Assembly (NCBI GenBank): GCA_040880745.1
Contig: JBBDHX010000051.1
Coordinates: 1-63,676 of the forward strand
DNA from: Actinomycetota bacterium
Lineage (GTDB): Bacteria; Actinomycetota; UBA4738; HRBIN12
Length of the DNA stretch: 63,676 bases
Direction of reading: 5' to 3'
Below the pieces are notes generated by a model. The model worked only from the letters and a program-made list of their open reading frames with translations. It did no database searches and was not told where the DNA came from. Of this stretch, positions 1 to 63,676 are shown in pieces (position 1 is the first letter of the stretch; the number at the start of each line of letters is the position of its first letter). The position numbers were made by a program, and so were the translations under genes.

Positions 1-41
1 TTCTACGCTCGACCGGGTGTCGAAGACCTGCGTCCGCAGGA

Positions 42-398
42 TCACATCACGTCGACGATGCGCGAGCGATCGCTCGCGCAGAAGCCGTCCATGGCCTCGG
101 CGCGAGGCGTCCACGCGAAGTACTTCCCGTGCGCTTCCATGAGCTCGATGTCCCAACGCCCGGCCGTGTTCGTCCGGTCCCGGCCCTGGAGTTCCGGTCC
201 GTTCACCGTCTTCTTGAACAGCCGGACGACGCGTCCGGCCACGCACTCGGGGTCATCGGACGACACGCTCCCCTTGAAGTGCATGGCGGTGGCGTCGTAG
301 CGAGCCGAGATGGACGTCGGGATCGCGGCGAACGCGACCTGCATCGCCGCGAACGCCATGACTCCACCCACGACCAGCGCGAGCAGTCTCCTGCGCAT
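42..398 (-). CDS. Secreted hypothetical protein (118 aa)
   Basis: Signal peptide MRRRLLALVVGG...AFA; SD AAGGAGGG upstream; two Cys that could form a disulfide. Confidence 0.8.
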   Translation of the reverse strand: MRRRLLALVVGGVMAFAAMQVAFAAIPTSISARYDATAMHFKGSVSSDDPECVAGRVVRLFKKTVNGPELQGRDRTNTAGRWDIELMEAHGKYFAWTPRAEAMDGFCASDRSRIVDVM

Positions 399-428
399 AC
401 GTTCCCCTCCTTGATCGAACGGAGCCGC

Positions 429-461
429 AACGTAGGCCGCAGGCCCTTACGGGAACCTTGC
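429..461 (-). promoter_or_regulatory. Putative -10 (TACGTT) with upstream direct repeat GCAAGG-N5-GTAAGG
   Basis: 11-bp-periodic hexamer repeat resembling an OmpR-family box, upstream of 42..398; inference only. Confidence 0.3.
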
Positions 462-468
462 CTGCCGA

Positions 469-3400
469 TCACGGATCGGGAAACGTTCGGAACCGGAAGG
501 CGCCCGGCGGGATCCAGGTCACGCGGATACCGTTCAGGATGGGGAGCCGCCCGAGGGCATGGATGAACCCCAGGTTGAGGACGCCACCCCGGGACCGAAC
601 GTCGAGGGTCACGTCGTAGGCACGGAACCGTCCCACGGTCCCCGCCAGGTCCAGGTTGTTCACGACCAGGTCTCCCTCAGCCGTGATGTCCATGATCCGT
701 CCGAACTCGCCGACGTCCTGCAGTTCGGCGAACTCGAGCGTCACCCGGTACCTGCCGTCCGGCGCGGTGAACCGGTAGTCGAACGCCCCGACGCGAGCGT
801 CGCGGTACACGCCCTGGTGGTTCGCCTCGGCGATCGCGTGGGCAGAGTGCAGACGCTCGCTGAGCCCGGTCCAGCCGAACGAGCCTTGATGGTACGCCCG
901 GTCACCGACGTAGCGGGTCCCGTCGGGGAACGTGGATCCGTCACCGCCGACGTTCACGAACGCCTCGTACTTGGTGACGAGCAGGTGCACGGGGATGGTC
1001 GTGACTCCCACGTCCGGATCGTCGGTCACGACCGCAACGAGAGCGTCGTGAGAGCCGGCCTTCAACCCGGTGGTGTCGACGTCGATCCTGATCGAGTGCT
1101 GGTCGCCCGGCTCGAGCACTCCCTTCCTCGGGGTGACCCGCAGCCATGGCACGTCGGAGAACGTCGGCAAGCCCGACTCGATGAGGTAGGCGGTGCCTGA
1201 ACGTTGCGAGACGGTCCACAGGTTGCCGGCGGCGTCGAGTTCCAGGCCCGCGCCCTTGTAGCGCCCGCGTCCGGGGTGAGGCAGGCCACCCTGGACATCA
1301 CAGGTGACCGGGTCGATGAGCAGGATGTCGTCGGAACGGGAGTTCGTGGACATCCACAGCAAGCGGAACGCCGGGTTCCAGGCCAGTCCCGAGATGCTCG
1401 GGTCCGGCGGCTGGCACTCGCCGAGCGTCGCGCCGGGGTCCGGCCATGACGGGCCCGCCACGTGGTAGACGATCCCCTCGTTCCAGCCGCCGATGTAGAA
1501 GGTGTCGGTCGCCGCGTCGTAGGCGAGCCCGCGCTGGCTGATGTCACCCCAGCCGGCGCCGGTGACGACGTCGATGACCGCGCCGTCGGCCGGGTCGATC
1601 CCGTAGATCCCGTTGTCGCCACCCACATTCACCTGCCACACGAGCTCCCGTTCGGGGTCCCAGGCCATGTCGGCCGGGAAGGCGTCCACCCAGGGGGTGT
1701 CGAACTCGCCGATCCGCTCGCCGTCCGTGGTGAACTCGGCGTCGAAGACCTCCTCGGCATCGGAGAGCGTCACGACGCCCGGGGTCCGGTACGCCACCCC
1801 CCAGGGGAGACTCATCCCGGTGTCCCACTTCTCCAAGACCTCGCCGACGCGATCGATCCCGATGCCGGGGGACTCGTTCCCCCATCCCTCAGAGGTCAGC
1901 GCGTTGGCGTTCGCACCCTCCGGGAGCGTGATCCCGCTGGGGGGTTCTCCGCCTCCGCCTCCACCGCCGCCTCCGCCTCCTCCGCGTGGGTCGTCCGGCA
2001 GGTCGATCTCGCCGATGGAGAACGTCAGTGGGCGGTGCCCTTGCAGGTTCCCAAGCACGAGCGACCGGCTCGCGTGGTCATCTCGCAGGAGCGTCAGACG
2101 CCACGGACGTGTGCTGATCGAGGCGTGCGGCTGATCGGTGTGGAGCCGGAACCCCTGCTCGTCCAGGGTGCTCCGGGCCACGATCCTCACCGAGCGGTGC
2201 CCGACGACGTAGCCGCCGCGGCGGGCGTGCGCTCCCCAGGTCCCCCTCGGCCCTTGCGCGGACCACCGACCGAACCGATCCGTCGTGGCTCGCACGAGCA
2301 GGGGAGCGCCCTCCCACGTCGTCGCGATCACGACGTGAGCGCCGGCGAGGGGTGCTCCGGAGTGGGCGTCGCGCACCCGTCCGCTCGCGATCCCCCAGCT
2401 GAAGGGTCGTCTCACCGTGAGCCCCACGTCTACCTGCGTCGCACGCTGCGTGGGCGCATCTGCCAGGACGAAGAGCATGCCTTCGTAATCTCCGGGTGGC
2501 AGATCGGTGCTGCCGAGCACCACATCCACCTCGACGCTCTCGCTCGCGGGGAGCACGCCCTCCGCCGGTTCGGCCGACATCCAGGGTGCGTCGGTGAAGC
2601 TCCGGATCGTGCCGTGGCCCTCATCGGGTATCCAGTCCAAGGGTGCCTGCTGATCGCCGATCACACCGGCGATGTCGATATCGCCCTCCTCGTCCGGCCC
2701 GAACGCGGTGAGCGGCACAGCGAACGACACCGTCTGCCCCTGAACCGTTGCGGGGATCACGGCGACCAGCTCGAAGTTGAGGTCCCACAGGGTGACCACC
2801 GGGTCGGCCTCGTTCAGCTGGAAGAGGTCGATGAAGAAGTCGAGTCCCACGTCTTGGCCGGGGAGCCCGTACAGGTATTCCGGCGGATAGCCGGTGTCCG
2901 GATCTTGGTCGGTATCGAGGTAGAGGAACCCGGTCACGTCGTTCATCGGGGTGTCCGCGGAGAAGTCCAGCGCCACCGACATCTCGGCGTTGTCCGATCC
3001 ACCCCGGAGCCCCGTGATCTCGATACTGCCGAGCGAGTCGTCGTCCGGGTCGTCGATCACCGTCTCCAGCGCGCCCGGTGGCAACGCAGCGGGACGGACA
3101 GCGGCGATCCCTCCCGGCAGGTTCGCAGGCGTCCAGGTGGGCTCGCGCACCACGTTGGGCACGGGCGGCAGATCGGGCACGGTCCTGCTGCCATCACGCT
3201 CCAGCACCTGCCACGTCAATGCCGACGTCCCTGTGTTCGCGATGGTCAGGGTCCGCTGCTCGGTGTCGCCGAAGGACACGGTGGCGTCGAACGCGAGCGG
3301 ATCCACCTCCGCCACGGGCGCCTCGAGCACGATGTCGACCACCGCGTCCTCCCCGTCGGTGATGACCACGCCGGGGATCTCTTGCGTCACGTATGCGTCG

Positions 3401-6102
3401 GCGGAGAAGGTGAGCGTGTAGGTCCCCGGTCGCAGGCGGAGCCGGTAGGAACCGTCCTCGTCCGTGGTCGCCGAGCGGCCTCCCGGACTCGCCGTCACGG
3501 TGGCGCCCTGCACCCGCGCGCCGTCGTTCGCGTCGGTGATGATGCCGGCGGCGTGGCCGTTCGGGACCACCTCGTAGCGATAGGCGCTGTTGGGACTCAC
3601 CAGGTCATCGAAGAGCGAGAAGCGCAGCGCGTCGGTGCCGTCTGCGTTCTCGATGCCGATGCCGGCGTTGCGTCCGTCCCCCGGGTTGTCGGGGTTATCG
3701 CCGTACAGGATGTCGATCGCGCCGTTCTCCCAGAGCTTGATCTCGAGGTCGATCCGCGCGGCGTCGGTCCCTGCGTGCGCCGCATCCTCACCGCTGAAGC
3801 GCGGGCCGATGCCGACCTGCTCGTACTCCACCACGAAGGCCCGGTCGGGGGCATCGCCGACCGTTTCGTAACGGATGGCGCTCTCGGCATCGATCTTCAG
3901 GTTCTGCCACAACGCGTAGATGGCGGCGTTGGGATCTTGGACCGAGGGGATCGCGCTCGGTATGGGCTCCGGCCATCCATAGGGCGGAGCCTCGAACGTG
4001 AGGTAGCCGTTGTCGGTGATGTAGACCGCCGAGTAGGTGTCCTCGTAGAAGGGGAACGCGAACGGCAGCGGCAGGCGCCCGACGGTCTGATCGCCGAACA
4101 ACGCCGTGTTCGAGACGGCGTCGACCCAATCGAGATCGATCGCCGAGCAGCCGTGACCGAAGTCGTCCAGGGTCCTCGTGAGGGCCACGTCCTGCACCAG
4201 TCCGTCCAGGCCGAGCGTGACGTCGGTTTCATCGGGGGCGGTGCAGCCGCCGGCGGAGGTGCGGATGGTGAAGTCGCCGATGGGCAACGTGAGCGAGTAC
4301 GTCCCGTCCGCAGCGGTGCGCACAGGAGCCACAGGTGTCCCCAGCGCGCGCACCTCGGCTCCCTTCATCGGCGAGCCGTCCTCCTCCGCGGTCACGGTCC
4401 CGGTGATGTCACGCCGGGGGAGCGGGGTGAGGGAGAAGTCCTGCAGGGTCGTCAGGTCGGTCTGCACCTCCACGCCGGTGGCCAAGCCCGGCTCGTAGCC
4501 GAAGGCGGTCGCTGCGACGGTGTAGGTACCCGCTGCGAGGAACAGTTCGAAGTGACCGGCTGCGTCGGTGGTCGCGGCGAACGTGCGCGCACCGGCCGAC
4601 GCTTCGATGCGAGTGCCGGCGATCGGGTCGGTGCTGTCCGCGTCGGTGACGTCGCCGGCGATCGTGCCACCGGTGGCGACCAGCGCCACCGCCGCAGCCG
4701 CGTCGATGCGGCCATCGCCGTAGACGTTGTTCGGGTCGCCATCGTCATCCCCGCCGCACGAGTCGTCGGCGATGTCCAGCGCGGTGGAGCGCACCGCGTC
4801 GGTGACGGCCGTGACGTCGCCGATGAGCGCGGGCTCGGCCGACATGATCAGGGCGATCGTCCCAGCCGTGTGCGGCGCGGCCATCGACGTGCCGGAGAAC
4901 GACTCGTACCCGTCGCCGGGGACGCTCGAGATGACGTCGACCCCGGGGGCGGCGATGTCGGGGTTGATCTTGCCGAACTCAGAGGGACCGCGGCCGGAGA
5001 AGTCGGCGATGAGGTCGTCCTCGTCGGTGGCACCGGCGCTGAAGGACTCCAGGTAGTCACCGGGCGAGCCGCCGGCGCCGCACTCGGAACCGGGGTTCCC
5101 GCTCGAGAACACCGGCACGATCCCCGCTGCCCGCCACGCGGTCACCAGGTCGAGGTACCACGCGTCCCCGGGACCGCCGCCCCAGGAGTTGTTCACGATG
5201 TCGGGGCGCTTGGACGGGTCGGGGTTCAGGCCGTCCAGGTCGGTGGGCGCCAGGATGAACTCGCCGGCGGAAAGGAGCGAGGTCTCGGTGCAGAAGTACT
5301 CCTCGCATCCCTTGGCCGCGATCCACGTGGCGCCCGGAGCGACCCCGACGTCGGGTGTGAACGGACCGGGTCCGTCACCGCCGACCATCGTGCCCATCGT
5401 GTGGGTCCCGTGCCCGGCGTTGTCGCATGGCGTGTCGCCGCAGATGCCGGTGGGGTCCCACCAGTTGTAGGCGTGATCGAACGTGCCCCCTCCGAGGTTG
5501 CCCCGGTACTGCGCCACGAGGGCCTCGTGGGAGTAGTCGACGCCGGTGTCCACGTTCGCGATGACGATGCCGCTGCCGAGCACACCATCGGCCCACACCT
5601 GGTCGGCGCCGATCTTCGAGATCCCCCACGGCGGTGGCTCCTCCGCGGCCAGCACCACGGCGTGGGCGTCCACGGGCTCCACGAGCGGCTCGACCCTGGG
5701 TGCTCGGACGGCCGTCACTTCAGGCAGCGCCGCGAGCCGGCGGGCAAGGGCGCTGCGGCCGCGCACCGCCATGACGTTGGTGACCCAATAGGTCTGCGCG
5801 GACGCCCCACGGGTGGCGGCTACGAGGTCACGGGCGCGTCCTTGGGATCGGGTGGCGGCCGAGGTCAGCGCCCGGTAGACGGCACGCCCGCGGGTGTCCC
5901 ATGCACGGGCCCCGGCGGCCGTAAAGAGGTCGGCGTCACCGGAGAACTCGACGATGAAGGTGTCCAGCGCGCCGCGGTCGAGCCGCTCCACCAACCCCCG
6001 CTCGATCTTCCTCGCGGCTGCGGCGGAGGCCGCCTCCCGCGGAACGAGGGATCCGATCAGTGCAACCGCGACGAGCGCGAGGACGAGACGACGGCGATCC
6101 AC
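469..6102 (-). CDS. Secreted S8 (subtilisin-like) serine peptidase with carboxypeptidase-regulatory-like/Ig repeats and C-terminal malectin-like domain (~1877 aa)
   Basis: Triad motifs VDTGVD, HGTHTMG, GTSMAAPH; GTG start at 6102 after GGGAGGGAG; signal peptide; C-terminal YRVTLEFAEL...PILNGIRV. Confidence 0.9.
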   Translation of the reverse strand: MDRRRLVLALVAVALIGSLVPREAASAAAARKIERGLVERLDRGALDTFIVEFSGDADLFTAAGARAWDTRGRAVYRALTSAATRSQGRARDLVAATRGASAQTYWVTNVMAVRGRSALARRLAALPEVTAVRAPRVEPLVEPVDAHAVVLAAEEPPPWGISKIGADQVWADGVLGSGIVIANVDTGVDYSHEALVAQYRGNLGGGTFDHAYNWWDPTGICGDTPCDNAGHGTHTMGTMVGGDGPGPFTPDVGVAPGATWIAAKGCEEYFCTETSLLSAGEFILAPTDLDGLNPDPSKRPDIVNNSWGGGPGDAWYLDLVTAWRAAGIVPVFSSGNPGSECGAGGSPGDYLESFSAGATDEDDLIADFSGRGPSEFGKINPDIAAPGVDVISSVPGDGYESFSGTSMAAPHTAGTIALIMSAEPALIGDVTAVTDAVRSTALDIADDSCGGDDDGDPNNVYGDGRIDAAAAVALVATGGTIAGDVTDADSTDPIAGTRIEASAGARTFAATTDAAGHFELFLAAGTYTVAATAFGYEPGLATGVEVQTDLTTLQDFSLTPLPRRDITGTVTAEEDGSPMKGAEVRALGTPVAPVRTAADGTYSLTLPIGDFTIRTSAGGCTAPDETDVTLGLDGLVQDVALTRTLDDFGHGCSAIDLDWVDAVSNTALFGDQTVGRLPLPFAFPFYEDTYSAVYITDNGYLTFEAPPYGWPEPIPSAIPSVQDPNAAIYALWQNLKIDAESAIRYETVGDAPDRAFVVEYEQVGIGPRFSGEDAAHAGTDAARIDLEIKLWENGAIDILYGDNPDNPGDGRNAGIGIENADGTDALRFSLFDDLVSPNSAYRYEVVPNGHAAGIITDANDGARVQGATVTASPGGRSATTDEDGSYRLRLRPGTYTLTFSADAYVTQEIPGVVITDGEDAVVDIVLEAPVAEVDPLAFDATVSFGDTEQRTLTIANTGTSALTWQVLERDGSRTVPDLPPVPNVVREPTWTPANLPGGIAAVRPAALPPGALETVIDDPDDDSLGSIEITGLRGGSDNAEMSVALDFSADTPMNDVTGFLYLDTDQDPDTGYPPEYLYGLPGQDVGLDFFIDLFQLNEADPVVTLWDLNFELVAVIPATVQGQTVSFAVPLTAFGPDEEGDIDIAGVIGDQQAPLDWIPDEGHGTIRSFTDAPWMSAEPAEGVLPASESVEVDVVLGSTDLPPGDYEGMLFVLADAPTQRATQVDVGLTVRRPFSWGIASGRVRDAHSGAPLAGAHVVIATTWEGAPLLVRATTDRFGRWSAQGPRGTWGAHARRGGYVVGHRSVRIVARSTLDEQGFRLHTDQPHASISTRPWRLTLLRDDHASRSLVLGNLQGHRPLTFSIGEIDLPDDPRGGGGGGGGGGGGEPPSGITLPEGANANALTSEGWGNESPGIGIDRVGEVLEKWDTGMSLPWGVAYRTPGVVTLSDAEEVFDAEFTTDGERIGEFDTPWVDAFPADMAWDPERELVWQVNVGGDNGIYGIDPADGAVIDVVTGAGWGDISQRGLAYDAATDTFYIGGWNEGIVYHVAGPSWPDPGATLGECQPPDPSISGLAWNPAFRLLWMSTNSRSDDILLIDPVTCDVQGGLPHPGRGRYKGAGLELDAAGNLWTVSQRSGTAYLIESGLPTFSDVPWLRVTPRKGVLEPGDQHSIRIDVDTTGLKAGSHDALVAVVTDDPDVGVTTIPVHLLVTKYEAFVNVGGDGSTFPDGTRYVGDRAYHQGSFGWTGLSERLHSAHAIAEANHQGVYRDARVGAFDYRFTAPDGRYRVTLEFAELQDVGEFGRIMDITAEGDLVVNNLDLAGTVGRFRAYDVTLDVRSRGGVLNLGFIHALGRLPILNGIRVTWIPPGAFRFRTFPDP
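1948..1983 (-). repeat. (GGN)12 poly-glycine linker inside the S8 protease
   Basis: 12 consecutive Gly codons with mixed third positions. Confidence 0.85.
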
Positions 6103-6215
6103 GATGACTCCCTCCCGGTGTGGGTCACTCATGCCACCAGCCGGCTCGCATGTGACATGGCCGCGGGCCTCTTCCACGGTACGCCCTGGTGCGCTTTCGC
6201 GCGACCCCCATCGGT

Positions 6216-6602
6216 CTAGAACTGCTCGGCGTACTCCTCGTCGGTGACCGGTTCGCCCCACTCCGGCGCGCCACCGCCGTTGACCGCGACATGTGCCATC
6301 GGTGCATCCGGTTCGGCGCCGTGGAAGTGCCACTCCCCGCGTCCTACGCGGATCACGTCGCCGGGCACCAGCACGTGACCGGCCTCGCCCCTCGTGCGGA
6401 CCCGGCCACGGCCGGAGATGCCGAACAGGAACTGCCCACCCGGGTGGCGGTGCCAATGGGTGCGCGCGCCGGCCGCGAAGTGGACGATCCCCAGGTTCGT
6501 CCCCCCGTCGTCGGCGACCGTGGAGCCGAGCGATACCTCCCCGGTGAACCTCCCGGTATCACCCGTGGTGAACGGCCGATCCGAGGCGCGTGAGACGTCC
6601 AT
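6216..6602 (-). CDS. Cupin domain protein (128 aa)
   Basis: GARTHWHRHPGGQ and GEWHFHGA motifs; C-terminal WGEPVTDEEY. Confidence 0.88.
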   Translation of the reverse strand: MDVSRASDRPFTTGDTGRFTGEVSLGSTVADDGGTNLGIVHFAAGARTHWHRHPGGQFLFGISGRGRVRTRGEAGHVLVPGDVIRVGRGEWHFHGAEPDAPMAHVAVNGGGAPEWGEPVTDEEYAEQF

Positions 6603-6613
6603 GACGAGCGATG

Positions 6614-7180
6614 CTAGCCGGTCTTCTGCGCGACCAACTCGAACTCGATGTCGACGGTCTTGCCCACGAACAGTCCGCCGGTCTCTACCAATTGGTTCCA
6701 GGTCATGTCCCAGTCCTCGCGCTCGATCCGCGTCTTCCCGGTCGCGGCGAAGATCATCACGCCTTCCGTGTCGGGACCGGCGCCCTCGTACTCGCAGGAG
6801 AGCGTCACGGGGTTCGTGACGCCCCGCATCGTGAGGTCGCCGTCGAGATCGAACGACGTACCACCGGTCGGACGAACGCCCGTGCTCCGGAACGTCATCT
6901 GCGGGAACTCCTCGACCATGAGGAAGTCGCTCGAGCGCAAGTGGTGATCGCGCGGGGCCAGGTGCGTGAGGATGCTCGCCGCTTCGATCGTGATCTCGAC
7001 GCTCGAGTCGTCCAGCCCCTCGCCCACGACGATCGAGCCGCTGAACTCGGTGAACCGGCCCCGCACCCGGGTGATCATGTGCTTGCATGAGAACCCCAGC
7101 ACCGTGTGACCCGCCTCGAGCGTGTAGGTCCCCGCCGGAGGCATCTGCACCCCGTCGATCGTGCGCGCTGCATCGGCCAT
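6614..7180 (-). CDS. YceI family lipid/polyisoprenoid-binding protein
   Basis: HTVLGFSCKHM..VRGRF, RDHHLRSSDF, GDLTMRGVT motifs; SD GGAGGAAGG. Confidence 0.9.
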   Translation of the reverse strand: MADAARTIDGVQMPPAGTYTLEAGHTVLGFSCKHMITRVRGRFTEFSGSIVVGEGLDDSSVEITIEAASILTHLAPRDHHLRSSDFLMVEEFPQMTFRSTGVRPTGGTSFDLDGDLTMRGVTNPVTLSCEYEGAGPDTEGVMIFAATGKTRIEREDWDMTWNQLVETGGLFVGKTVDIEFELVAQKTG

Positions 7181-7258
7181 GACCTTCCTCCTCCTCGTCG
7201 ATGCCACGAACGGTAAGCGCGGGAGGTCACGAGCGCCACGGCGTAGACACCCGGAGCG

Positions 7259-7280
7259 AGGGTGGTGGTTCCACCACCCT
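7259..7280. promoter_or_regulatory. Perfect inverted repeat AGGGTGGTGG-TT-CCACCACCCT (putative operator)
   Basis: 10-bp arms in the yceI/dioxygenase divergent region, just upstream of -10 TACGGT (7286-7291). Confidence 0.55.
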
Positions 7281-7298
7281 GCCGTTACGGTGCCTTGC

Positions 7299-8108
7299 AT
7301 GAACGAGACGGGGCGCGACTGGGTCCAGACCGACGGGCCGATGCCCGCGCTCTACCTCGGTCACGGGGCGCCACCGCTGCTGGACGATCCCACCTGGACG
7401 TCGGAACTCGCTCGATGGTCGGCCTCCCTGCCGAAACCGAAGGCCGTGTTGATGGTCTCGGCGCACTGGGAGTCGGCGCCGCTCACGCTCGGCGCCACCG
7501 ATGACGCGGTGCCTCTGACCTATGACTTCTACGGGTTCCCGGAGCGGTACTACCGCATGACGTATCCGTCGCCGGGCGCTCCTGACCTGGGGGCGAAGGT
7601 TCGCGCGCTGATGCCGGATGCCGAGCCGGTCGCGCAGGACCCCGACTACGGTTTGGATCACGGCGCGTACGTGCCCTTGATGGTGATGTATCCGGCGGCC
7701 GACGTGCCGGTCCTGCAGATCTCGATGCCGGACCTGGACCCCGAGCACCTGTTCGCGCTCGGACGCCGGCTCCGGCCGCTCCGCGACGAGGGCGTGCTGA
7801 TCGTCGGTTCCGGCTTCCTCACGCACGGGTTGCCGTTCATCCGCGACTTCCGTCCCGAGGCACCACCGCCGACATGGTCGCTCGAGTTCGACACGTGGGC
7901 GCAGGAGTCGCTCGGGCGGGGTGCGGTGGACGCGCTGATGGACTTCCGCCACCAGGCCCCCGGGATGCCCTATGCGCACCCGACCGTGGAGCATTTCGCG
8001 CCGCTGTTCGTGACGCTGGGTGCTGCGGCCGACCCCGAAGCGACGCCCGAAACGACGGTCGAGGGCTTCTTCTACGGCCTCGCGAAGCGGTCGTTCCAGA
8101 TGGCCTGA
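7299..8108 (+). CDS. LigB-family extradiol dioxygenase (4,5-DOPA dioxygenase/YgiD-like)
   Basis: LYLGHGAP, MVSAHW, YDFYGFP, GLDHGAYVPL, GSGFLTH, AHPTVEHFAPL. Confidence 0.92.
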   Translation: MNETGRDWVQTDGPMPALYLGHGAPPLLDDPTWTSELARWSASLPKPKAVLMVSAHWESAPLTLGATDDAVPLTYDFYGFPERYYRMTYPSPGAPDLGAKVRALMPDAEPVAQDPDYGLDHGAYVPLMVMYPAADVPVLQISMPDLDPEHLFALGRRLRPLRDEGVLIVGSGFLTHGLPFIRDFRPEAPPPTWSLEFDTWAQESLGRGAVDALMDFRHQAPGMPYAHPTVEHFAPLFVTLGAAADPEATPETTVEGFFYGLAKRSFQMA

Positions 8109-8205
8109 GCGGGCCGCGACGCAGGAGCGTCGGGGTGCCAGCACACCCGGCGGAGGTGGTCCGTCCCTCCTTCCTTCGGAGGGGGCGCTGGGTGAGGATG
8201 GGTAC

Positions 8206-10272
8206 ATGGCTGCGCTGGGAACTCATCGATCCCGGGTACCGTGGGTCATCGCGGCCGCTGCGGTGCCGATGCTCGTCTTCGAGTTGGTCCTGACCGGTCG
8301 CAACAACGATCTCCATGACTTGAGCGTCTATGTCGCGCTCCTCATGATCCCTGGGTACCTGACCGTGGGAGGACTCGTCGCCTCGCGCGATCCTTCGAAC
8401 CGGCTCGGCTGGCTGATGATGGTCATGGGCATAGGGTTCTTGCTCACCGGGCTCGCCGACGAGTACACCCAGAACGCCTTCGTGACCGACCCAGGGACGC
8501 TGCCCTTCGGGTTCCTCGCGGCATGGCTGAACAACGTGGTGTTGCTGCTCGTCCTCGGGCCGATACCGGTGTTCCTCGCGACGTTCCCGACGGGGCGGCC
8601 TCATTCCTCGCGGTGGAGGTTCCTGCCCGTGGCCACGACCGTGGCCGCCGCCATATCGTTCGTGGCCACGGCGTTCGCCCCCGGCAAGATGGAAGGCGCC
8701 CTACAGATCGAGAACCCGGCGGGAGTGGCGGGACTCCGTGTCCCCCTCGCGATCGCTGCCGGGGTGGGATTCATCGGATTGGTGGTCTTCGCGGTCCTCG
8801 CGGTCGCGGCGCTCGTCCTGCGCTACCTGCGCTCTTCCGGCGAGGAACGCCAGCAGCTGCGCTGGTTCGCCTACACCTCGTCCGCGGCCCTCATCGCCGT
8901 GGTGGGAACCGTGATCACGGCGGACATGGCCCCAGCCCTGAACGGCTTGCTCATCCTGACCTCCTTCGTGCTGCTCGCGGTCGGACTACCCGTCACGGTC
9001 GGGATCGCCATCCTTCGGTACCGGCTTTACGACCTGGACCTCGTGATCAAGAAGGCGGCAGTGTTCGCGGTGCTGGTTGCCGCGTTGTTCGGGGCAGGGG
9101 CTGTCGCCGTGGTGATCGTGTCGAGTCCGGTCGTTGAGCGTCTCTACGGTCTGCCCGCGTACATGCTGCTGTTCGGCGTCGTCATCGGGCTGCTCCTGCT
9201 GCCTCTATACCGGGTGTCTCGGCGTATCGCCGACCGGCTCGTCTACGGCGGCCGCTTGAACCCCTACGACGTGCTCGCGCGTTTCTCGGGAAAGGTCGGC
9301 GAGGCGTACGCGACCGAGGACGTCTTGCCGCGGACCGCGGCGATCGTGCAGCAGGCCGTTGGGGCATCGGTCGCGCGTGTCTGGGTCCTGGTCGGCGGCG
9401 AGCTGCGTGCTCTCGCGGCTTCGCCCGAGGACGCCCCCGCTCGTGATGCGCTCGTCGTCATCGCGGACTCGCTGCCCGCGTTCCCCGGGGAGGATGGTTT
9501 CGAGGTTCGCCACCGGGGTGATCTGTTGGGCGCCCTGTCGGTGGAGATGCCCGCGAACGACCCGATGGGCCCATCGAAGGAGCGTCTGATCCGTGACGTG
9601 GCTACCCAGGCGGGGCTCGTGCTCCGCAACGTCCTGCTCGTCGAGGATCTTCGCGACTCGAGACGGCGTATCGTCGCGGCGCAGGATGAGCGCGCCCGCA
9701 AGCTGGAGCGCGATATCCATGACGGCGCGCAGCAGCAGCTGGTCGCGCTAGCCGTCCAGCTGCGGCTCGTGAGGACGATGGTCGAACGCGATCCGGCGAG
9801 GACGATCGAGATGCTCGAGGATCTCGAGGGCGCTGCCGGCGAAGCACTCGATGATCTCCGGGACCTCGCGCGCGGGATCTACCCACCGTTGCTCGCCGAC
9901 AAGGGGCTCGCCGCAGCCGTCCAGGCCCAGGCCCGGAAGGCGGCGATGCCGGTCGACGTCCGGGCCACGGGCATCGGCCGCTACGAAGAAGACGTCGAGG
10001 CCACCGTGTACTTCTGCACCCTGGAGGCCCTCAACAACGCGGCGAAGTACGCGGCGGCCACCTCGGTCACGGTCTCGCTGGAACAGACGGATGGTCTGCT
10101 CATCTTCAGCGTCACCGACGACGGCTCGGGGTTCGACCGCGCGTCGGTGCCCCGCGGCTCGGGGCTGCAGGGGATGACCGACCGCGTCGAAGCCGTCGGC
10201 GGCGATCTCCGGATCACGAGCCGTCCAGGCGCAGGGACCACGGTGTCGGGCACCGTGCCGGTGCGGTCTTAG
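8206..10272 (+). CDS. Membrane sensor histidine kinase (HisKA_3 type) with GAF-like domain
   Basis: Multiple N-terminal TM helices; [14 protein letters not shown]-box; [23 protein letters not shown]. Confidence 0.92.
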
Positions 10273-11254
10273 GACTCGACGATCTCGTCGGGCGTGTTGT
10301 GGACGGAGGCCGGGATCGTGCCGAGGCGTCCCGCCTGGTAGTCCTCGAACGCCTGGGCCAACTCCTCACGTGTGTTCATGACGAACGGGCCGTACCAAGC
10401 CACCGGCTCGCCGATGGGTCGTCCGCCGAGGACCAGCAGATCGAGCGCAGGGTGAGATCCTCCTGCTTCGCCGCCGCCTCCATGCGGATCGCGTCGCCGG
10501 GCCCGAAGACCGCCAACTGTCCCGTGCCGATCGGTCTGCGCTCCGCTCCGGCGAACCCGTCGCCGGCGAGCACGTAGACGAGCGCGTTGAACGACGGGTC
10601 CCACGGCAGGTCCAAACGTGCGCCCGGTTCGACCGTGGCGTGCGAGTACGCGATCGGCGTGTAGGTGTCCCCTGGACCCTGGTGCCCACCGAGCGAGCCG
10701 GCGATCATGCGCACCAGGGCTCCGGCGTCGGCCGTGGTCAGGAGCCCGACCTCGTCCGCGCGCAGGTCCTGGTAGCGCGGCGGCGCCCACTTCTGCGCCT
10801 TCGGGAGGTTCACCCACAGTTGCACGCCGTGGAACAGCCCGCCGCTCACCACCAGGTGCTCGGGCGGTTTCTCGATGTGCAAGATCCCGGCGCCCGCGGT
10901 CATCCACTGCGTGTCACCGTTCGTGATGACACCGCCGCCGCCGTTGGAGTCCTGATGCTCGAAGATGCCGTCGATCATGTAGGTGACGGTCTCGAAGCCG
11001 CGGTGAGGGTGCCACGGCGTGCCCTTGGGCTCTCCCGGCGCGTAGTCCACCTCCCCCATCTGGTCCATGTGGATGAACGGGTCGAGGTCGGCGAGGTCGA
11101 CCCCGGCGAAGGCGCGGCGTACTGGGAAGCCCTCTCCTTCGAAACCACGCGGCGCGATGGTGACGGACTTCACCGGACGCAGGTGTTGGGTGGCCTCGTC
11201 AACCGCGACGAGGCGGTCGAGCGAGCTCAGGTCTTCGACGGTGATGGCGGGCAC
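10269..11254 (-). pseudogene. Pirin family protein with a single frameshift near 10451
   Basis: PWHPHRGFETVTY and [12 protein letters not shown] in one frame; C-terminal [27 protein letters not shown] in another; 986 nt, one base short of an intact frame. Confidence 0.8.
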
Positions 11255-11317
11255 GGCGGGGCTCCCTCGGTCGGTTGCTCACAGGAACGCTACGCGACCT
11301 GCGCCCATTCCGCCCGT

Positions 11318-13636
11318 TCAGCCGGCTCCGAGCGCTGCGTCGAGCGCGGCCGCGAACACCGGGACCTCCGCCGTGGTGAACGCGAGCGGCGGGCGGACCT
11401 TGAGGATGTTGCCGGCGTGTCCGGTAGAGCCGACGAGCACCCCATGCTCGCGAAGCCGATCCTTGATGGCGGCCGCGCCGGCACCGTCGGGCTCACTCGA
11501 CGCCGGGCCGGACACGATCTCGATGCCGTTGGCCAAACCCATCCCACGGACGTCGCCGATCGCCGGATGCCGAGAGGCGACCTCGCGGATCGCCGCGCGC
11601 AAGGCTTCGCCCGCCAAGACGACCCGCGGCAGCACGCGCTCGTCCTCCAACACGTCAAGCACCGCGAGCCCCGCGGCCGCCGAGACGGGATTGCCCCCGA
11701 ACGTGGAGAAGAACACGGTCTCCTCGGCGAACCGCTCGGCGATCTCGCGGCGGGTGATGACCGCTGCCACCGGGTGACCGTTGCCCATCGGCTTGCCGAG
11801 CGTGACGAAGTCCGGTTCGATCCCGTGGCGCTGGAACGACCACATCGCGTCGCCGGTGCGGCCGTGCCCGCCCTGGACTTCGTCGGCGATCCACAGGCCG
11901 CCGGCCTCGTGCGTGAGTCGCACCCACGTCTGCACGAGCGCGGGATCGAGGTCGTAGAAGCCGTCGCTCGTGAGCACGGCGTCCAGGATCGCGGCGGCCG
12001 GCGCGTGATCACGTGCGGCCAGCCGTTCCAGCGCCGCCGCGAACACCGAGGGATCGGCGTGCAGCCCGCGATACGTGTCGGGCGGTTCCCACGCCTCGAT
12101 GTGCTGCGGTGGCCGGCTGGCCGGCCAGGTCTCGGGCGAGAGCGGCGCGATGGCGTCGCTGATCCCGTGGTAGGCCATCGCGGTGCAGAGGCCGCCGCGG
12201 TTCCCCGTGTACGTCGTCGCCAGGCGCCATGCGAGGTCGTTGGCCTCGGAACCGGAGTTGACGAACAGCACGGTGTCGAGCCCCGGCGGGCAGGTGGCGA
12301 TCAGTCGCTCCGCCAGCTCGACCGCCGCCGCATGCAGGTAGCGCATGTTCGTGTTCAGCAGGCGGGACTGCCGCGCGATCGCCTCGGTCACGCGAGGATG
12401 CGAATGCCCCACGCACGGGACGTTGTTGTAGGCATCGAGGTACGTGCGTCCCTCGGTGTCGGTCATCCACACGCCACGGGCGCTCGCCATGGTGATCGGA
12501 TGCTCGTAGGTGAGCGGTTCCATGGCCGGGCCGAGTGCGCGCGTCCGCCGTTCGGCGAGGTCGGGTGAAGGCCGGCCGGGGCTCCCGAGCCGCCGGGCCA
12601 CTTCGTCCCAGCCTGCGTCCAGGATGACTTCGATCGTACGCGCGACCGAGCCGTTGTACCGCCCCGCGAACTCGGCGTTCTCCAGGCCTTTCGCCACCCG
12701 CCACGACGAGATCGCGATCGTGACGGCCGAGCGGGTGGCCAGCAGTTCGCCGAGGATACGCAGCTCGATGGGTTCGAGCGGCGTGACCCGCTGATATCCG
12801 TCGAGGACCAGACGTGCCACCCGGAAGATCTCCTCGGGCTCCCGATCGACGACGAGCGAATCCAAGATCGAGGAGACGTCGGTCACGAGCGCGGAGTGGC
12901 CCATGTCGCCGAAGTCGATGATGGCCGTGATCATCCCGTCGTCGTCGATCAGGGCGTTGTCGACGGTGAGATCGCCGTGCACGACCTGGGCGCGCAGGAT
13001 CGGCCAGACGGGCGCCACCACCTCGTCGAACCGGTCGAGCACCCGCTCCACCATCGCGCGTTGACCCGGGTCGCGCACGTCGGGCAGCAGCGCACGCGTG
13101 CGGGGCGCGTGCTGCACATCCCACAACATCGTGCGTTGCGCCTTCGAGTGGAAGAAGCCCCGGGTCGCGCGTCCGAGGCGCGCCGTGATCTGACCCCAGT
13201 TCGAGACCGCGGCGTCGGAGAGCGTCGTCGCGTCGAACCGGCCCCTACCCGGCAGGACGTCGTACATGCGGACGAAGTGCGAGCCGTCCTCGGCGTCGAA
13301 GCGCACCCGGTAGGCGGCCGGATCGTCGCCGGAGCCGTGCCCGGGGGCGAGGCGTGGCAGCGCGACCGGGAGCGTCGGGTCGGCCCGGCGGGCATGCAGG
13401 GCCACGAGTGCCTCCATGTCCAGCACCTCGGGATCCTCGGCGGGGTTGGAGATCTTCATCACCGCGAGCGGCCCGTCGGTGCCAACGAGCATGAGCGTCT
13501 GGTCGCGCTCGCTCCCGAGGTCCTCCACGCCGGTCGCCGACACGCCGAACGTCTCGGCCGCGATCGTGAAGGCCTCCTCGCGGGTGAAGCGCGGCGGTGT
13601 GACCTGCAGGACCTGGTCGAACTCCGGCGTGCTCAT
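11318..13636 (-). CDS. APH-like kinase fused to class III PLP aminotransferase (hydroxylysine kinase/phospho-lyase-like)
   Basis: LGSERD, HGDLTVDN, IIDFGD; NNVPCVGHSHP, NSGSEAND, ADEVQGG, TLGKPMGNG. Confidence 0.9.
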   Translation of the reverse strand: MSTPEFDQVLQVTPPRFTREEAFTIAAETFGVSATGVEDLGSERDQTLMLVGTDGPLAVMKISNPAEDPEVLDMEALVALHARRADPTLPVALPRLAPGHGSGDDPAAYRVRFDAEDGSHFVRMYDVLPGRGRFDATTLSDAAVSNWGQITARLGRATRGFFHSKAQRTMLWDVQHAPRTRALLPDVRDPGQRAMVERVLDRFDEVVAPVWPILRAQVVHGDLTVDNALIDDDGMITAIIDFGDMGHSALVTDVSSILDSLVVDREPEEIFRVARLVLDGYQRVTPLEPIELRILGELLATRSAVTIAISSWRVAKGLENAEFAGRYNGSVARTIEVILDAGWDEVARRLGSPGRPSPDLAERRTRALGPAMEPLTYEHPITMASARGVWMTDTEGRTYLDAYNNVPCVGHSHPRVTEAIARQSRLLNTNMRYLHAAAVELAERLIATCPPGLDTVLFVNSGSEANDLAWRLATTYTGNRGGLCTAMAYHGISDAIAPLSPETWPASRPPQHIEAWEPPDTYRGLHADPSVFAAALERLAARDHAPAAAILDAVLTSDGFYDLDPALVQTWVRLTHEAGGLWIADEVQGGHGRTGDAMWSFQRHGIEPDFVTLGKPMGNGHPVAAVITRREIAERFAEETVFFSTFGGNPVSAAAGLAVLDVLEDERVLPRVVLAGEALRAAIREVASRHPAIGDVRGMGLANGIEIVSGPASSEPDGAGAAAIKDRLREHGVLVGSTGHAGNILKVRPPLAFTTAEVPVFAAALDAALGAG

Positions 13637-13682
13637 GGCAGGCTAACGATACCCAGCGCGGGTTGTGGGAGGCTTGCGCGCG

Positions 13683-14690
13683 ATGGAGCTCGGCCTGCAT
13701 CTGGGTGCGCTGCACGCCCGTCTGCCCGACGTCGGCGCGCTCGCGAGCGAGGCCGAGCGCCTGGGGTTCGACTCGGTCTGGGCGGGGGAGGCCTACGGCA
13801 ACGACGCCGCCACGGTGGCCGCGTTCGCTGCTGCCCGGACCTCGCGCGTACGGATCGGGACCGCGGTGATGCAGATCCCGGCCCGGACACCGGCGATGAC
13901 CGCGATGACTGCTCTTACCCTGGACGACCTCTCGGGAGGCCGGTTCATCCTGGGGCTGGGGATGTCGGGGCCGCGGGTGATCGAGGGTTGGCACGGGCAG
14001 CCGTTCGATCACCCGCTCACCCAGACCCGCGAGCACGTGGCGCTCGTGCGCCGCGCGATCGCGCGCGAGGCGCCGCTCACCTTCGAGGGCGAGCGGTACC
14101 GCCTGCCGCTCGGGGGCACCGAGCCACTCCGCTCGACGCTGTACCCGCTTCGAACCGATCTGCCCATCTATCTGGCCTCGACCGGACCGCGCAACGTGGC
14201 GCTCGCGGGAGAGATCGCCGACGGCTGGATGCCGATCTTCTTCGCGCCCGCGCACGCGGCGGTGTTGGAGGAAGCGCTCGCCGGCGGGCTCGCGCAGGGC
14301 GGGCGCGACCGCGCCGACATCTCTATCGCGCCGATGGTCCCGGTGGCGGCCGGCCCAGACCTCGAAACGTGCCGGACCGAGATCCGCCGCTACCTCGCCC
14401 TGTACCTGGGCGGGATGGGCTCGCGGAGGACGAACTTCTACGCGAACCTCGTGCGACGCTACGGCTACGAGGAGGTGGACGTGGTCCAGGAGCGGTTCCT
14501 GGCGGGGGAGCGTGACGCCGCCGCCGAAGCCGTGCCCGAAGGCCTCATCGATGAGTTGGCGCTCGTCGGACCCGCCGGCCGCATCCGCGAGCGCTTGGAC
14601 GCATGGAGCGATGCGGGCGTGCACACCATGATCTGCCTCACGCAGGACCCGGCGCAGATGGCGATCTTGGCGGAGGCGTTCGGCCGATGA
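13683..14690 (+). CDS. LLM class (probably F420-dependent) oxidoreductase
   Basis: GEAYGND, MQIPARTPAMTAMTALTLDDLSGGRFILGLG, GEIADGW. Confidence 0.9.
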   Translation: MELGLHLGALHARLPDVGALASEAERLGFDSVWAGEAYGNDAATVAAFAAARTSRVRIGTAVMQIPARTPAMTAMTALTLDDLSGGRFILGLGMSGPRVIEGWHGQPFDHPLTQTREHVALVRRAIAREAPLTFEGERYRLPLGGTEPLRSTLYPLRTDLPIYLASTGPRNVALAGEIADGWMPIFFAPAHAAVLEEALAGGLAQGGRDRADISIAPMVPVAAGPDLETCRTEIRRYLALYLGGMGSRRTNFYANLVRRYGYEEVDVVQERFLAGERDAAAEAVPEGLIDELALVGPAGRIRERLDAWSDAGVHTMICLTQDPAQMAILAEAFGR

Positions 14691-15091
14691 TGGCGGCACC
14701 GGCGCGGATCGTGGTGGCCAAACCGGGTTTGGACGGTCATGACCGCGGCGCCCGGGTCGTAGCCCGGGCCCTCCGTGATGCCGGGTTCGAGGTCATCTAC
14801 ACGGGCCTATGGCAGACACCGGCGCAGATCGCCGAGACGTGCCTGCAAGAAGATGCCGACGCGCTCGGTCTCTCGTGTCACTCGGGGGCACACATGACCC
14901 TGTACCCGGAGGTGCTCCGCGAGCTGCGCGAGCGCGGCCTCGATGCGCTCCCCGTCTTCGCCGGCGGGATCGTCGGGCCCGAGGACATCGCGCCGCTCGC
15001 CGAGGACGGCGTCGAGAGGGTCTTCCCGCCCGGTTCGCGTCTGCCCGACATCGTGGCGTGGCTCCGCGACCGCCTCGGTGTCATCGCGTGA
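14687..15091 (+). CDS. icmB: Cobalamin-binding small subunit of acyl-CoA mutase
   Basis: KPGLDGHDRG (DxHxxG) motif; ATGA overlap with the LLM gene; symbol inferred from the neighbouring IcmA. Confidence 0.8.
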   Translation: MMAAPARIVVAKPGLDGHDRGARVVARALRDAGFEVIYTGLWQTPAQIAETCLQEDADALGLSCHSGAHMTLYPEVLRELRERGLDALPVFAGGIVGPEDIAPLAEDGVERVFPPGSRLPDIVAWLRDRLGVIA

Positions 15092-15122
15092 GCGAGCTGC
15101 GGGCTCCTGTTACGGTGCGCTG

Positions 15123-15629
15123 ATGGGTTCGTCCGTGCTCGATGACGCGTTCGGTCACCATGTGTGGGCGACGCTGCGGTTGCTCGATGTGTGCCTCGAG
15201 CTCAGCCCGGAGCAGCTCGACACGGTCGTGCCCGGAACGTACGGCTCGATCCTCGACACCCAGCGTCACCTCGTGGGGGCCGATACCTGGTACCTGTTCG
15301 TCATCACCGACGGGCGCATCGCGGAGATCGACGAGGATGCGATGGTCCTGCGCGAGTTGCGCGCGGTCATGGAGGCCAACGGCCCCGCATGGACCGCCCT
15401 CCTCGCCGGTGACGTCGACCCGGACGCAGACGTCGTGAACCGGTGGGAGGGGTGGGAGACCCACGCCCCGATGGGCATCCGGCTCGCGCAGGCCGTGCAC
15501 CACGGGACGGATCATCGGAGTCAGATCTGCACCGCCCTCACGACGCTCGGCGTCGAGCCGCCGGCGATCGATGTCTGGGACTTCGGCAGCCAGAACGGCC
15601 GCCACGTCGAGATCCCGCCACCGTCTTGA
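15123..15629 (+). CDS. DinB family protein
   Basis: HHVWAT, YGSILDTQRHLVGAD, HHGTDHRSQICTALTTLG. Confidence 0.88.
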   Translation: MGSSVLDDAFGHHVWATLRLLDVCLELSPEQLDTVVPGTYGSILDTQRHLVGADTWYLFVITDGRIAEIDEDAMVLRELRAVMEANGPAWTALLAGDVDPDADVVNRWEGWETHAPMGIRLAQAVHHGTDHRSQICTALTTLGVEPPAIDVWDFGSQNGRHVEIPPPS

Positions 15630-15640
15630 CGAGGAGGGTC

Positions 15641-17254
15641 ATGTCCGAAGGCCGCGATGAGCGCCGCACCTTCAGCGGGATGCCACTGCGGCCGGTCTAC
15701 GGCCCGGAGGACCTGGCTGGGTTCGATCCGGCCCGCGACCTGGGCGAGCCCGGCGCGTTCCCGCTCACCCGCGGCGTCTACCCGACGATGTACCGCGACA
15801 AGCTCTGGACGATGCGGCAGTTCGCGGGGTTCGGCTCCCCGGCCGAGACGAACGCGCGGTACCGGCTCCTCCTGGATCGCGGTCAGACGGGCCTCTCGGT
15901 CGCGTTCGACCTGCCGACACTGATGGGACGCGACTCCGACGACCCGTTCGCACGCGGCGAGGTCGGGCGGTGCGGTGTGGCGGTCGACTCGCTCGCGGAC
16001 ATGCAGCGGCTGTTCCAGGACATCCCGCTCGACCGCGTCAGCACGTCCATGACGATCAACGGTCCGGCCGTGATCGTATTCGCGATGTACCTGGCGGCCG
16101 CCGAACGCCAGGGGGCGTCGTTCGCCGACCTGGGCGGCACGCTGCAGACCGACATCTTCAAGGAGTACATCGCGCAACGAGAGTGGCTCTTCCCCCCGCG
16201 GCCGCACCTGCGGTTGATCGGCGACCTCATCGAGTTCTGCACGACCGAGGTCCCCCGGTTCCATCCGCTCAGCGTCTCGGGCTATCACATCCGCGAGGCC
16301 GGCTCGACCGCCGTGCAGGAGGCCGCGTTCACGCTCGCGGACGGGTTCGCGTACGTGGAGACGGGCACCCGCAGGGGTCTGCCCGTGGACGCGTTCGCGC
16401 CGCGCCTGTCCTTCTTCTTCAACGCGCACATCGACTTCTTCGAGGAGATCGCGAAGTTCCGCGCGGCGCGCCGGATCTGGGCCACGTGGATGCGTGACCG
16501 GTTCGGCGCGACGGACGAGCGCTCGCTCCGGCTGCGGTTCCACACGCAGACGGCGGGCTGTTCCCTCACGGCGGAGCAGCCGATGAACAACGTCGTCCGC
16601 ACCGCACTGGAGGCGCTCTCAGCGGTGATGGGCGGCACGCAGTCGCTGCACACGAACTCGCTCGACGAGGTCTACGCGCTGCCGACCGATCACGCGGCCA
16701 CGCTCGCGCTCAGGACCCAGCAGATCATCGCGTTCGAGAGCGGGGTCGCCGACGTGATCGACCCGCTCGGCGGGTCCTACTTCGTCGAGACGCTCACGAA
16801 CGAGGTCCAGGCGGGCGTCGAGGTCTACCTCGCACGGATCGACGAGATGGGGGAGGGCTCGATGCTCGAGGGTGTGCTCCGCGGGATCGACACCGGATTC
16901 TTCGTCCGCGAGATCGCCGAAGCCGCGTTCGAGGAGCAGCGCCGTTTCGACGAGCGGGACCTGCAGCGGGTCGGGGTGAACGCGTTCACCGATGACGCCG
17001 AGGATGCCGTCGAGGTGCTCCAGATACCGCTCGCCACGGAGGTCGCGGTGGTCTCGTCGCTCGCCGAACGTCGCGCCGTTCGCGACGCGGCTCGTGTCGG
17101 CGCGACCCTTGCGCATCTCGAGGCGGTGGCGGCGAGCGAAGAGAACATCATGCCCGCGCTCTTGGAGTGTGCTCGCGTGGAGTGCAGCGAAGGGGAGATG
17201 GCCGGGGCGCTCCGCGCCGTGTTCGGCACGCACCCCGAGTCGGTCACGATCTAG
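15641..17254 (+). CDS. icmA: Isobutyryl-CoA mutase large subunit (methylmalonyl-CoA mutase family)
   Basis: WTMRQFAGFG (Phe where MCM has Tyr89) and QTDIFKEYIAQ (Gln where MCM has Arg207); SGYHIREAG; SD GAGGAGG. Confidence 0.85.
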   Translation: MSEGRDERRTFSGMPLRPVYGPEDLAGFDPARDLGEPGAFPLTRGVYPTMYRDKLWTMRQFAGFGSPAETNARYRLLLDRGQTGLSVAFDLPTLMGRDSDDPFARGEVGRCGVAVDSLADMQRLFQDIPLDRVSTSMTINGPAVIVFAMYLAAAERQGASFADLGGTLQTDIFKEYIAQREWLFPPRPHLRLIGDLIEFCTTEVPRFHPLSVSGYHIREAGSTAVQEAAFTLADGFAYVETGTRRGLPVDAFAPRLSFFFNAHIDFFEEIAKFRAARRIWATWMRDRFGATDERSLRLRFHTQTAGCSLTAEQPMNNVVRTALEALSAVMGGTQSLHTNSLDEVYALPTDHAATLALRTQQIIAFESGVADVIDPLGGSYFVETLTNEVQAGVEVYLARIDEMGEGSMLEGVLRGIDTGFFVREIAEAAFEEQRRFDERDLQRVGVNAFTDDAEDAVEVLQIPLATEVAVVSSLAERRAVRDAARVGATLAHLEAVAASEENIMPALLECARVECSEGEMAGALRAVFGTHPESVTI

Positions 17255-18807
17255 GGAACGGTCACCTTCACCGAGTGCAGGCCCGTGGCCCCGTCGGGGA
17301 ACGGCGCTTGGTAGGTCTCGGGCTGGGTCTCGCCCGTGCCGTCGGTCGCCCGGACGCGCAGGGTGTGCTCTCCCGGCGTTGCCTGCCAGCGGTAGACCCA
17401 TAGCCGCCAGGTATCGACGGTTGCTTCATCGGCGAGATCCGCCTCGACCCAAGGCAGGTCGTCCACCTGCACCTCGACACGGTCGATGCCTCGGTGTTGT
17501 GCCCACGCGATGCCGGCGACCGCGATCTCGCCTGCGGCCTGCCGCTTGCCGCCTGCCGGCGTGTCGATACGTGACTGCGTCTTGATCGGGGCCTGCTGCC
17601 CCCATCCGCGCTTGATCCAGTACGCATCGAAGGCGTCGAACGTCGTGGCTTCGATGTCCACGACCCATTTCGTGGCCGAGACGTAGCCGTACAGGCCCGG
17701 CACCACCATGCGGACGGGGAACCCGTGGGCGATGGGCAGCGGCTCGCCGTTCATGGCTACCGCGAGCAGGGCGTCGCGACCGTCCATCACCACGCTCGTC
17801 GGCGTGCCGCATGTCCACCCGTCGACGGACTTCGATACCAACTGGTCCGAGCCCGGATCGATGCCGGCCTCTTCCAGGAGTGCTGCCAGCGACGTCCCGA
17901 TCCACCGGGCGTTCCCGATGTACTCGCCGCCGACCGGGTTCGAGACGCAGGCGAGCGTGATGTCGCGCTCGATCATGGGCCGGGCCAGCAGGTCGGCGTA
18001 GGTGAGGGTGATCGGTGTGTCGACCATGCCGTGGATGTTCAGGCTCCAGTCCTCGGCCATCACCGAGGGTGTCACGAACGTGGTGTCCACCTTGTAGAAG
18101 CGATCGTTCGGCGTGAAGAAGGGTTCGGTGCCCTCCACGTCGAGGCCTGCGCCCGGCACGTCCGTGGCGGAACTCTCGGGCTCGGGGACCCCGACCTTCG
18201 CGCGTGAATCGCCGGCGTCGGCGCGGCGGATGAGGTAGGTCCCCAGCCCGCCGGCGAAGGTGGCGAGGACGATCCCGCCCGCGGCCGAACGGAAGAAGCT
18301 TCGGCGGTCCACCATGCCGGAGGGCTCGGCGGCGGGGGGCATGTCGGTCGCGGGCGTCGCCGCCGGTGAGGGCAGAGCCCCGCGGAGCCGCCAGAAGGCC
18401 GCGGTGCCGGCGCCGGCCCCGATGAGACTGGGGAGCGCCGAGGCCGGGCCGGCGCCGGCGCGGGTGAGCGCGGCGGCCGCGCCGATCGCCCCTAGCGCGA
18501 CGAGCCCGCCGTAGCCCAGGCGCGGCCGCCGCACCGCTGCGATCCCCAAGATCGCGGCCGCGACGACGAGTACCGCTGCCATGCCGAGCAGCAGGGCGAG
18601 CTTGTCTCGCTCGCCGAAGGTCTCGATGGCGAACTCCTTGAGCCACACCGGCGCCCGATCGATCGCGGCCTGACCGACGGCGACGATGGGAGAACCGCCG
18701 TGCGCCACCACCGCCGCGACGAGGTGCCCGACGCCCACGGCGAACCCTGCGGTCACCAGGCCGAGCACGGCGCCTCGGAACCGGGAGACCTCGTTCTCAC
18801 CCTTCAT
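17251..18807 (-). CDS. Sulfite-oxidase-family molybdoenzyme with N-terminal membrane domain
   Basis: Moco Cys in TLACVSN; MNGEPLPIAHGFPVRMVVPGLYGYVSATKW; internal RRSFF motif; start could be 18819. Confidence 0.9.
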   Translation of the reverse strand: MKGENEVSRFRGAVLGLVTAGFAVGVGHLVAAVVAHGGSPIVAVGQAAIDRAPVWLKEFAIETFGERDKLALLLGMAAVLVVAAAILGIAAVRRPRLGYGGLVALGAIGAAAALTRAGAGPASALPSLIGAGAGTAAFWRLRGALPSPAATPATDMPPAAEPSGMVDRRSFFRSAAGGIVLATFAGGLGTYLIRRADAGDSRAKVGVPEPESSATDVPGAGLDVEGTEPFFTPNDRFYKVDTTFVTPSVMAEDWSLNIHGMVDTPITLTYADLLARPMIERDITLACVSNPVGGEYIGNARWIGTSLAALLEEAGIDPGSDQLVSKSVDGWTCGTPTSVVMDGRDALLAVAMNGEPLPIAHGFPVRMVVPGLYGYVSATKWVVDIEATTFDAFDAYWIKRGWGQQAPIKTQSRIDTPAGGKRQAAGEIAVAGIAWAQHRGIDRVEVQVDDLPWVEADLADEATVDTWRLWVYRWQATPGEHTLRVRATDGTGETQPETYQAPFPDGATGLHSVKVTVP

Positions 18808-18856
18808 GACCACCATCATGCGTCATCGCACCTTGCCGGATCGTTACGGTGACCGG

Positions 18857-20527
18857 GTGTCTTCGGCGCTGAGACGGGTGGTGGCGGCCGCGCTGGTGGC
18901 GGCCGGACTGGTGCCTGCCCTGCCCACGCACGCCGCGAAGAAGGTCCCCGGGATCGATGTCTCGCAGTGGCAGGACAACGTCGACTGGCCGACGGTCGCC
19001 GGCGTCGGAACCGGTTTCGTCATCATCCGTGCCACGAAGGGCGATGACTATCGCGATCCGATGTACACGACCCACCTCGCCGGAGCGCTCGCCAACCAGA
19101 TCGTCCCGGGCGCCTATCACCGCGCGACCCCGAGCCTCGCTCGCGGCGATGCGTTGGCTGAAGCGAACTTCTTCCTGAAGGAGGCTCGCAACGAGGCGGG
19201 CGACGTGCTCCCCGTGCTCGACATCGAGGAGACCGGCGGGTTGAACGTCGTGCAGCTCCAGGACTGGGTCCGCACATGGGTGGTGCGCGTTCGCAGCCGT
19301 CTCGGCGTGCGGCCGATGATCTACGCGAGCCCGTACTTCTGGGAGACGAACATGGGCGACACGACGTGGTTCGCCGACCGTGGGTACCCGCTGTGGGTCG
19401 CGCATTGGGACGCGCCATCCCCGCGCGTGCCGGCGGGCGACTGGGGCGGGCATGGCTGGACGTACTGGCAATGGACGGTGGGGACGCTCGACGGTGTCGA
19501 AGGTCCCGTCGACCGTGACCGGTTCATGACGTCGGACCTCACCGACGGGACCATCGCTTCCCTCCGGGTGCGGCCGGCGAGCGGGGGCACGATCACCGGT
19601 CCTCGCATCTCGTGCGGGGGCGACGCGACCCGGTGCCGGCGGCTGGCCAACCCATCCATGGTGATCACGCTGACGGCCGCCCCGAACGAGGCGCAGGCCT
19701 TCCACGGCTGGACGGGAGCCTGCGCGCCGGCTGGAACCACACCGACCTGCGACGTCACTCTCCGCGGAGCGATGCGCGTGTCCGCGGTGTTCCAACCGGT
19801 CGTCGTTCTCCCCGAGGACGGCGAGGGCTCGTCGTTCGGCTGGGGCACGCGTTCGGCGCCCACCGCCCTCGGCGGGTCGTTCCGGTTCGAGCGTCGCGAA
19901 GGGGCCTCGCTCTCGTTCGAGGTCACGGGCGGGCGGGTCACGGTGCACGCGGTGCGTGGGCCGGCGATGGGGAAGGTGAGGATCGAGGTCGACGGCGCGA
20001 GGGTCAGCGTGATCGACGGGTGGGCGCGTGAGACCGGGATCGAACGCCACGTGTTCGAAGGGCTGGGTTCGGGCGCCCACACGCTGAACATCGTGGTGCT
20101 CGGCACGGCCCGGCCGCGCTCGAGTGGCACGGGGGTCGGGGTGGATGCGCTCCGCTGGGGCGGTGAGGTGCGCGACGACCCGGATCCCGCCGCGGCGACG
20201 TGGGGCCGGCTCGCGGCTACCGCGGCATCCGATGGGATCGCGGTCATCAGCGACGTGCGGGGCGCGAGGGCTTCGCTCGCGTTCGCCGGTGTCGGCGTGA
20301 CGTGGATCACGTCGACCGGGCCGGGCATGGGGCGAGCCGAAGTGTGGATCGACGGCCGGTTGACCCGCGTCGTTGGCCTGTATGACGCCACGCGGTCGTT
20401 CGGGGTGCGGGAGACCTTCCGGGGGCTCAGCGATGCGAACCACCGGATCCGGATCGTGGTGCAGGGCCGGAAGAACCCGGCGTCGGCGGGAAGCGCCGTG
20501 GTGGTTGACGGGTGGATCGTGCGGTGA
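18857..20527 (+). CDS. Secreted GH25 muramidase with InlB B-repeat-like domain and two beta-sandwich repeats
   Basis: GIDVSQWQ, IRATKG, GAYH, PVLDIEE, LWVAHW, WQWT, VDRD; two repeats GPxMGxxxxxxDG...VDa/g. Confidence 0.88.
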   Translation: MSSALRRVVAAALVAAGLVPALPTHAAKKVPGIDVSQWQDNVDWPTVAGVGTGFVIIRATKGDDYRDPMYTTHLAGALANQIVPGAYHRATPSLARGDALAEANFFLKEARNEAGDVLPVLDIEETGGLNVVQLQDWVRTWVVRVRSRLGVRPMIYASPYFWETNMGDTTWFADRGYPLWVAHWDAPSPRVPAGDWGGHGWTYWQWTVGTLDGVEGPVDRDRFMTSDLTDGTIASLRVRPASGGTITGPRISCGGDATRCRRLANPSMVITLTAAPNEAQAFHGWTGACAPAGTTPTCDVTLRGAMRVSAVFQPVVVLPEDGEGSSFGWGTRSAPTALGGSFRFERREGASLSFEVTGGRVTVHAVRGPAMGKVRIEVDGARVSVIDGWARETGIERHVFEGLGSGAHTLNIVVLGTARPRSSGTGVGVDALRWGGEVRDDPDPAAATWGRLAATAASDGIAVISDVRGARASLAFAGVGVTWITSTGPGMGRAEVWIDGRLTRVVGLYDATRSFGVRETFRGLSDANHRIRIVVQGRKNPASAGSAVVVDGWIVR

Positions 20528-20533
20528 GTGCGG

Positions 20534-20680
20534 TCAGTTCCCGGTGATCTGGAAGCTCGAGCCGCCGCTGTCGCCGCCCTTGCCTTTGCCCTTCGCCTTC
20601 TTGGCCGCACGCTTCTCTTTCAGGCTCTTGCTGGCAGCGGTCTTATCGCCCTTGCCGCCGCCCTTGTCCTTGTTGGCCAT
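20534..20680 (-). CDS. Small Lys/Gly-rich basic protein (48 aa)
   Basis: MANKDKGGGKGDKTAASKSLKEKRAAKKAK; SD GAGGAGG; AAG-biased codons. Confidence 0.75.
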   Translation of the reverse strand: MANKDKGGGKGDKTAASKSLKEKRAAKKAKGKGKGGDSGGSSFQITGN

Positions 20681-20794
20681 GGTCGTGACCTCCTCGCGAG
20701 ACGCCGCGTGTCGGGGGCAACTGTACGCCATGTGATGCAGGGGCGCTCGATCGTCAGGGTCCTGCCATGGCTCTGGCGTGGTCTCTCCCGGCCG

Positions 20795-20850
20795 ATCGTC
20801 ATGATCCTCCCGACTGCGACCTAGGTGTTTCTCGTGAGGATCATGACGAT
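20795..20850. repeat. Intergenic palindrome with perfect 15-bp arms (REP/MITE-like)
   Basis: ATCGTCATGATCCTC (20795-20809) / GAGGATCATGACGAT (20836-20850). Confidence 0.7.
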
Positions 20851-20911
20851 GCCGTGGGGCGCGAGAGGTCAGTTCGTTGACGATCGCCGCGAGGCGGACG
20901 ATCGTTCACCT

Positions 20912-22120
20912 GTGAGCCTGTCCATCGACGACCTCGCCGCGAGCACCCCCGCCACTCGCGATCGCACCGTCGACTTCCTGCGCGCCGCGAGCATCCTCAC
21001 CGTCGTCGTCGGCCACTGGCTCATCAGCGTGGTCCGGTGGCAGGACGGCGTCATCAGAAGCACCAACGCCATCGGGATCACCCGAGGCCTCTGGATCGCC
21101 ACATGGATCCTCCAGGTGATGCCCATCTTCTTCTTCGTCGGCGGTTTCGCGAACCTGACCGCCTACGAGTCGGCCCGACGAAAGGGCGCGAGCGACTGGA
21201 CCTTCGTTCGGCGGCGCATGTGGCGCCTGTTGAAACCTTCCCTGCTGTTCCTCGGGCTGTGGGGCATCGTGCAGATCGCCCTGCACCTCGCGGACTTCGG
21301 GGCGCCACGCCCGCCGCTCCTGCCGGGTGCAAGCACCACCACCCTGCTGCGCGGGATGGACTTCCCACCGGCCACGATCCCGTTCGGTCCGCTGTGGTTC
21401 TTGGCTGTCTACCTCGTCGTCGTCGCGATCGCGCCACTCACGGTGAGGTTGCACCGCCGGTACGGCTGGCGTGTGATCACCGTGATGGTCGTCGGCGCCA
21501 TCGCAGCCGACGTCCTCGGGTTCGGGGCCGACTCCGCCTACCGCTGGGCCAACGTGGGCTTCATCCTCCTGTTGCCCCATCAGTTCGGGCACTTCCTCGC
21601 CGACGGCACGCTCGATCGCCTCCCGCGGCGCACCTACACGATCATGGCGATCGCCGGGCTTGCCGGGATGCTGCTCCTCACGAATCCGCCCTTGTTCGAA
21701 CTCGCCGGTGACGTGCGCTTCGACTGGTTCCCCGGCATCGGCTCCTACCCGAAGAGCCTGCTGGGCACCGAGGCCGAACTCGTCTCGAACGCCTACCCGC
21801 CCACGCTCGTGTATCTGCTCGTCGGTGTCTGGACGATCGGCGCGGTGATGCTGATCCGGCCCCGCCTGCAACGATGGCTCCAGCGTCCGCGGCCGTGGCG
21901 GTTCACCATCGGGGTGAACGCCGTGATCATGACCCTGTTCCTGTGGCACATGACCGCGTTCTTGTTCGCGATGTTCACGCTCTGGCCGCTGGGTCTCGGG
22001 CAGCAACACACGACGGGGGTGCGGTTCTGGCTCGAGAAGATCCCCTACGTCGCGGTCGCCGGGGCGTTCCTGGGGGCGATCGTGGTCCTGGTCGGCAGGT
22101 TCGAGCGTCCGAAAGCCTGA
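20912..22120 (+). CDS. Acyltransferase family 3 membrane protein
   Basis: RDRTVDFLRA..VVVGHW, TWILQVMPIFFFVGG, LWFLAVY, MTLFLWH; start approximate. Confidence 0.88.
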   Translation: MSLSIDDLAASTPATRDRTVDFLRAASILTVVVGHWLISVVRWQDGVIRSTNAIGITRGLWIATWILQVMPIFFFVGGFANLTAYESARRKGASDWTFVRRRMWRLLKPSLLFLGLWGIVQIALHLADFGAPRPPLLPGASTTTLLRGMDFPPATIPFGPLWFLAVYLVVVAIAPLTVRLHRRYGWRVITVMVVGAIAADVLGFGADSAYRWANVGFILLLPHQFGHFLADGTLDRLPRRTYTIMAIAGLAGMLLLTNPPLFELAGDVRFDWFPGIGSYPKSLLGTEAELVSNAYPPTLVYLLVGVWTIGAVMLIRPRLQRWLQRPRPWRFTIGVNAVIMTLFLWHMTAFLFAMFTLWPLGLGQQHTTGVRFWLEKIPYVAVAGAFLGAIVVLVGRFERPKA

Positions 22121-22154
22121 CCCTCACTTCTTCGGACCCGTACCGTGTCGGGTC

Positions 22155-22826
22155 GTGAAGGATGCGCCGATGCTCCGCGGATCGTTGCCCGTCCGCTTCG
22201 TCGCGCTCTTCTTCGGGCTCATCCTGTTCTCGGCCGCGATCGTAGCCATGCTCGAGTCCGGCCTGGGGCTCCCGCCGTGGGACGTGCTGCACCAGGGGAT
22301 CGCCGAGCACTCGCCGCTCACCCTCGGCACGGCGGGGATCGTCGCCGGCGTCGTGATCCTGGTCGTGGCGTGGGCGATCGGCGCGCCCCCGGGCTTCGGC
22401 ACGGTCGCGAACACCATCGTCATCGGCGCTGGGATCGACATCATGGCCGCCCTCGAACCCGTCCGTGCGCTCTCCGAGGCCGGGCTGGCTGCGCGGATCG
22501 GTCTGGTGGGGACCGGCATCGCGCTGTTCGGGGTGGGCTCCGCCTTCTATATCGGTGCGGGGTTGGGCGCGGGCCCCCGCGACTCGTTGATGCTCGCCAT
22601 CACGCGTCGCACCGGCCGCCGGATCGGGCTGGTGCGAGGGGGGCTCGAGGTCACTGTCCTGATCGTCGGTCTCCTCCTGGGGGGTACGGCTGGCCTCGGC
22701 ACGCTCGCGCTCGCGCTGCTCGTGGGTCCCTCGGTGGAAGGCTCGTTCTGGCTCGTGCGGCGGGTGGGCCTCGCCGAAAGCACCCTCCGACCGATCCCCG
22801 AGTTCGGGCCACTCGACGTGGCGTGA
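22155..22826 (+). CDS. YczE/YyaS/YitT-like membrane protein
   Basis: LGLPPWDVLHQGIA, PGFGTVAN, LGAGPRDSLM, GGTAGLGT. Confidence 0.88.
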   Translation: MKDAPMLRGSLPVRFVALFFGLILFSAAIVAMLESGLGLPPWDVLHQGIAEHSPLTLGTAGIVAGVVILVVAWAIGAPPGFGTVANTIVIGAGIDIMAALEPVRALSEAGLAARIGLVGTGIALFGVGSAFYIGAGLGAGPRDSLMLAITRRTGRRIGLVRGGLEVTVLIVGLLLGGTAGLGTLALALLVGPSVEGSFWLVRRVGLAESTLRPIPEFGPLDVA

Positions 22827-22856
22827 ACGCCACGCTCACGCCGTACCCTGGTTCGG

Positions 22857-23330
22857 ATGATCATCCAGAACGGTGACCTGGCTCCGGCGGTCCAGGGCCT
22901 CGATGTGGGCCATCCCCACGCACTCGTCTTCTACAAGGCGTCCTGCTCGGTCACGGCGATGGCCGGACCCGCGCTGGCGCGACTTGGCGACGCCTACCCC
23001 GGCGCCGTGGTGGCGGTCGGCCAGGATCCGGCCGAGGTGCTCGACGCGTTCGGTGGCAGGCACCGCTGGACGTTCCCCCAGGTCAGCGACCTCGCCCCCT
23101 ACGAAGCTTCGAACGCCTACGGCATCTCCTCCGCGCCCACGGTGGTGGTGCTCGATGCCGAAGGCCGGGTGGCCGACGTGGTCGAGTCCTGGGATCGCGA
23201 CGGCATGAACCGCGTCTCGGCGACGCTCGCGGGCCTGTTGGGCGCCGACCCGGCGGTGCTGTCCACCCCCGATGACGGCCTCCCGGCGTTCAAGCCCGGC
23301 TGAACGACGCGCAACGTGCCCTCCGTGTGA
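22857..23330 (+). CDS. Thioredoxin/TlpA-like protein, probable selenoprotein (UGA 23301-23303 read as Sec)
   Basis: FYKASCSVT, YGISSAPTVVVLD; C-terminus LPAFKPG-UGA-TTRNVPSV; downstream hairpin. CDS ends at 23303 if UGA is a stop. Confidence 0.7.
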
Positions 23331-23346
23331 GGGCGGATCGGTTCGC
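23308..23346 (+). promoter_or_regulatory. Putative bacterial SECIS hairpin
   Basis: Upper stem GCCCTC/GAGGGC with loop CGTGT about 20 nt after UGA; lower stem GCG(C)AAC/GTTCGC. Confidence 0.55.
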
Positions 23347-23383
23347 TCGGACCGCCAGACGCAGGCACCGTTAGGCTCCCGGC

Positions 23384-24109
23384 GTGTCCGATGATCTGCA
23401 AGGTCGCGTCGCGATCGTCACGGGCGGCGGGACCGGCCTGGGGGCCGAGGTCTGCCGCCAGTTGGTCGCCGCGGGCGCGCGCGTCGGCATCAACTATTCG
23501 CGGTCGGTGCAGGCGGCCGAGGCACTTTCCGCCGTGCTCGGGTCCGCCGCCGTTGCGGTGCGCGCCGACGTGCGGGATGAGGGCCAGGTCGCGGCGATGG
23601 TGCTCGAGGTTGAGGAACGGCTCGGTGGGCCCGTCGATCTCCTCGTGAACAACGCCGGGGTCACCGTGTACGCCGCACCGGAGGACGTGGCCGGCGTCGG
23701 TGCCGAGGACTGGGAGCGGATCCTCGGGGTGAACCTCATCGGTGCGTGGAACTGTGTGCGTGCGGTGGTGCCGGGCATGCGGGCGCGAGGCGCGGGCGTG
23801 GTCGTCAACGTGGCCTCCGACGCCGCGTTCCACCTGGAAGGCTCGTCGGTGCCGTACGTGATCTCGAAGGTGGGGATCGTCGCCCTCACGCGGGTGCTCG
23901 CCGCCTCGCTCGCCCCGCAGGTGCGGGTGCACGCGGTGGCGCCGGGATGGATGGATACACCGTGGCTCGATCGCTACGTGCCCGACGAGGTGACCGCGTC
24001 GCTACGTGCGGGTGAAGAGCCTGTGGTCGAGGTCGCCCGCGTTGCCCGCGAGGTGATCCGTCTCCTCGGATCGAGCACCACCGGCGACGTCGTGCAGATG
24101 TCCGTTTGA
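23384..24109 (+). CDS. SDR family oxidoreductase
   Basis: TGGGTGLG, LVNNAG, YVISK (YxxxK), AVAPG. Confidence 0.92.
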   Translation: MSDDLQGRVAIVTGGGTGLGAEVCRQLVAAGARVGINYSRSVQAAEALSAVLGSAAVAVRADVRDEGQVAAMVLEVEERLGGPVDLLVNNAGVTVYAAPEDVAGVGAEDWERILGVNLIGAWNCVRAVVPGMRARGAGVVVNVASDAAFHLEGSSVPYVISKVGIVALTRVLAASLAPQVRVHAVAPGWMDTPWLDRYVPDEVTASLRAGEEPVVEVARVAREVIRLLGSSTTGDVVQMSV

Positions 24110-24123
24110 AGCCTGTGAGGGCA

Positions 24124-25479
24124 CTACGCGGCCGGGGCGCGCCTCGGCCCGAGAGGATCGACCCGCAGCAGCACCGCGCCGGCCACGAGGCACCCCACCC
24201 CGACCCCCGGCCAGAGCACCACCTCGCCGGGGACGGGGAACGCGTTCGCGGCTAAGACAGCCAACCCGGCCGCGGCGGCCATCGTGCCGACGAGCGACAC
24301 GGCCGAACCCAGGACACCCGTGCGGGCAGGAGCCGGAGCCGCCGCGGGGCGTTCTGCCCACCGGAACCCCAGGAGGAACGGCGCCAGGCAGATCGCGCAG
24401 ACGACCCACCACGCCGGGCGCAGCAGCCACCATGCGGTGCCGAGCGGTTCGGGCTGCGGCGCGATCCCGGTCGGGAACAACGCCACCGCGGCCAGGACGA
24501 CCGCCGTCATGTTCCACAGGTAGAACGTCATCACCATCGAGTTGGCTACGACCACCGCCAGCCACACCTTCGGGCGAGCCAGCCAGCGGTTCGCGGCGTC
24601 TTGGAACAGCAGGGTCGCGCCGCATTGCCACACCGCGAGCGAGAGCAGCGCCAGCGTCGGGGGTTGCACGTTGTTCCTCGGCGCGTGGGTGAGGGCGATC
24701 ATGGAGATGGGGTAGTCGAACCACGTGACCAGCGTCCCCATGGCCGCGAGCCCGCCCGCCGCCATCGCCGCGGGGAGCCATGCCGGTCGCCGGAGCGCAC
24801 CATGGGCCCACAGGAAGCCGAGCTCCATCACACCCAGCCACACGAACGCGTAGTTCGCCGCGCCGAGGATGCCTGCGTCCAGGCCGTAGCGTGCGACATC
24901 GACCAGGAGCGTCCCGGCGACCAACACCACGATCGTCCATGGGCCGAGCCGACTGTGCGCCCACGCGAGCGGCGGGATCGCGATCATGCTCGCCAGGTAG
25001 ACGGCGAGGAACCACAGCGGCAGTGAGACCTCGACGCCGCCTGTTCGTGCGAGCCCGCTGGGGAGGATCCCGGTCGCCACCCCCGCCACCGGCAGCACGG
25101 TCCAGAACCCGACGAACCACAGCGCCGGCCGGATCAGTCGCGCGCAGCGCCCGCGGAGCCAATCGGCATAGGAGGTGCCCCGGCCCGACGCCGAGATCCA
25201 CGAGGTTCTGTTCGTGAAGCCGCCGACGATGAAGAACAGCGGCATCACCTGGAACACCCACGTGATGATCTGCAGGTTCGGGTCGAGCTCCAACAGGTTC
25301 GAGCCGGTGAACTTCCCGTCGCGGTAGCCGAGGACCGCGATCGTCCAGTGGCCGAGGACCACGACCCCGATGGAGACCACGCGCAGCAGATCGATGTAGC
25401 GGTTGCGCGTGTCGGGCGTCGCGCCCACCAGATCGCGAGCGCGCATCCGGGTGGGTCGGGCTTCGGGAGCCCCCCTCAT
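24124..25479 (-). CDS. Acyltransferase family 3 membrane protein (second paralog)
   Basis: RNRYIDLLR..VVLGHW, TWVFQVMPLFFIVGG, LWFLAVY, MTFYLWN; start 25479 or 25446. Confidence 0.87.
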   Translation of the reverse strand: MRGAPEARPTRMRARDLVGATPDTRNRYIDLLRVVSIGVVVLGHWTIAVLGYRDGKFTGSNLLELDPNLQIITWVFQVMPLFFIVGGFTNRTSWISASGRGTSYADWLRGRCARLIRPALWFVGFWTVLPVAGVATGILPSGLARTGGVEVSLPLWFLAVYLASMIAIPPLAWAHSRLGPWTIVVLVAGTLLVDVARYGLDAGILGAANYAFVWLGVMELGFLWAHGALRRPAWLPAAMAAGGLAAMGTLVTWFDYPISMIALTHAPRNNVQPPTLALLSLAVWQCGATLLFQDAANRWLARPKVWLAVVVANSMVMTFYLWNMTAVVLAAVALFPTGIAPQPEPLGTAWWLLRPAWWVVCAICLAPFLLGFRWAERPAAAPAPARTGVLGSAVSLVGTMAAAAGLAVLAANAFPVPGEVVLWPGVGVGCLVAGAVLLRVDPLGPRRAPAA

Positions 25480-25665
25480 GGCGGGGACGAGTGTGGCAGT
25501 TCGCCGCGCAGAACGCGAGAGGGGCTCATCCGCAGGCACCTCGGATCCGAGGAGTCGTGGCGTCATCCTGCGCTTCATCCAGCGCACGGAGCATGCGGCC
25601 GAGGACCAGGTCCGGATACCGAGCGCGTATCGGAGTGCCGCGTCCAACGCCGGCACCTCTGACAT

Positions 25666-25861
25666 CTCGGAAGAGCACATCGACCGATGGCTCGATGGAC
25701 GCGAACACGGCGCCGTGGTCCCGATCACGACGCTCTGCGACATGGCTCTGCGCTGGTACGCAGACCGGCTCGACCCGGACTGGCACCCACGCACGCCCGA
25801 GGAGAACCGAGCCATCTTGGAGGATGCCGGCTTGACCGGGGAGTTCTGGCGGCTGTCGTAG
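25666..25861 (+). pseudogene. 3-prime remnant of an alkylmercury lyase (MerB)-like gene
   Basis: SEEHIDRW...GAVVP...WYADRLDPDWHPRTPEENRAILEDAGLTGEFWRL resembles a MerB-like C-terminus; no matching N-terminus or start. Confidence 0.6.
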
Positions 25862-25865
25862 CGGG

Positions 25866-26996
25866 CTACGCGCCGAACCAGCGGGCCGCCCGTGTGGAGG
25901 CGAACTCGGCCTTCTCCGACGCGGTCTGCACCGAGGGCGACGTGAACATGCCGGTCGGATGGCCCGGGGTCGAGAAGAAGTCCACGTCGACGCGTGCCAC
26001 ATCGCCACCGCCGAACTCGATCCAGCACGAGCCGGTGCCGTCGTAGCCGGGCGGTTCGTCGGCGCCTCGGATCCGTGCGATCAGCTGGTCGGCCACGATG
26101 CCCGCTTGGTCCTCGGCGAACACGCCCGCCTTGGGGGTGCCCACGCTCGTGACGTCTCCGACCGCGTAGACGTCCGGGAACCTCGTGGCGAGCGTCGTCG
26201 GTTCCACCGCGATCCACCCGCCGACCGCCAGCCCGGAGTCTTCGATGACAGCGGGAGCGCGGTGCACGGGGACACCGAGGAACAGGTCATAGGGCAGGCG
26301 ACGGCCGTCGTCGAGCACGGCCTCCCCACCCTCCAAAGCGCTGACCCGGCGGTCGGGCACGAACTCGATGTCCCGCTCGGCGAACGCCGCGAGGATTGCC
26401 TGCGACGTCTCGGGTGAGGGCGGGATCGGGATGCCGAAGGGGATCACGACCTGGATCCGGACCGCGTCGCGGACGCCGCGTTCGCGCAGGAACTCATCGA
26501 GCAGGAGCGCCGCTTCGCTCGGTGCCGGCGGGCACTTGAACGGGGCGCCGCACACGCCGACGATCGCGGTCCCGGAGGCGAACGAGGGGATCTTGTCGCG
26601 AAGGACCTCTGCTCCGCCCACGGTGTAGAACTCGTTGCCGTTCTCGGCCAGGCCCGGCGTGGCGGCGAAGTCGTAGTCGGCGCCCAGGGCTACGACCAGG
26701 ATGTCGGCCTCGTAGGTGTCGAGGTCGGTGGTCACGAGCCGCGCCTCGGGATCGATCGAGGTGATGGTCTCCTGGCGGAAGCGGACGTGAGGCGTGGTGA
26801 TGTCGCGGTAGTGCAGACGCACGGCCTCCGCGGACCGCTTCGCGAACATCACGTCGAGCTTGGAGAAACCGAACACGAACGCGTCGGAGTGGTCGATCAG
26901 CGTGACGTCGACGTCATCCCCGAGCGCTTCGGCGAGGCGGGTGGACAGCTCGAGGCCACCGAAGCCAGCACCGAGGACGAGCACGGTCGTGGGCAT
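25866..26996 (-). CDS. FAD-dependent oxidoreductase, sulfide:quinone oxidoreductase-like
   Basis: VLGAGFGG, LVVALGA, FKCPPAPSE, VYAVGDV, PKAGVFA, GSCWIEFG. Confidence 0.85.
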   Translation of the reverse strand: MPTTVLVLGAGFGGLELSTRLAEALGDDVDVTLIDHSDAFVFGFSKLDVMFAKRSAEAVRLHYRDITTPHVRFRQETITSIDPEARLVTTDLDTYEADILVVALGADYDFAATPGLAENGNEFYTVGGAEVLRDKIPSFASGTAIVGVCGAPFKCPPAPSEAALLLDEFLRERGVRDAVRIQVVIPFGIPIPPSPETSQAILAAFAERDIEFVPDRRVSALEGGEAVLDDGRRLPYDLFLGVPVHRAPAVIEDSGLAVGGWIAVEPTTLATRFPDVYAVGDVTSVGTPKAGVFAEDQAGIVADQLIARIRGADEPPGYDGTGSCWIEFGGGDVARVDVDFFSTPGHPTGMFTSPSVQTASEKAEFASTRAARWFGA

Positions 26997-27024
26997 GGAC
27001 CCAGGATAGGGCGGAAGCAGAGAT

Positions 27025-27219
27025 TCAGACGCCGAGGGCGGCGATCTGACGGGCGGTGAGGCGGCGCGTGGTGGGCGCGATCCGCAGACCCGCCAGGCCG
27101 ATGGGGGCACGCGACCAGAGCCCTTGCATGAATCGCTCGACCGAGAGATGACCGTCGGCCTCGCGCTCTACCTTGAAGACCATCCCGCCCTCGGTCCGGT
27201 AGACGCCGTCGGTGCTCAC
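27025..27219 (-). CDS. Small hypothetical protein, tandem paralog A (64 aa)
   Basis: DGVYRTEGGMVFKVERE..GHLSV...APIGLAGLRIAPTTRRLT; TACTGT 6 nt before GTG. Confidence 0.8.
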   Translation of the reverse strand: MSTDGVYRTEGGMVFKVEREADGHLSVERFMQGLWSRAPIGLAGLRIAPTTRRLTARQIAALGV

Positions 27220-27239
27220 CCATCCACAGTACGACATCG

Positions 27240-27342
27240 AGGCCTCGTCGCGCTCATCGGGCTCATCGTCGCGTCACTCGGCCACTACGACCAGGCCGAG
27301 TACGACCGCCAGCTCGAGCACGGTGTGGAGGAGGCCGGCTAG
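27240..27342 (+). pseudogene. Possible 3-prime remnant of a membrane protein gene between the tandem paralogs
   Basis: GLVALIGLIVASLGHYDQAEYDRQLEHGVEEAG* with coding-like GC3 and no start. Confidence 0.4.
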
Positions 27343-27345
27343 GCC

Positions 27346-27540
27346 TCAGTTCTCCAGGGCGGCGATCTGCCGTGGCGTGAGGCGCCTCGTGGTGGGGGCG
27401 ATCCGCAACCCCGCCAGCCCGATCGGCGCCGGGGCCCAGAGGCCCTGCATGAGCTTGTGGACCGAGAGATGCCCGTCGGGTTCGCGCTCCACCTTGAAGA
27501 CCATCCCGCCCTCGGTCCGGTAGACGCCATCGACCGCCAT
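27346..27540 (-). CDS. Small hypothetical protein, tandem paralog B (64 aa)
   Basis: Highly similar to paralog A, with synonymous differences; TATCCT 6 nt before ATG. Confidence 0.82.
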   Translation of the reverse strand: MAVDGVYRTEGGMVFKVEREPDGHLSVHKLMQGLWAPAPIGLAGLRIAPTTRRLTPRQIAALEN

Positions 27541-27607
27541 CGGCCCAGGATACGCCATCGAACCTCGGGGCCGTGAGTTCACGACTTCGGGCCCCTTCCG
27601 GGCCACC

Positions 27608-28906
27608 ATGGGAGCCATGCGTTCGCTCGCGGTGGTGGGGAGTCGGATCGCGGCCGCATGCCTGCTGGCCGGCGCCTCATGCACGCCGGGGACGTCCGCC
27701 ACGCTCACGGCGACGCCGAGCGCACCACCGGCATCGGCGAGCGTCACGCCCGCGACAGGATCAACCTCCCCGCCGACGCCCTCGGTCACCGTCGAGGTCG
27801 TGGTCGCGGACTGGACGCGGGCCATCGAAGGCGCCGTCGGCGGGCGAGACGTCTCGGTCGCGGTCGGGGTGGGTGACCGGATCGTCTTCGAGCTGGCGGG
27901 CGAAGAGCCGCGGATCCCGGCCTCCAACCAGAAGCTCCTGACGTCGATGGCCGCCCTCGACATCTTCGGGCCCGAGCACCGCTTCCCGACGGTGGCGGCC
28001 TCGGGCATGCCGCCCGAAGGCGGGGTCATCCACGGCGATCTCTGGCTCGTGGGCTCGGGCGACCCCGAGGTGGACGCATCTTCCATGGCGCGTCTCGCCA
28101 CAGCGGTGCGTGCGGCCGGCGTCGCGCGGATCACGGGCGGGGTCATCGGTGACACGTCGGCGTTCACCCGGGAATGGTGGGCGCCCGGCTGGGTACCGGG
28201 GCTCTCCCGGAGCTTCGTGACGCGAACCACCGCCCTCGCGTTCGCGGGGAACGCCGGGGGCGGGCTCCCCGAGGAGGCGGCGGCGGGCTCTTTGACCGCG
28301 GCGCTTCGATCCCTCGGTGTCGAGGTGATCGCGGAAGCCGAAGCCGGTGTTGCGCCACGAGGACTCGACGCGGTCGCGGTCACGCGATCGCGACCACTGC
28401 GCGACCTGCTGGCCGTGCAGAACCACGGTTCGGTGAACTTCTACGCGGAGACGCTGCTGAAGGCGCTCGGCGCTCAGGTTGCCGGCGACGGACGGTCAAC
28501 CGCCGCGGGAGCCGAGGCCGTGGCCGCCTGGGCGGCGTCACGAGGTGTGGCCGCAGAGGTGATGGACGGCTCGGGGCTCTCGCATCGAGATTTCGTGTCG
28601 GCGCGGGGCCTCGCGACGCTGCTCCTTCTGGCGCAGGACGAGCCGTGGGGCGAGGTGCTCGACGCTTCGCTCGCTCCGTCCGGCGAAGGCACGCTCGAAG
28701 GCCGTCTGCTCGGGGTCGACGCTCGAGCCAAGACCGGGACCCTCTTCGAGGAGTCGGTGTCGTCCCTCTCGGGCTACGTCACCGACGCGAGCGGCGCCCG
28801 CGTGGCGTTCTCGATGATCTCCCGCGGCCTCGACAAGGCCACCGCGGTCGCGATCGAGGACGCGATCGTACGAGCGCTCGCCGGGGCACGCATCGGGCGA
28901 GGCTAG
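27608..28906 (+). CDS. dacB: D-Ala-D-Ala carboxypeptidase/endopeptidase (peptidase S13, PBP4), likely lipoprotein
   Basis: PASNQK (SxxK), SVN (SxN), DGSGLS, AKTGTL; start 27608 or 27617. Confidence 0.88.
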   Translation: MGAMRSLAVVGSRIAAACLLAGASCTPGTSATLTATPSAPPASASVTPATGSTSPPTPSVTVEVVVADWTRAIEGAVGGRDVSVAVGVGDRIVFELAGEEPRIPASNQKLLTSMAALDIFGPEHRFPTVAASGMPPEGGVIHGDLWLVGSGDPEVDASSMARLATAVRAAGVARITGGVIGDTSAFTREWWAPGWVPGLSRSFVTRTTALAFAGNAGGGLPEEAAAGSLTAALRSLGVEVIAEAEAGVAPRGLDAVAVTRSRPLRDLLAVQNHGSVNFYAETLLKALGAQVAGDGRSTAAGAEAVAAWAASRGVAAEVMDGSGLSHRDFVSARGLATLLLLAQDEPWGEVLDASLAPSGEGTLEGRLLGVDARAKTGTLFEESVSSLSGYVTDASGARVAFSMISRGLDKATAVAIEDAIVRALAGARIGRG

Positions 28907-29115
28907 GGCGCGACCCACGAGCCGCTCCGGATCCCAGCGCCAACGAGGGCGGCGTCCCAGCTGACGAGCGAGATCGCCCCACCGTCCGCCGCGACGCGAG
29001 CGGTGGTGAGATGGAGCGCGTCGTATCCGCGCAGCGTATGGGTCTCGGCCAGCTCACCGGCGTCACGAACGAGCGACTCGTCCACCCCTGACGTGCACGA
29101 ATTCATCCCAGTGCG
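28903..29115 (-). pseudogene. vapC: VapC (PIN) toxin, N-terminal half missing
   Basis: VDESLVRDAGELAETHTLRGYDALHL...LVSWD; no N-terminal DSSA motif; extra base in the run at 29085-29088. Confidence 0.75.
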
Positions 29116-29372
29116 TACGTGGCTTTCACCTTCCGCCGCGTCTTCGACGAGGTGGCCTTCTTCGCCGGCATCCGGATGAGCCCGTCATCGATCGGCCGCT
29201 GCCATCCGTCGGGGATCTGGTCGACGCCGGTGAGCCGTGCGACCGGCCGTCCTCGGTCCGTCACCACGACTGCCCGCCCGTCGGCGACCTCGGCCAGGTA
29301 GTGGCTCAGCCGGCCACGCAGTTCGCCAACACCGACCTTGAGACTCGGTCTTGGATGTGGCGTCTTTGCCAC
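29103..29372 (-). CDS. Phd/YefM-family antitoxin, C-terminus probably truncated
   Basis: VGVGELRGRLSHYLAEVADGRAVVVTDRGRPVARL. Confidence 0.8.
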   Translation of the reverse strand: MAKTPHPRPSLKVGVGELRGRLSHYLAEVADGRAVVVTDRGRPVARLTGVDQIPDGWQRPIDDGLIRMPAKKATSSKTRRKVKATYALG

Positions 29373-29379
29373 GGGTAAG

Positions 29380-29389
29380 TGTGTACACA
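29380..29389. promoter_or_regulatory. Palindrome TGTGTACACA, putative TA autoregulatory operator
   Basis: Perfect 10-bp AT-rich palindrome at the expected -10 position of the antitoxin gene. Confidence 0.55.
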
Positions 29390-29423
29390 TCGAACCCCGC
29401 CCAAGGGGATGGCGGCCGGAGCC

Positions 29424-30593
29424 TCAGGCGGCGGACGTCACGGACCCGCTGCGGAGGCGCGTCGCCGCGGTGAGGAGGCCGAGCAGGATCGATGTGCCCA
29501 TCACCGGCGTGCCGATCCGCTTGATCACCGACTCCTCGGCGATGAGCCCCACCAGGAAGGTCGCGAGCCCCAGGTTCATGCCCCAGAACACCAGCCGGTC
29601 CGCCCATGCCCAGAGGTCGCGCTTGGCCATCGTGACGAACAACACCAGTCCGAGGATCGCGTTCGTCAGCAGACCCACGAACGTCGCGTGGTCAAGGGCG
29701 AGGAACAGCCCCTGCGGCGCCGCCTCGATGTCTTCGGAGTACCGCACGATGAGGTACGCGAGCAAGCCGAGCGCGGGGATCGCGAACAGCAGCGACATCG
29801 CTGCGTGCAGCCGCTCGGACGCGACCGGCCATCCTGCGCCGGCGATCGCACCGCGGTGTCGCCAGAGCACGATCGCGACACCGACCACCTCACCCAGCAG
29901 GTTCAGACCCAGCAGCGGCAGGATGTCGAAGAGCACCCCGATCGCCAGGGCGATGCCGGCGCCGAAGAAGAGCCACGCCTGGATCGCGCCGGCCCGGGGC
30001 AACCCTTGGGTCCCGGGTCCACCCAGCAGTTGCTCGTTCACCGCCACCCCGGCCAGGATCAGGTAGCCGACGACCATCATGGCTGGGTGGGCACCGGCGA
30101 TGCCTTCGCCCAGGTCGATCGTGCCGGCCAACTGCAGCCCCAGCAGCACGCCGAGCACGCCACCGATCACCAGGTTCACGGAGGCGAGCAGTATCGACAG
30201 CCTCGGCACGGTGAGCATCTGGCCCGCGCGCTGCTGGAACACCCACACGGCGAACCACACGATCGCGAGGAGCATGAGCGTGCCCGCGACCGGCCGCAGC
30301 GGCTCGGAGTCGAGCCAGAACATCGCGACGTAGAAGACGACCGCAGCGACCGCTCCGTCGCGGAGCATGCGGGGCAGCGGCGCGCCGAAGATCCACGAGC
30401 CGGCCGCGAAGATCGAGAGCGTGATCCAGCCCAGCGTCCCCGAGTGCACGTGCGCGAGCAGCAGGCCGTGCTCCGGGTCGAGCAGGTCGGTCCCGTTCAG
30501 GATGCCGATGACGACGGTGAACACGAAGATCGCCATCGCGGCGCCCAACAGTGGTGTGATGCTCCGCGTCACGTCGGTGTCGTTCACGTCCAC
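29424..30593 (-). CDS. Polytopic membrane protein with three repeated His-containing helices (heme-copper oxidase/NnrS-like fold suspected)
   Basis: About 12 TM; AHVHSGTLGW, AHPAMMVVGY, DHATFVGL; SD GGAAGGAG. Confidence 0.75.
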   Translation of the reverse strand: MDVNDTDVTRSITPLLGAAMAIFVFTVVIGILNGTDLLDPEHGLLLAHVHSGTLGWITLSIFAAGSWIFGAPLPRMLRDGAVAAVVFYVAMFWLDSEPLRPVAGTLMLLAIVWFAVWVFQQRAGQMLTVPRLSILLASVNLVIGGVLGVLLGLQLAGTIDLGEGIAGAHPAMMVVGYLILAGVAVNEQLLGGPGTQGLPRAGAIQAWLFFGAGIALAIGVLFDILPLLGLNLLGEVVGVAIVLWRHRGAIAGAGWPVASERLHAAMSLLFAIPALGLLAYLIVRYSEDIEAAPQGLFLALDHATFVGLLTNAILGLVLFVTMAKRDLWAWADRLVFWGMNLGLATFLVGLIAEESVIKRIGTPVMGTSILLGLLTAATRLRSGSVTSAA

Positions 30594-30671
30594 TCCTTCC
30601 GCGTGTGTGGGCCTGCGGCCGAGCAGATCCTAGCCCTCGGACCACGCCGGGTCGAGAACGGTCCATCGGCC

Positions 30672-30701
30672 TTGACCGTCGGCGGGGAGCGTGACTACGG
30701 T
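30672..30701 (+). promoter_or_regulatory. Sigma70-type promoter TTGACC-N18-TACGGT (leaderless)
   Basis: -10 lies 6 nt before ATG 30708; no SD. Confidence 0.65.
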
Positions 30702-30707
30702 GAGCTG

Positions 30708-31832
30708 ATGCGACGAGCCACATCAGCCGCGCTGTCGCTGGTGCTCGCCGTGGCGGCGCTCGCCCCCGCCGCGACCGTGGCCGTCTCCGAGCGACTGCGG
30801 TGGAAGGTCTGCGGCGAGTGGCGGCAGGTCCCGGTCCCCGAGCCTCGCGTCTCCGGTGAGCTCCGCGACATCGCGGTCGTCTCCCCGACGGAGGCCTGGG
30901 CCGTGGGGGTGCTCGGCGCCGAGGGCATCCTGCAGCCGCTCGTGCTTCACTGGAACGGCATCCGTTGGGAGCGCGTGCGGTTCCCCGCGCTCCGCGGCGA
31001 CCCCGACTTCGCCATCCTGGAGTCGGTGGCCGTGACGGCCGCCGGCGAGGTCTGGGCGGTCGGCGCGTGGTCGTCCATGAACCGGACCGGGCACCCCCTC
31101 ACCGCCCGGTGGGACGGCGGACGGTGGCACGTCGTGCCGCTCCCCGATCCGGGGTTGCGCGGCTACCTGGACGGGCTCGCGGCGGTCCACGGCACCGACA
31201 CGCTGTGGGCCGTCGGTCAGATGATCAAGCCCCACGAAGGCGCGCTCGCGATGCGGTGGACCGGCGAGCGCTGGCGTCGGTTCCGCGTGCCGGACGTGGT
31301 TCCGGGAGCCACCCAGATCCTCTTCGACGTCGTCGCGTTCGCCCGCACGACCTGGGCCGTCGGCAGGAACTACGGCCCCGGCGACCGCTGGCGCATGGTG
31401 GCCGCCCGCTGGCACGACGGGCGGTGGCGGACCTCCCTGGGGCCTGCGGTCTCGCCCTTCGCAGTGGCCGGGACCCAGCCCAACCGCCTGTGGGCGGTCG
31501 GCGGCGTCGACTCGGACCGGCCGGGCTACCAGCGGCCCGCGATCGTCCGGTGGAACGGCGAGCGCTGGAGCCGCGCGTATACGGGCGGGCGCCTCGGCTT
31601 CCTCCGCGACGTGGTCACGCCCGCTCCCGGCGTGGCCTGGGCTGTGGGAGAACGCGTGGACGGGCCACTCATGCTCCGCCTCGGCGAGCAGGGGTGGGCG
31701 CCCGTCCGGATCCCCGACGTGCGCGGCTGGTTCGGGGCGATCGACGGCACGCCGAACAACCTCTGGGTCACCCATGCGCGGCTGTGGCGGGGGAGCGAGC
31801 CGACGGTCTACGACACCTACCATCGCTGCTGA
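30708..31832 (+). CDS. Secreted beta-propeller-like repeat protein
   Basis: Signal peptide; repeated WAVG...HWNG/RWDG units. Confidence 0.82.
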   Translation: MRRATSAALSLVLAVAALAPAATVAVSERLRWKVCGEWRQVPVPEPRVSGELRDIAVVSPTEAWAVGVLGAEGILQPLVLHWNGIRWERVRFPALRGDPDFAILESVAVTAAGEVWAVGAWSSMNRTGHPLTARWDGGRWHVVPLPDPGLRGYLDGLAAVHGTDTLWAVGQMIKPHEGALAMRWTGERWRRFRVPDVVPGATQILFDVVAFARTTWAVGRNYGPGDRWRMVAARWHDGRWRTSLGPAVSPFAVAGTQPNRLWAVGGVDSDRPGYQRPAIVRWNGERWSRAYTGGRLGFLRDVVTPAPGVAWAVGERVDGPLMLRLGEQGWAPVRIPDVRGWFGAIDGTPNNLWVTHARLWRGSEPTVYDTYHRC

Positions 31833-31876
31833 TCCGCCCCCCGGGGTCCCTCCAAAGAGGGGCTGAGCGGGTTGCG

Positions 31877-32983
31877 CTAGCTCGCGACCGCCGCTGTACC
31901 GGTCTCGAGCCGGGCGTCCGACCGCCGCAGCAGCATCTTCACCACGTAGGCGGCATCGCGTCCTACGCCCGGCAGCACGTCGGAGGTCGCGGCGTACTGG
32001 AACGGCAGCCCCACGAAGTAGAGCCCGGGTTCGCTCGTGACGACGCCACGTTCGTGCGTGGGCGTGCCGTCCTCGCCGAAGATCGGCAGGTCGATCCACG
32101 ACAGGTCGTGGCGGAAGCCGGTGCACCAGATCACGTTCGTCACGTCGGCGAGGACCTGGCCGTCGTCCAGGACCGGGGCGCCGTCGCGTGACCCGACCGT
32201 CCGACCCACCCGCTGCACCCCGGCAGCCAGCAACTGCTTCGGCTTCACACGGACGAGCGGGTCGCCCTTCGCGTGGAACGCGGCGCGCGCCTTGCGCCCG
32301 AGCGGTGTGCGAAGCGTCAGGACATGCGAGCCGATGAAGCGCACGATCGGGAAGGCCACGCTCCGGGCGAACGCGGTGTCGATGTCGAACGGGACGTGGC
32401 CGTGTTCGGGACCGGAGAGCCACGTCGCATGCGTGCCGACCGCCTCCAGCGAGATGTCGGCGCCCGAGTTGCCGGCGCCTACGACGAGCACGTCGCCCTC
32501 GCGGAGCTGGGCGAGGTTGCGGTACTCGGTGGAGTGCAGCTGCGCGATCGCCGGATCGAGGTCGTGCGCGATCGAGGGGACCCGGGCTTCCCGGTGCGCG
32601 CCCGACGCGACGATCACATTCGCCGCTTCGAAGCGATGATCGCCGGCCGTGACCACGTAGGCATCCCCATCGCCGTGGACCGAGTCGACGTGGATCCCCA
32701 TCCGCACGGGGAGCCGGAGCGTGGCCGCGTAGGTCTCGAGGTAGTCCGCCATCTCGTCGCGGGCCGGCATCGAGGACCCGGAGTAGCGCAGGCCGGGGAG
32801 CGACACGTAGCGGGCAGGGGTGAACAGGCGGAGTGAGTCATAGCGCGCCCGCCACGAGTCGCCGACGCGCTCACCGGCGTCCACGATCACGAACGACCGT
32901 TGGGCCTGTAGCAGGTGGTAACCGGCCGAGAGCCCGGCCTGCCCCGCACCGATCACGACCGTGTCGAACCGCTCCGTCCGCAT
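31877..32983 (-). CDS. Flavin-containing monooxygenase (CzcO/ArsO-like)
   Basis: VIGAGQAG, WRARYDSLRLFTP, QLHSTEY, VVGAGNSG, VIWCTGF. Confidence 0.9.
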   Translation of the reverse strand: MRTERFDTVVIGAGQAGLSAGYHLLQAQRSFVIVDAGERVGDSWRARYDSLRLFTPARYVSLPGLRYSGSSMPARDEMADYLETYAATLRLPVRMGIHVDSVHGDGDAYVVTAGDHRFEAANVIVASGAHREARVPSIAHDLDPAIAQLHSTEYRNLAQLREGDVLVVGAGNSGADISLEAVGTHATWLSGPEHGHVPFDIDTAFARSVAFPIVRFIGSHVLTLRTPLGRKARAAFHAKGDPLVRVKPKQLLAAGVQRVGRTVGSRDGAPVLDDGQVLADVTNVIWCTGFRHDLSWIDLPIFGEDGTPTHERGVVTSEPGLYFVGLPFQYAATSDVLPGVGRDAAYVVKMLLRRSDARLETGTAAVAS

Positions 32984-33076
32984 CCTCGCTACCTCCCGCT
33001 CGTCGTGGGAGGACCGTAGGCCGAGCGGCGCGGCCGGCGCATCGAGCGAACCCACCAAACCAACCGGGCTGTGGCA

Positions 33077-33092
33077 TGGTGCGAACGCACCA
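33077..33092. promoter_or_regulatory. Inverted repeat TGGTGCG-AA-CGCACCA, putative LuxR-family operator
   Basis: Perfect 7-bp arms between the LuxR stop and the monooxygenase start. Confidence 0.55.
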
Positions 33093-33095
33093 CGC

Positions 33096-34724
33096 TCAGG
33101 AGAGGCCGTTGGCGAACGCGAACGCGGTGGCGGCCGACCGTGAGGAGACGCCGATCTTCGCGTAGATGTTCTGTAGGTGCCGGCCCACCGTGTGCTCGCT
33201 GATCACGAGTTCCACCGCGATGTCGCGGTTCGTCCTCCCGCCCGCGAGCAGACGGAGCACCTCGGCCTCGCGCGGTGTGAGCCCGCCGGGGACCGGTGCC
33301 GGCGTGCCAAGGAGCAGCGCTACCGCCGCGGCGTCGGGTACGGCGCCGAGGTGCTCGAACGCTGCGAGGGCCCCGCGCAGCTCGAGCGCGGCGCCGTCGG
33401 GGGCGCCGCCGGCGCGGATCGCCAACCCGTAGGAGACCCGGGTCCTCGCCGCCTCGTAGGGGAGCTTCAGCTGCTGCCACACGGCGCAGGCGGCACGCAG
33501 TCGCTCGAGGGCTGCGGACACGTCCCCGCCGGCCAGGTGCCGAGCGCCCGCCGCCGTCCCCGCGATCGCGTCGAACGACGCCGTCCCGGTCTCCCGGGCC
33601 GTGGTCTCGAGTTCCTCGACCGCCGCCTGCGCCTCATCCAGCGCTCCCGCGGCGATCGCGACCTCCACCTGAGCCGCCAGCAGTCGCGCGCGCCTCGGAC
33701 GTTGACCCTCGCCGGCCAGCGCCAGCCGCAGAGCCGTCCGGGCGGCCTCGGTCCGGCCTTGGGCCAGGCGGAGCAGCGCGAGGCCGGGCTGAGGATCGAC
33801 GCCGAGTTCGCGGGCACGGGCGAAGGCGGCCTCGGCCCCATCGACGTCACCCATCCGGCGGCGGACCTCGCCGACCTGGACGAACGCGGAGGCCGCGAGC
33901 CCCGGGTCGGTGTCGGCCAACTCCTCTGACGCCAGGACCGCCTCGGCCTCTGCCTCAGGCCACGCGCCACGGAGCCGGGCCACCTCGGCGCGGTTCACCC
34001 GGCACATGCCCGGATAGGGCGATCCGGGTTGGAGGGCGTCGCACCACGAACGCGCGGCGTCGCTCCACTCGCCGGCGCGCCGCAGGTCGTTCACCTCCAG
34101 GCATGCCTGGATCAGGTTGCAGTAGATCACGCCGGTGAAGTACGGGCTCAGGTCTCCTGCCAGGACCGCGGTCATCGCCTCGTCCATCAACGCCAGACCT
34201 GCGGCGACCTCGCCCCCGTCGATCAGGACGAGCCCTTCGGTGTGGATCGCCATCGCGACCAGGTCGCGGTCGCCGAAGGTCTCGCCGATCCTCGTGGCCT
34301 CCTGCGCCGCCGACCGCGCCTGTTCGAGCGCACCGGAGAACCGTGCCGCGTTCGCCTGGATGAGGACGAGGAAGCCTTGCTCCGGACACGGCGGCTGATC
34401 CTGCAGGTGCCGCTGGGCCCGCATCAAGAACCCGCCGCCCACCGAGGGCTCGCCGCGGATGAAGTGCTCGATCGCCAAGCGAGCCGCGACCGCGCCGGCT
34501 GCGATCTCGTCGCCCGCGGCCGCGTGGGCCGCGTACGCCTTCTGCCGCGCATCGAGCGAGTCCTCGAACCGCGATATCCACCAGGCGGCGTCGGCGAGCC
34601 CTTCCAGGTCACTCGGGGTCAGCAGCGCACGGTCGGCGGTGCTGAATGCATCGTAGGCATCGGCCCACGCGCCGGCCGAGAGGGCGTCCCGCGCCCGGTC
34701 GACCCCGGTGTTCGGTTGCGCCAC
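33096..34724 (-). CDS. LuxR-family regulator with TPR-like N-terminal region
   Basis: C-terminal LTPREAEVLRLLAGGRTNRDIAVELVISEHTVGRHLQNIYAKIG. Confidence 0.92.
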   Translation of the reverse strand: MAQPNTGVDRARDALSAGAWADAYDAFSTADRALLTPSDLEGLADAAWWISRFEDSLDARQKAYAAHAAAGDEIAAGAVAARLAIEHFIRGEPSVGGGFLMRAQRHLQDQPPCPEQGFLVLIQANAARFSGALEQARSAAQEATRIGETFGDRDLVAMAIHTEGLVLIDGGEVAAGLALMDEAMTAVLAGDLSPYFTGVIYCNLIQACLEVNDLRRAGEWSDAARSWCDALQPGSPYPGMCRVNRAEVARLRGAWPEAEAEAVLASEELADTDPGLAASAFVQVGEVRRRMGDVDGAEAAFARARELGVDPQPGLALLRLAQGRTEAARTALRLALAGEGQRPRRARLLAAQVEVAIAAGALDEAQAAVEELETTARETGTASFDAIAGTAAGARHLAGGDVSAALERLRAACAVWQQLKLPYEAARTRVSYGLAIRAGGAPDGAALELRGALAAFEHLGAVPDAAAVALLLGTPAPVPGGLTPREAEVLRLLAGGRTNRDIAVELVISEHTVGRHLQNIYAKIGVSSRSAATAFAFANGLS

Positions 34725-34788
34725 GATCCCTCTCCTCCGAACGTCGTGGACTCAGCCTAGTCAGAGGAGGGTGTGGCTCGAGCGATGG

Positions 34789-34878
34789 TCAGCGGGCGAT
34801 CCCACCAGTGCTCACGACGGGCCCGGAGGCTCCGAGCTCGGCGAGCACGCCTCGGAGGTCATCGATGACGCCGGTGGG
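34789..34878 (-). pseudogene. Possible 3-prime gene remnant (HAD-hydrolase-like tail)
   Basis: PTGVIDDLRGVLAELGASGPVVSTGGIAR*; no start. Confidence 0.3.
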
Positions 34879-34909
34879 AGACCGTGGCAGGGGCGGTACC
34901 GTCGGGAGC

Positions 34910-35302
34910 ATGGGACTGATCCGGACGCTCGCGCGGTGGGGGCTGGCCGGCCTGATGCTCGTCGCCGGGGTCGCGCACCAGGTCTACACCGAGGAGTTCC
35001 TTGCGCAGGTGCCGAGCTGGCTCCCGTTGCGCACCCCCATCGTGATCGTGAGCGGTGTCGTCGAGATCGGGTTCGCCGTGGCGCTGCTCACCTGGCGCCG
35101 TCGCCGTCGCGAGGTCGGCTGGGCGCTCACGGTCTACCTCGCCGTGGTGTTCGTCGGGAACCTGTCCCAGGCGCTCGAGGGCACGAGCCTGTTCGCGCTC
35201 GACACCGATGTCGAGCGATGGGGGAGGCTCGCGCTGCAGCCGGTGCTCATCGCGGTGGCTCTTTGGAGCACGGGCGCGTGGATAAGATCCGCGGATCGAT
35301 GA
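34910..35302 (+). CDS. DoxX-like membrane protein
   Basis: AGVAH, VPSWLP, SGVVEI, VFVGN, RLALQP. Confidence 0.85.
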   Translation: MGLIRTLARWGLAGLMLVAGVAHQVYTEEFLAQVPSWLPLRTPIVIVSGVVEIGFAVALLTWRRRRREVGWALTVYLAVVFVGNLSQALEGTSLFALDTDVERWGRLALQPVLIAVALWSTGAWIRSADR

Positions 35303-35317
35303 CGCTGGCCTGCGTTG

Positions 35318-35346
35318 TTGCCTTCCCCCGAGGTCTGGCTCAGCAT
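35318..35346 (+). promoter_or_regulatory. Sigma70-type promoter TTGCCT-N17-CAGCAT
   Basis: Correct spacing, directly upstream of the structured element. Confidence 0.55.
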
Positions 35347-35377
35347 GTGCGGCACGAGAGGAAGGAGGTGGTCCAGC

Positions 35378-35419
35378 TTGTATGAACAGCTCGAGACCCT
35401 CGAGGTGACTGGCTGCTGA
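35378..35419 (+). CDS. 13-codon sORF MYEQLETLEVTGC
   Basis: Extended SD AAGGAGGTG (35362-35370) 7 nt before TTG; alternative ATG 35382 gives MNSSRPSR. Confidence 0.45.
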   Translation: MYEQLETLEVTGC

Positions 35420-35564
35420 GCCATCCCTCGCGGCCGGGGCGACCACCCCGCCCGCACGCCGGGTGACCGGCAGAATCCAACCAGCTCACCGACCTCACGG
35501 GTTCCGGCTGGTCGACCGGACGAAGCCTCGCAAGAGGCCGAAGTCCTCGTGAGGGGACAGCAAC

Positions 35565-35610
35565 CGAACGGGCCGGGCCTGCACGCGGGGCCCGGCCCGT
35601 TCGTCGTCTC
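35565..35610 (+). terminator. Intrinsic terminator-like hairpin
   Basis: Perfect 15-bp stem CGAACGGGCCGGGCC/GGCCCGGCCCGTTCG with T-containing tail. Confidence 0.75.
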
Positions 35611-35716
35611 GGTCCCATCCGTGGGGGGACCTCCGACCCTTGTCGCGAGCCTCGCCGATGAAGAGCGTCAGGACGTGGAGCGGCCCGAGGGGGCTGCCCA
35701 TATGGGGGAGGACGAG

Positions 35717-36244
35717 ATGAAGATCATCGTCGTGTACGAGTCCATGTTCGGCAACACCCAGACCATCGCCGAAGGAGTGGCCGAGGGGCTGCGCGACGCG
35801 GGCGAACTCGGCTTCGGATCGGTCGATGCGATCGCGCCCGAGGAGGCCGGCGACGTCGACCTGATCGTCGCCGGGGGACCGACGCACGCCCACGGCATGG
35901 CCAGGGCCGGCGCACACGAAGCTCTGGCGAGCGATAAGTCTTCCGAGAAGTACGGGGAGATCCTGCCGGGCCGCGAGAGCCTCCGCGGATGGCTCGACCG
36001 CCTGCCGCAGGGGCACGCCACGGTCGCTGCGTTCGACACGCGGTTCGACAAGCCGATGTGGATCACCGGATCGGCCGCGAAGAAGATCGCGAGCCGGCTC
36101 GAGCGCAAGGGCTACGTGGTCATGGCAGCGGAGAGCTTCCTGGTGGGATCGACGAACGGGCCGCTCTTGGAAGGGGAGCGCGAACGGGCGGTCGTGTGGG
36201 GCCGCGAGTTGGCCGCGAAGGCACGGTCGGCCATCACCGCGTAG
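35717..36244 (+). CDS. Flavodoxin-like protein
   Basis: VVYESMFGNT, GGPTHAHGM, AAFDTR, GSAA; SD GGAGG. Confidence 0.88.
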   Translation: MKIIVVYESMFGNTQTIAEGVAEGLRDAGELGFGSVDAIAPEEAGDVDLIVAGGPTHAHGMARAGAHEALASDKSSEKYGEILPGRESLRGWLDRLPQGHATVAAFDTRFDKPMWITGSAAKKIASRLERKGYVVMAAESFLVGSTNGPLLEGERERAVVWGRELAAKARSAITA

Positions 36245-36287
36245 GGATCGGGATGCTACGCGACCTCGTGGGGGTGATACAGGAAGG

Positions 36288-36893
36288 CTAGCTCAGGCCG
36301 CGGGAGTCCTGCTTCAACGCCAGGTCGACGCCGGCTGCCGAAGCGAGCATGACGCCCCGGAGCGAGGATGAGACCGGTGCCGAGACCTCGAGCACGTAGT
36401 TGTCGGCCGTCGTGAAGATGGTCTTGGCCAGGCCCTCCCAGGTCTTGGTGATCCGCCCGACCTCGTTCCCCGCCGGGTCCTGGATCGAGAAGTTCCACGC
36501 GCGCCAGTTCTCGGCTCGGATCGCGCCGATGGTCTGCCCGGAGGCGTCTTGCAGACCGAAATGGATCTTCCCGATCATGTTCTCCTGCACGATCTTGCCG
36601 ATGTCGTTGCCCGCACCGTCCTTCACCAGCACCGTCGATTTGAAGACCTTGCGGGGCCGTGTCAGCTCCACGACCTTCGTGCCCGAAGCGTCGTACACGG
36701 CGAGGGAATGGCTCATGAACTGATCGAGTGAGCTCACGAACCGCGCAGCCTTCTTGAGCTTGGACTGCCCCTCCTGGCGAACGCGTCCGATCTCGTTGCC
36801 CTCCTCATCGCGGATGGCGAAGTCGATCGTCAGCTCCATGAGCTTCGCCTTCTGGTTGAACACCAGACGGTCCCGGGTCAGCAGGTCCGACAT
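36288..36893 (-). CDS. Scramblase/LURP-one-like protein
   Basis: NQKAKL, IGRVRQEGQS, AENWRAWNF, ITKTWEG, TTADNY; SD AAGGAG. Confidence 0.85.
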   Translation of the reverse strand: MSDLLTRDRLVFNQKAKLMELTIDFAIRDEEGNEIGRVRQEGQSKLKKAARFVSSLDQFMSHSLAVYDASGTKVVELTRPRKVFKSTVLVKDGAGNDIGKIVQENMIGKIHFGLQDASGQTIGAIRAENWRAWNFSIQDPAGNEVGRITKTWEGLAKTIFTTADNYVLEVSAPVSSSLRGVMLASAAGVDLALKQDSRGLS

Positions 36894-37379
36894 CGCTCGC
36901 TCCTTCTCGACGGCATCGCACGATCCACACATCGTAGATGCATGCCGTCGGTCGACGTGGATCCCAGAGGTATGGGAACGACGCTCAGCGCACGGGCGGC
37001 GGCGCTTGGATGGGCTCCAGGTCGGGTGGCATCTCGTCCACGCTCATCAAGAGGGGCTCAAGCATGGCGGCTGCCTCCCGCCTAGCGCGCGTGTCGCCCA
37101 TCGATCGATCCATCGACCCAGGCTCCGGACGGGATACGACCCCCCCGGGACCGGCCGCGGAAGCTTGACTTCGAACCGCTCGAGCTCGTCGGCACCCGCG
37201 TCGCGAACCATGGCTGCTCCCACTCACGCGCTCACTTTGAGGCTCGCGTACACGAAGTATCCGCCCAGCGGCCCCAGCCCAGCAAGCGAAGAGAACTGAC
37301 GGTAGTGCCTCAATTCGAGGTGTTGCGTGATCGTTCGGTGGCGGCTCGTGCATCGGCTCCGGCGCTCCAAGCCGGAGCG

Positions 37380-39230
37380 CTACGCGGACTTCGTCGTTGG
37401 CCCGCCGAGGTAGGCTTGGATCACAGCGGGGTGCTCGGCGATATCGCGGGGTAGCCCCAGCGCGATGGTCCGGCCCTGGTCGAGCACCTGGATCCGGTCG
37501 CAGAGCTTCATGATGAGGCGCAGATCGTGGTCGACGATGACGACGGTGCAGCCGAGGCTCGCCCGGATGCGCCGGATGTTCTCGAGGAGTTCGTCGGATT
37601 CGTTCTCGTTCATGCCGGCCGCGGGCTCGTCGAGCAGGATCAGCGACGGCCGGCGCACCACGGCCCTCGCGATCTCCAGCCGCCGCTGCATCCCGTAGGG
37701 CAGGTTCACCGCCCGCTCGCGCTCGACCCTGGTGAGGCCGAACCCGGCCAGGACCTCGTCCACCGAGGAGTCGGCGACCCCCGGCGGCGCCGCGGCTTCC
37801 ACGTTCTCGCGCACGGTGAGTTGCGGGAACAGACGGATGTTCTGGAAGGTGCGCGACAGGCCGAGCGCGGCGACCTGATACGCCTTGCGGCCGCCGATCT
37901 CCCGCCCCTCGAACACGATGCGCCCTGCCGAAGGTGCGTACGTCCCGGCGATCACGTTGAGCAGCGTGGTCTTCCCGGAGCCGTTGGGTCCGATCAAGCC
38001 GAGGATCTCACCCTGGTGCACCTCGATGTCCACGCCCGCGAGCGCCGCGATCCCCTCGAAGTGCTTCTCCACGTCTCGGCCGTGCAGCACCGTGGGCGTG
38101 TCGGCGAACCGGGTCGGCTCGCTCGGCGTTTCCTCATCAGCCACCGCTGGCTCGCCGGCGCTCTCGCTCGCCGACCCCCGCCGGGCGCGGCGCGCTGCTG
38201 GGGAGAGCCGGCGGAGCAGGTCGTCGATCTCCCAGCGGTCGAAGATGCCCTCGGGCCGCAGGATCAGGGTGATGATGATCAGCAGCGCGATCGCGAACTG
38301 CACCGTACCGGTGATTCGGGGAAGCTCCCACGGACCGATCGAGACGCCCTGCTCGACCCGCGCGAGGGTGTCGGTCAGGAACGTGATGATCGCCGCGCCC
38401 GTGACCGCGCCCGTGATGGAGGTGCGTCCGCCGATCACGAGCATCGCGAGCAGCGCGAACGTGATCGCGAAATAGAACTGGTTCGCGTTGAACGCGATCA
38501 CGCTCTGCGCCCAGAGCGAGCCCGCGCCCCCCATCATCGCCGCGCTCAACAGCCACGCCCCGTACCGGGTCCTGACCACGTTCGTCCCCACCGAGGCCGC
38601 GGACAGCGGGTCCTCGCGCGAGGCGCGCAACCGGAGCCCCGGCCCGGACTCCTTGTACAGGCGTCCGATCAGGACGAACACGATGGCGGCCGCCGTCCCG
38701 GCCACGACCCCGGTTCGGACCGGGATCCCGGCCAGGCCGACCGAGCCTCTCGTGAACGTGGTCGCGTTCTGGAAGAAGGTGTGCGTCACGACCAAGAGCG
38801 CGAGCGTGGCCATCGCCATCGTCGCCTCGGTCATCCGGATGACGGCGCCGCCGAACACGGCGGCCACGATCACCGCGGCGAGCGCCGAGGCTGCGATCGC
38901 CGGGACGAGGCCGAGGTCCGCGGTCGCCAGCAGCGAGGGTAGACCGGGCAACTGCGACGCCTTGATGGCTTCCGGGATCGTCACGAGCGCCGTGACGTAG
39001 GCGCCGACACCCATGAACGCCACCTGCCCGAACGACACGATGCCGCTGTTGCCGATGAAGACCTGGATCGACACCACGAGCATCACGTTGACGACGAACA
39101 TGACGAACGTGCGGCCGGACGACGGCGATCCGTAGGTGTTGACCAGCCACATGCCAACCAGCAGCACCACCGCGATCGAAGCCGCGCCGAGGAGGGCGGG
39201 CCGCAACCGGCTCCTGGCGATGACGCTCAT
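37380..39230 (-). CDS. Liv-type ABC transporter fused permease/ATPase (LivM-LivG-like)
   Basis: SFGQVAFMGVGAY permease part; GPNGSGKT, LPYGMQRRLEIAR, LLDEP. Confidence 0.92.
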   Translation of the reverse strand: MSVIARSRLRPALLGAASIAVVLLVGMWLVNTYGSPSSGRTFVMFVVNVMLVVSIQVFIGNSGIVSFGQVAFMGVGAYVTALVTIPEAIKASQLPGLPSLLATADLGLVPAIAASALAAVIVAAVFGGAVIRMTEATMAMATLALLVVTHTFFQNATTFTRGSVGLAGIPVRTGVVAGTAAAIVFVLIGRLYKESGPGLRLRASREDPLSAASVGTNVVRTRYGAWLLSAAMMGGAGSLWAQSVIAFNANQFYFAITFALLAMLVIGGRTSITGAVTGAAIITFLTDTLARVEQGVSIGPWELPRITGTVQFAIALLIIITLILRPEGIFDRWEIDDLLRRLSPAARRARRGSASESAGEPAVADEETPSEPTRFADTPTVLHGRDVEKHFEGIAALAGVDIEVHQGEILGLIGPNGSGKTTLLNVIAGTYAPSAGRIVFEGREIGGRKAYQVAALGLSRTFQNIRLFPQLTVRENVEAAAPPGVADSSVDEVLAGFGLTRVERERAVNLPYGMQRRLEIARAVVRRPSLILLDEPAAGMNENESDELLENIRRIRASLGCTVVIVDHDLRLIMKLCDRIQVLDQGRTIALGLPRDIAEHPAVIQAYLGGPTTKSA

Positions 39231-40117
39231 GCGGCCACGACCCTCGGTCCGAACAGTCCCTGCGGCCGGACGTACAGGATGGCGACCACGATCAGCAGGG
39301 ACACCCCTTGCGCGTAGGGCAGCAACGAGCCCGGGAGCAACGCCTGGAGGAACACCTCGAGGGTGCCCAGGAAGAAGCCGCCGAGTACCGCCCCCCGTAG
39401 GTGGCCGAGACCGCCGATCACCGACGCGATGAAGGCCTGGATCACCGGCACGAACCCGGTCGTGGGGTTCACCGACGTGGTGCGCGCGATCCACAGCACC
39501 CCCGCGATGCCGGCCAGGATGCCCGAGATCAAGAACGCCAGCGAGATCACGCGGTTCGCCCGCACCCCCGACAGCCGTGCGGTGGTGAAGTCCAGCGCCG
39601 CTGCTCGCATCGCCAGGCCCGAGCGCGAGCGGCGGATGAAGGTCGTGAGACCCACCAGCGAGATCACGCCGATCCCCGCGGTGACGATGCTCAGCACGCT
39701 GATGCGCACCGGACCGAGCTGCAGCGCCTCGTCGAACAGGGCCGGCACCGGGATGCCGCGCGAGCGGACGGACACGGCCTGGCGGAACCCGCCCTGGATC
39801 AACTGGGCGACGGCGAACGAGGTGAACAGCAGCGACACGAAGCTCGCGTTGCGCAGCGGACGGAACGCGACCAGTTCCATGAGCACCGACGCGAGGCCGG
39901 CGGCCAGGATGCCCACCAACGCCACCACGATGAACGGCGCTCCGAAGTGGGTGGCGGCGAGCATCGCATACCCGGCGACCGTCACGAGCTCTCCGTAGGC
40001 GAAGTTCAACATACCCAGCACGCCGTAGACCATCGACAGACCGAGCGCGAGCAAGGCGTAGATGCTCCCGAGCGAGAGGGCGTTCACGAGCTGCTGGACG
40101 AACTCCGACGGACTCAC
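39227..40117 (-). CDS. Liv-type ABC permease (LivH-like)
   Basis: GSIYALLALGLSMVYG, NFAYGE, VIGGLG. Confidence 0.92.
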   Translation of the reverse strand: MSPSEFVQQLVNALSLGSIYALLALGLSMVYGVLGMLNFAYGELVTVAGYAMLAATHFGAPFIVVALVGILAAGLASVLMELVAFRPLRNASFVSLLFTSFAVAQLIQGGFRQAVSVRSRGIPVPALFDEALQLGPVRISVLSIVTAGIGVISLVGLTTFIRRSRSGLAMRAAALDFTTARLSGVRANRVISLAFLISGILAGIAGVLWIARTTSVNPTTGFVPVIQAFIASVIGGLGHLRGAVLGGFFLGTLEVFLQALLPGSLLPYAQGVSLLIVVAILYVRPQGLFGPRVVAA

Positions 40118-40118
40118 G

Positions 40119-40889
40119 TCATCCCGCCTGGCTGATCCCGAGGTAGGAACGCTCGAGCTCGCCTTCCACCAGCTCGGCGGTCGGTCCGGAGGCCACGACC
40201 GTGCCGACCGAGAGCACGTAGGCGCGGTCCGCGATCTCGAGGGCGCGGTGCACGTTCTGCTCCACGAGGAGCACGGTGACGCCCTCGGTCCGCAGCTCGT
40301 CGATCAATTCGAAGATGCGGTCGACGAAGATGGGGGCCAGTCCGAGCGACGGCTCGTCGAGCAGCAGCATCCGCGGCCTCGACATCAGTGCGCGGGCGAT
40401 CGCGAGCTGCTGCTGTTCACCACCCGACAAGGTCCCCGCGAGTTGACTCGCGCGTTCGCCGAGGATCGGGAAGCGGTCGAGCCAGCGGGCGGTGTCGGCG
40501 CGCAGCTCCTCGCGGTCGGTCCGGGCGATGCCGCCGATCGTGAGGTTCTCCTGCACGGTCAGGTTCGCGAACACGTGGCGTCCCTCGGGCACGAGCGCGA
40601 CGCCTCGGCGCACCACCACCTCGGGGACCAGACCGGTGAGGGACGTGCCGTCGAAGGTGACGGACCCATGCTGGGGCTTCAGTGCCCCGGCGAGCGTGCG
40701 CAAGAGCGTCGTCTTCCCCGCGCCGTTCGGACCGAGCGCCGCCACGATCTCGCCACGACCGACCTCGAGCGAAACGTCGCGGATCGCGACCACCGCGCCG
40801 TAGGCGACCGTCAGCCCATCCACGACGAGCAAGGGAGGGCCGGTGTCGGCGGCGTCCGCCGTCCGGTCCCTCCCGCGCTCGTCGGTCAC
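40119..40889 (-). CDS. Liv-type ABC ATPase (LivF-like)
   Basis: GPNGAGKT, VPEGR, LSGGEQQ, LLDEPSLGLAP. Confidence 0.93.
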   Translation of the reverse strand: MTDERGRDRTADAADTGPPLLVVDGLTVAYGAVVAIRDVSLEVGRGEIVAALGPNGAGKTTLLRTLAGALKPQHGSVTFDGTSLTGLVPEVVVRRGVALVPEGRHVFANLTVQENLTIGGIARTDREELRADTARWLDRFPILGERASQLAGTLSGGEQQQLAIARALMSRPRMLLLDEPSLGLAPIFVDRIFELIDELRTEGVTVLLVEQNVHRALEIADRAYVLSVGTVVASGPTAELVEGELERSYLGISQAG

Positions 40890-40891
40890 AC

Positions 40892-42082
40892 CTAGATCGC
40901 GGGCACGTAGGCCGGGAACCCCGGCTGTTCGAGACAGGTGAACGCGGTGCCGTCCATCTGGATCAACGCGGCCGGCTTGTCCGCACGCCTCGTCTCCGGG
41001 TCCATCACGAGGTGACCGGAGATGCCGGTGTAGTCGGTGGAGGCGAGCTGCGTGATGATCGCGGCGGGCTCCGCGCTGCCGGCCTCCTCGATGGCGGCCG
41101 CCAGGAGGTTGACCTCGTCGAAGCCGACCACGGCGACATAGGAACTCGGGTCCTTGCCGTTGGCCGCGTTGTAGTCGTCGTAGAAGGCCTGCACCTCGGG
41201 GTCACCCTCGGCGGTGCAGACCGAGTTCGAGAACGTGAGGCCATCGATCGCGTTCTCCCCCGCATCGAGCAGGGCCGCGTCGGCGTTGCCGTCCGTCGAG
41301 AGCACCGGCGTGGTGAGACCGGCCTGGCGGAGCTGGCGGAGGAAGACGACGCTGTCGGGGATGTACATCGGGGTGAAGATCGCATCAGGCGCCGGGTCGG
41401 CGTTCGCGATCTTCGTGACCACCGCCGAGTAGTCGCCGGCACCGAGCTTGTATTGGTCCGTGGCGACCACCGTGCCGCCCCCGTGCTCGAACGCGTCGGC
41501 GAAGAACAGCGGCAGGTCCCTGGTGTACGGGATCTCGTTCGACCCCAGCACGTACACCGTCTCGTAGCCCTGCGCGAGCCCGTACTCGGCCAGCACCGCG
41601 GACTGGATGTTGTCGCTCATCACGACTTGGTAGGCGCACGCCCCCATGTCCCCGACCAACGTCGGGTTCGTGCCGAGGCCGGTCGAGATCGGGACGCCGG
41701 CGGTACAGGCGACCTGACCCTCGGCGAGGATGCCGTCGCCCACCGTGCCGATCAGATACACGGCTCCGTCGTCGATCAGCTGCTGGGTGACCTTGGCCGC
41801 CTCGGCCAGGTCGTTGCGCATGTCCACGGTCTTCAACTCGAGCGGGCGTCCGAGCACGCCGCCGTTCTCGTTGATCCGATCGACGGCGAACTGCGCACCC
41901 TCCTGCATGGGGGAGTCGTAGTACGCCCAGTCGGTCGTGAGGTCGGCGGGGAAGCCGATCACGATGGGTTCGCCCGATGCTGAACCGGTCCCGCTCCCGC
42001 TTCCGCCGGGGGTGCTCGCCGTGCTGCATGCGGCACCCACCAGACCCAGGACGAACACCAGCGCGATCGATCTTCTGTGCAT
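40892..42082 (-). CDS. Liv-type ABC substrate-binding lipoprotein
   Basis: Lipobox GAAC; INENGGVLGRPLEL; SD GGGAGG. Confidence 0.9.
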   Translation of the reverse strand: MHRRSIALVFVLGLVGAACSTASTPGGSGSGTGSASGEPIVIGFPADLTTDWAYYDSPMQEGAQFAVDRINENGGVLGRPLELKTVDMRNDLAEAAKVTQQLIDDGAVYLIGTVGDGILAEGQVACTAGVPISTGLGTNPTLVGDMGACAYQVVMSDNIQSAVLAEYGLAQGYETVYVLGSNEIPYTRDLPLFFADAFEHGGGTVVATDQYKLGAGDYSAVVTKIANADPAPDAIFTPMYIPDSVVFLRQLRQAGLTTPVLSTDGNADAALLDAGENAIDGLTFSNSVCTAEGDPEVQAFYDDYNAANGKDPSSYVAVVGFDEVNLLAAAIEEAGSAEPAAIITQLASTDYTGISGHLVMDPETRRADKPAALIQMDGTAFTCLEQPGFPAYVPAI

Positions 42083-42202
42083 CCCAACCTCCCGTCGATG
42101 TCCGGCATTCGTACGATCGACGGGGGAAACTGTCAAACTCGTTACCGACTTCCCCTCGCTGACGAGATGAGTAAGGATCTTGCCTTCGGATGAGGAGGAG
42201 CC

Positions 42203-43108
42203 ACGGGCACGAGCGAGACGATCGGCGAAGAGGTCCGCGAGCGGCTGGGTGAGATGACGCCATCCGAGCGCCGGGTGGCGCGGACGTTGTTGGCGACCTA
42301 CCCCACGGCCGGGCTCGAGAGTCTGCCCCAGCTGGCAGACGGCGCGGGCGTCACCGGTCCCACCGTGCTCCGGTTCGTCCGCAAGATCGGGTTCGACGGG
42401 TACCCCGACTTCCAACGGTCCCTGCGTCAAGAGGTCCAGGCCCGCACCGAGGGCCTGCCTTCGCTCTACGGCAGCAAGGCTGCGAGCCAGGACGACGACG
42501 TGCTCCGCGGGAGCCGTCAGGCGTTCGCCCGCGCGCTGGATGCCACGCTCGGGGCGGGCTCGCTCGAAAACGATGTGGCGCGGGTCGTCGCCTTGCTGTC
42601 AGACCGCAAACGGCGGATCTGGTTCGCGGGCGGACGGTTCAGTCAGCTCGTGGCGACCTACCTCTGTCTGCAGATGCGCATGATCCGGCCAGGGTGCGCG
42701 ACCATCGGCGAGGCTCCCGAGCGGCGTGTGTTGGACAGCATGGAGATCGCGCGGCGGGACGTGCTCTGCCTGTTCGACTATCGCCGCTACCAGCAGGACA
42801 CGATCGCGATCGGCGAGGTCGCGGCCGAACGAGGCGCCGTGATCGTCGCCTTCACCGACCCCTGGCTCTCGCCTGCGGTCGAGCACGCGCGGCACGTGAT
42901 GATCTCCCATGCCGACTCCGCCTCGCCGTTCGACTCGCTGCTCGGCGCGTTCGCGCTCACCGAGCTGATCACCGCGAAGGTGGTGGCCGCCCTCGGAGAG
43001 CACGGCAGGTCGCGGGTCGCCGAGCTGGAGGTGGCCGGCGAGCGCATGCATGGTCGAGCGAAGGCGCCGCCGCTGCACGTCGTCGCGGGGGGTGCGAAGT
43101 CCACGTGA
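42203..43108 (+). CDS. MurR/RpiR-family regulator (start uncertain; first in-frame ATG at 42254)
   Basis: TPSERRVA...TVLRFVRKIGFDGYPDFQ HTH; SIS domain FDYRRY, FTDPWLSP. Confidence 0.85.
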   Translation, partial: TGTSETIGEEVRERLGEMTPSERRVARTLLATYPTAGLESLPQLADGAGVTGPTVLRFVRKIGFDGYPDFQRSLRQEVQARTEGLPSLYGSKAASQDDDVLRGSRQAFARALDATLGAGSLENDVARVVALLSDRKRRIWFAGGRFSQLVATYLCLQMRMIRPGCATIGEAPERRVLDSMEIARRDVLCLFDYRRYQQDTIAIGEVAAERGAVIVAFTDPWLSPAVEHARHVMISHADSASPFDSLLGAFALTELITAKVVAALGEHGRSRVAELEVAGERMHGRAKAPPLHVVAGGAKST

Positions 43109-44475
43109 GCATGCTCGATCGTCCGACGGAGGCCGGGGAGGTCTCGACATGGCTCGAGGGGGCGGGTGTCGCCGCCGTCATCCTCGGGTTCGTCGATCCC
43201 TCGAACATCGTGCGCGCGAAGGTGGTCCCGCGCGCCCGGTTCGCGCAGGTTGCGGTCTCGGGGGCCGGGCTCTCCACCCTGTTCAACGTGGCGATGTCGA
43301 ACGATCTTTTCGCGCTGCTGCCCGGCTACATCGACGGACCGAGCGGTGACCTGCGACTTCGCCCCGACCCCGCCGCGACCGTGCCGCTCGTGGCGATGCC
43401 GGGCTGGGCGTGGGCGCCCGTCGATCAATACACGCAGGAGGGAGAGCCCTTCCCGGGGTGTCCGCGTGCGTTCGCCCGGCGGATGGCCGATGGCTTCGCC
43501 GAGCGGGGACTGTCCGTGCAGGTGGCGTTCGAGTTCGAGTTCTCCGTGGGGATCCGCGGTGAGGATGACGGGTTTCACCCGGCCCACCGGGGGCCGGGGT
43601 ACAGCGACATCGCGCTCGTGCAGAACCACGACTTCGCGCTCGATGTGCTCAGCACGATGCAGGCGCAAGGGCTCGAGCCGCAGCAGCTGCATCCCGAGTA
43701 CGCCGACGGGCAGTTCGAGATGTCGATCGCGCCTCGCGACCCGGTCGCGGCCGCCGACGCCGCGATGATCCTTCGCCAGTCGGTCCGCGCCGTCGCGCGC
43801 CGGCACGGGCTGGTCGTGTCCTTCGCACCGCAGGTCGGCCCCGAGACGGGCAACGGCACCCACGTGCACCTCAGCCTGTGGGATGGCGAGCGCAACCTGA
43901 TGTCGGGGGGCGAGGGTCCGGCCGGCATGCACGACCGGGCCGAGGGGTTCGTCGCGGGGCTCCTGGGCGAGATCCCCGCCATCGTGGGGGTGACCGTGCC
44001 GACCACCCTCGGGTACCTGCGCCTGCGGCCGAACCACTGGTCGGGGGCTACCCAGTGCTGGGGCACCGAGAACCGCGAAGCCGCGCTGCGGTTCATCGCC
44101 GGTTCGACGCGGGCCACGCGCGATGCGGCGAACATCGAGGTCAAGCCGGTCGACGGGACGGCGAACCCCTACCTCGCGGTCGGCGCGCTGCTGGCCGCAG
44201 CGCTGCACGGCCTGGATGCCGGCGCACACCTGCCCCCGTCCACCGAGGAAGACCCCGACAGCCTGCCCGCCGACGTCAAGGTGGAGCGAGGGGTGCGGCT
44301 ACTTCCCGCGACGCTCCCCGAGGCGGTCGAACGACTCGCCGCGTCATCGGTGCTCCGCGAGGCGATGGGCGACTTCTTGTTCGAGACGTTCCTCGCCACC
44401 CGGCGCGGTGAGTGCGAGGCCTACGCGGGGCTCGACGACGACGAGCTGATCCGCCGCCTCCGGTGGCGGTACTGA
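43105..44475 (+). CDS. Glutamine-synthetase-like gamma-glutamyl ligase
   Basis: FEFEF, HPEYADGQFE, GNGTHVHLS, WGTENREAALR, EVKPVDGTANPYL. Confidence 0.9.
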   Translation: MSMLDRPTEAGEVSTWLEGAGVAAVILGFVDPSNIVRAKVVPRARFAQVAVSGAGLSTLFNVAMSNDLFALLPGYIDGPSGDLRLRPDPAATVPLVAMPGWAWAPVDQYTQEGEPFPGCPRAFARRMADGFAERGLSVQVAFEFEFSVGIRGEDDGFHPAHRGPGYSDIALVQNHDFALDVLSTMQAQGLEPQQLHPEYADGQFEMSIAPRDPVAAADAAMILRQSVRAVARRHGLVVSFAPQVGPETGNGTHVHLSLWDGERNLMSGGEGPAGMHDRAEGFVAGLLGEIPAIVGVTVPTTLGYLRLRPNHWSGATQCWGTENREAALRFIAGSTRATRDAANIEVKPVDGTANPYLAVGALLAAALHGLDAGAHLPPSTEEDPDSLPADVKVERGVRLLPATLPEAVERLAASSVLREAMGDFLFETFLATRRGECEAYAGLDDDELIRRLRWRY

Positions 44476-44506
44476 TCGGGACCACGGTCCCGGAAAGCGA
44501 GCCGAC

Positions 44507-45679
44507 ATGGCACGAGTAGATCTCACCGGCGCCGACGTGATCGATGCGCACTGTCACCCGTTCCGGACCCAGGATCTGCTCGATCGCGAGCCGAGGACCT
44601 TCGAGACGCGGTGCATGTTCCTGGGGACCGCATTGCTTTCCTCGAACCACGCCCACCACGAGGCGGCGGCGTTCGTGGAGGAGATGACGGAGACGACGAT
44701 GTTCGGGCTCGCGTTGCGGCGATGGATGGCGACGCACCTGGGATGTGAACCCACGAAGGACGCGGTGGTCGCGGCCCGTGACGCAGCGCTGCGCGCCGAT
44801 CCGCAAGCGTACGTTCGCGGGCTGCTCGAGTCCGAACGGGTGCTGGCGGTCGTCGCGGACGAGGGCTACCCGCAGCCGACCATCCCGCGCGCGGACTTCG
44901 AGGCGGCGCTGGGCGGGGTGCCCGTGCATCGGGTGGGCCGCATCGAGCCCTGGATCGTGGACGCCCGCGAGGAGGGCACTTTCGACAGGACGGTCCAGCG
45001 GTTCGAGGAGGCGGTCACCGTGGCGGCGAGCGATCCTCGACTCATCGCCTACAAAACGATCATCGCCTACCGGACCGGCCTGGACATCACCGACCCCACG
45101 ACCACGGCGGCCGCCACGGCATACGACCGGTGGCGGGCCGACGGGTGGACCGAGTCGCGCGAGCACGCGAAGCCCGTACGCGACTTCCTGCTGCGACGGG
45201 CGTTCGCGCTGGCGAAGGAGCACGACCGCGTGTTCCACGTGCATGTGGGCGCGGGCGACCCCGACGTGAACCTGACACACGCGCAACCGCGGGACGCCTT
45301 CTCGTTCTTCGTGGAGAACCAGGACATCCCGATCGTGATGATCCACTCGGGCTGGCCGTGGGTGGCCGAGGCGAGCTACGTGGGCACGGTGCTCCCCAAC
45401 ATCTACCTCGACCTCTCGGAGTTGGTGCCGTGGGGGTGGGGGCAGATCGACTGGTCGCTCGAGATGATCCTGGGCGCGGTGCCCGGCGCGAAGGTCCTGC
45501 ATGGGTCGGACGAGTCCTCCGAGCCGGAGATGTTCCCCGCCTCGGCCCGCCTCGTGCGCGAGGCGCTCGAGCGCGTGCTGGGGACGTTCGTCGACCGCGA
45601 CTACCTGTCCGTCCCCGACGCCGAGACGATCGGCCGCGGGGTGCTCGCCGACAACGTACGGCGGTTGCACGGGATCTGA
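44507..45679 (+). CDS. Amidohydrolase_2 family protein (FluG N-terminal-like)
   Basis: IDAHCH, KTIIAYRTGL, HVHVGAGD, HSGWP, LHGSD. Confidence 0.88.
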   Translation: MARVDLTGADVIDAHCHPFRTQDLLDREPRTFETRCMFLGTALLSSNHAHHEAAAFVEEMTETTMFGLALRRWMATHLGCEPTKDAVVAARDAALRADPQAYVRGLLESERVLAVVADEGYPQPTIPRADFEAALGGVPVHRVGRIEPWIVDAREEGTFDRTVQRFEEAVTVAASDPRLIAYKTIIAYRTGLDITDPTTTAAATAYDRWRADGWTESREHAKPVRDFLLRRAFALAKEHDRVFHVHVGAGDPDVNLTHAQPRDAFSFFVENQDIPIVMIHSGWPWVAEASYVGTVLPNIYLDLSELVPWGWGQIDWSLEMILGAVPGAKVLHGSDESSEPEMFPASARLVREALERVLGTFVDRDYLSVPDAETIGRGVLADNVRRLHGI

Positions 45680-45748
45680 CGCCCGGCGGTCGAGAGGGTT
45701 ATCGAGAGGTTCTCAACGACCAGACGATGCATGCCTCTTTATCCACCC

Positions 45749-45768
45749 ACGGTTCCGGAACCGTTTCA
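45749..45768. promoter_or_regulatory. Palindrome ACGGTTCCGGAACCGT overlapping a LacI-like box GGAACCGTTTCA
   Basis: Perfect 16-bp palindrome between two convergent genes. Confidence 0.4.
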
Positions 45769-45813
45769 CACGTCGTTCCCTTGGCATGACCACGTGGAGA
45801 GATCAGGCGTGAC

Positions 45814-46500
45814 TCACTGCCTGGGCCAGACGACCTCCAACAACCGCTGTTCGCCGACATCGAGGTGCGTCGAGAGCAGTCCCGCCGCCCCGTCTCGATC
45901 GCCCTTCTCGATGGCGCGCGCGATCCGGCGGTGCTCGTTCATCCAATTCGTCTGGTACTCCGCGTCAGACCGGTCCAGATAGGCGAGCCCGAGACGCAAC
46001 TCACCGAGGAGCGTGCTCTCGAACGAGACGAGTCGGTCGTTCCCCAAGAGCCCGACGATCGCGCGGTGGAAACTCGCGTCGGCGTCTCTGATGGCGTTCA
46101 GGTCGCGTGTCTGGGTCCCCTCCTCCATCTCCTCGATCGCGGCGTGGAGCGCGTCCATGCCCACTTCCAGCGCCTCCGCGTCGCTCGTCATCACCGCATC
46201 GAACTCGAGGAGCCGTCTCGCCGCGTAGATCTCCTGGATGTCGTCGGCGTCCACCGTGGCGACGGCGATCCCCTTGTGGGGCCGGTGTTCGAGCAACCCC
46301 TCGCCGAGGAGGAGCCGGACACCCTCGCGCACGGTGTTCCGGGACACACCGAGATCCTCGGCGAGCGCCACCTCACGGATGGGGGTACCGGGTGCGAGTG
46401 TCCCCGACAGGATCCGGCCGCGGACAATCGACGCGAGTTGGGTCGCGGTACTCGTACGGTCGATCCGCTCGGTGTCCCGATCATCACGCGCCACGGGCAC
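45814..46500 (-). CDS. GntR-family (FCD) regulator
   Basis: LAPGTPIREVALAEDLGVSRNTVREG, DASFH, EHRRI; SD GAGGAG. Confidence 0.92.
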   Translation of the reverse strand: MPVARDDRDTERIDRTSTATQLASIVRGRILSGTLAPGTPIREVALAEDLGVSRNTVREGVRLLLGEGLLEHRPHKGIAVATVDADDIQEIYAARRLLEFDAVMTSDAEALEVGMDALHAAIEEMEEGTQTRDLNAIRDADASFHRAIVGLLGNDRLVSFESTLLGELRLGLAYLDRSDAEYQTNWMNEHRRIARAIEKGDRDGAAGLLSTHLDVGEQRLLEVVWPRQ

Positions 46501-46533
46501 CTCCTCGGTCCTCTCTAGAACTGCCTGACAACT

Positions 46534-46547
46534 CTACAATCCCACAG
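46534..46547 (+). promoter_or_regulatory. Putative GntR box 1 CTACAATCCCACAG
   Basis: Upstream of gntR; recurs at 47186 and 55847. Confidence 0.55.
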
Positions 46548-46594
46548 GAACACGAGGGGAGGACCGAGGCTCGTTAAAGACACTCTTCGCATAC

Positions 46595-47153
46595 GTGGTG
46601 GGTCGCGGTATCCCGGTCGAGACGAGAAGGGGACGGCTGATGGTCGACGTCGCCTACGGGGGCGCGATGTATGCCTCGCTCCCTGCGGCAAGCGCCGGGC
46701 TCGCGGTCCTGCCGGAGCGTCACGACGCTCTCGTCGCCGTCGGTCGCGAGATCAAGCGGGCGCTCAACGTGACGCAGTGGACAGAACACCCGGTCGATCC
46801 ACGGCTGAGCGGGATCTACGGCGTCATCTGGCACGACGACCTGGGGACCACCACCGACGGCGGCCCGCATCAGCGCAACGTCATGGTCTTCGCCGATGGC
46901 GAGGTGGATCGCTCGCCCTGCGGATCCGGTACCTCGGCACGACTCGCCTTGCTGCTCGAGGAGGGGGCGATCGCCGTCGGACAGACGATGGTCCATGACT
47001 CGATCATCGGGTCGCGGTTCGAGGGGCGCGTCCTCGGTACGACCGCCTGCGCGGTGGCGACCGAGGTCGAGGGCGTGGCGTTCAAGACCGCCGAGAGCAC
47101 GTTCGTCCTCGATCCACGCGACCCGCTCGGCACGGGGGTTCCTCCTGCGGTAG
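46595..47153 (+). pseudogene. Proline racemase/hydroxyproline epimerase family, 5-prime truncated with C-terminal frameshift
   Basis: VDVAYGG, RNVMVFADGEVDRSPCGSGTSA; N-terminal half absent; extra G at 47134-47138 shifts DPLGTG/FLLR*. Confidence 0.8.
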
Positions 47154-47162
47154 CCGTCCACC

Positions 47163-47199
47163 TTGACCCTGACCCGGGTATCGCCCTACAATCCTACAG
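47163..47199 (+). promoter_or_regulatory. Promoter TTGACC-N18-TACAAT overlapping putative GntR box 2 CTACAATCCTACAG
   Basis: Near-consensus sigma70 hexamers upstream of the pot-type operon. Confidence 0.7.
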
Positions 47200-47276
47200 C
47201 CATACAAGCGGACTCACGCCGGTGTCCCGGTCGAGGTCGCTGCGTACGCGACGCAAAGACGAAGGGGGCGCGCTCG

Positions 47277-49112
47277 GTGACAGGGGAGGTCGCGAGCAGC
47301 ACCACGGGCCGCGAGCCCCGAGCCACCGGGCATCGATCTCGCGCCCCTGACCAAGACCCCGCGCGGATGCCCGGCGTGGCCTCGTTGCTCGGGGTCGCGG
47401 GGATCGCGTGGACGCTCATCGCGGTCGCCGTCCCGCTCTACGTCATCCTCGCGATCGCGTTCGGTCGGAACGATCCCATCCTGCTGATGGCGCGACCGGC
47501 GTGGAACCCGACCTCGTGGCGTACCGAGCAGTTCACCATCGTCCTCGGGGACCTCCTGGGTGGCGGGCTCGGCCGGGTATGGCTGAGGACGAGCACCTAC
47601 GTCGTCCTCGCCACCTCGATATGCATCGTGATCGGGTACCCGGTCGCGTACTTCCTGGCTCGGTGCGTACGACCGGGGCGGCGCGGGCTCTACCTGGTGC
47701 TCGTGCTCACCCCTTTGTGGATCCCCTACATGATGCGGATGCTTGCTTGGGTTGGGCTGCTGAGCCGGGACGGGATCGTGAACGAGCTGCTGGGCTCCGT
47801 CGGGATCGGCCCCATCACCTGGCTGGCGGGCAAACCGACCGTCGTGATCATGGGGCTCGTGTACGGCTACATCCCGTTCCTGATCCTGCCCCTGTTCGTC
47901 GTGCTCGACCGCGTGCCTGGGTCCACCCTGGAGGCCGGCCGAGACCTCGGCGCCTCGGGGTGGGCCACGTTCCGGCGTGTCACGCTGCCGCAGTCCCGAC
48001 CCGGCCTCCTCGCCGGCGTCGCTCTCATCTCCCTCCCCATGTTCGGCGACTTCTTCACGACCAACCTGCTCTCCGGATCGCCAACCACCCGGATGATCGG
48101 CAACGAGATCGACTTCTACATCAACGAATCTCAGACATCGGGCGGTCGGGGGGCAGCGATCACGCTCTTGCTCGTCCTGTTCACGGCGCTCTTCATGATC
48201 TACTACCTGATCAGGTCGGGGAACTCCGCACGCAACCAGCCCGCGCAGTCCCTGGAGCGGCCGGGGAGCGACGTCGGAGGGGATCGGTTGCTCCGCTGGT
48301 GGACATGGGGCTACATCATCTGGATGTTGATCCCCGTGGTGATGGCCGTCCTGTTCTCGTTCAACGCGGGACGCTCTCGGTCGCTCTGGCAGGGCGCTTC
48401 GTTGCGGTGGTACGTGTCCGAGGGTTCCGTCTTCCGCAACGAGGCGCTGATGTCGGCGCTCGGACAGACCCTGCGGCTCGCCGCGCTGACGACGATCATC
48501 ACCGTCCCACTCGGTCTCGGGCTCGCCATGGGGATCACCCGCTGGCGAGGAAGGGCCCGCGGCGCGTCGAGCGTGCTCGTGCTGGCGCCGTTGGCCATCC
48601 CCGAGATCGTGCTCGCCGTCGGGCTCTTCTTCGCGGTGAGCGAGCTGTACGACTTCCTGCCGTTCGGCACCCTCGCCCAGCTGTTGGGGCACGTGGTGTT
48701 CCTCCTGCCCGTCGCGGTCTTGATCATCGAGGGCCGCCTGCTCTTGGTCGGTCCGTCGTACGAGGAGACCGCGATGGACCTGGGCGCTTCGCCGTTCGGC
48801 GCCGCGGTCCGCGCCCTCTTGCCGATGCTGTTTCCGGCGCTCCTCGCGGCGTCGCTGTTCACGGTGGTCGCATCGATGGATGACTTCGTCATCAGCCAGT
48901 TCCTGAGCGGTGGGGAGACGAGCATCACGGTGCCGATGCGGCTCTACGTCGCCGCGCGGTCTCTCTCGACGCCGGCGACGAACGCACTCGCCACGCTGCT
49001 CCTGCTGGCGAACGCCATCGTCATCGTCGTCGCCCTCCTCGGGCTGCGGTACTTCCGCCGTCGGGACACGGTCCAGCAGGGCGCAGGCCCGCTTGCTATC
49101 GGAGCCGTATGA
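47277..49112 (+). CDS. Fused PotB-PotC-type ABC permease
   Basis: Two EAA loops (LEAGRDLGA; YEETAMDLGA); IGYPVAY, SMDDFVI; start approximate. Confidence 0.88.
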   Translation: MTGEVASSTTGREPRATGHRSRAPDQDPARMPGVASLLGVAGIAWTLIAVAVPLYVILAIAFGRNDPILLMARPAWNPTSWRTEQFTIVLGDLLGGGLGRVWLRTSTYVVLATSICIVIGYPVAYFLARCVRPGRRGLYLVLVLTPLWIPYMMRMLAWVGLLSRDGIVNELLGSVGIGPITWLAGKPTVVIMGLVYGYIPFLILPLFVVLDRVPGSTLEAGRDLGASGWATFRRVTLPQSRPGLLAGVALISLPMFGDFFTTNLLSGSPTTRMIGNEIDFYINESQTSGGRGAAITLLLVLFTALFMIYYLIRSGNSARNQPAQSLERPGSDVGGDRLLRWWTWGYIIWMLIPVVMAVLFSFNAGRSRSLWQGASLRWYVSEGSVFRNEALMSALGQTLRLAALTTIITVPLGLGLAMGITRWRGRARGASSVLVLAPLAIPEIVLAVGLFFAVSELYDFLPFGTLAQLLGHVVFLLPVAVLIIEGRLLLVGPSYEETAMDLGASPFGAAVRALLPMLFPALLAASLFTVVASMDDFVISQFLSGGETSITVPMRLYVAARSLSTPATNALATLLLLANAIVIVVALLGLRYFRRRDTVQQGAGPLAIGAV

Positions 49113-49188
49113 GTCTGAAGGGAGGCCGCGTACAGCAGCACGACCTTGGTCCGAGCACCTGATCCTGGAACGAAAGGAAGGAGCCGAG

Positions 49189-50439
49189 ATGGCGACGCAT
49201 GGAAGGTTCACCAGGCGGCAGTTCCTGTGGCGATCGTCCGCGGCAGCGATCGCCGTGCCGACACTGTCCCAGTTGCTCGCGGCGTGCGGCTCGGACGACA
49301 CGTCGTCGTCTGCCGCCCAAGGGTCGGTCACGCTCGATCTCGCGAACCCCCAACCGCTCCCGGTCTTCGAGGACAACCCGCCGATCGAGAGCGATCTGTC
49401 TCCGGAGGCCGGCCCACTGACGCTCTTGACCTGGGCGGACTACGTGCCGGCCGAGCTCATCAAGGGATTCGAGAAGGAGTACGAGGTGACGGTCGAGCAG
49501 GTCACCGTCAACTCGGCCGACGAAGCGCTGCGCAAGGTCGCGAGCGGGGAGGTCCCGTTCGATCTGTACGCGGGGCTCGTCGAGGTGATGCCGCCGCTCA
49601 TCGAGGGCAAGCTCGTGTCGCCGCTGAACCACGACTACATCCCCAACATCACGAACATCTGGCCCACGTTGCAGGACCCGTGGTACGACCCCGGCTCGGT
49701 GTACTCCATCGCGAGCGTGGTCGGTGCGTTCGGGATCGGCTACCGGACCGACCTCATCGACATCGACATCCCCAACCTGGAGAACCCGTGGGACGCGATG
49801 TGGGATCCGGCGGCCAAGGACATCGTGGCGTTCTACGACCAGTTCCGCGAGGCACTCGCGTTCTCGCTGTTCCACAACGGGGTGAACAACCCGAACACCC
49901 CGACCGACGAGGAGCTGGCCGCGGCCGTCGAAGGCCTTCGGTCGCTCATCAAGGACAACGGCGCGAGGGTCGGCGACAACGTCGGCTTCGCGGGGCTCGG
50001 CGAGGGCACCTACGGCGTCGTGCATTCGTTCCAGGGGGACTCGCAGTACGCGGAGTTCTCGATGCCGCAAGGCAGCGACCCATCGGTGTTGCAGTACGTG
50101 TGGCCACCCTCGGCTACCGATGGCGCGGTGGGCGGCACGGTGAGCGACGACTTCTGGATGCTGAGCAGCTCGTCCGAGAGCCCCGTGCTCGCGCATGAGT
50201 TCATGAACTGGGTCATCGGCAAGGAGCCGGCGCAGACCTGGTACGAGCTCTACGGGCTGCAGCTTCCGCAGAACCACCTGACGCCGGACGGGCTCATCTC
50301 GCAGGGCATCGTGCCCGAGCAGCTCTCGACCCAGATCCTGACCCCGGACGACTTCGACCTCGGGCAATGGGTGCTGCCGTTGTCAGAGACCGACCAGCAG
50401 CGGCTGGTCGACGCGTGGGCCGAGGTCCAGCGGGGATGA
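49189..50439 (+). CDS. PotD/PotF-type substrate-binding protein, Tat-exported lipoprotein
   Basis: TRRQFL Tat motif, LAAC lipobox, TWADY, WDAMWD; SD AAGGAG. Confidence 0.9.
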   Translation: MATHGRFTRRQFLWRSSAAAIAVPTLSQLLAACGSDDTSSSAAQGSVTLDLANPQPLPVFEDNPPIESDLSPEAGPLTLLTWADYVPAELIKGFEKEYEVTVEQVTVNSADEALRKVASGEVPFDLYAGLVEVMPPLIEGKLVSPLNHDYIPNITNIWPTLQDPWYDPGSVYSIASVVGAFGIGYRTDLIDIDIPNLENPWDAMWDPAAKDIVAFYDQFREALAFSLFHNGVNNPNTPTDEELAAAVEGLRSLIKDNGARVGDNVGFAGLGEGTYGVVHSFQGDSQYAEFSMPQGSDPSVLQYVWPPSATDGAVGGTVSDDFWMLSSSSESPVLAHEFMNWVIGKEPAQTWYELYGLQLPQNHLTPDGLISQGIVPEQLSTQILTPDDFDLGQWVLPLSETDQQRLVDAWAEVQRG

Positions 50440-50785
50440 CGACGCCCGAGGACGACGGGCCACACCTGCGACCGGAGTTCCTGCCGGTCCTCCGCACGAT
50501 CTACGGCGAGATCAGCAACCACGAGCCGGCGAGGAGGTGCTCATCATCGCCGACTCGCGGACGCCCTCGAACGTCGTCAACGCGTTCTTCGGCGAGGCGC
50601 TCAGCCTGGCGCGTCGGTCCAGGCGTTGCAGGTGAAGACCCCGCCACCGCCGTCGGTGCATCTTCGGCGCGGGCATGCAGAGCGTGTCCTCACCGGTGCA
50701 CTGGGACTGCTCGAGCCGGCGACCCACGATCGACATCGGCGAACGCCGGGTCGTCGAGGCAGGCTGGGTGCAGGACCTAGGCTGA
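50436..50785 (+). pseudogene. Collapsed M29/NicX-like metalloenzyme gene (internal deletion plus frameshifts)
   Basis: ATGA-coupled start; across frames PGEEVLIIADSRTP...ALSLGASV then SPVHWDCSSRRPTIDIGERRVVEAG, matching both ends of the 53527..54555 protein. Confidence 0.65.
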
Positions 50786-51175
50786 GCCGGCGCCGGTACG
50801 CGGCCGGACGGCGATGGCGTCCATCTCGACGAGGAACCGGTCGTCCATGAGACCGCAGACGATCGTGGTCCTCACCGGCTTGGCGCCGCCGAAGCCCTCG
50901 GCGTACAGCTCGTTGAACCGGGCGAAGCTGTCGCGCGATGTGAGGTAGGCGCCGACCCGCACGACGTCGCCGAGGCCGCTCCCCGCGGCCCGCAGGCACA
51001 CCTCCACGTTGCGGATCACGGCCCGAACCTGGCCGTCGAGGTCCTCGGCCGCCAGCGCGCCGTCGCCGTCGACCGGGACCTGGCCCGAGACGAACACGAG
51101 GTCCTCGGTCGCGACGACCGGCACGTACGGCCGCGTAGGAACCATGACCTCGGTCGGTTGGATCTCTTCACGCAT
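50777..51175 (-). CDS. RidA/YjgF family protein
   Basis: VFVSGQVP, FNELY, PVRTT, VEMDAIA. Confidence 0.9.
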   Translation of the reverse strand: MREEIQPTEVMVPTRPYVPVVATEDLVFVSGQVPVDGDGALAAEDLDGQVRAVIRNVEVCLRAAGSGLGDVVRVGAYLTSRDSFARFNELYAEGFGGAKPVRTTIVCGLMDDRFLVEMDAIAVRPRTGAGSA

Positions 51176-52142
51176 CTCGCCCGCTCCCCTCGCTGATCAC
51201 CTCGATGAACCGGTCGGCGCCGACGTTGCCCCCCGACAGGATGACGCCGACGCGCCGCCCGCCCGCATCGATGATCCCGGCGAGCAGCGCCGCGACGCCG
51301 ACGGCGCCGCTCGGCTCGACCACCAGCTTCGTCCGTTCGAACAGGAACCGCATCGCCGCCCTGATCTGCTCGTCGGTCACGACGACGACGCGATCGACGA
51401 CGCGCCGGTTCACCTCGAGGGTCGAGATCCCCGGCGTGACCGGCTGCAGGCCGTCCGCGATCGTACGCGGCACGCCGTCGAGCTCGACGCGGGTGCCCGT
51501 CTCGAGTGACCGGCGGGTGTCGTCGGCTCCCTCGGGCTCGACTCCGATGACGACCGCGTCGTCGCGGTGCGCCCGCAGCGCGGTACCCGAGCCCGCGATG
51601 AGCCCGCCGCCGCCGACGGGCACCACGAGCACGTCGGGCGGGCCCACCTGCCCGATGAGCTCGAGCGCGGCGGTGCCCTGCCCCGCCATGATCGACGGGT
51701 CGTCGTAGGGCGGGATCAGCGTGAGCCCGCGGTCACGCGCCAGCCGGTCCGCGATCTCGGCCCGATCCTCGCGGTACCGGTCGTAGGTGACGATCTCGGC
51801 GCCGTAGCCGGCCGTGGCGGCGAGCTTCGTCGGCGGCGCGTCGTCCGGCATCACGATGACCGCCCGTGTCTCGCACAGCCCCGCGGCGATCGCCACGGCC
51901 TGCGCGTGGTTGCCCGACGAGAACGCCACGACGCCGGCTGCGCGCTCCCCTTCGGCCAGCGTGCTGACCTTGTTGTAGGCCCCGCGGATCTTGAACGAAC
52001 CACCTCGCTGCAGGTTCTCGGCCTTGAGCCAGACCGATCCGCCGAGCTCACGGTCGAGCGTGGACGACGTGAACACGGGTGTCCGGTGGGCCACGCCGCG
52101 CAGACGCGCCGCCGCGGCCTCGATGTCGGAGAGCGAAATCAT
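51168..52142 (-). CDS. PLP-dependent Ser/Thr dehydratase family (3-hydroxyaspartate ammonia-lyase-like)
   Basis: KAENLQRGGSFKIRGA, FSSGNHAQA, VGGGGL, EPSGA, SGGN. Confidence 0.92.
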   Translation of the reverse strand: MISLSDIEAAAARLRGVAHRTPVFTSSTLDRELGGSVWLKAENLQRGGSFKIRGAYNKVSTLAEGERAAGVVAFSSGNHAQAVAIAAGLCETRAVIVMPDDAPPTKLAATAGYGAEIVTYDRYREDRAEIADRLARDRGLTLIPPYDDPSIMAGQGTAALELIGQVGPPDVLVVPVGGGGLIAGSGTALRAHRDDAVVIGVEPEGADDTRRSLETGTRVELDGVPRTIADGLQPVTPGISTLEVNRRVVDRVVVVTDEQIRAAMRFLFERTKLVVEPSGAVGVAALLAGIIDAGGRRVGVILSGGNVGADRFIEVISEGSGRDA

Positions 52143-52705
52143 CGGGGGTCGTGGCTCGGGTGACCGGGCTCGATCGGCGCGAAGAGCACCAGATCCTCGA
52201 CCCTCGTCGTCGACCTCGCTGGGGAGCGATCCGTCGGTGGGGGTGGGTCCACCGGGTGGCCGACGCCGACGATGAGCTGCGGATCCAGGTTCGCCGGCAG
52301 GTTGAGGAACACCCGAAGCGCGGACGGCGAGTCGGCGGTCATCGGGCCGGCCACCAGGCCGAGCGCGTGGGCGGCCAGCAGCATGTTCTGAGCGGCGGAG
52401 CCGACGTCCCAGTACACCTCGCGGTACGCTGGAATCGGTGCGTCGTAGCGGGCCAGGTCCCAGTCGATGCAGATCACGATCGCTGCAGCGGGGACGCCGG
52501 CGACCATGCCGGGCGAGAACATGCGGATCGCTCGCAGCACCTCGGCATCGGTGACGACGACGAACCGATGGACGCGCAGGTTCGAGCCCGAGGGGGCCCA
52601 CCGGGCGGCCTCGAGGATCGACCACAACGTCTCGTGGTCCACGGGTGCATCGCTGTAGGCCCTCGCCACGCGCCGGGTCCGGATGGTCTCGAGCGTGTCA
52701 CGCAT
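52139..52705 (-). CDS. Nitroreductase family protein
   Basis: IRTRRVARAY, AARWAPSGSN, AAQNMLLAAHALGL. Confidence 0.9.
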   Translation of the reverse strand: MRDTLETIRTRRVARAYSDAPVDHETLWSILEAARWAPSGSNLRVHRFVVVTDAEVLRAIRMFSPGMVAGVPAAAIVICIDWDLARYDAPIPAYREVYWDVGSAAQNMLLAAHALGLVAGPMTADSPSALRVFLNLPANLDPQLIVGVGHPVDPPPPTDRSPARSTTRVEDLVLFAPIEPGHPSHDPR

Positions 52706-53054
52706 CGGCGTCCTCCGAACCGTCGCGAGCGACCTCGCGTGCGAGGCTCGCGATCAGCTCGTCGAGGTAGGCCTCGGTCTCGGGGGCCGCGCCCATGGGA
52801 TCCCACTCCTGAGCGGGGACGGAGCTCGCGAGATCGCGCAGGTACGTCGCGAGCGAGCCGGTCGTCCGCGGAGCCCAGGTGGCCGCGAGGCGCTCGGCCG
52901 CCGTCGCGAGCCGGGAGGTGCCGTACCCGGGGGGGTCGAACAGGCAGCTGCGCGAGCTCGCCAGCAGGAACGCGAGCAGCGCGATCGCGTCATCGTGGTT
53001 CAGCGCGAGGTCAGCCCGGGGTCCCGCATCTGCCTCGCCGTCGCCCGCTCGCAT
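52698..53054 (-). CDS. Hypothetical protein, DUF6092-like
   Basis: LLAFLLASSRSCLFDPPGYGTSRL; fills the operon gap with overlapping start/stop. Confidence 0.65.
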   Translation of the reverse strand: MRAGDGEADAGPRADLALNHDDAIALLAFLLASSRSCLFDPPGYGTSRLATAAERLAATWAPRTTGSLATYLRDLASSVPAQEWDPMGAAPETEAYLDELIASLAREVARDGSEDADA

Positions 53055-53530
53055 CACGTCCACGCCAGGCGGCTGACCTCGATGGTCTGCAGGCCTTCGG
53101 TCCGGGTTCGCCCGCAGCCGGCGGCCAGCTCGTCGAGCCCCTCGTCCACGGTCGCCCAGACCGTCATCGGCACGGGACCGAAGCTGAACTCGAAGCGCGC
53201 CTCGCGTCCGTACACGAGCGCCAGATCCCAGTACGCATCGGTGATGCCGAACCCGTATCCCGGCGGGAAGTATCCGAAGCAGATGTCGCCCGGGATCGGG
53301 AGCACGGTGAGGTTCTCGCGCGGGAGCGACGCGGCATCGAAGACCCGGTTCGCCTCGGGGACCTCGACCGACACCATCCGCCCCGCCCAGCCGGCGTGGA
53401 TGCCCGTCGTCACGATGGGGTGCTCGATCGCCCGCCACATCGCGTCACACGTGAGCGGCGCGAGGTCGTCGAGCAGGACCGCCGTCGCGCGCTCGCCGGT
53501 CCGCTCGAACGTGATCTGGATCTTCCTCAC
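53054..53530 (-). CDS. DUF3830-like (cyclophilin-like fold) protein
   Basis: AVLLDDLAPLTC, HAGWAG, ENLTVLPIPGDI, LALVYGR. Confidence 0.8.
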   Translation of the reverse strand: MRKIQITFERTGERATAVLLDDLAPLTCDAMWRAIEHPIVTTGIHAGWAGRMVSVEVPEANRVFDAASLPRENLTVLPIPGDICFGYFPPGYGFGITDAYWDLALVYGREARFEFSFGPVPMTVWATVDEGLDELAAGCGRTRTEGLQTIEVSRLAWT

Positions 53531-54555
53531 ACGACCCCCGAATCCTCCGTGAACCGCCCCGCCTCGATGACCGGCCGGCCGTCGACGAACAGGCTCGACT
53601 CCATGAGGGTCGCGTCCATGTGGCCGAGCGCGTACTCCCCGCCCTGCAGGCCGACGCCGGAGCTGGCGCCGACCCCGACCACGACGGCGCCGAGCAGGCT
53701 CTCCCACGCCGTGACGTCGACGATGTCGAGGTCGACCCGGTGGTCGACGCCCGCCCCCACGTGGGCGAACTGGTAGACGCGATCGTCGTCGAACTGCTCG
53801 ATCCACCGGATGAACAAGCTCGCCGACTCGTTGTCGTCCTCGATCTTGACCATCCTTCCGTCGACGAGCTCGGTCCTGATCGGTTCGCGCGTGACGAACT
53901 TGTGCTGCGGCAGCAGCGACAGGGGACCGTTGAAGACCATGGTCCCGTTGACCGACGCCGGCGGCGGCGTGAACGAGATGCTGAAGACCCCATAGCTGTC
54001 CCACATGCCGGGGCGATCCACCAAGCCCCGGGCGACGTCGAGCGGCAGGGCACCACGCTGGAAGGAGAAGTCGGTGCCGAGCGGTCCGGTGACCCGCATC
54101 TCGTTCGCCGCGTCGCAGATCTCGCCGAACCGGGTGACCCGGCCGATGAGCTCGTCGGTCGGCTGGCGCTCGACGAACTGCCCGGGCGGCAGCATCACCT
54201 GCAGGACCCGGGTCCCGGCCTCGCAGATCCTCGTGATGGCGGGCGCGTAGTCCGACCACGTGTTCGATGCGAGGTCGAACACGACATCGGCCGACTCCAT
54301 CGCTTCGACGGCCGGCTCGGGCGGGTCGAGCAGCGCGAACCGTGGATGCGCCATCACGAACACGGCGTCGCAGCCCATGTTCACCGCGGCGAGGTAGATC
54401 GCTTCGGCCATGGCGCCGGGTCCGCCGGAGTCCGTGTACACGACGACCCGCTCGTCTGGCTGCACCACGCACCGGCGGAGGGCGTTGGACGCCGCACGGA
54501 CGAGTTGCGGGAACCCGATCCCTTCGGCGGGGCCCTCCAAGAGTCGCATCGGCAC
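53527..54555 (-). CDS. M29 aminopeptidase-like / NicX (2,5-dihydroxypyridine dioxygenase)-like metalloenzyme
   Basis: ERVVVYTD, MRVTGPLGTDF, VDRPGMWD, FAHVGAG, GHMD..FVDGRPVIEAG. Confidence 0.78.
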   Translation of the reverse strand: MPMRLLEGPAEGIGFPQLVRAASNALRRCVVQPDERVVVYTDSGGPGAMAEAIYLAAVNMGCDAVFVMAHPRFALLDPPEPAVEAMESADVVFDLASNTWSDYAPAITRICEAGTRVLQVMLPPGQFVERQPTDELIGRVTRFGEICDAANEMRVTGPLGTDFSFQRGALPLDVARGLVDRPGMWDSYGVFSISFTPPPASVNGTMVFNGPLSLLPQHKFVTREPIRTELVDGRMVKIEDDNESASLFIRWIEQFDDDRVYQFAHVGAGVDHRVDLDIVDVTAWESLLGAVVVGVGASSGVGLQGGEYALGHMDATLMESSLFVDGRPVIEAGRFTEDSGVV

Positions 54556-54603
54556 TGCCTCCTCATCGTCATCGGCCCGAAGGCCATCCTCGCGGTGGTG
54601 GAT

Positions 54604-55812
54604 CTACCCGAGCGCTGCCTCGTCGAGCACGTGGGTCGCGCCGCGCAGCATCACCGTGCGCACGTCCCGCAGTCGCTCGAGATCGTCGAGCGGATCGCCG
54701 GCGACCGCGATCAGGTCGGCCGAGTGCCCGGCCTCGAGCGTGCCGAAGTCCGCGTGCGCCGAGATCACCGCGGCGGCGTCGCGGGTGGCCGCCTGGATCG
54801 CCCGGTAGGGATCGACCCCGAACGTGGTGAAGTACGCGATCTCGTTCACCATGTCGCCGTAGCTGTCGGTCCCGGTCGCGAACAGCACGCCGGCGTCGAG
54901 CGCGTGCTGGAACGATCTGCGGTGCACGTCGAGGATCTCGTCGGCGACGTCGATCCAGCTCGGTTCGAGCCCGAACTCGTGGCCACGGTGCACGATGCCG
55001 AGCATGCAGTCCAGGGTGGGCACGAGAGCGACCCCGTGCTCGGCCATGTACCTCGCGTGGTCCGCGGTGAGGTAGATGCCGTGTTCGAGGCAGTCGAGCC
55101 CTGCCTCGAGGGCGTTCGAGATCCCGCGCTCGCCGTCGGCGTGGGCGGTGACGCGTTTGTCCCGGGCGTGCGCGGCCTCGACGACTGCTCGCATCTCCTC
55201 GGTGGTCAGCTGCGCGTGGGTGGGCAGCTCCCCCGGGCTCGCCGCGCTGATCCCGCCGCTCGCCATGACCTTGATGAAGTCCGCCCCCAGCTCGAACTGA
55301 AGGCGAGCCGCCTGGGCGCAGGCCCACGGCCCGTCCGCGGCGCGGCCGAACGCTCCCTGGTGACCGCCCGTCATGCCGATGGCCTCACCCGCGCACACGA
55401 GCCGGGGCCCCACCCCGTAGCCCTCCTCGAACGCCCGTCTGACCACCAGGTCGACCGCGTGCCGGGCCCCGGGGATCCGGAGCGTCGTCACGCCGCGCGA
55501 CAGCGTCCCGCGCGCGTAGTGGGCGAACACGACCGCCCACATGGCGTCGGGCTCATCCAGCGCATCGACCCCAGTCGAGAAGCGACTCCGGCCCGCCACG
55601 TGTTCGTGGCAGTCGATCATGCCGGGCATGAGCGTCGCATCGGGGAAGTGGCGCTCCTCGACGCCGTCGGTCGCCAGGTCGGTTCGGGGTCCGACGGCCT
55701 CGATGCGGCCGTCGTGCACACGGACCGCGGCATCACGCAGCGGCGGTTCGTCGTTGGCGGTGATCAGCCTCGGGGCCGACACCAGCATGGGGGGTCCGCT
55801 CTCCAGCTCCAT
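54604..55812 (-). CDS. Metal-dependent amidohydrolase (Xaa-Pro dipeptidase-like)
   Basis: MPGMIDCHEH, FIKVMASGG, AHAD, EHG, GTD. Confidence 0.9.
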   Translation of the reverse strand: MELESGPPMLVSAPRLITANDEPPLRDAAVRVHDGRIEAVGPRTDLATDGVEERHFPDATLMPGMIDCHEHVAGRSRFSTGVDALDEPDAMWAVVFAHYARGTLSRGVTTLRIPGARHAVDLVVRRAFEEGYGVGPRLVCAGEAIGMTGGHQGAFGRAADGPWACAQAARLQFELGADFIKVMASGGISAASPGELPTHAQLTTEEMRAVVEAAHARDKRVTAHADGERGISNALEAGLDCLEHGIYLTADHARYMAEHGVALVPTLDCMLGIVHRGHEFGLEPSWIDVADEILDVHRRSFQHALDAGVLFATGTDSYGDMVNEIAYFTTFGVDPYRAIQAATRDAAAVISAHADFGTLEAGHSADLIAVAGDPLDDLERLRDVRTVMLRGATHVLDEAALG

Positions 55813-55836
55813 CGCAGCCTCTCGTCGACGGATCCG

Positions 55837-55860
55837 TAGAATCGTACTACAATCCAGCAG
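55837..55860 (+). promoter_or_regulatory. Divergent promoter region with putative GntR box 3 CTACAATCCAGCAG
   Basis: TAGAAT and TACAAT hexamers; motif shared with 46534 and 47186. Confidence 0.55.
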
Positions 55861-55937
55861 TCGGACGAATCGGGCCGCACGGTCGCGGCGCCGGCTCGCC
55901 GTCAGGGATATCACGTGGCGAGGAAGGGTGGGGACCA

Positions 55938-57491
55938 GTGACGACGACGACCGCGTTCGGCCAGGCGCCGGCGGAGACCGATGAGCTGCACGCGACGTTC
56001 GACGAGGGGATGGCGACCATTCGGGCGCAGCTCGGCCACCAGCACCCCTTCGTCGTCGCGGGGACACCGCGTGACGGTGCGCGGAGCCGCCAGCAGTGGT
56101 CACCGATCGACCGCGACCTGGTGATCGGTGACTTCGCGCAGGCCACCGGAACCGATGTGGATGACGCGGTCGAGGCGTCGGCCGCCTACGCCGCGACCTG
56201 GGGATCTTCGGATTGGCGCGAGCGGGTCGCGATCGTGCGCCGGGCCGCCGACATCATGGAGGCGCGACGGGGGGAGCTCGCTGCGATGTCGGTGCTCGAG
56301 ACCGCGAAGAACCGGATGGAGGCTTTCGGCGAGGTCGACGAGACCGTCGGGTTGCTCCGGCTCAACGCGCACCAGGTCGAGGAGAACGAGGGGTTCAGCT
56401 ACCGGCTCCCGGGCGACGGCGGGGGCAGCTACCTCGACGTCCTCCGCCCCTACGGCGTGTGGGGTCTCATCAGCCCGTTCAACTTCCCGCTCGCGCTTGC
56501 GGCGAATCCGGTGTCCGCGGCGCTGCTCGCCGGGAACTGCCTCGTGTTCAAGCCTGCCCATCAAGGCGTGTGGACCGGCCTCATGATCTACGAGATCTTC
56601 CGCGAGGCGGGCATCCCCGCCGAGGCGTTCCACGTCGTGCCGGGCCCGGGCGCCGTGGTGGGGGCGCGGATCGCGAGCCACCCCGGTATCGACGGGATCA
56701 CGTTCACCGGCTCGTACGACGTCGGCATGGGTATCTACCGTCAGCGCGACGGTGCGCCTCGCCCCGCGATCTGCGAGCTCGGGGGCAAGAACCCGTCGGT
56801 CGTGACGGGCGAGGCCGATCTGGCGAAGGCAGCCGAGGGCGTCATGCACGGCGCCTTCGGGTTCGGCGGTCAGAAGTGCGCATCGAACTCGCGTTCCTAC
56901 ATCCAGCGGTCGGTGTACGACGAGTTCGTCGAACGGCTGCGTTCGATGGCCGAGGACATCGTCATCGGCGACCCTGCCGACAAGGGCGTCTACCTCGGTC
57001 CGCTCATCAACGACGCGGCCGGCGAGCGGTACGTGAACGCCGTCGCCGAGGCTCGATCGGCCGGCACCGTGGTGACCGGCGGCGAGAAGCTCGACGGCGG
57101 GGTCTTCGACCGCGGGAACTACGTGCGCCCCACGGTGGTCGAGGTGCCCGAGGACTCGTGGCTGTGGGAGCGCGAGCTGTTCACCCCGTTCATCGCCGTC
57201 GAGCCCTACGACGACCTCGGCGACGCGATCGCGAAGGCCAACGACACGGAGTTCGGTCTCACGGCCGGGTTCTTCAGCGAGGACGCCGGCGAGATCGACC
57301 GGTTCCTCGATCACATCGAGGCGGGGGTTGTCTACGTCAACCGGCGCGCCAGCTCGACGACGGGCGCGTGGCCGGGGCTGCAGACCTTCGGCGGCTGGAA
57401 AGGATCCGGCACCAGCGGCCGGAGCGTCGGCGGCCGGTTCTACGTCGCGCAGTACATGCGCGAACAGTCCCGAACCGTGATCGCGAGCTGA
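55938..57491 (+). CDS. Aldehyde dehydrogenase, P5C dehydrogenase-like
   Basis: ISPFNFP, FTGS, ELGGKN, GQKCAS, ELFTP, TTGAWPGLQTFGGWKGSG. Confidence 0.9.
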   Translation: MTTTTAFGQAPAETDELHATFDEGMATIRAQLGHQHPFVVAGTPRDGARSRQQWSPIDRDLVIGDFAQATGTDVDDAVEASAAYAATWGSSDWRERVAIVRRAADIMEARRGELAAMSVLETAKNRMEAFGEVDETVGLLRLNAHQVEENEGFSYRLPGDGGGSYLDVLRPYGVWGLISPFNFPLALAANPVSAALLAGNCLVFKPAHQGVWTGLMIYEIFREAGIPAEAFHVVPGPGAVVGARIASHPGIDGITFTGSYDVGMGIYRQRDGAPRPAICELGGKNPSVVTGEADLAKAAEGVMHGAFGFGGQKCASNSRSYIQRSVYDEFVERLRSMAEDIVIGDPADKGVYLGPLINDAAGERYVNAVAEARSAGTVVTGGEKLDGGVFDRGNYVRPTVVEVPEDSWLWERELFTPFIAVEPYDDLGDAIAKANDTEFGLTAGFFSEDAGEIDRFLDHIEAGVVYVNRRASSTTGAWPGLQTFGGWKGSGTSGRSVGGRFYVAQYMREQSRTVIAS

Positions 57492-57498
57492 GCCCGAT

Positions 57499-58047
57499 AT
57501 GCCGACCCAGACGGCGCCGTTGTCGGCCGAAGCCGCATCGGTCGTGCGCGCGTTCGCCGACACGGCGACCCGCGCGGTCCTCCACGTCCCGTCGAGCGCG
57601 ATCGCGCCGATGATCTGGGACCTGCTCGGCCGGGCGGGCGGGGACGGGGTGCCCGAGTTGATCCCGGCGGGACGAGAGGAAGAGGCGGTCGGGATCGCCG
57701 GGGCGATGAACCTGATCGGGCACCGCTCGGTGATCCTGATGCAGGACAACGGGTTCGGCAACGCCCTCACCGCGATCGCGACCTGGGCGATCGCGTATCA
57801 CCTGCCCCTGCCGATCTTCGCGAACTCACGGGGTGAGCTGGGCGAGTACAACTCGATGATCCACACGATCAGCGGTCCGGCCGACGCGCTACTGGGGACG
57901 ATCGGCGTCCCGGTGTTCGGGCTGGACCACCGCGACGAGGCGGCGACCTGGCACGACGTGTCGGTCGAAGCGATCGAGCACGCGTGGCTCACCCGGCGCC
58001 CCGTCGTCGTCATGATGAACCTGTGGAGGGGTGGCGCCGGCTCGTGA
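57499..58047 (+). CDS. ThDP enzyme N-terminal subunit (sulfopyruvate decarboxylase ComD-like)
   Basis: VPSS, REEEAVGIAGA, LMQDNGFGN, RGELGE. Confidence 0.8.
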   Translation: MPTQTAPLSAEAASVVRAFADTATRAVLHVPSSAIAPMIWDLLGRAGGDGVPELIPAGREEEAVGIAGAMNLIGHRSVILMQDNGFGNALTAIATWAIAYHLPLPIFANSRGELGEYNSMIHTISGPADALLGTIGVPVFGLDHRDEAATWHDVSVEAIEHAWLTRRPVVVMMNLWRGGAGS

Positions 58048-58607
58048 CGATGACCCGCATCGATGCGCTGACCACCGCCGTCGAGACCGCGCCGGACGCC
58101 GCCTTCGTCGTGACCTGCGGGGCGACGAGCCGTGAGATGGCGGCGGTCGCCGACCTGCCGAACCACCTGTACCTGCTCGACTCGATGGGGCTCACCACAT
58201 CGGTGGCGCTCGGCCTCGCGATCGGCCTGCGCGAGCGGGGCCGCGACGTCGTGGCGATCGACGGCGACGGTTCGTTGCTGATGAATCTCGGAAGCCTCGC
58301 CACGATCGGGGCTTACGGCGCGGCCGGCCTCACCATCCTGTTGCTGGACAACGGCGTCCATGCGTCGGCGTCGGGCATCCCGACGACGTCACCGCGGCTC
58401 GACCTGTGTGCGGTCGCCGAGGGATGCGGGATCATCGCCCGCGAGGTCCGCACGACCGAGGATCTCGTCGCGGGCCTCCGCGTCGCTCTCGGCGATGAGC
58501 GTCCGCACATGCTGCGTGTGAGGATCGCACCTCAGAACGCCCCGGACATCCCGTGGCTCCACGCGGATCCGGTCGTGCTCGGCGAACGGTTCAGGACGTG
58601 GGTGTGA
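58044..58607 (+). CDS. ThDP-binding subunit (ComE-like)
   Basis: LDSMG, DGDGSLLMNLG...LDN ThDP motif. Confidence 0.85.
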   Translation: MTMTRIDALTTAVETAPDAAFVVTCGATSREMAAVADLPNHLYLLDSMGLTTSVALGLAIGLRERGRDVVAIDGDGSLLMNLGSLATIGAYGAAGLTILLLDNGVHASASGIPTTSPRLDLCAVAEGCGIIAREVRTTEDLVAGLRVALGDERPHMLRVRIAPQNAPDIPWLHADPVVLGERFRTWV

Positions 58608-59809
58608 AGGAGGCGCCTGTGTGGATCACGAACTGCACGGTGGTCGACATCGAGGATCCGGGGCGGTCGTTCCAGGGGAGCGTCCGGGTCGCGGATGGCG
58701 CGATCGTCGAGCTCACCGAGGGGACCGCGCCATCCGGGTCGGCACCGGTCGACCTGGACGGCCGAGCGTTGCTGCCCGGCCTGATCACCTGTCACACGCA
58801 TCTCACCGAGGTCTACCCGTTCGCAGCCGCCGACGGCGAGACATCGGCCGACTCGGCGTTGCGAGCGCTGGGCGCCGCGACGCACGCCTTGCACGCCGGC
58901 GTCACGACGATCCGCTGCGTGCACGAGCAGCACCAGGCGGACCTGCGCCTGCGGTCCGCCGACGAGCGTGGGTGGGTCAGGACCCCCCGGATCCTCGGAG
59001 CCGGTCGCGCGATCACGACCACCGGTGGGCACGGCGATGGCGGGGGCGGCTGCGTCCGCGCCGACGGCCCCGACGCGTTCCTGAGGGCCGCGCGTGAGGA
59101 GCTGGCCGCCGGCGCCGACCACATCAAGATCTTCATCTCGGGCGGGATCGGCGACGCGAGCGAGAACATCACCACCGTCCAGATGTCGATCGACGAGATG
59201 CGCGCGGTGGGGGGTGCAGCCGAGGTCCATGGGGGATACGTGGTGGCGCATGCGGGGAACTCGGCGTCGATCGCGCTCGCGCTCGAGGCGGGGGTGCGCT
59301 CGTTCGAGCACGGCTACGAGCTGAACGATGCCACCGCGGCCGCGATGGTCGAGCGCGGAGCGTTCCTCACACCGACCATCAACGTCACCCACGTCCGCAG
59401 CTGGATGCTCGCCCGGGGGTTCGATGAGTCCCAGGTGCAGCGGGCCGCCGAGGTCGAGCCGATGCACGCCCGCAGCCTCGAGACGGCGATCCGCCACGGC
59501 GTGACGATCGTCCACGGGACCGACGGACTGCCTGCGGAGGCGGTCGACGGCACGACGATGACGGTCGTCGAGGCCGAACTCTTGTCGAGCGCGGGGCTCG
59601 GGCCCCGTGGGGCGCTCCTGGCCGCGACCGCGAACGCCGCGGAACTGGTGGGCATGGGGTCGCGGATCGGGAAGGTCGCGGTCGGGTACGCGGCCGACCT
59701 GATCGCCGTGCGCGGTGACCCGCTCGCAGACATCAGCGCCCTGCGTTCGATCGATTGGGTCATGAGCCGAGGCGAGGTCGTTCGTGACACCCGAGGCGTG
59801 GGCCTGTGA
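58604..59809 (+). CDS. Metal-dependent amidohydrolase
   Basis: LPGLITCHTH, HIKIFISGG, AHAG, EHG, GTD. Confidence 0.9.
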   Translation: MKEAPVWITNCTVVDIEDPGRSFQGSVRVADGAIVELTEGTAPSGSAPVDLDGRALLPGLITCHTHLTEVYPFAAADGETSADSALRALGAATHALHAGVTTIRCVHEQHQADLRLRSADERGWVRTPRILGAGRAITTTGGHGDGGGGCVRADGPDAFLRAAREELAAGADHIKIFISGGIGDASENITTVQMSIDEMRAVGGAAEVHGGYVVAHAGNSASIALALEAGVRSFEHGYELNDATAAAMVERGAFLTPTINVTHVRSWMLARGFDESQVQRAAEVEPMHARSLETAIRHGVTIVHGTDGLPAEAVDGTTMTVVEAELLSSAGLGPRGALLAATANAAELVGMGSRIGKVAVGYAADLIAVRGDPLADISALRSIDWVMSRGEVVRDTRGVGL

Positions 59810-61863
59810 AGCTCGACCCGGCATCGAGGTATCGGATCGCGGTGGACATCGGCGGCACGTTCGTCGATGCGGTCGCCCAGGACGTGGGGACCGGCGAGCT
59901 GATGACGGTCAAGGTGGCCACCACACCCCAGCAGCCGACGGCCGGCGTCCTCGAGGCGATCGAGGCCCTTCGGATCCCCCTCGATCAGGTCGAGGTGATC
60001 GTGCACGGGACGACGCTCGCTCTCAACGCCGTGCTCGAACGCAAAGGGGTCCGCACGGGCATCGTGACGAACGAGGGCTTCAGGGACATCTACGAGCTCG
60101 GTCGGGGCGACGTTCCCTTCGAGCACATGTACAACCTGCGGTACGAGCAGCCTCGTTCCTTGGTGCGGCGTCGCGACACCGCGGGTGTGCGCGGACGTCT
60201 CGACCACGAAGGCTCGGTGATCGAGGACCTCGACGAAGCCGGGCTCGTGGAGGCGGCCGGGCACCTGATCCGGGACAACGACGTGCGGTCGATCGCCGTC
60301 GTGTTCCTGCATAGCTACGTGGATCCCGTGCACGAGCGCCGGGCAGCCGAGCTGCTACAGGAACACTTCCCCGACACGACCGTGTCGATCTCGAGCGACA
60401 TCGCGCGCGAGCATCGTGAGTTCGAACGGACCTCGTCCACGGTGCTCGACGCCTACACGCGACCGATCGTGGATACGTACCTGGCGACCCTCGAGGGGGA
60501 GCTCCGAGGAGCCGGCCTGGAACGGCCCCTGCTGGTCATGCGGTCCGGGGGAGGGGCCATGAGCGTCGGGGAAGCCAGGTCAACCCCTCTCATGACCGTC
60601 TTCTCGGGGCCGTCAGGCGGCGTCACGGGCGGCGCCAACGTGGCACGGCTCTCGGGGCGTGATCGCCTCATCACGTTCGACGCGGGTGGCACGAGCCTCG
60701 ACGCGTGCGTGATCGTGGAGGGCGAACCGACCGACGTCTTCGAGGCTCGCCTCGACACGCACCCGGTGCTCATCCCCGTGTTCGATATCAGGACCATCGG
60801 GGCCGGGGGCGGGTCGATCGCTTGGATGGATCGAGACCTGCTGAAGGTCGGGCCCCAGAGCGCCGGCGCCGACCCCGGGCCCATGGCGTACGGGCGCGGA
60901 GGGCGACAGCCGACCGTGACGGATGCGGCGCTCGTTCTCGGCTACCTCGAGCCCGACGAGCTGTTCATCGACGGGCGGTCCTTCTCGCTGGAGCTGGCCA
61001 CCGAGGGGATCCGCGATCAGATCGCGACCCCGATGGGGATGGACATCCGCGACGCGGCAGCCGCCATCTTCGACGTGACCCAGGCACGCAACCTCGGGGC
61101 ATTGCGCGAGATCACCGTCGAACGCGGGATGGATCCACGGGAGTTCTCCCTCCTGGCCTTCGGCGGCGCCGGTCCGATGCTGGGGCCCATGCTGGCCCGC
61201 GAGATGGGCATCCCCGAGGTGGTCGTGCCGAGCGAGCCGGGGGTGTTCTCGGCGTGGGGGATGCTCGGCGCCGACCTCGTGCACGACGTGGGACGGTCCG
61301 TCATCGAGCCGCTCGAGTCCGAGACGCTGGCGCGCCTCGAGGCGGTGTTCGAAGAGATGGAGCGGGCGGCGACGGCGTCGTTGTCCAAGCAGGGCATCGA
61401 CCCCGAGCACTGCGATCTGCAGCGGCGGTTGGACCTGCGCTACGACGGGCAGGAGTACAGCCTGGGGGTGCGTGTCGCGTCGGGTGAGCCGGCCGCGCAG
61501 ATCCGGTCGCGGTTCGATGCCGCCCACCTGGAGCGCCACGGTCACAACCTCGACGGCGCAGGTGTCGAGATCGTGTCGGTCCGGGTCCGGGGGGTCGGCA
61601 CGATGCTGGCGGCGGCGCTGACCGCCTCACCCGAGGGGTCCGGAACCAGCCACCGAGCCGGGCGCCGGACCGCGTTCGACTTCGCCACCCGGGGAGTGGT
61701 GGAGTTCGACGAGTACCGGCGAGCAGACCTCGTCCCGGACGATCACCTGAGCGGACCGGCGCTCGTGCGAGATCCGACGTCGGTCACGGTCATCCACTCC
61801 GACCAGCGGTTCCACCTGGACCGGTTCGGGCACATCGTGATCACGAGGGAGGCAGACCGATGA
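59806..61863 (+). CDS. Hydantoinase/oxoprolinase A subunit
   Basis: DIGGTFVD, HGTT, SGPSGG, DAGGTS, IGAGGGS, AFGGAG. Confidence 0.93.
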   Translation: MKLDPASRYRIAVDIGGTFVDAVAQDVGTGELMTVKVATTPQQPTAGVLEAIEALRIPLDQVEVIVHGTTLALNAVLERKGVRTGIVTNEGFRDIYELGRGDVPFEHMYNLRYEQPRSLVRRRDTAGVRGRLDHEGSVIEDLDEAGLVEAAGHLIRDNDVRSIAVVFLHSYVDPVHERRAAELLQEHFPDTTVSISSDIAREHREFERTSSTVLDAYTRPIVDTYLATLEGELRGAGLERPLLVMRSGGGAMSVGEARSTPLMTVFSGPSGGVTGGANVARLSGRDRLITFDAGGTSLDACVIVEGEPTDVFEARLDTHPVLIPVFDIRTIGAGGGSIAWMDRDLLKVGPQSAGADPGPMAYGRGGRQPTVTDAALVLGYLEPDELFIDGRSFSLELATEGIRDQIATPMGMDIRDAAAAIFDVTQARNLGALREITVERGMDPREFSLLAFGGAGPMLGPMLAREMGIPEVVVPSEPGVFSAWGMLGADLVHDVGRSVIEPLESETLARLEAVFEEMERAATASLSKQGIDPEHCDLQRRLDLRYDGQEYSLGVRVASGEPAAQIRSRFDAAHLERHGHNLDGAGVEIVSVRVRGVGTMLAAALTASPEGSGTSHRAGRRTAFDFATRGVVEFDEYRRADLVPDDHLSGPALVRDPTSVTVIHSDQRFHLDRFGHIVITREADR

Positions 61864-63581
61864 TCGACGGCGGAACGGTCGAGGTGATCCGGCACTACTT
61901 CGTGTCGACCGGCGAGCAGATGCGTCGGACCCTCATCCAGACGGCGTTCAACGCGGTCATCTACGAGGTCCACGACTTCGGGATTTCGATCTATGACGGT
62001 GACCTGCAGCTGATCGCGGAGGCGCCCGGCATCCCCGAGTTCCTCGGCGCCAACGACTACGCCATCCGCAAAGGGGTCGAGCACATCGGCGTCGACAACC
62101 TCGAGCCGGGGGATGTCGCGCTCCTCAACTACCCGTACTGGAGTTCCTCTCACACCTACGACGCCATCCTGTTCGCGCCGGTCTTCGTCCCGGGTGCATC
62201 CTCGCCGCGGGCGTACCTGGCGGTCCGCGCCCACTGGATGGACCTGGGCGGCAAGGATCCGAGCTACGTCCTGGACTCCACGGATATGCATCAGGAAGGG
62301 CTGATCCTCCCGGCGACGAGGGTCGTGAAGAAGGGCCGGATCGACGACGAGATCATGGACATCCTGCGCTTCAACTCGCGGATGCCCGATCTGATCATCG
62401 GCGACTTCAACGCACAGCTCGCCGCGATGCGCGTCGGCGAGCAGCGCATGGTGGAGATCTTCGAGAAGTTCGGTCTGGACGTGATCGATCAGGCGATCGA
62501 GAGGATCATCACGCACGGGGAATCGATGGCACGCGACGCCATCCGCGCGCTCCCGGACGGCCGATGGAGCGCCGAGGACTGGATGGATGGCGACGGGATC
62601 ACCGACGACCCCATCCGTCTGGCGGTGACCGTGACCATCGACGGGGATCGGATGATCGCCGACTACTCCGACTCGTCGCCGGCGGTCCCCGGCCCGGTGA
62701 ACCTCCCCTTCGGGCAGACCCAGTCCATGGCGCGGACGATCTTCAAGTCCATGACGACGCCGCAGGAGCCGACGAACGCCGGGCACTTCCGGCCGCTCGA
62801 GGTCATCGCACCTCCGGGGAACATCTGCCATGCCGTGTACCCGGCTCCGACGTTCGCGGCGCTCACGACCGCCGTCGGTCTCGAGCTCATCCACAAGGCG
62901 TTGTCGCAGACGCTCGACAGCGTGCCGGCCTGTTCGGCGGGCGACATGACGACCTTCGATCTGACCGGGATCCATCCACGGAGCGGGGAGCTCTTCTCGA
63001 TCAGCCAGAACGAGGGCATCGGGTGGGGTGCGACGAAGGAGCACGACGGCGGGAACGGCCTGCAGCATCCCTGCACGAGCGGGATGCACAACACGTCCAT
63101 CGAGGTGTTCGAACAGAAGGCGCCGGTCATCCACGAGCGACTCGAGATCCGGACCGACTCCGGTGGCGCGGGGCGACGGCGAGGCGGCTTGGGCACCCGC
63201 AGGGATATCCGGGCGGTGACCCCGGTCGAGATCTTGGCCATGCACCAGAAGACGCGAACGCGGCCGTGGGCGTTGCAAGGAGGCAAGGAGGCGGAGTCAT
63301 CGGCGATGATCGCGTGGCCCGGAACGCCGCGCGAGCGTGCGTTGAGCACCGAGCGGTTCGACCTGGAACCCGGCGAGCGCTTCCACCACCTCGCGGGTGG
63401 CGGCGGCGGGTTCGGCGACCCGCTCGAGCGGGAGCCGGAGCGGGTCGTGGACGACGTCCTCGATGGCTACGTCTCGTTCGAAGCGGCGGCCCGAGACTAC
63501 GGGATCAACGTCGCCGCCGATGGCAGCTGGACCGCGGATGAACGCCGAACGGCATACGAACAGGTGGGCCGGGATGGGTAG
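61860..63581 (+). CDS. Hydantoinase B/oxoprolinase subunit
   Basis: NYPYWSSSHTYD, AHWMDLGG, QEGL, DSGGAGRRRGGLG, GGGGFGDP. Confidence 0.93.
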   Translation: MIDGGTVEVIRHYFVSTGEQMRRTLIQTAFNAVIYEVHDFGISIYDGDLQLIAEAPGIPEFLGANDYAIRKGVEHIGVDNLEPGDVALLNYPYWSSSHTYDAILFAPVFVPGASSPRAYLAVRAHWMDLGGKDPSYVLDSTDMHQEGLILPATRVVKKGRIDDEIMDILRFNSRMPDLIIGDFNAQLAAMRVGEQRMVEIFEKFGLDVIDQAIERIITHGESMARDAIRALPDGRWSAEDWMDGDGITDDPIRLAVTVTIDGDRMIADYSDSSPAVPGPVNLPFGQTQSMARTIFKSMTTPQEPTNAGHFRPLEVIAPPGNICHAVYPAPTFAALTTAVGLELIHKALSQTLDSVPACSAGDMTTFDLTGIHPRSGELFSISQNEGIGWGATKEHDGGNGLQHPCTSGMHNTSIEVFEQKAPVIHERLEIRTDSGGAGRRRGGLGTRRDIRAVTPVEILAMHQKTRTRPWALQGGKEAESSAMIAWPGTPRERALSTERFDLEPGERFHHLAGGGGGFGDPLEREPERVVDDVLDGYVSFEAAARDYGINVAADGSWTADERRTAYEQVGRDG

Positions 63582-63676
63582 TGACGACGTCGGGTTCGGT
63601 CTGGTCGGGCTCGGGATGGCCGGGCGGACGCACGCCCGCGAGATCGCGCATCTGGAGGGTGGCCGGGGGGGGGGGG
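63574..63676 (+). CDS. Gfo/Idh/MocA oxidoreductase, partial (runs off window)
   Basis: MGSDDVGFGLVGLGMAGRTHA Rossmann start overlapping the previous stop. Confidence 0.7.
   Translation, partial: MGSDDVGFGLVGLGMAGRTHAREIAHLEGGRGGG

Follow-up and report, generated by a model that had tools for sequence, protein, structure and literature searches.

Few small RNAs (sRNAs) of actinobacteria are conserved as widely as Ms_IGR-5, whose M. smegmatis representative, IGR-5, is ncMSMEG15794c. Two reports treat the family, first detected as an sRNA, as uncharacterised to date (bioRxiv 10.1101/2021.12.14.472595; PMC10454040), and the first of these gives an A, by NAD captureSeq, as the 5′ end of M. smegmatis IGR-5. 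PMC8079986, PMC8780764 and PMC10454040 describe expression of homologues in S. lividans, S. avermitilis and M. smegmatis, and according to PMC4974804 the MS_IGR-5 homologues of M. abscessus and M. smegmatis carry ribosome footprints; the available part of PMC4633059 contains nothing on IGR-5. No description of an Ms_IGR-5 mini-ORF, pseudoknot or function was found in our literature search.

A self-contained gene and its family

Within a 63,676 nt stretch of DNA, referred to in full as the window, positions 35354-35610 of the + strand are best explained as an independent, self-contained gene for a predicted sRNA of ~255 nt. The features of the locus are as follows.

35318-35323, + strand: −35-like box TTGCCT, in a conserved register
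35341-35346, + strand: −10-like box CAGCAT (NANNNT), 17 nt spacer from the −35 box
35354-35610, + strand: predicted RNA of ~255 nt, with A35354 as proposed +1 and the 3′ end placed from the terminal hairpin
35355-35358 with 35399-35402, + strand: P0, CGAG with CUCG, 4 bp, covarying family-wide
35359-35374, + strand: extended Shine-Dalgarno (SD) AGGAAGGAGGUGGUCC (AGGAAGGAGGTGGTCC, containing AAGGAGGTG), complement of the 16S rRNA tail
35378-35419, + strand: mini-ORF, TTG plus 12 sense codons plus TGA (35417-35419), reading (M)YEQLETLEVTGC; frame, start and stop positions conserved
35395-35398, + strand: GACC in the ORF, pairing with the P5a-loop GGUC 35510-35513 (pseudoknot) or, as a candidate, with the SD tail GGUC 35370-35373 (P1)
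35402-35407, + strand: second SD-like sequence GAGGUG, inside the ORF and at SD distance from the stop
35404-35412 with 35481-35490, + strand: P2, GGUGACUGG (GGTGACTGG) with CCAGCUCACC (CCAGCTCACC), 9 bp and a bulged C35485
35410-35423, + strand: stop-codon hairpin UGGCU-GCUG-AGCCA (35410-35414 with 35419-35423), mutually exclusive with P2
35430-35455, + strand: P3, variable hairpin; loop and 3′ strand contain GACCACC (35441-35447), complement of the SD tail
35458-35471, + strand: P4, hairpin GCCGG-GUGA-CCGGC
35472-35480, + strand: single-stranded AGAAUCCAA (family motif GCGAAUNCC), conserved in the alignment
35493-35554, + strand: P5, three-way junction, closing stem 35493-35499/35548-35554
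35503-35507/35516-35520, + strand: P5a, whose loop CUGGUCGA is the pseudoknot partner
35525-35529/35534-35538, + strand: P5b, part of the three-way junction
35565-35579 with 35589-35603, + strand: terminal hairpin, perfect 15 bp GC stem, 9 nt loop, U-poor tail; compensatory changes in relatives

The original prediction of a stand-alone structured RNA with promoter-like and terminator-like ends stands: every motif was recovered in place by a sequence check, and 27 further loci from the order retain the entire unit. A consensus scan of the element returned 0 promoters and 0 terminators, so the promoter call rests on conservation among the 27 copies of the same type, with T at −35 in 27/27, TTG in the register of the locus's own −35 box (−36 to −34) in 20/27, and A at −12 together with T at −8 in 20/27. 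The locus's own −10 box, CAGCAT, is without the first T; more distant copies of the type carry GATAGT, GAGTAT, CACAAT or GAAGAT at this place. The proposed +1 is an A in 27/27 relatives. Downstream, no U run follows the stem of the terminal hairpin, and two copies (L003 and L010) are missing this hairpin, the RNA there ending with the P5 stem and a U run. Metatranscriptome matches came from one run (0.06 of words), with contigs that cover only 35727-36243 (90-99% likeness), outside the element. Pfam gave no family for 5/5 ORFs overlapping the element on both strands.

The RNA had been thought to belong to no known family, and a scan of the whole window at Rfam gathering thresholds indeed returned no family at all, tmRNA included. 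Below threshold, however, Ms_IGR-5 (RF02471) matches with 29.3 bits (E 7.7e-5; gathering cut-off 45 bits), beginning at 35354 and aligning over its full length (model positions 1-184 of 184 at 35354-35546). Scores against RF02471 fall from 175-190 bits in mycobacteria to 93 in Streptomyces, 34-58 in Acidimicrobiia and 40.5 in the locus's own genus, where copies range over 21-44 bits. In the reciprocal direction, a model (R1) built from the 27 own-order copies only recovers 95 of 100 sources at full length, Mycolicibacterium and Streptomyces loci among them, and its matches include three loci (L121, L104 and L134) that score 175-190 bits with the Rfam model. By sub-threshold score and reciprocal model support, the element is a divergent homologue, a lineage within the Ms_IGR-5 superfamily, and a whole order thus carries a version missed by the Rfam cut-off.

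Relatives are usually single copy (of 60 genomes that gave a match, one had two copies), and one same-genus genome holds both types (L002 and L028). A pattern scan puts the core motif at an estimated ~5600 stored stretches. Since the relatives were collected in part with a pattern that fixed the SD and GAGGUG, the invariance of these letters in L029-L148 is by construction, and because kin are not independent, the counts given below overstate the number of independent events.

A flavodoxin-like gene (35717-36244) lies on the same strand, 107 nt downstream of the element, and a ribosome-controlled switch for this gene had been proposed. A cis-acting leader of that kind would suit the position of the element, its terminal hairpin without a U tract and an sORF frame that is open as far as the flavodoxin ATG. 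However, Pfam annotation of 112 flank ORFs from 28 loci revealed differing neighbours, shared only among close relatives; clustering of 210 flank ORFs from 105 loci gave 144 clusters, the largest with 11 members; and at the 27 other loci of the order, the two longest ORFs on each flank included no flavodoxin. This variation in neighbouring genes argues against the switch, as do the element's own conserved promoter-like boxes and hairpin and the use of TAG, TGA and TAA as stops, and we consider such a leader very improbable. Read-through of the TGA into the flavodoxin was also rejected as a candidate: the frame is open to the flavodoxin ATG, but relatives differ in both neighbours and stops.

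A reading frame behind an extended Shine-Dalgarno

The extended SD forms 16 contiguous pairs (14 Watson-Crick and two G-U) with the 16S rRNA tail; no 16S rRNA gene was found in the locus's own MAG (88% completeness), and tails from same-genus genomes were used. No other site on either strand of the window gives so strong a duplex (−29.4 kcal/mol versus −23.0 kcal/mol for the next best).

The 13-codon sORF of the original prediction is borne out by comparison: 129 of 130 distinct relatives keep its start position, its frame and its stop. In each of the 129, a NUG stands just past the 16 nt stretch complementary to the 16S tail and shares its frame with a stop exactly five codons after GAGGUG. 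At the start position, the 130 distinct SD-to-stop strings have an in-frame ATG, GTG or TTG in 110 cases, only CTG in 19 and none in one. Start codons 0-9 nt past GGUCC are in frame 112 times and out of frame 26 times; a +1-frame ATG at 35382 (8 codons, stop inside GGUGA) was discarded, as it is not kept family-wide. The spacer from the SD to GAGGUG occurs in eight lengths (24-32 nt), and the ORFs nonetheless comprise 12, 13 or 14 sense codons. Of the stops, which always stand five codons after GAG, 100 are TAG, 21 TGA and eight TAA.

These patterns bear on whether the RNA is translated at all. An untranslated regulatory sRNA, acting by base pairing or protein binding, with the SD-like stretch serving as a seed or structural strand and the frame incidental, would fit the discovery of Ms_IGR-5 as an sRNA, still termed uncharacterised (bioRxiv 10.1101/2021.12.14.472595, PMC10454040), the extensive covarying structure and the conserved single-stranded AGAAUCCAA. 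It would also fit the 16 own-type copies, out of 27, whose sole candidate at the start position is CTG, a poor start codon. The NUG at a fixed distance from the SD, an ORF length that varies in steps of three only, the use of all three stop codons at one fixed site and the ribosome footprints on homologues described in PMC4974804 point the other way, and we judge an untranslated RNA unlikely.

The peptide presents a different picture from the frame. Residues 2-6 differ without restriction, also between copies from the locus's own genus, and the C-terminal T-x-E-V-x-x-x is kept. That retention, along with the conserved frame, could speak for a dual-function sRNA proper, a small mRNA that acts through its 13-residue peptide. 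However, the codons for the conserved Thr, Glu and Val are part of the pseudoknot, P0 and P2, the P5a loop covaries with the third position of the Thr codon, and the E-V codons in L029-L148 were fixed by the search pattern, all of which makes an active peptide improbable. On sequence comparison, then, what is conserved of the 13-codon ORF is its frame, not its peptide. Because RNA helices explain the conserved residues, the earlier suggestion of a dual sRNA/peptide was only half right: the free peptide positions are unconserved.

A type I toxin-antitoxin mRNA, also suggested originally, would account for a short ORF within a highly structured, stable-looking RNA. Type I toxin peptides are hydrophobic and usually over 20 residues long, whereas here the 13-residue peptide (YEQLETLEVTGC after the start) has four acidic residues and no basic ones and is not hydrophobic, and the element is single copy and widespread across the phylum. 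We would give this reading almost no weight.

A folded core that overlaps the reading frame

Single-sequence folding gave z = −4.61 on the + strand, with 0 of 200 shuffles as good, and z = −3.14 on the − strand; the many G-U pairs in the alignment are consistent with the + strand. The locus's own minimum free energy fold (−142.5 kcal/mol) lies 13.7 kcal/mol below the covariation-supported fold, which it does not reproduce, and was rejected as the fold of the family. In an alignment of 96 sequences, 91.9% of cells are paired, compared to 27.8-44.7% with partners slid, and both sides have changed in 236 cells versus 61 ± 6 in shuffles (0/500 reach 236). The search for homologues did yield relatives with compensatory changes, in P0, P2, P4, P5, the pseudoknot and the terminal hairpin.

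At one pair of P0, the family has AU 59 times, GC 22, CG 11 and GU 4, and own-order relatives have CGGG/CCCG. RNAalifold had instead paired GAGG of the SD core with CCUC; P0 was preferred because one relative (L011) breaks GAGG/CCUC (A-C) but keeps P0 (G-C), and because P0 covaries family-wide. The positions flanking the pseudoknot are Watson-Crick in 72/110 and 105/110 sequences, against 24% and 55% with swapped partners; at the locus itself the pseudoknot is limited to 4 bp, and an A-G mismatch stands at a position that is paired in relatives. P1, the alternative pairing of GACC with the SD tail, showed no covariation family-wide. Both sides changed in 5/5 pairs of P4 family-wide, and 11 sequences have both sides changed at one pair of the P5 closing stem. 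The GACCACC of P3 was considered as an anti-SD box that would form a pseudoknot with the SD throughout the family, and was rejected: a box of at least 7 nt occurs in just 20 of 115 distinct relatives, mostly in the locus's own order and Acidimicrobiia, and p for the locus's own box is 0.06.

Pair 9 of P2 is GC in 28 relatives, CG in 26, UG in 27 and UA in 12. The 5′ strand of P2 consists of the last ORF codons, and the UCACC of its 3′ strand resembles the 16S anti-SD. Pairing of GGUGACUGG with CCAGCUCACC had been put forward as an alternative to the stop-codon hairpin. The pairing is real but the hierarchy is reversed: P2 is a helix supported by covariation, and the putative hairpin, of which GGCU/AGCC is kept in the own-order alignment, is the alternative. 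P0, P2 and the pseudoknot were measured in the present analysis and are absent from the published Rfam structure.

The 3′ half of the ORF is thus one strand of three covariation-supported pairings: P0, the pseudoknot and P2. From this geometry, folding and translation would be expected to exclude each other. We favour, with a probability of about 60%, a translation-gated small RNA that engages ribosomes, an Ms_IGR-5 relative with its mini-ORF inside the folded core. The 30S subunit would dock on the extended SD and then translate the mini-ORF, and the translating ribosome would have to melt P0, the pseudoknot and P2; the RNA would consequently alternate between a compact, folded (untranslated) state and an unfolded (translated) one. 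In a ribosome standing at the stop codon, the internal GAGGUG would lie at SD distance from the P site. Selection would keep the act of translation, not the peptide. If correct, such gating would give cells a hitherto undescribed means of gauging how many ribosomes they have to spare, and because the conserved codons of the ORF are RNA helices, translation and folding could be separated in a testable design.

The 16 contiguous pairs at the strongest site in the window, the second SD-like GAGGUG at SD distance from the stop and the internal anti-SD-like strands could instead be read as parts of a decoy that holds or titrates 30S subunits through the 16S-tail complement, the mini-ORF merely releasing them. 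One copy per genome would require very high expression to titrate ribosomes, and the elaborate 3′ domain would be left unexplained; we regard a decoy as rather unlikely.

More tentatively, this reading may be extended to the Ms_IGR-5 superfamily as a whole, this lineage included: its members would be housekeeping RNAs that sense or regulate the availability of ribosomes, a new class of ribosome-gated riboregulator, a possibility to which we attach low confidence. The RNA would capture 30S subunits by pairing with the 16S tail over its full length, a single brief round of translation would open the pseudoknotted core, and the balance between folded and ribosome-opened molecules would report free translational capacity to a partner. 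Were this the case, the class would be spread over much of Actinomycetota and a few other phyla.

Comparison with known systems

The element shares with Ms_IGR-5 the +1 A, the 5′ helix, the extended SD, an ORF of 12-14 codons that stops five codons past GAGGUG, P2, a GCGAAUNCC-type motif and a branched 3′ domain, in the same order of parts, and both are intergenic and single copy. It differs in its ORF tail (T-L-E-V-T-G-C rather than T-[RC]-E-V-A-[AV]-[RS]), in one bulged base in P2, in its pseudoknot (GACC/GGUC rather than GGAC/GUCC), in an extra 15 bp terminal hairpin past the three-way junction and in the CTG at the start position of 16/27 own-type copies.

Among dual-function sRNAs, SR1/SR1P, SgrS/SgrT and RNAIII/delta-haemolysin encode peptides that are conserved and active. 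The element resembles them as a small RNA with predicted translation; unlike in these systems, the free residues vary, the conserved codons are RNA helices, and the ORF lies within the structural core instead of beside the regulatory part. In leader-peptide attenuators of the trpL and ermCL type, the choice between alternative RNA pairings depends on whether a short ORF is translated, as is proposed here, but the element has no conserved downstream gene or regulatory codons, and its own hairpin ends the unit. Lastly, tmRNA contains pseudoknots and a short internal ORF, along which ribosomes proceed as far as a stop. The element is likewise a predicted pseudoknotted RNA with a short internal ORF, but one that, in contrast to tmRNA, has a normal SD and start codon and lacks a tRNA-like domain.

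Relationship to the Ms_IGR-5 family

The predicted RNA gene of about 255 nt at 35354-35610 (+), with a proposed +1 at A35354, had originally been assigned to no known family. At gathering thresholds, Rfam gave no match in the whole 63.7-kb window. A permissive scan of 35200-35800 returned one outstanding match, to the actinobacterial sRNA family Ms_IGR-5 (RF02471), spanning model positions 1-184 of 184 at 35354-35546 (+) with 29.3 bits (E 7.7e-5; curated cut-off 45 bits), and a whole-genome search reproduced it. In a draw of 61 genomes from relatives and the window's own genome, the RF02471 model matched 27 at E <= 0.01, among them 18 of the 36 from the same genus; matches in relatives were all full length at 21-44 bits, except for one 74-bit copy in the same-genus genome G001. 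Across a 20-locus sample, scores ran from 175-190 bits in mycobacteria through Nocardioides (113), Micromonospora (98), Streptomyces (93) and Cellulomonas (67) to Acidimicrobiia (34-58), Blastocatellia (50-52) and the genus of the window (40.5), with no match at E <= 0.001 for loci L142, L116 and L092. In the reverse direction, R1, a covariance model trained on 27 own-order copies alone, matched 95 of 100 sources full length (E <= 0.01), missing L062, L112, L124 and two chance loci. The full-length match below the cut-off, the score gradient and the reverse recognition by R1 together leave little doubt that the element is an Ms_IGR-5 homologue, placed by its sequence at the far end of the family continuum and under Rfam's curated line, and the original statement that it could not be assigned to a known family does not stand.

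An exact-pattern scan of species genomes for the Shine-Dalgarno (SD) and GAGGUG motifs supplied 120 loci, and the scan estimates that about 5600 core-motif stretches are stored in the collection. By record titles, the loci come from Mycobacterium, Streptomyces, Micromonospora, Nocardioides, Cellulomonas, Parafrankia and Acidimicrobiales, and a few from MAGs labelled Blastocatellia, Syntrophobacter/Deltaproteobacteria, Sumerlaeota or Eisenbacteria, where L068, L095, L122, L062, L142, L116 and L100 are members or near-members. The Blastocatellia copies, whose 50-52 bits exceed the Rfam cut-off, have promoters of the TTGACA/TACTAT type. L126 and G007:C182 are one record, from a same-genus MAG. 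The chance loci, L069 and L133, lie within Streptomyces coding sequence; they were rejected as family members and excluded from all counts.

In a phylum draw of 151 genomes, including that of the window, R1 matched 60 (E <= 0.001), or 54 of 145 without six matched genomes flagged unpublished (G041, G061, G077, G106, G125, G175). Presence followed whole families, at 8/8 to 10/10 or else 0/7 to 0/10. Two copies were found in one of the 60 matched genomes; the window's own genome has one R1 match. G001 carries two copies, L002 and L028, on one 1.14-Mb contig (C5): a canonical-type copy (74 bits, peptide end TCEVAAR) and a window-type copy (21.8 bits, peptide end TLEVTGC). One genome can therefore hold both types, whether they are paralogues or one of them arrived by transfer.

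Genomic context and transcript ends

The element lies within a 414-nt intergenic gap of the window, between two ORFs:

34646-35302, upstream of the gap: MauE/DoxX-like membrane ORF (weak likeness)
35717-36244, downstream of the gap: flavodoxin-like ORF (Pfam Flavodoxin_1 at 24.6 bits, cut-off 25)

A sequence check of the interval located each motif of the original prediction at its coordinates. The + strand folds with a z of -4.61 (0/200 shuffles as good), against -3.14 for the - strand of the same interval. Simple consensus scans at the element found 0 promoters and 0 terminators, so that both calls rest on conservation rather than consensus. Among the 27 own-type copies (copies of the window's type, from the same order), 20 have TTG in register with the -35 box of the window's copy (-36 to -34) and all 27 have T at -35; the NANNNT box at -13 to -8 keeps its A (-12) and its T (-8) in 20; and +1 is A in 27/27. 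This A matches the A start of M. smegmatis IGR-5, as given in part of a NAD-cap mapping report (bioRxiv 10.1101/2021.12.14.472595). The terminal hairpin shows compensatory changes among relatives and is absent from two, L003 (1501-1730) and L010 (1501-1730), which come from another family of the same order; there, the RNA ends with the closing stem of P5 (the three-way junction at 35493-35554) and a U run, which together resemble a terminator.

Neighbouring genes differ among homologues, a comparison that the original prediction had proposed. A Pfam survey of the two longest ORFs per flank at 28 loci, a sampling that short genes can escape, found P-type ATPase, polysaccharide deacetylase, GH4, GGDEF, ABC transporters, MttB, SpoIID and others, and clustering of 210 flank ORFs from 105 loci gave 144 clusters, the largest with 11 members. 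The suggested control of the downstream flavodoxin finds no backing here, as a flavodoxin stood beside the element in the window only (28 loci, two longest ORFs per flank, which can miss short genes). The frame of the mini-ORF (35378-35419: TTG, 12 more sense codons and TGA) runs stop-free past its TGA (35417-19) up to the in-frame flavodoxin-like ATG at 35717 (window 35378-35719). This open frame is probably chance in GC-rich DNA, as the element has different neighbours in relatives and its stop there is TAG or TAA.

The ribosome site and the mini-ORF

The window's own MAG, 88% complete, yielded no assembled 16S; a 19-letter pattern of the 16S 3' end was present in 5/5 same-genus genomes searched, and the tail read in two same-genus genomes ends in ...GGAUCACCUCCUUUCU. 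Against this tail, the SD AGGAAGGAGGUGGUCC (35359-74) forms 16 contiguous pairs (14 Watson-Crick and 2 G-U), the strongest 16S-tail duplex on either strand of the window at -29.4 kcal/mol versus -23.0 for the next. The runner-up is GGCGGAGGUGGUCCG at 8144-8163 (+).

With the frame defined by GAG-GUG in all 146 real loci, a stop lies exactly five codons past GAG in 145/146, and an in-frame ATG, GTG, TTG or CTG lies 1-7 nt past GGUCC in 145/146, L100 being the exception; these counts include kin and are hence not independent. L100 has no stop at the fixed position. Among 130 distinct SD-to-stop strings, the in-frame start is canonical in 110, CTG only in 19 and missing in 1. Canonical start codons 0-9 nt past GGUCC number 112 in frame versus 26 out of frame, and CTG 20 versus 3. 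The spacer from SD to GAGGUG takes eight lengths (24-32 nt), the ORFs have 12 (n=85), 13 (n=34) or 14 (n=10) sense codons, and stops are TAG (100), TGA (21) or TAA (8). Length quantised in threes, an NUG whose first base is free, and the use of all three stop codons at one site point to selection on translation. GAGGUG (Glu-Val) was fixed by the search pattern in L029-L148, and is also invariant in 28 loci found by the Rfam model. The peptide is not conserved, residues 2-6 varying even inside the genus.

Of the 27 own-type copies, 11 read TTG and 16 read CTG at the start position. CTG is the sole in-frame start-like codon in own-type L004-L009, L012-L015, L018, L021, L023, L024, L026 and L028, and also in Acidimicrobiia loci, for example L041, L049, L064, L110, L111 and L145. 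The pattern hints at CTG initiation driven by the very strong SD. Ribosome footprints are reported for the MS_IGR-5 homologues of M. abscessus and M. smegmatis (PMC4974804). Translation of the mini-ORF is highly likely.

Pairings on the mini-ORF and a proposed translation-gated model

In the own-order alignment, 96.6% of cells in P0, P1, P2, the P3 base and P4 are paired, versus 30-47% with partners slid; this alignment varies little, with both-side changes at 5 pairs, a figure that 6/500 shuffles reach. A 96-member family alignment, aligned to R1 and thus fitted to the proposed structure, has 91.9% of cells paired versus 27.8-44.7% slid. Both sides changed in 236 cells versus 61 +/- 6 in shuffles, and the covariation score was 0.246 versus 0.103, each value reached by 0/500 shuffles. 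Three pairings involve the mini-ORF:

P0 (+): CGAG 35355-58, the first bases past +1, with CUCG 35399-402, which ends in the first G of GAGGUG
P2 (+): GGUGACUGG 35404-12 with CCAGCUCACC 35481-90
Pseudoknot (+): GAC core in the mini-ORF (own GACC 35395-98) with the loop of hairpin P5a (own GGUC 35510-13)

Across the family, P0 takes the forms CACG/CGUG, CGCG/CGCG, CCAG/CUGG, CCGA/UCGG, GCAG/CUGC and others. P2 pair 9 is GC 28, CG 26, UG 27, UA 12 and AU 1 times in the family; P2 averages 9.3 pairs with its own partners versus 8.4 with swapped ones, and A-U to G-C changes occur within the order in L025 and L008. In the pseudoknot, the base 3' of GAC and the loop base 5' of GUC are Watson-Crick in 72/110 distinct sequences (24% swapped), and the base 5' of GAC is paired in 105/110 (55% swapped); the best of several loop sites was chosen in 42 cases, with the same choice given to the swapped control. 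Its forms include GGACU/AGUCC, GGACG/CGUCC, GGAUG/CAUCC, GGGACC/GGUCCC, GAGACC/GGUCUC and GCGACC/GGUCGC, and this pairing with the P5a loop accounts for apparently synonymous Thr-codon variation. The window's copy has just 4 bp with an A-G mismatch adjoining.

The putative helix P1 would join the SD tail GGUC to the GACC that also serves the pseudoknot; the SD is invariant, and one of the P1 pairs is unpaired in 33/96 sequences. A GACCACC box in P3 (35441-47), complementary to the SD tail, is lineage-specific (20/115 relatives). The single-sequence minimum free energy (-142.5 kcal/mol) belongs to another fold; enforcing P0 and P2 gives a fold that is 13.7 kcal/mol less stable. A further GACC, in the loop and 3' strand of P4 (35465-35468), is a second possible partner of the P5a loop GGUC (35510-35513), and the minimum-energy fold uses pairings of this kind.

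The element has a super-SD and a mini-ORF whose frame is conserved, and the 3' half of this ORF takes part in three pairings that covary. A ribosome reading the mini-ORF would have to open P0, the pseudoknot and P2, so that the RNA would have two states, one folded and untranslated, the other open and translated. The stop-codon hairpin could form only with P2 open. With a ribosome at the stop codon, the P site would lie 6 nt past GAGGUG; this is the spacing of an SD, so that the anti-SD could stay paired at that point. To this translation-gated model as a whole, including the alternation of states that we infer, we give a probability of about 0.6.

Ms_IGR-5 was reportedly first described by Li et al. 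in 2013. In a literature search on the family by name, accession, locus and related terms, neither the ORF nor the pseudoknot nor any function was found described. The family itself is known, and passages in published reports describe its expression in S. lividans, S. avermitilis and M. smegmatis (PMC8079986, PMC8780764, PMC10454040), and one terms it ‘validated but yet uncharacterized’ (bioRxiv 10.1101/2021.12.14.472595). Set against this known family, what is new is a lineage below the threshold that has a tail, a bulge, an extra hairpin and CTG starts of its own, the presence of both Ms_IGR-5 types together in one genome (G001), and a quantified pseudoknot that accounts for the ‘conserved’ codons.
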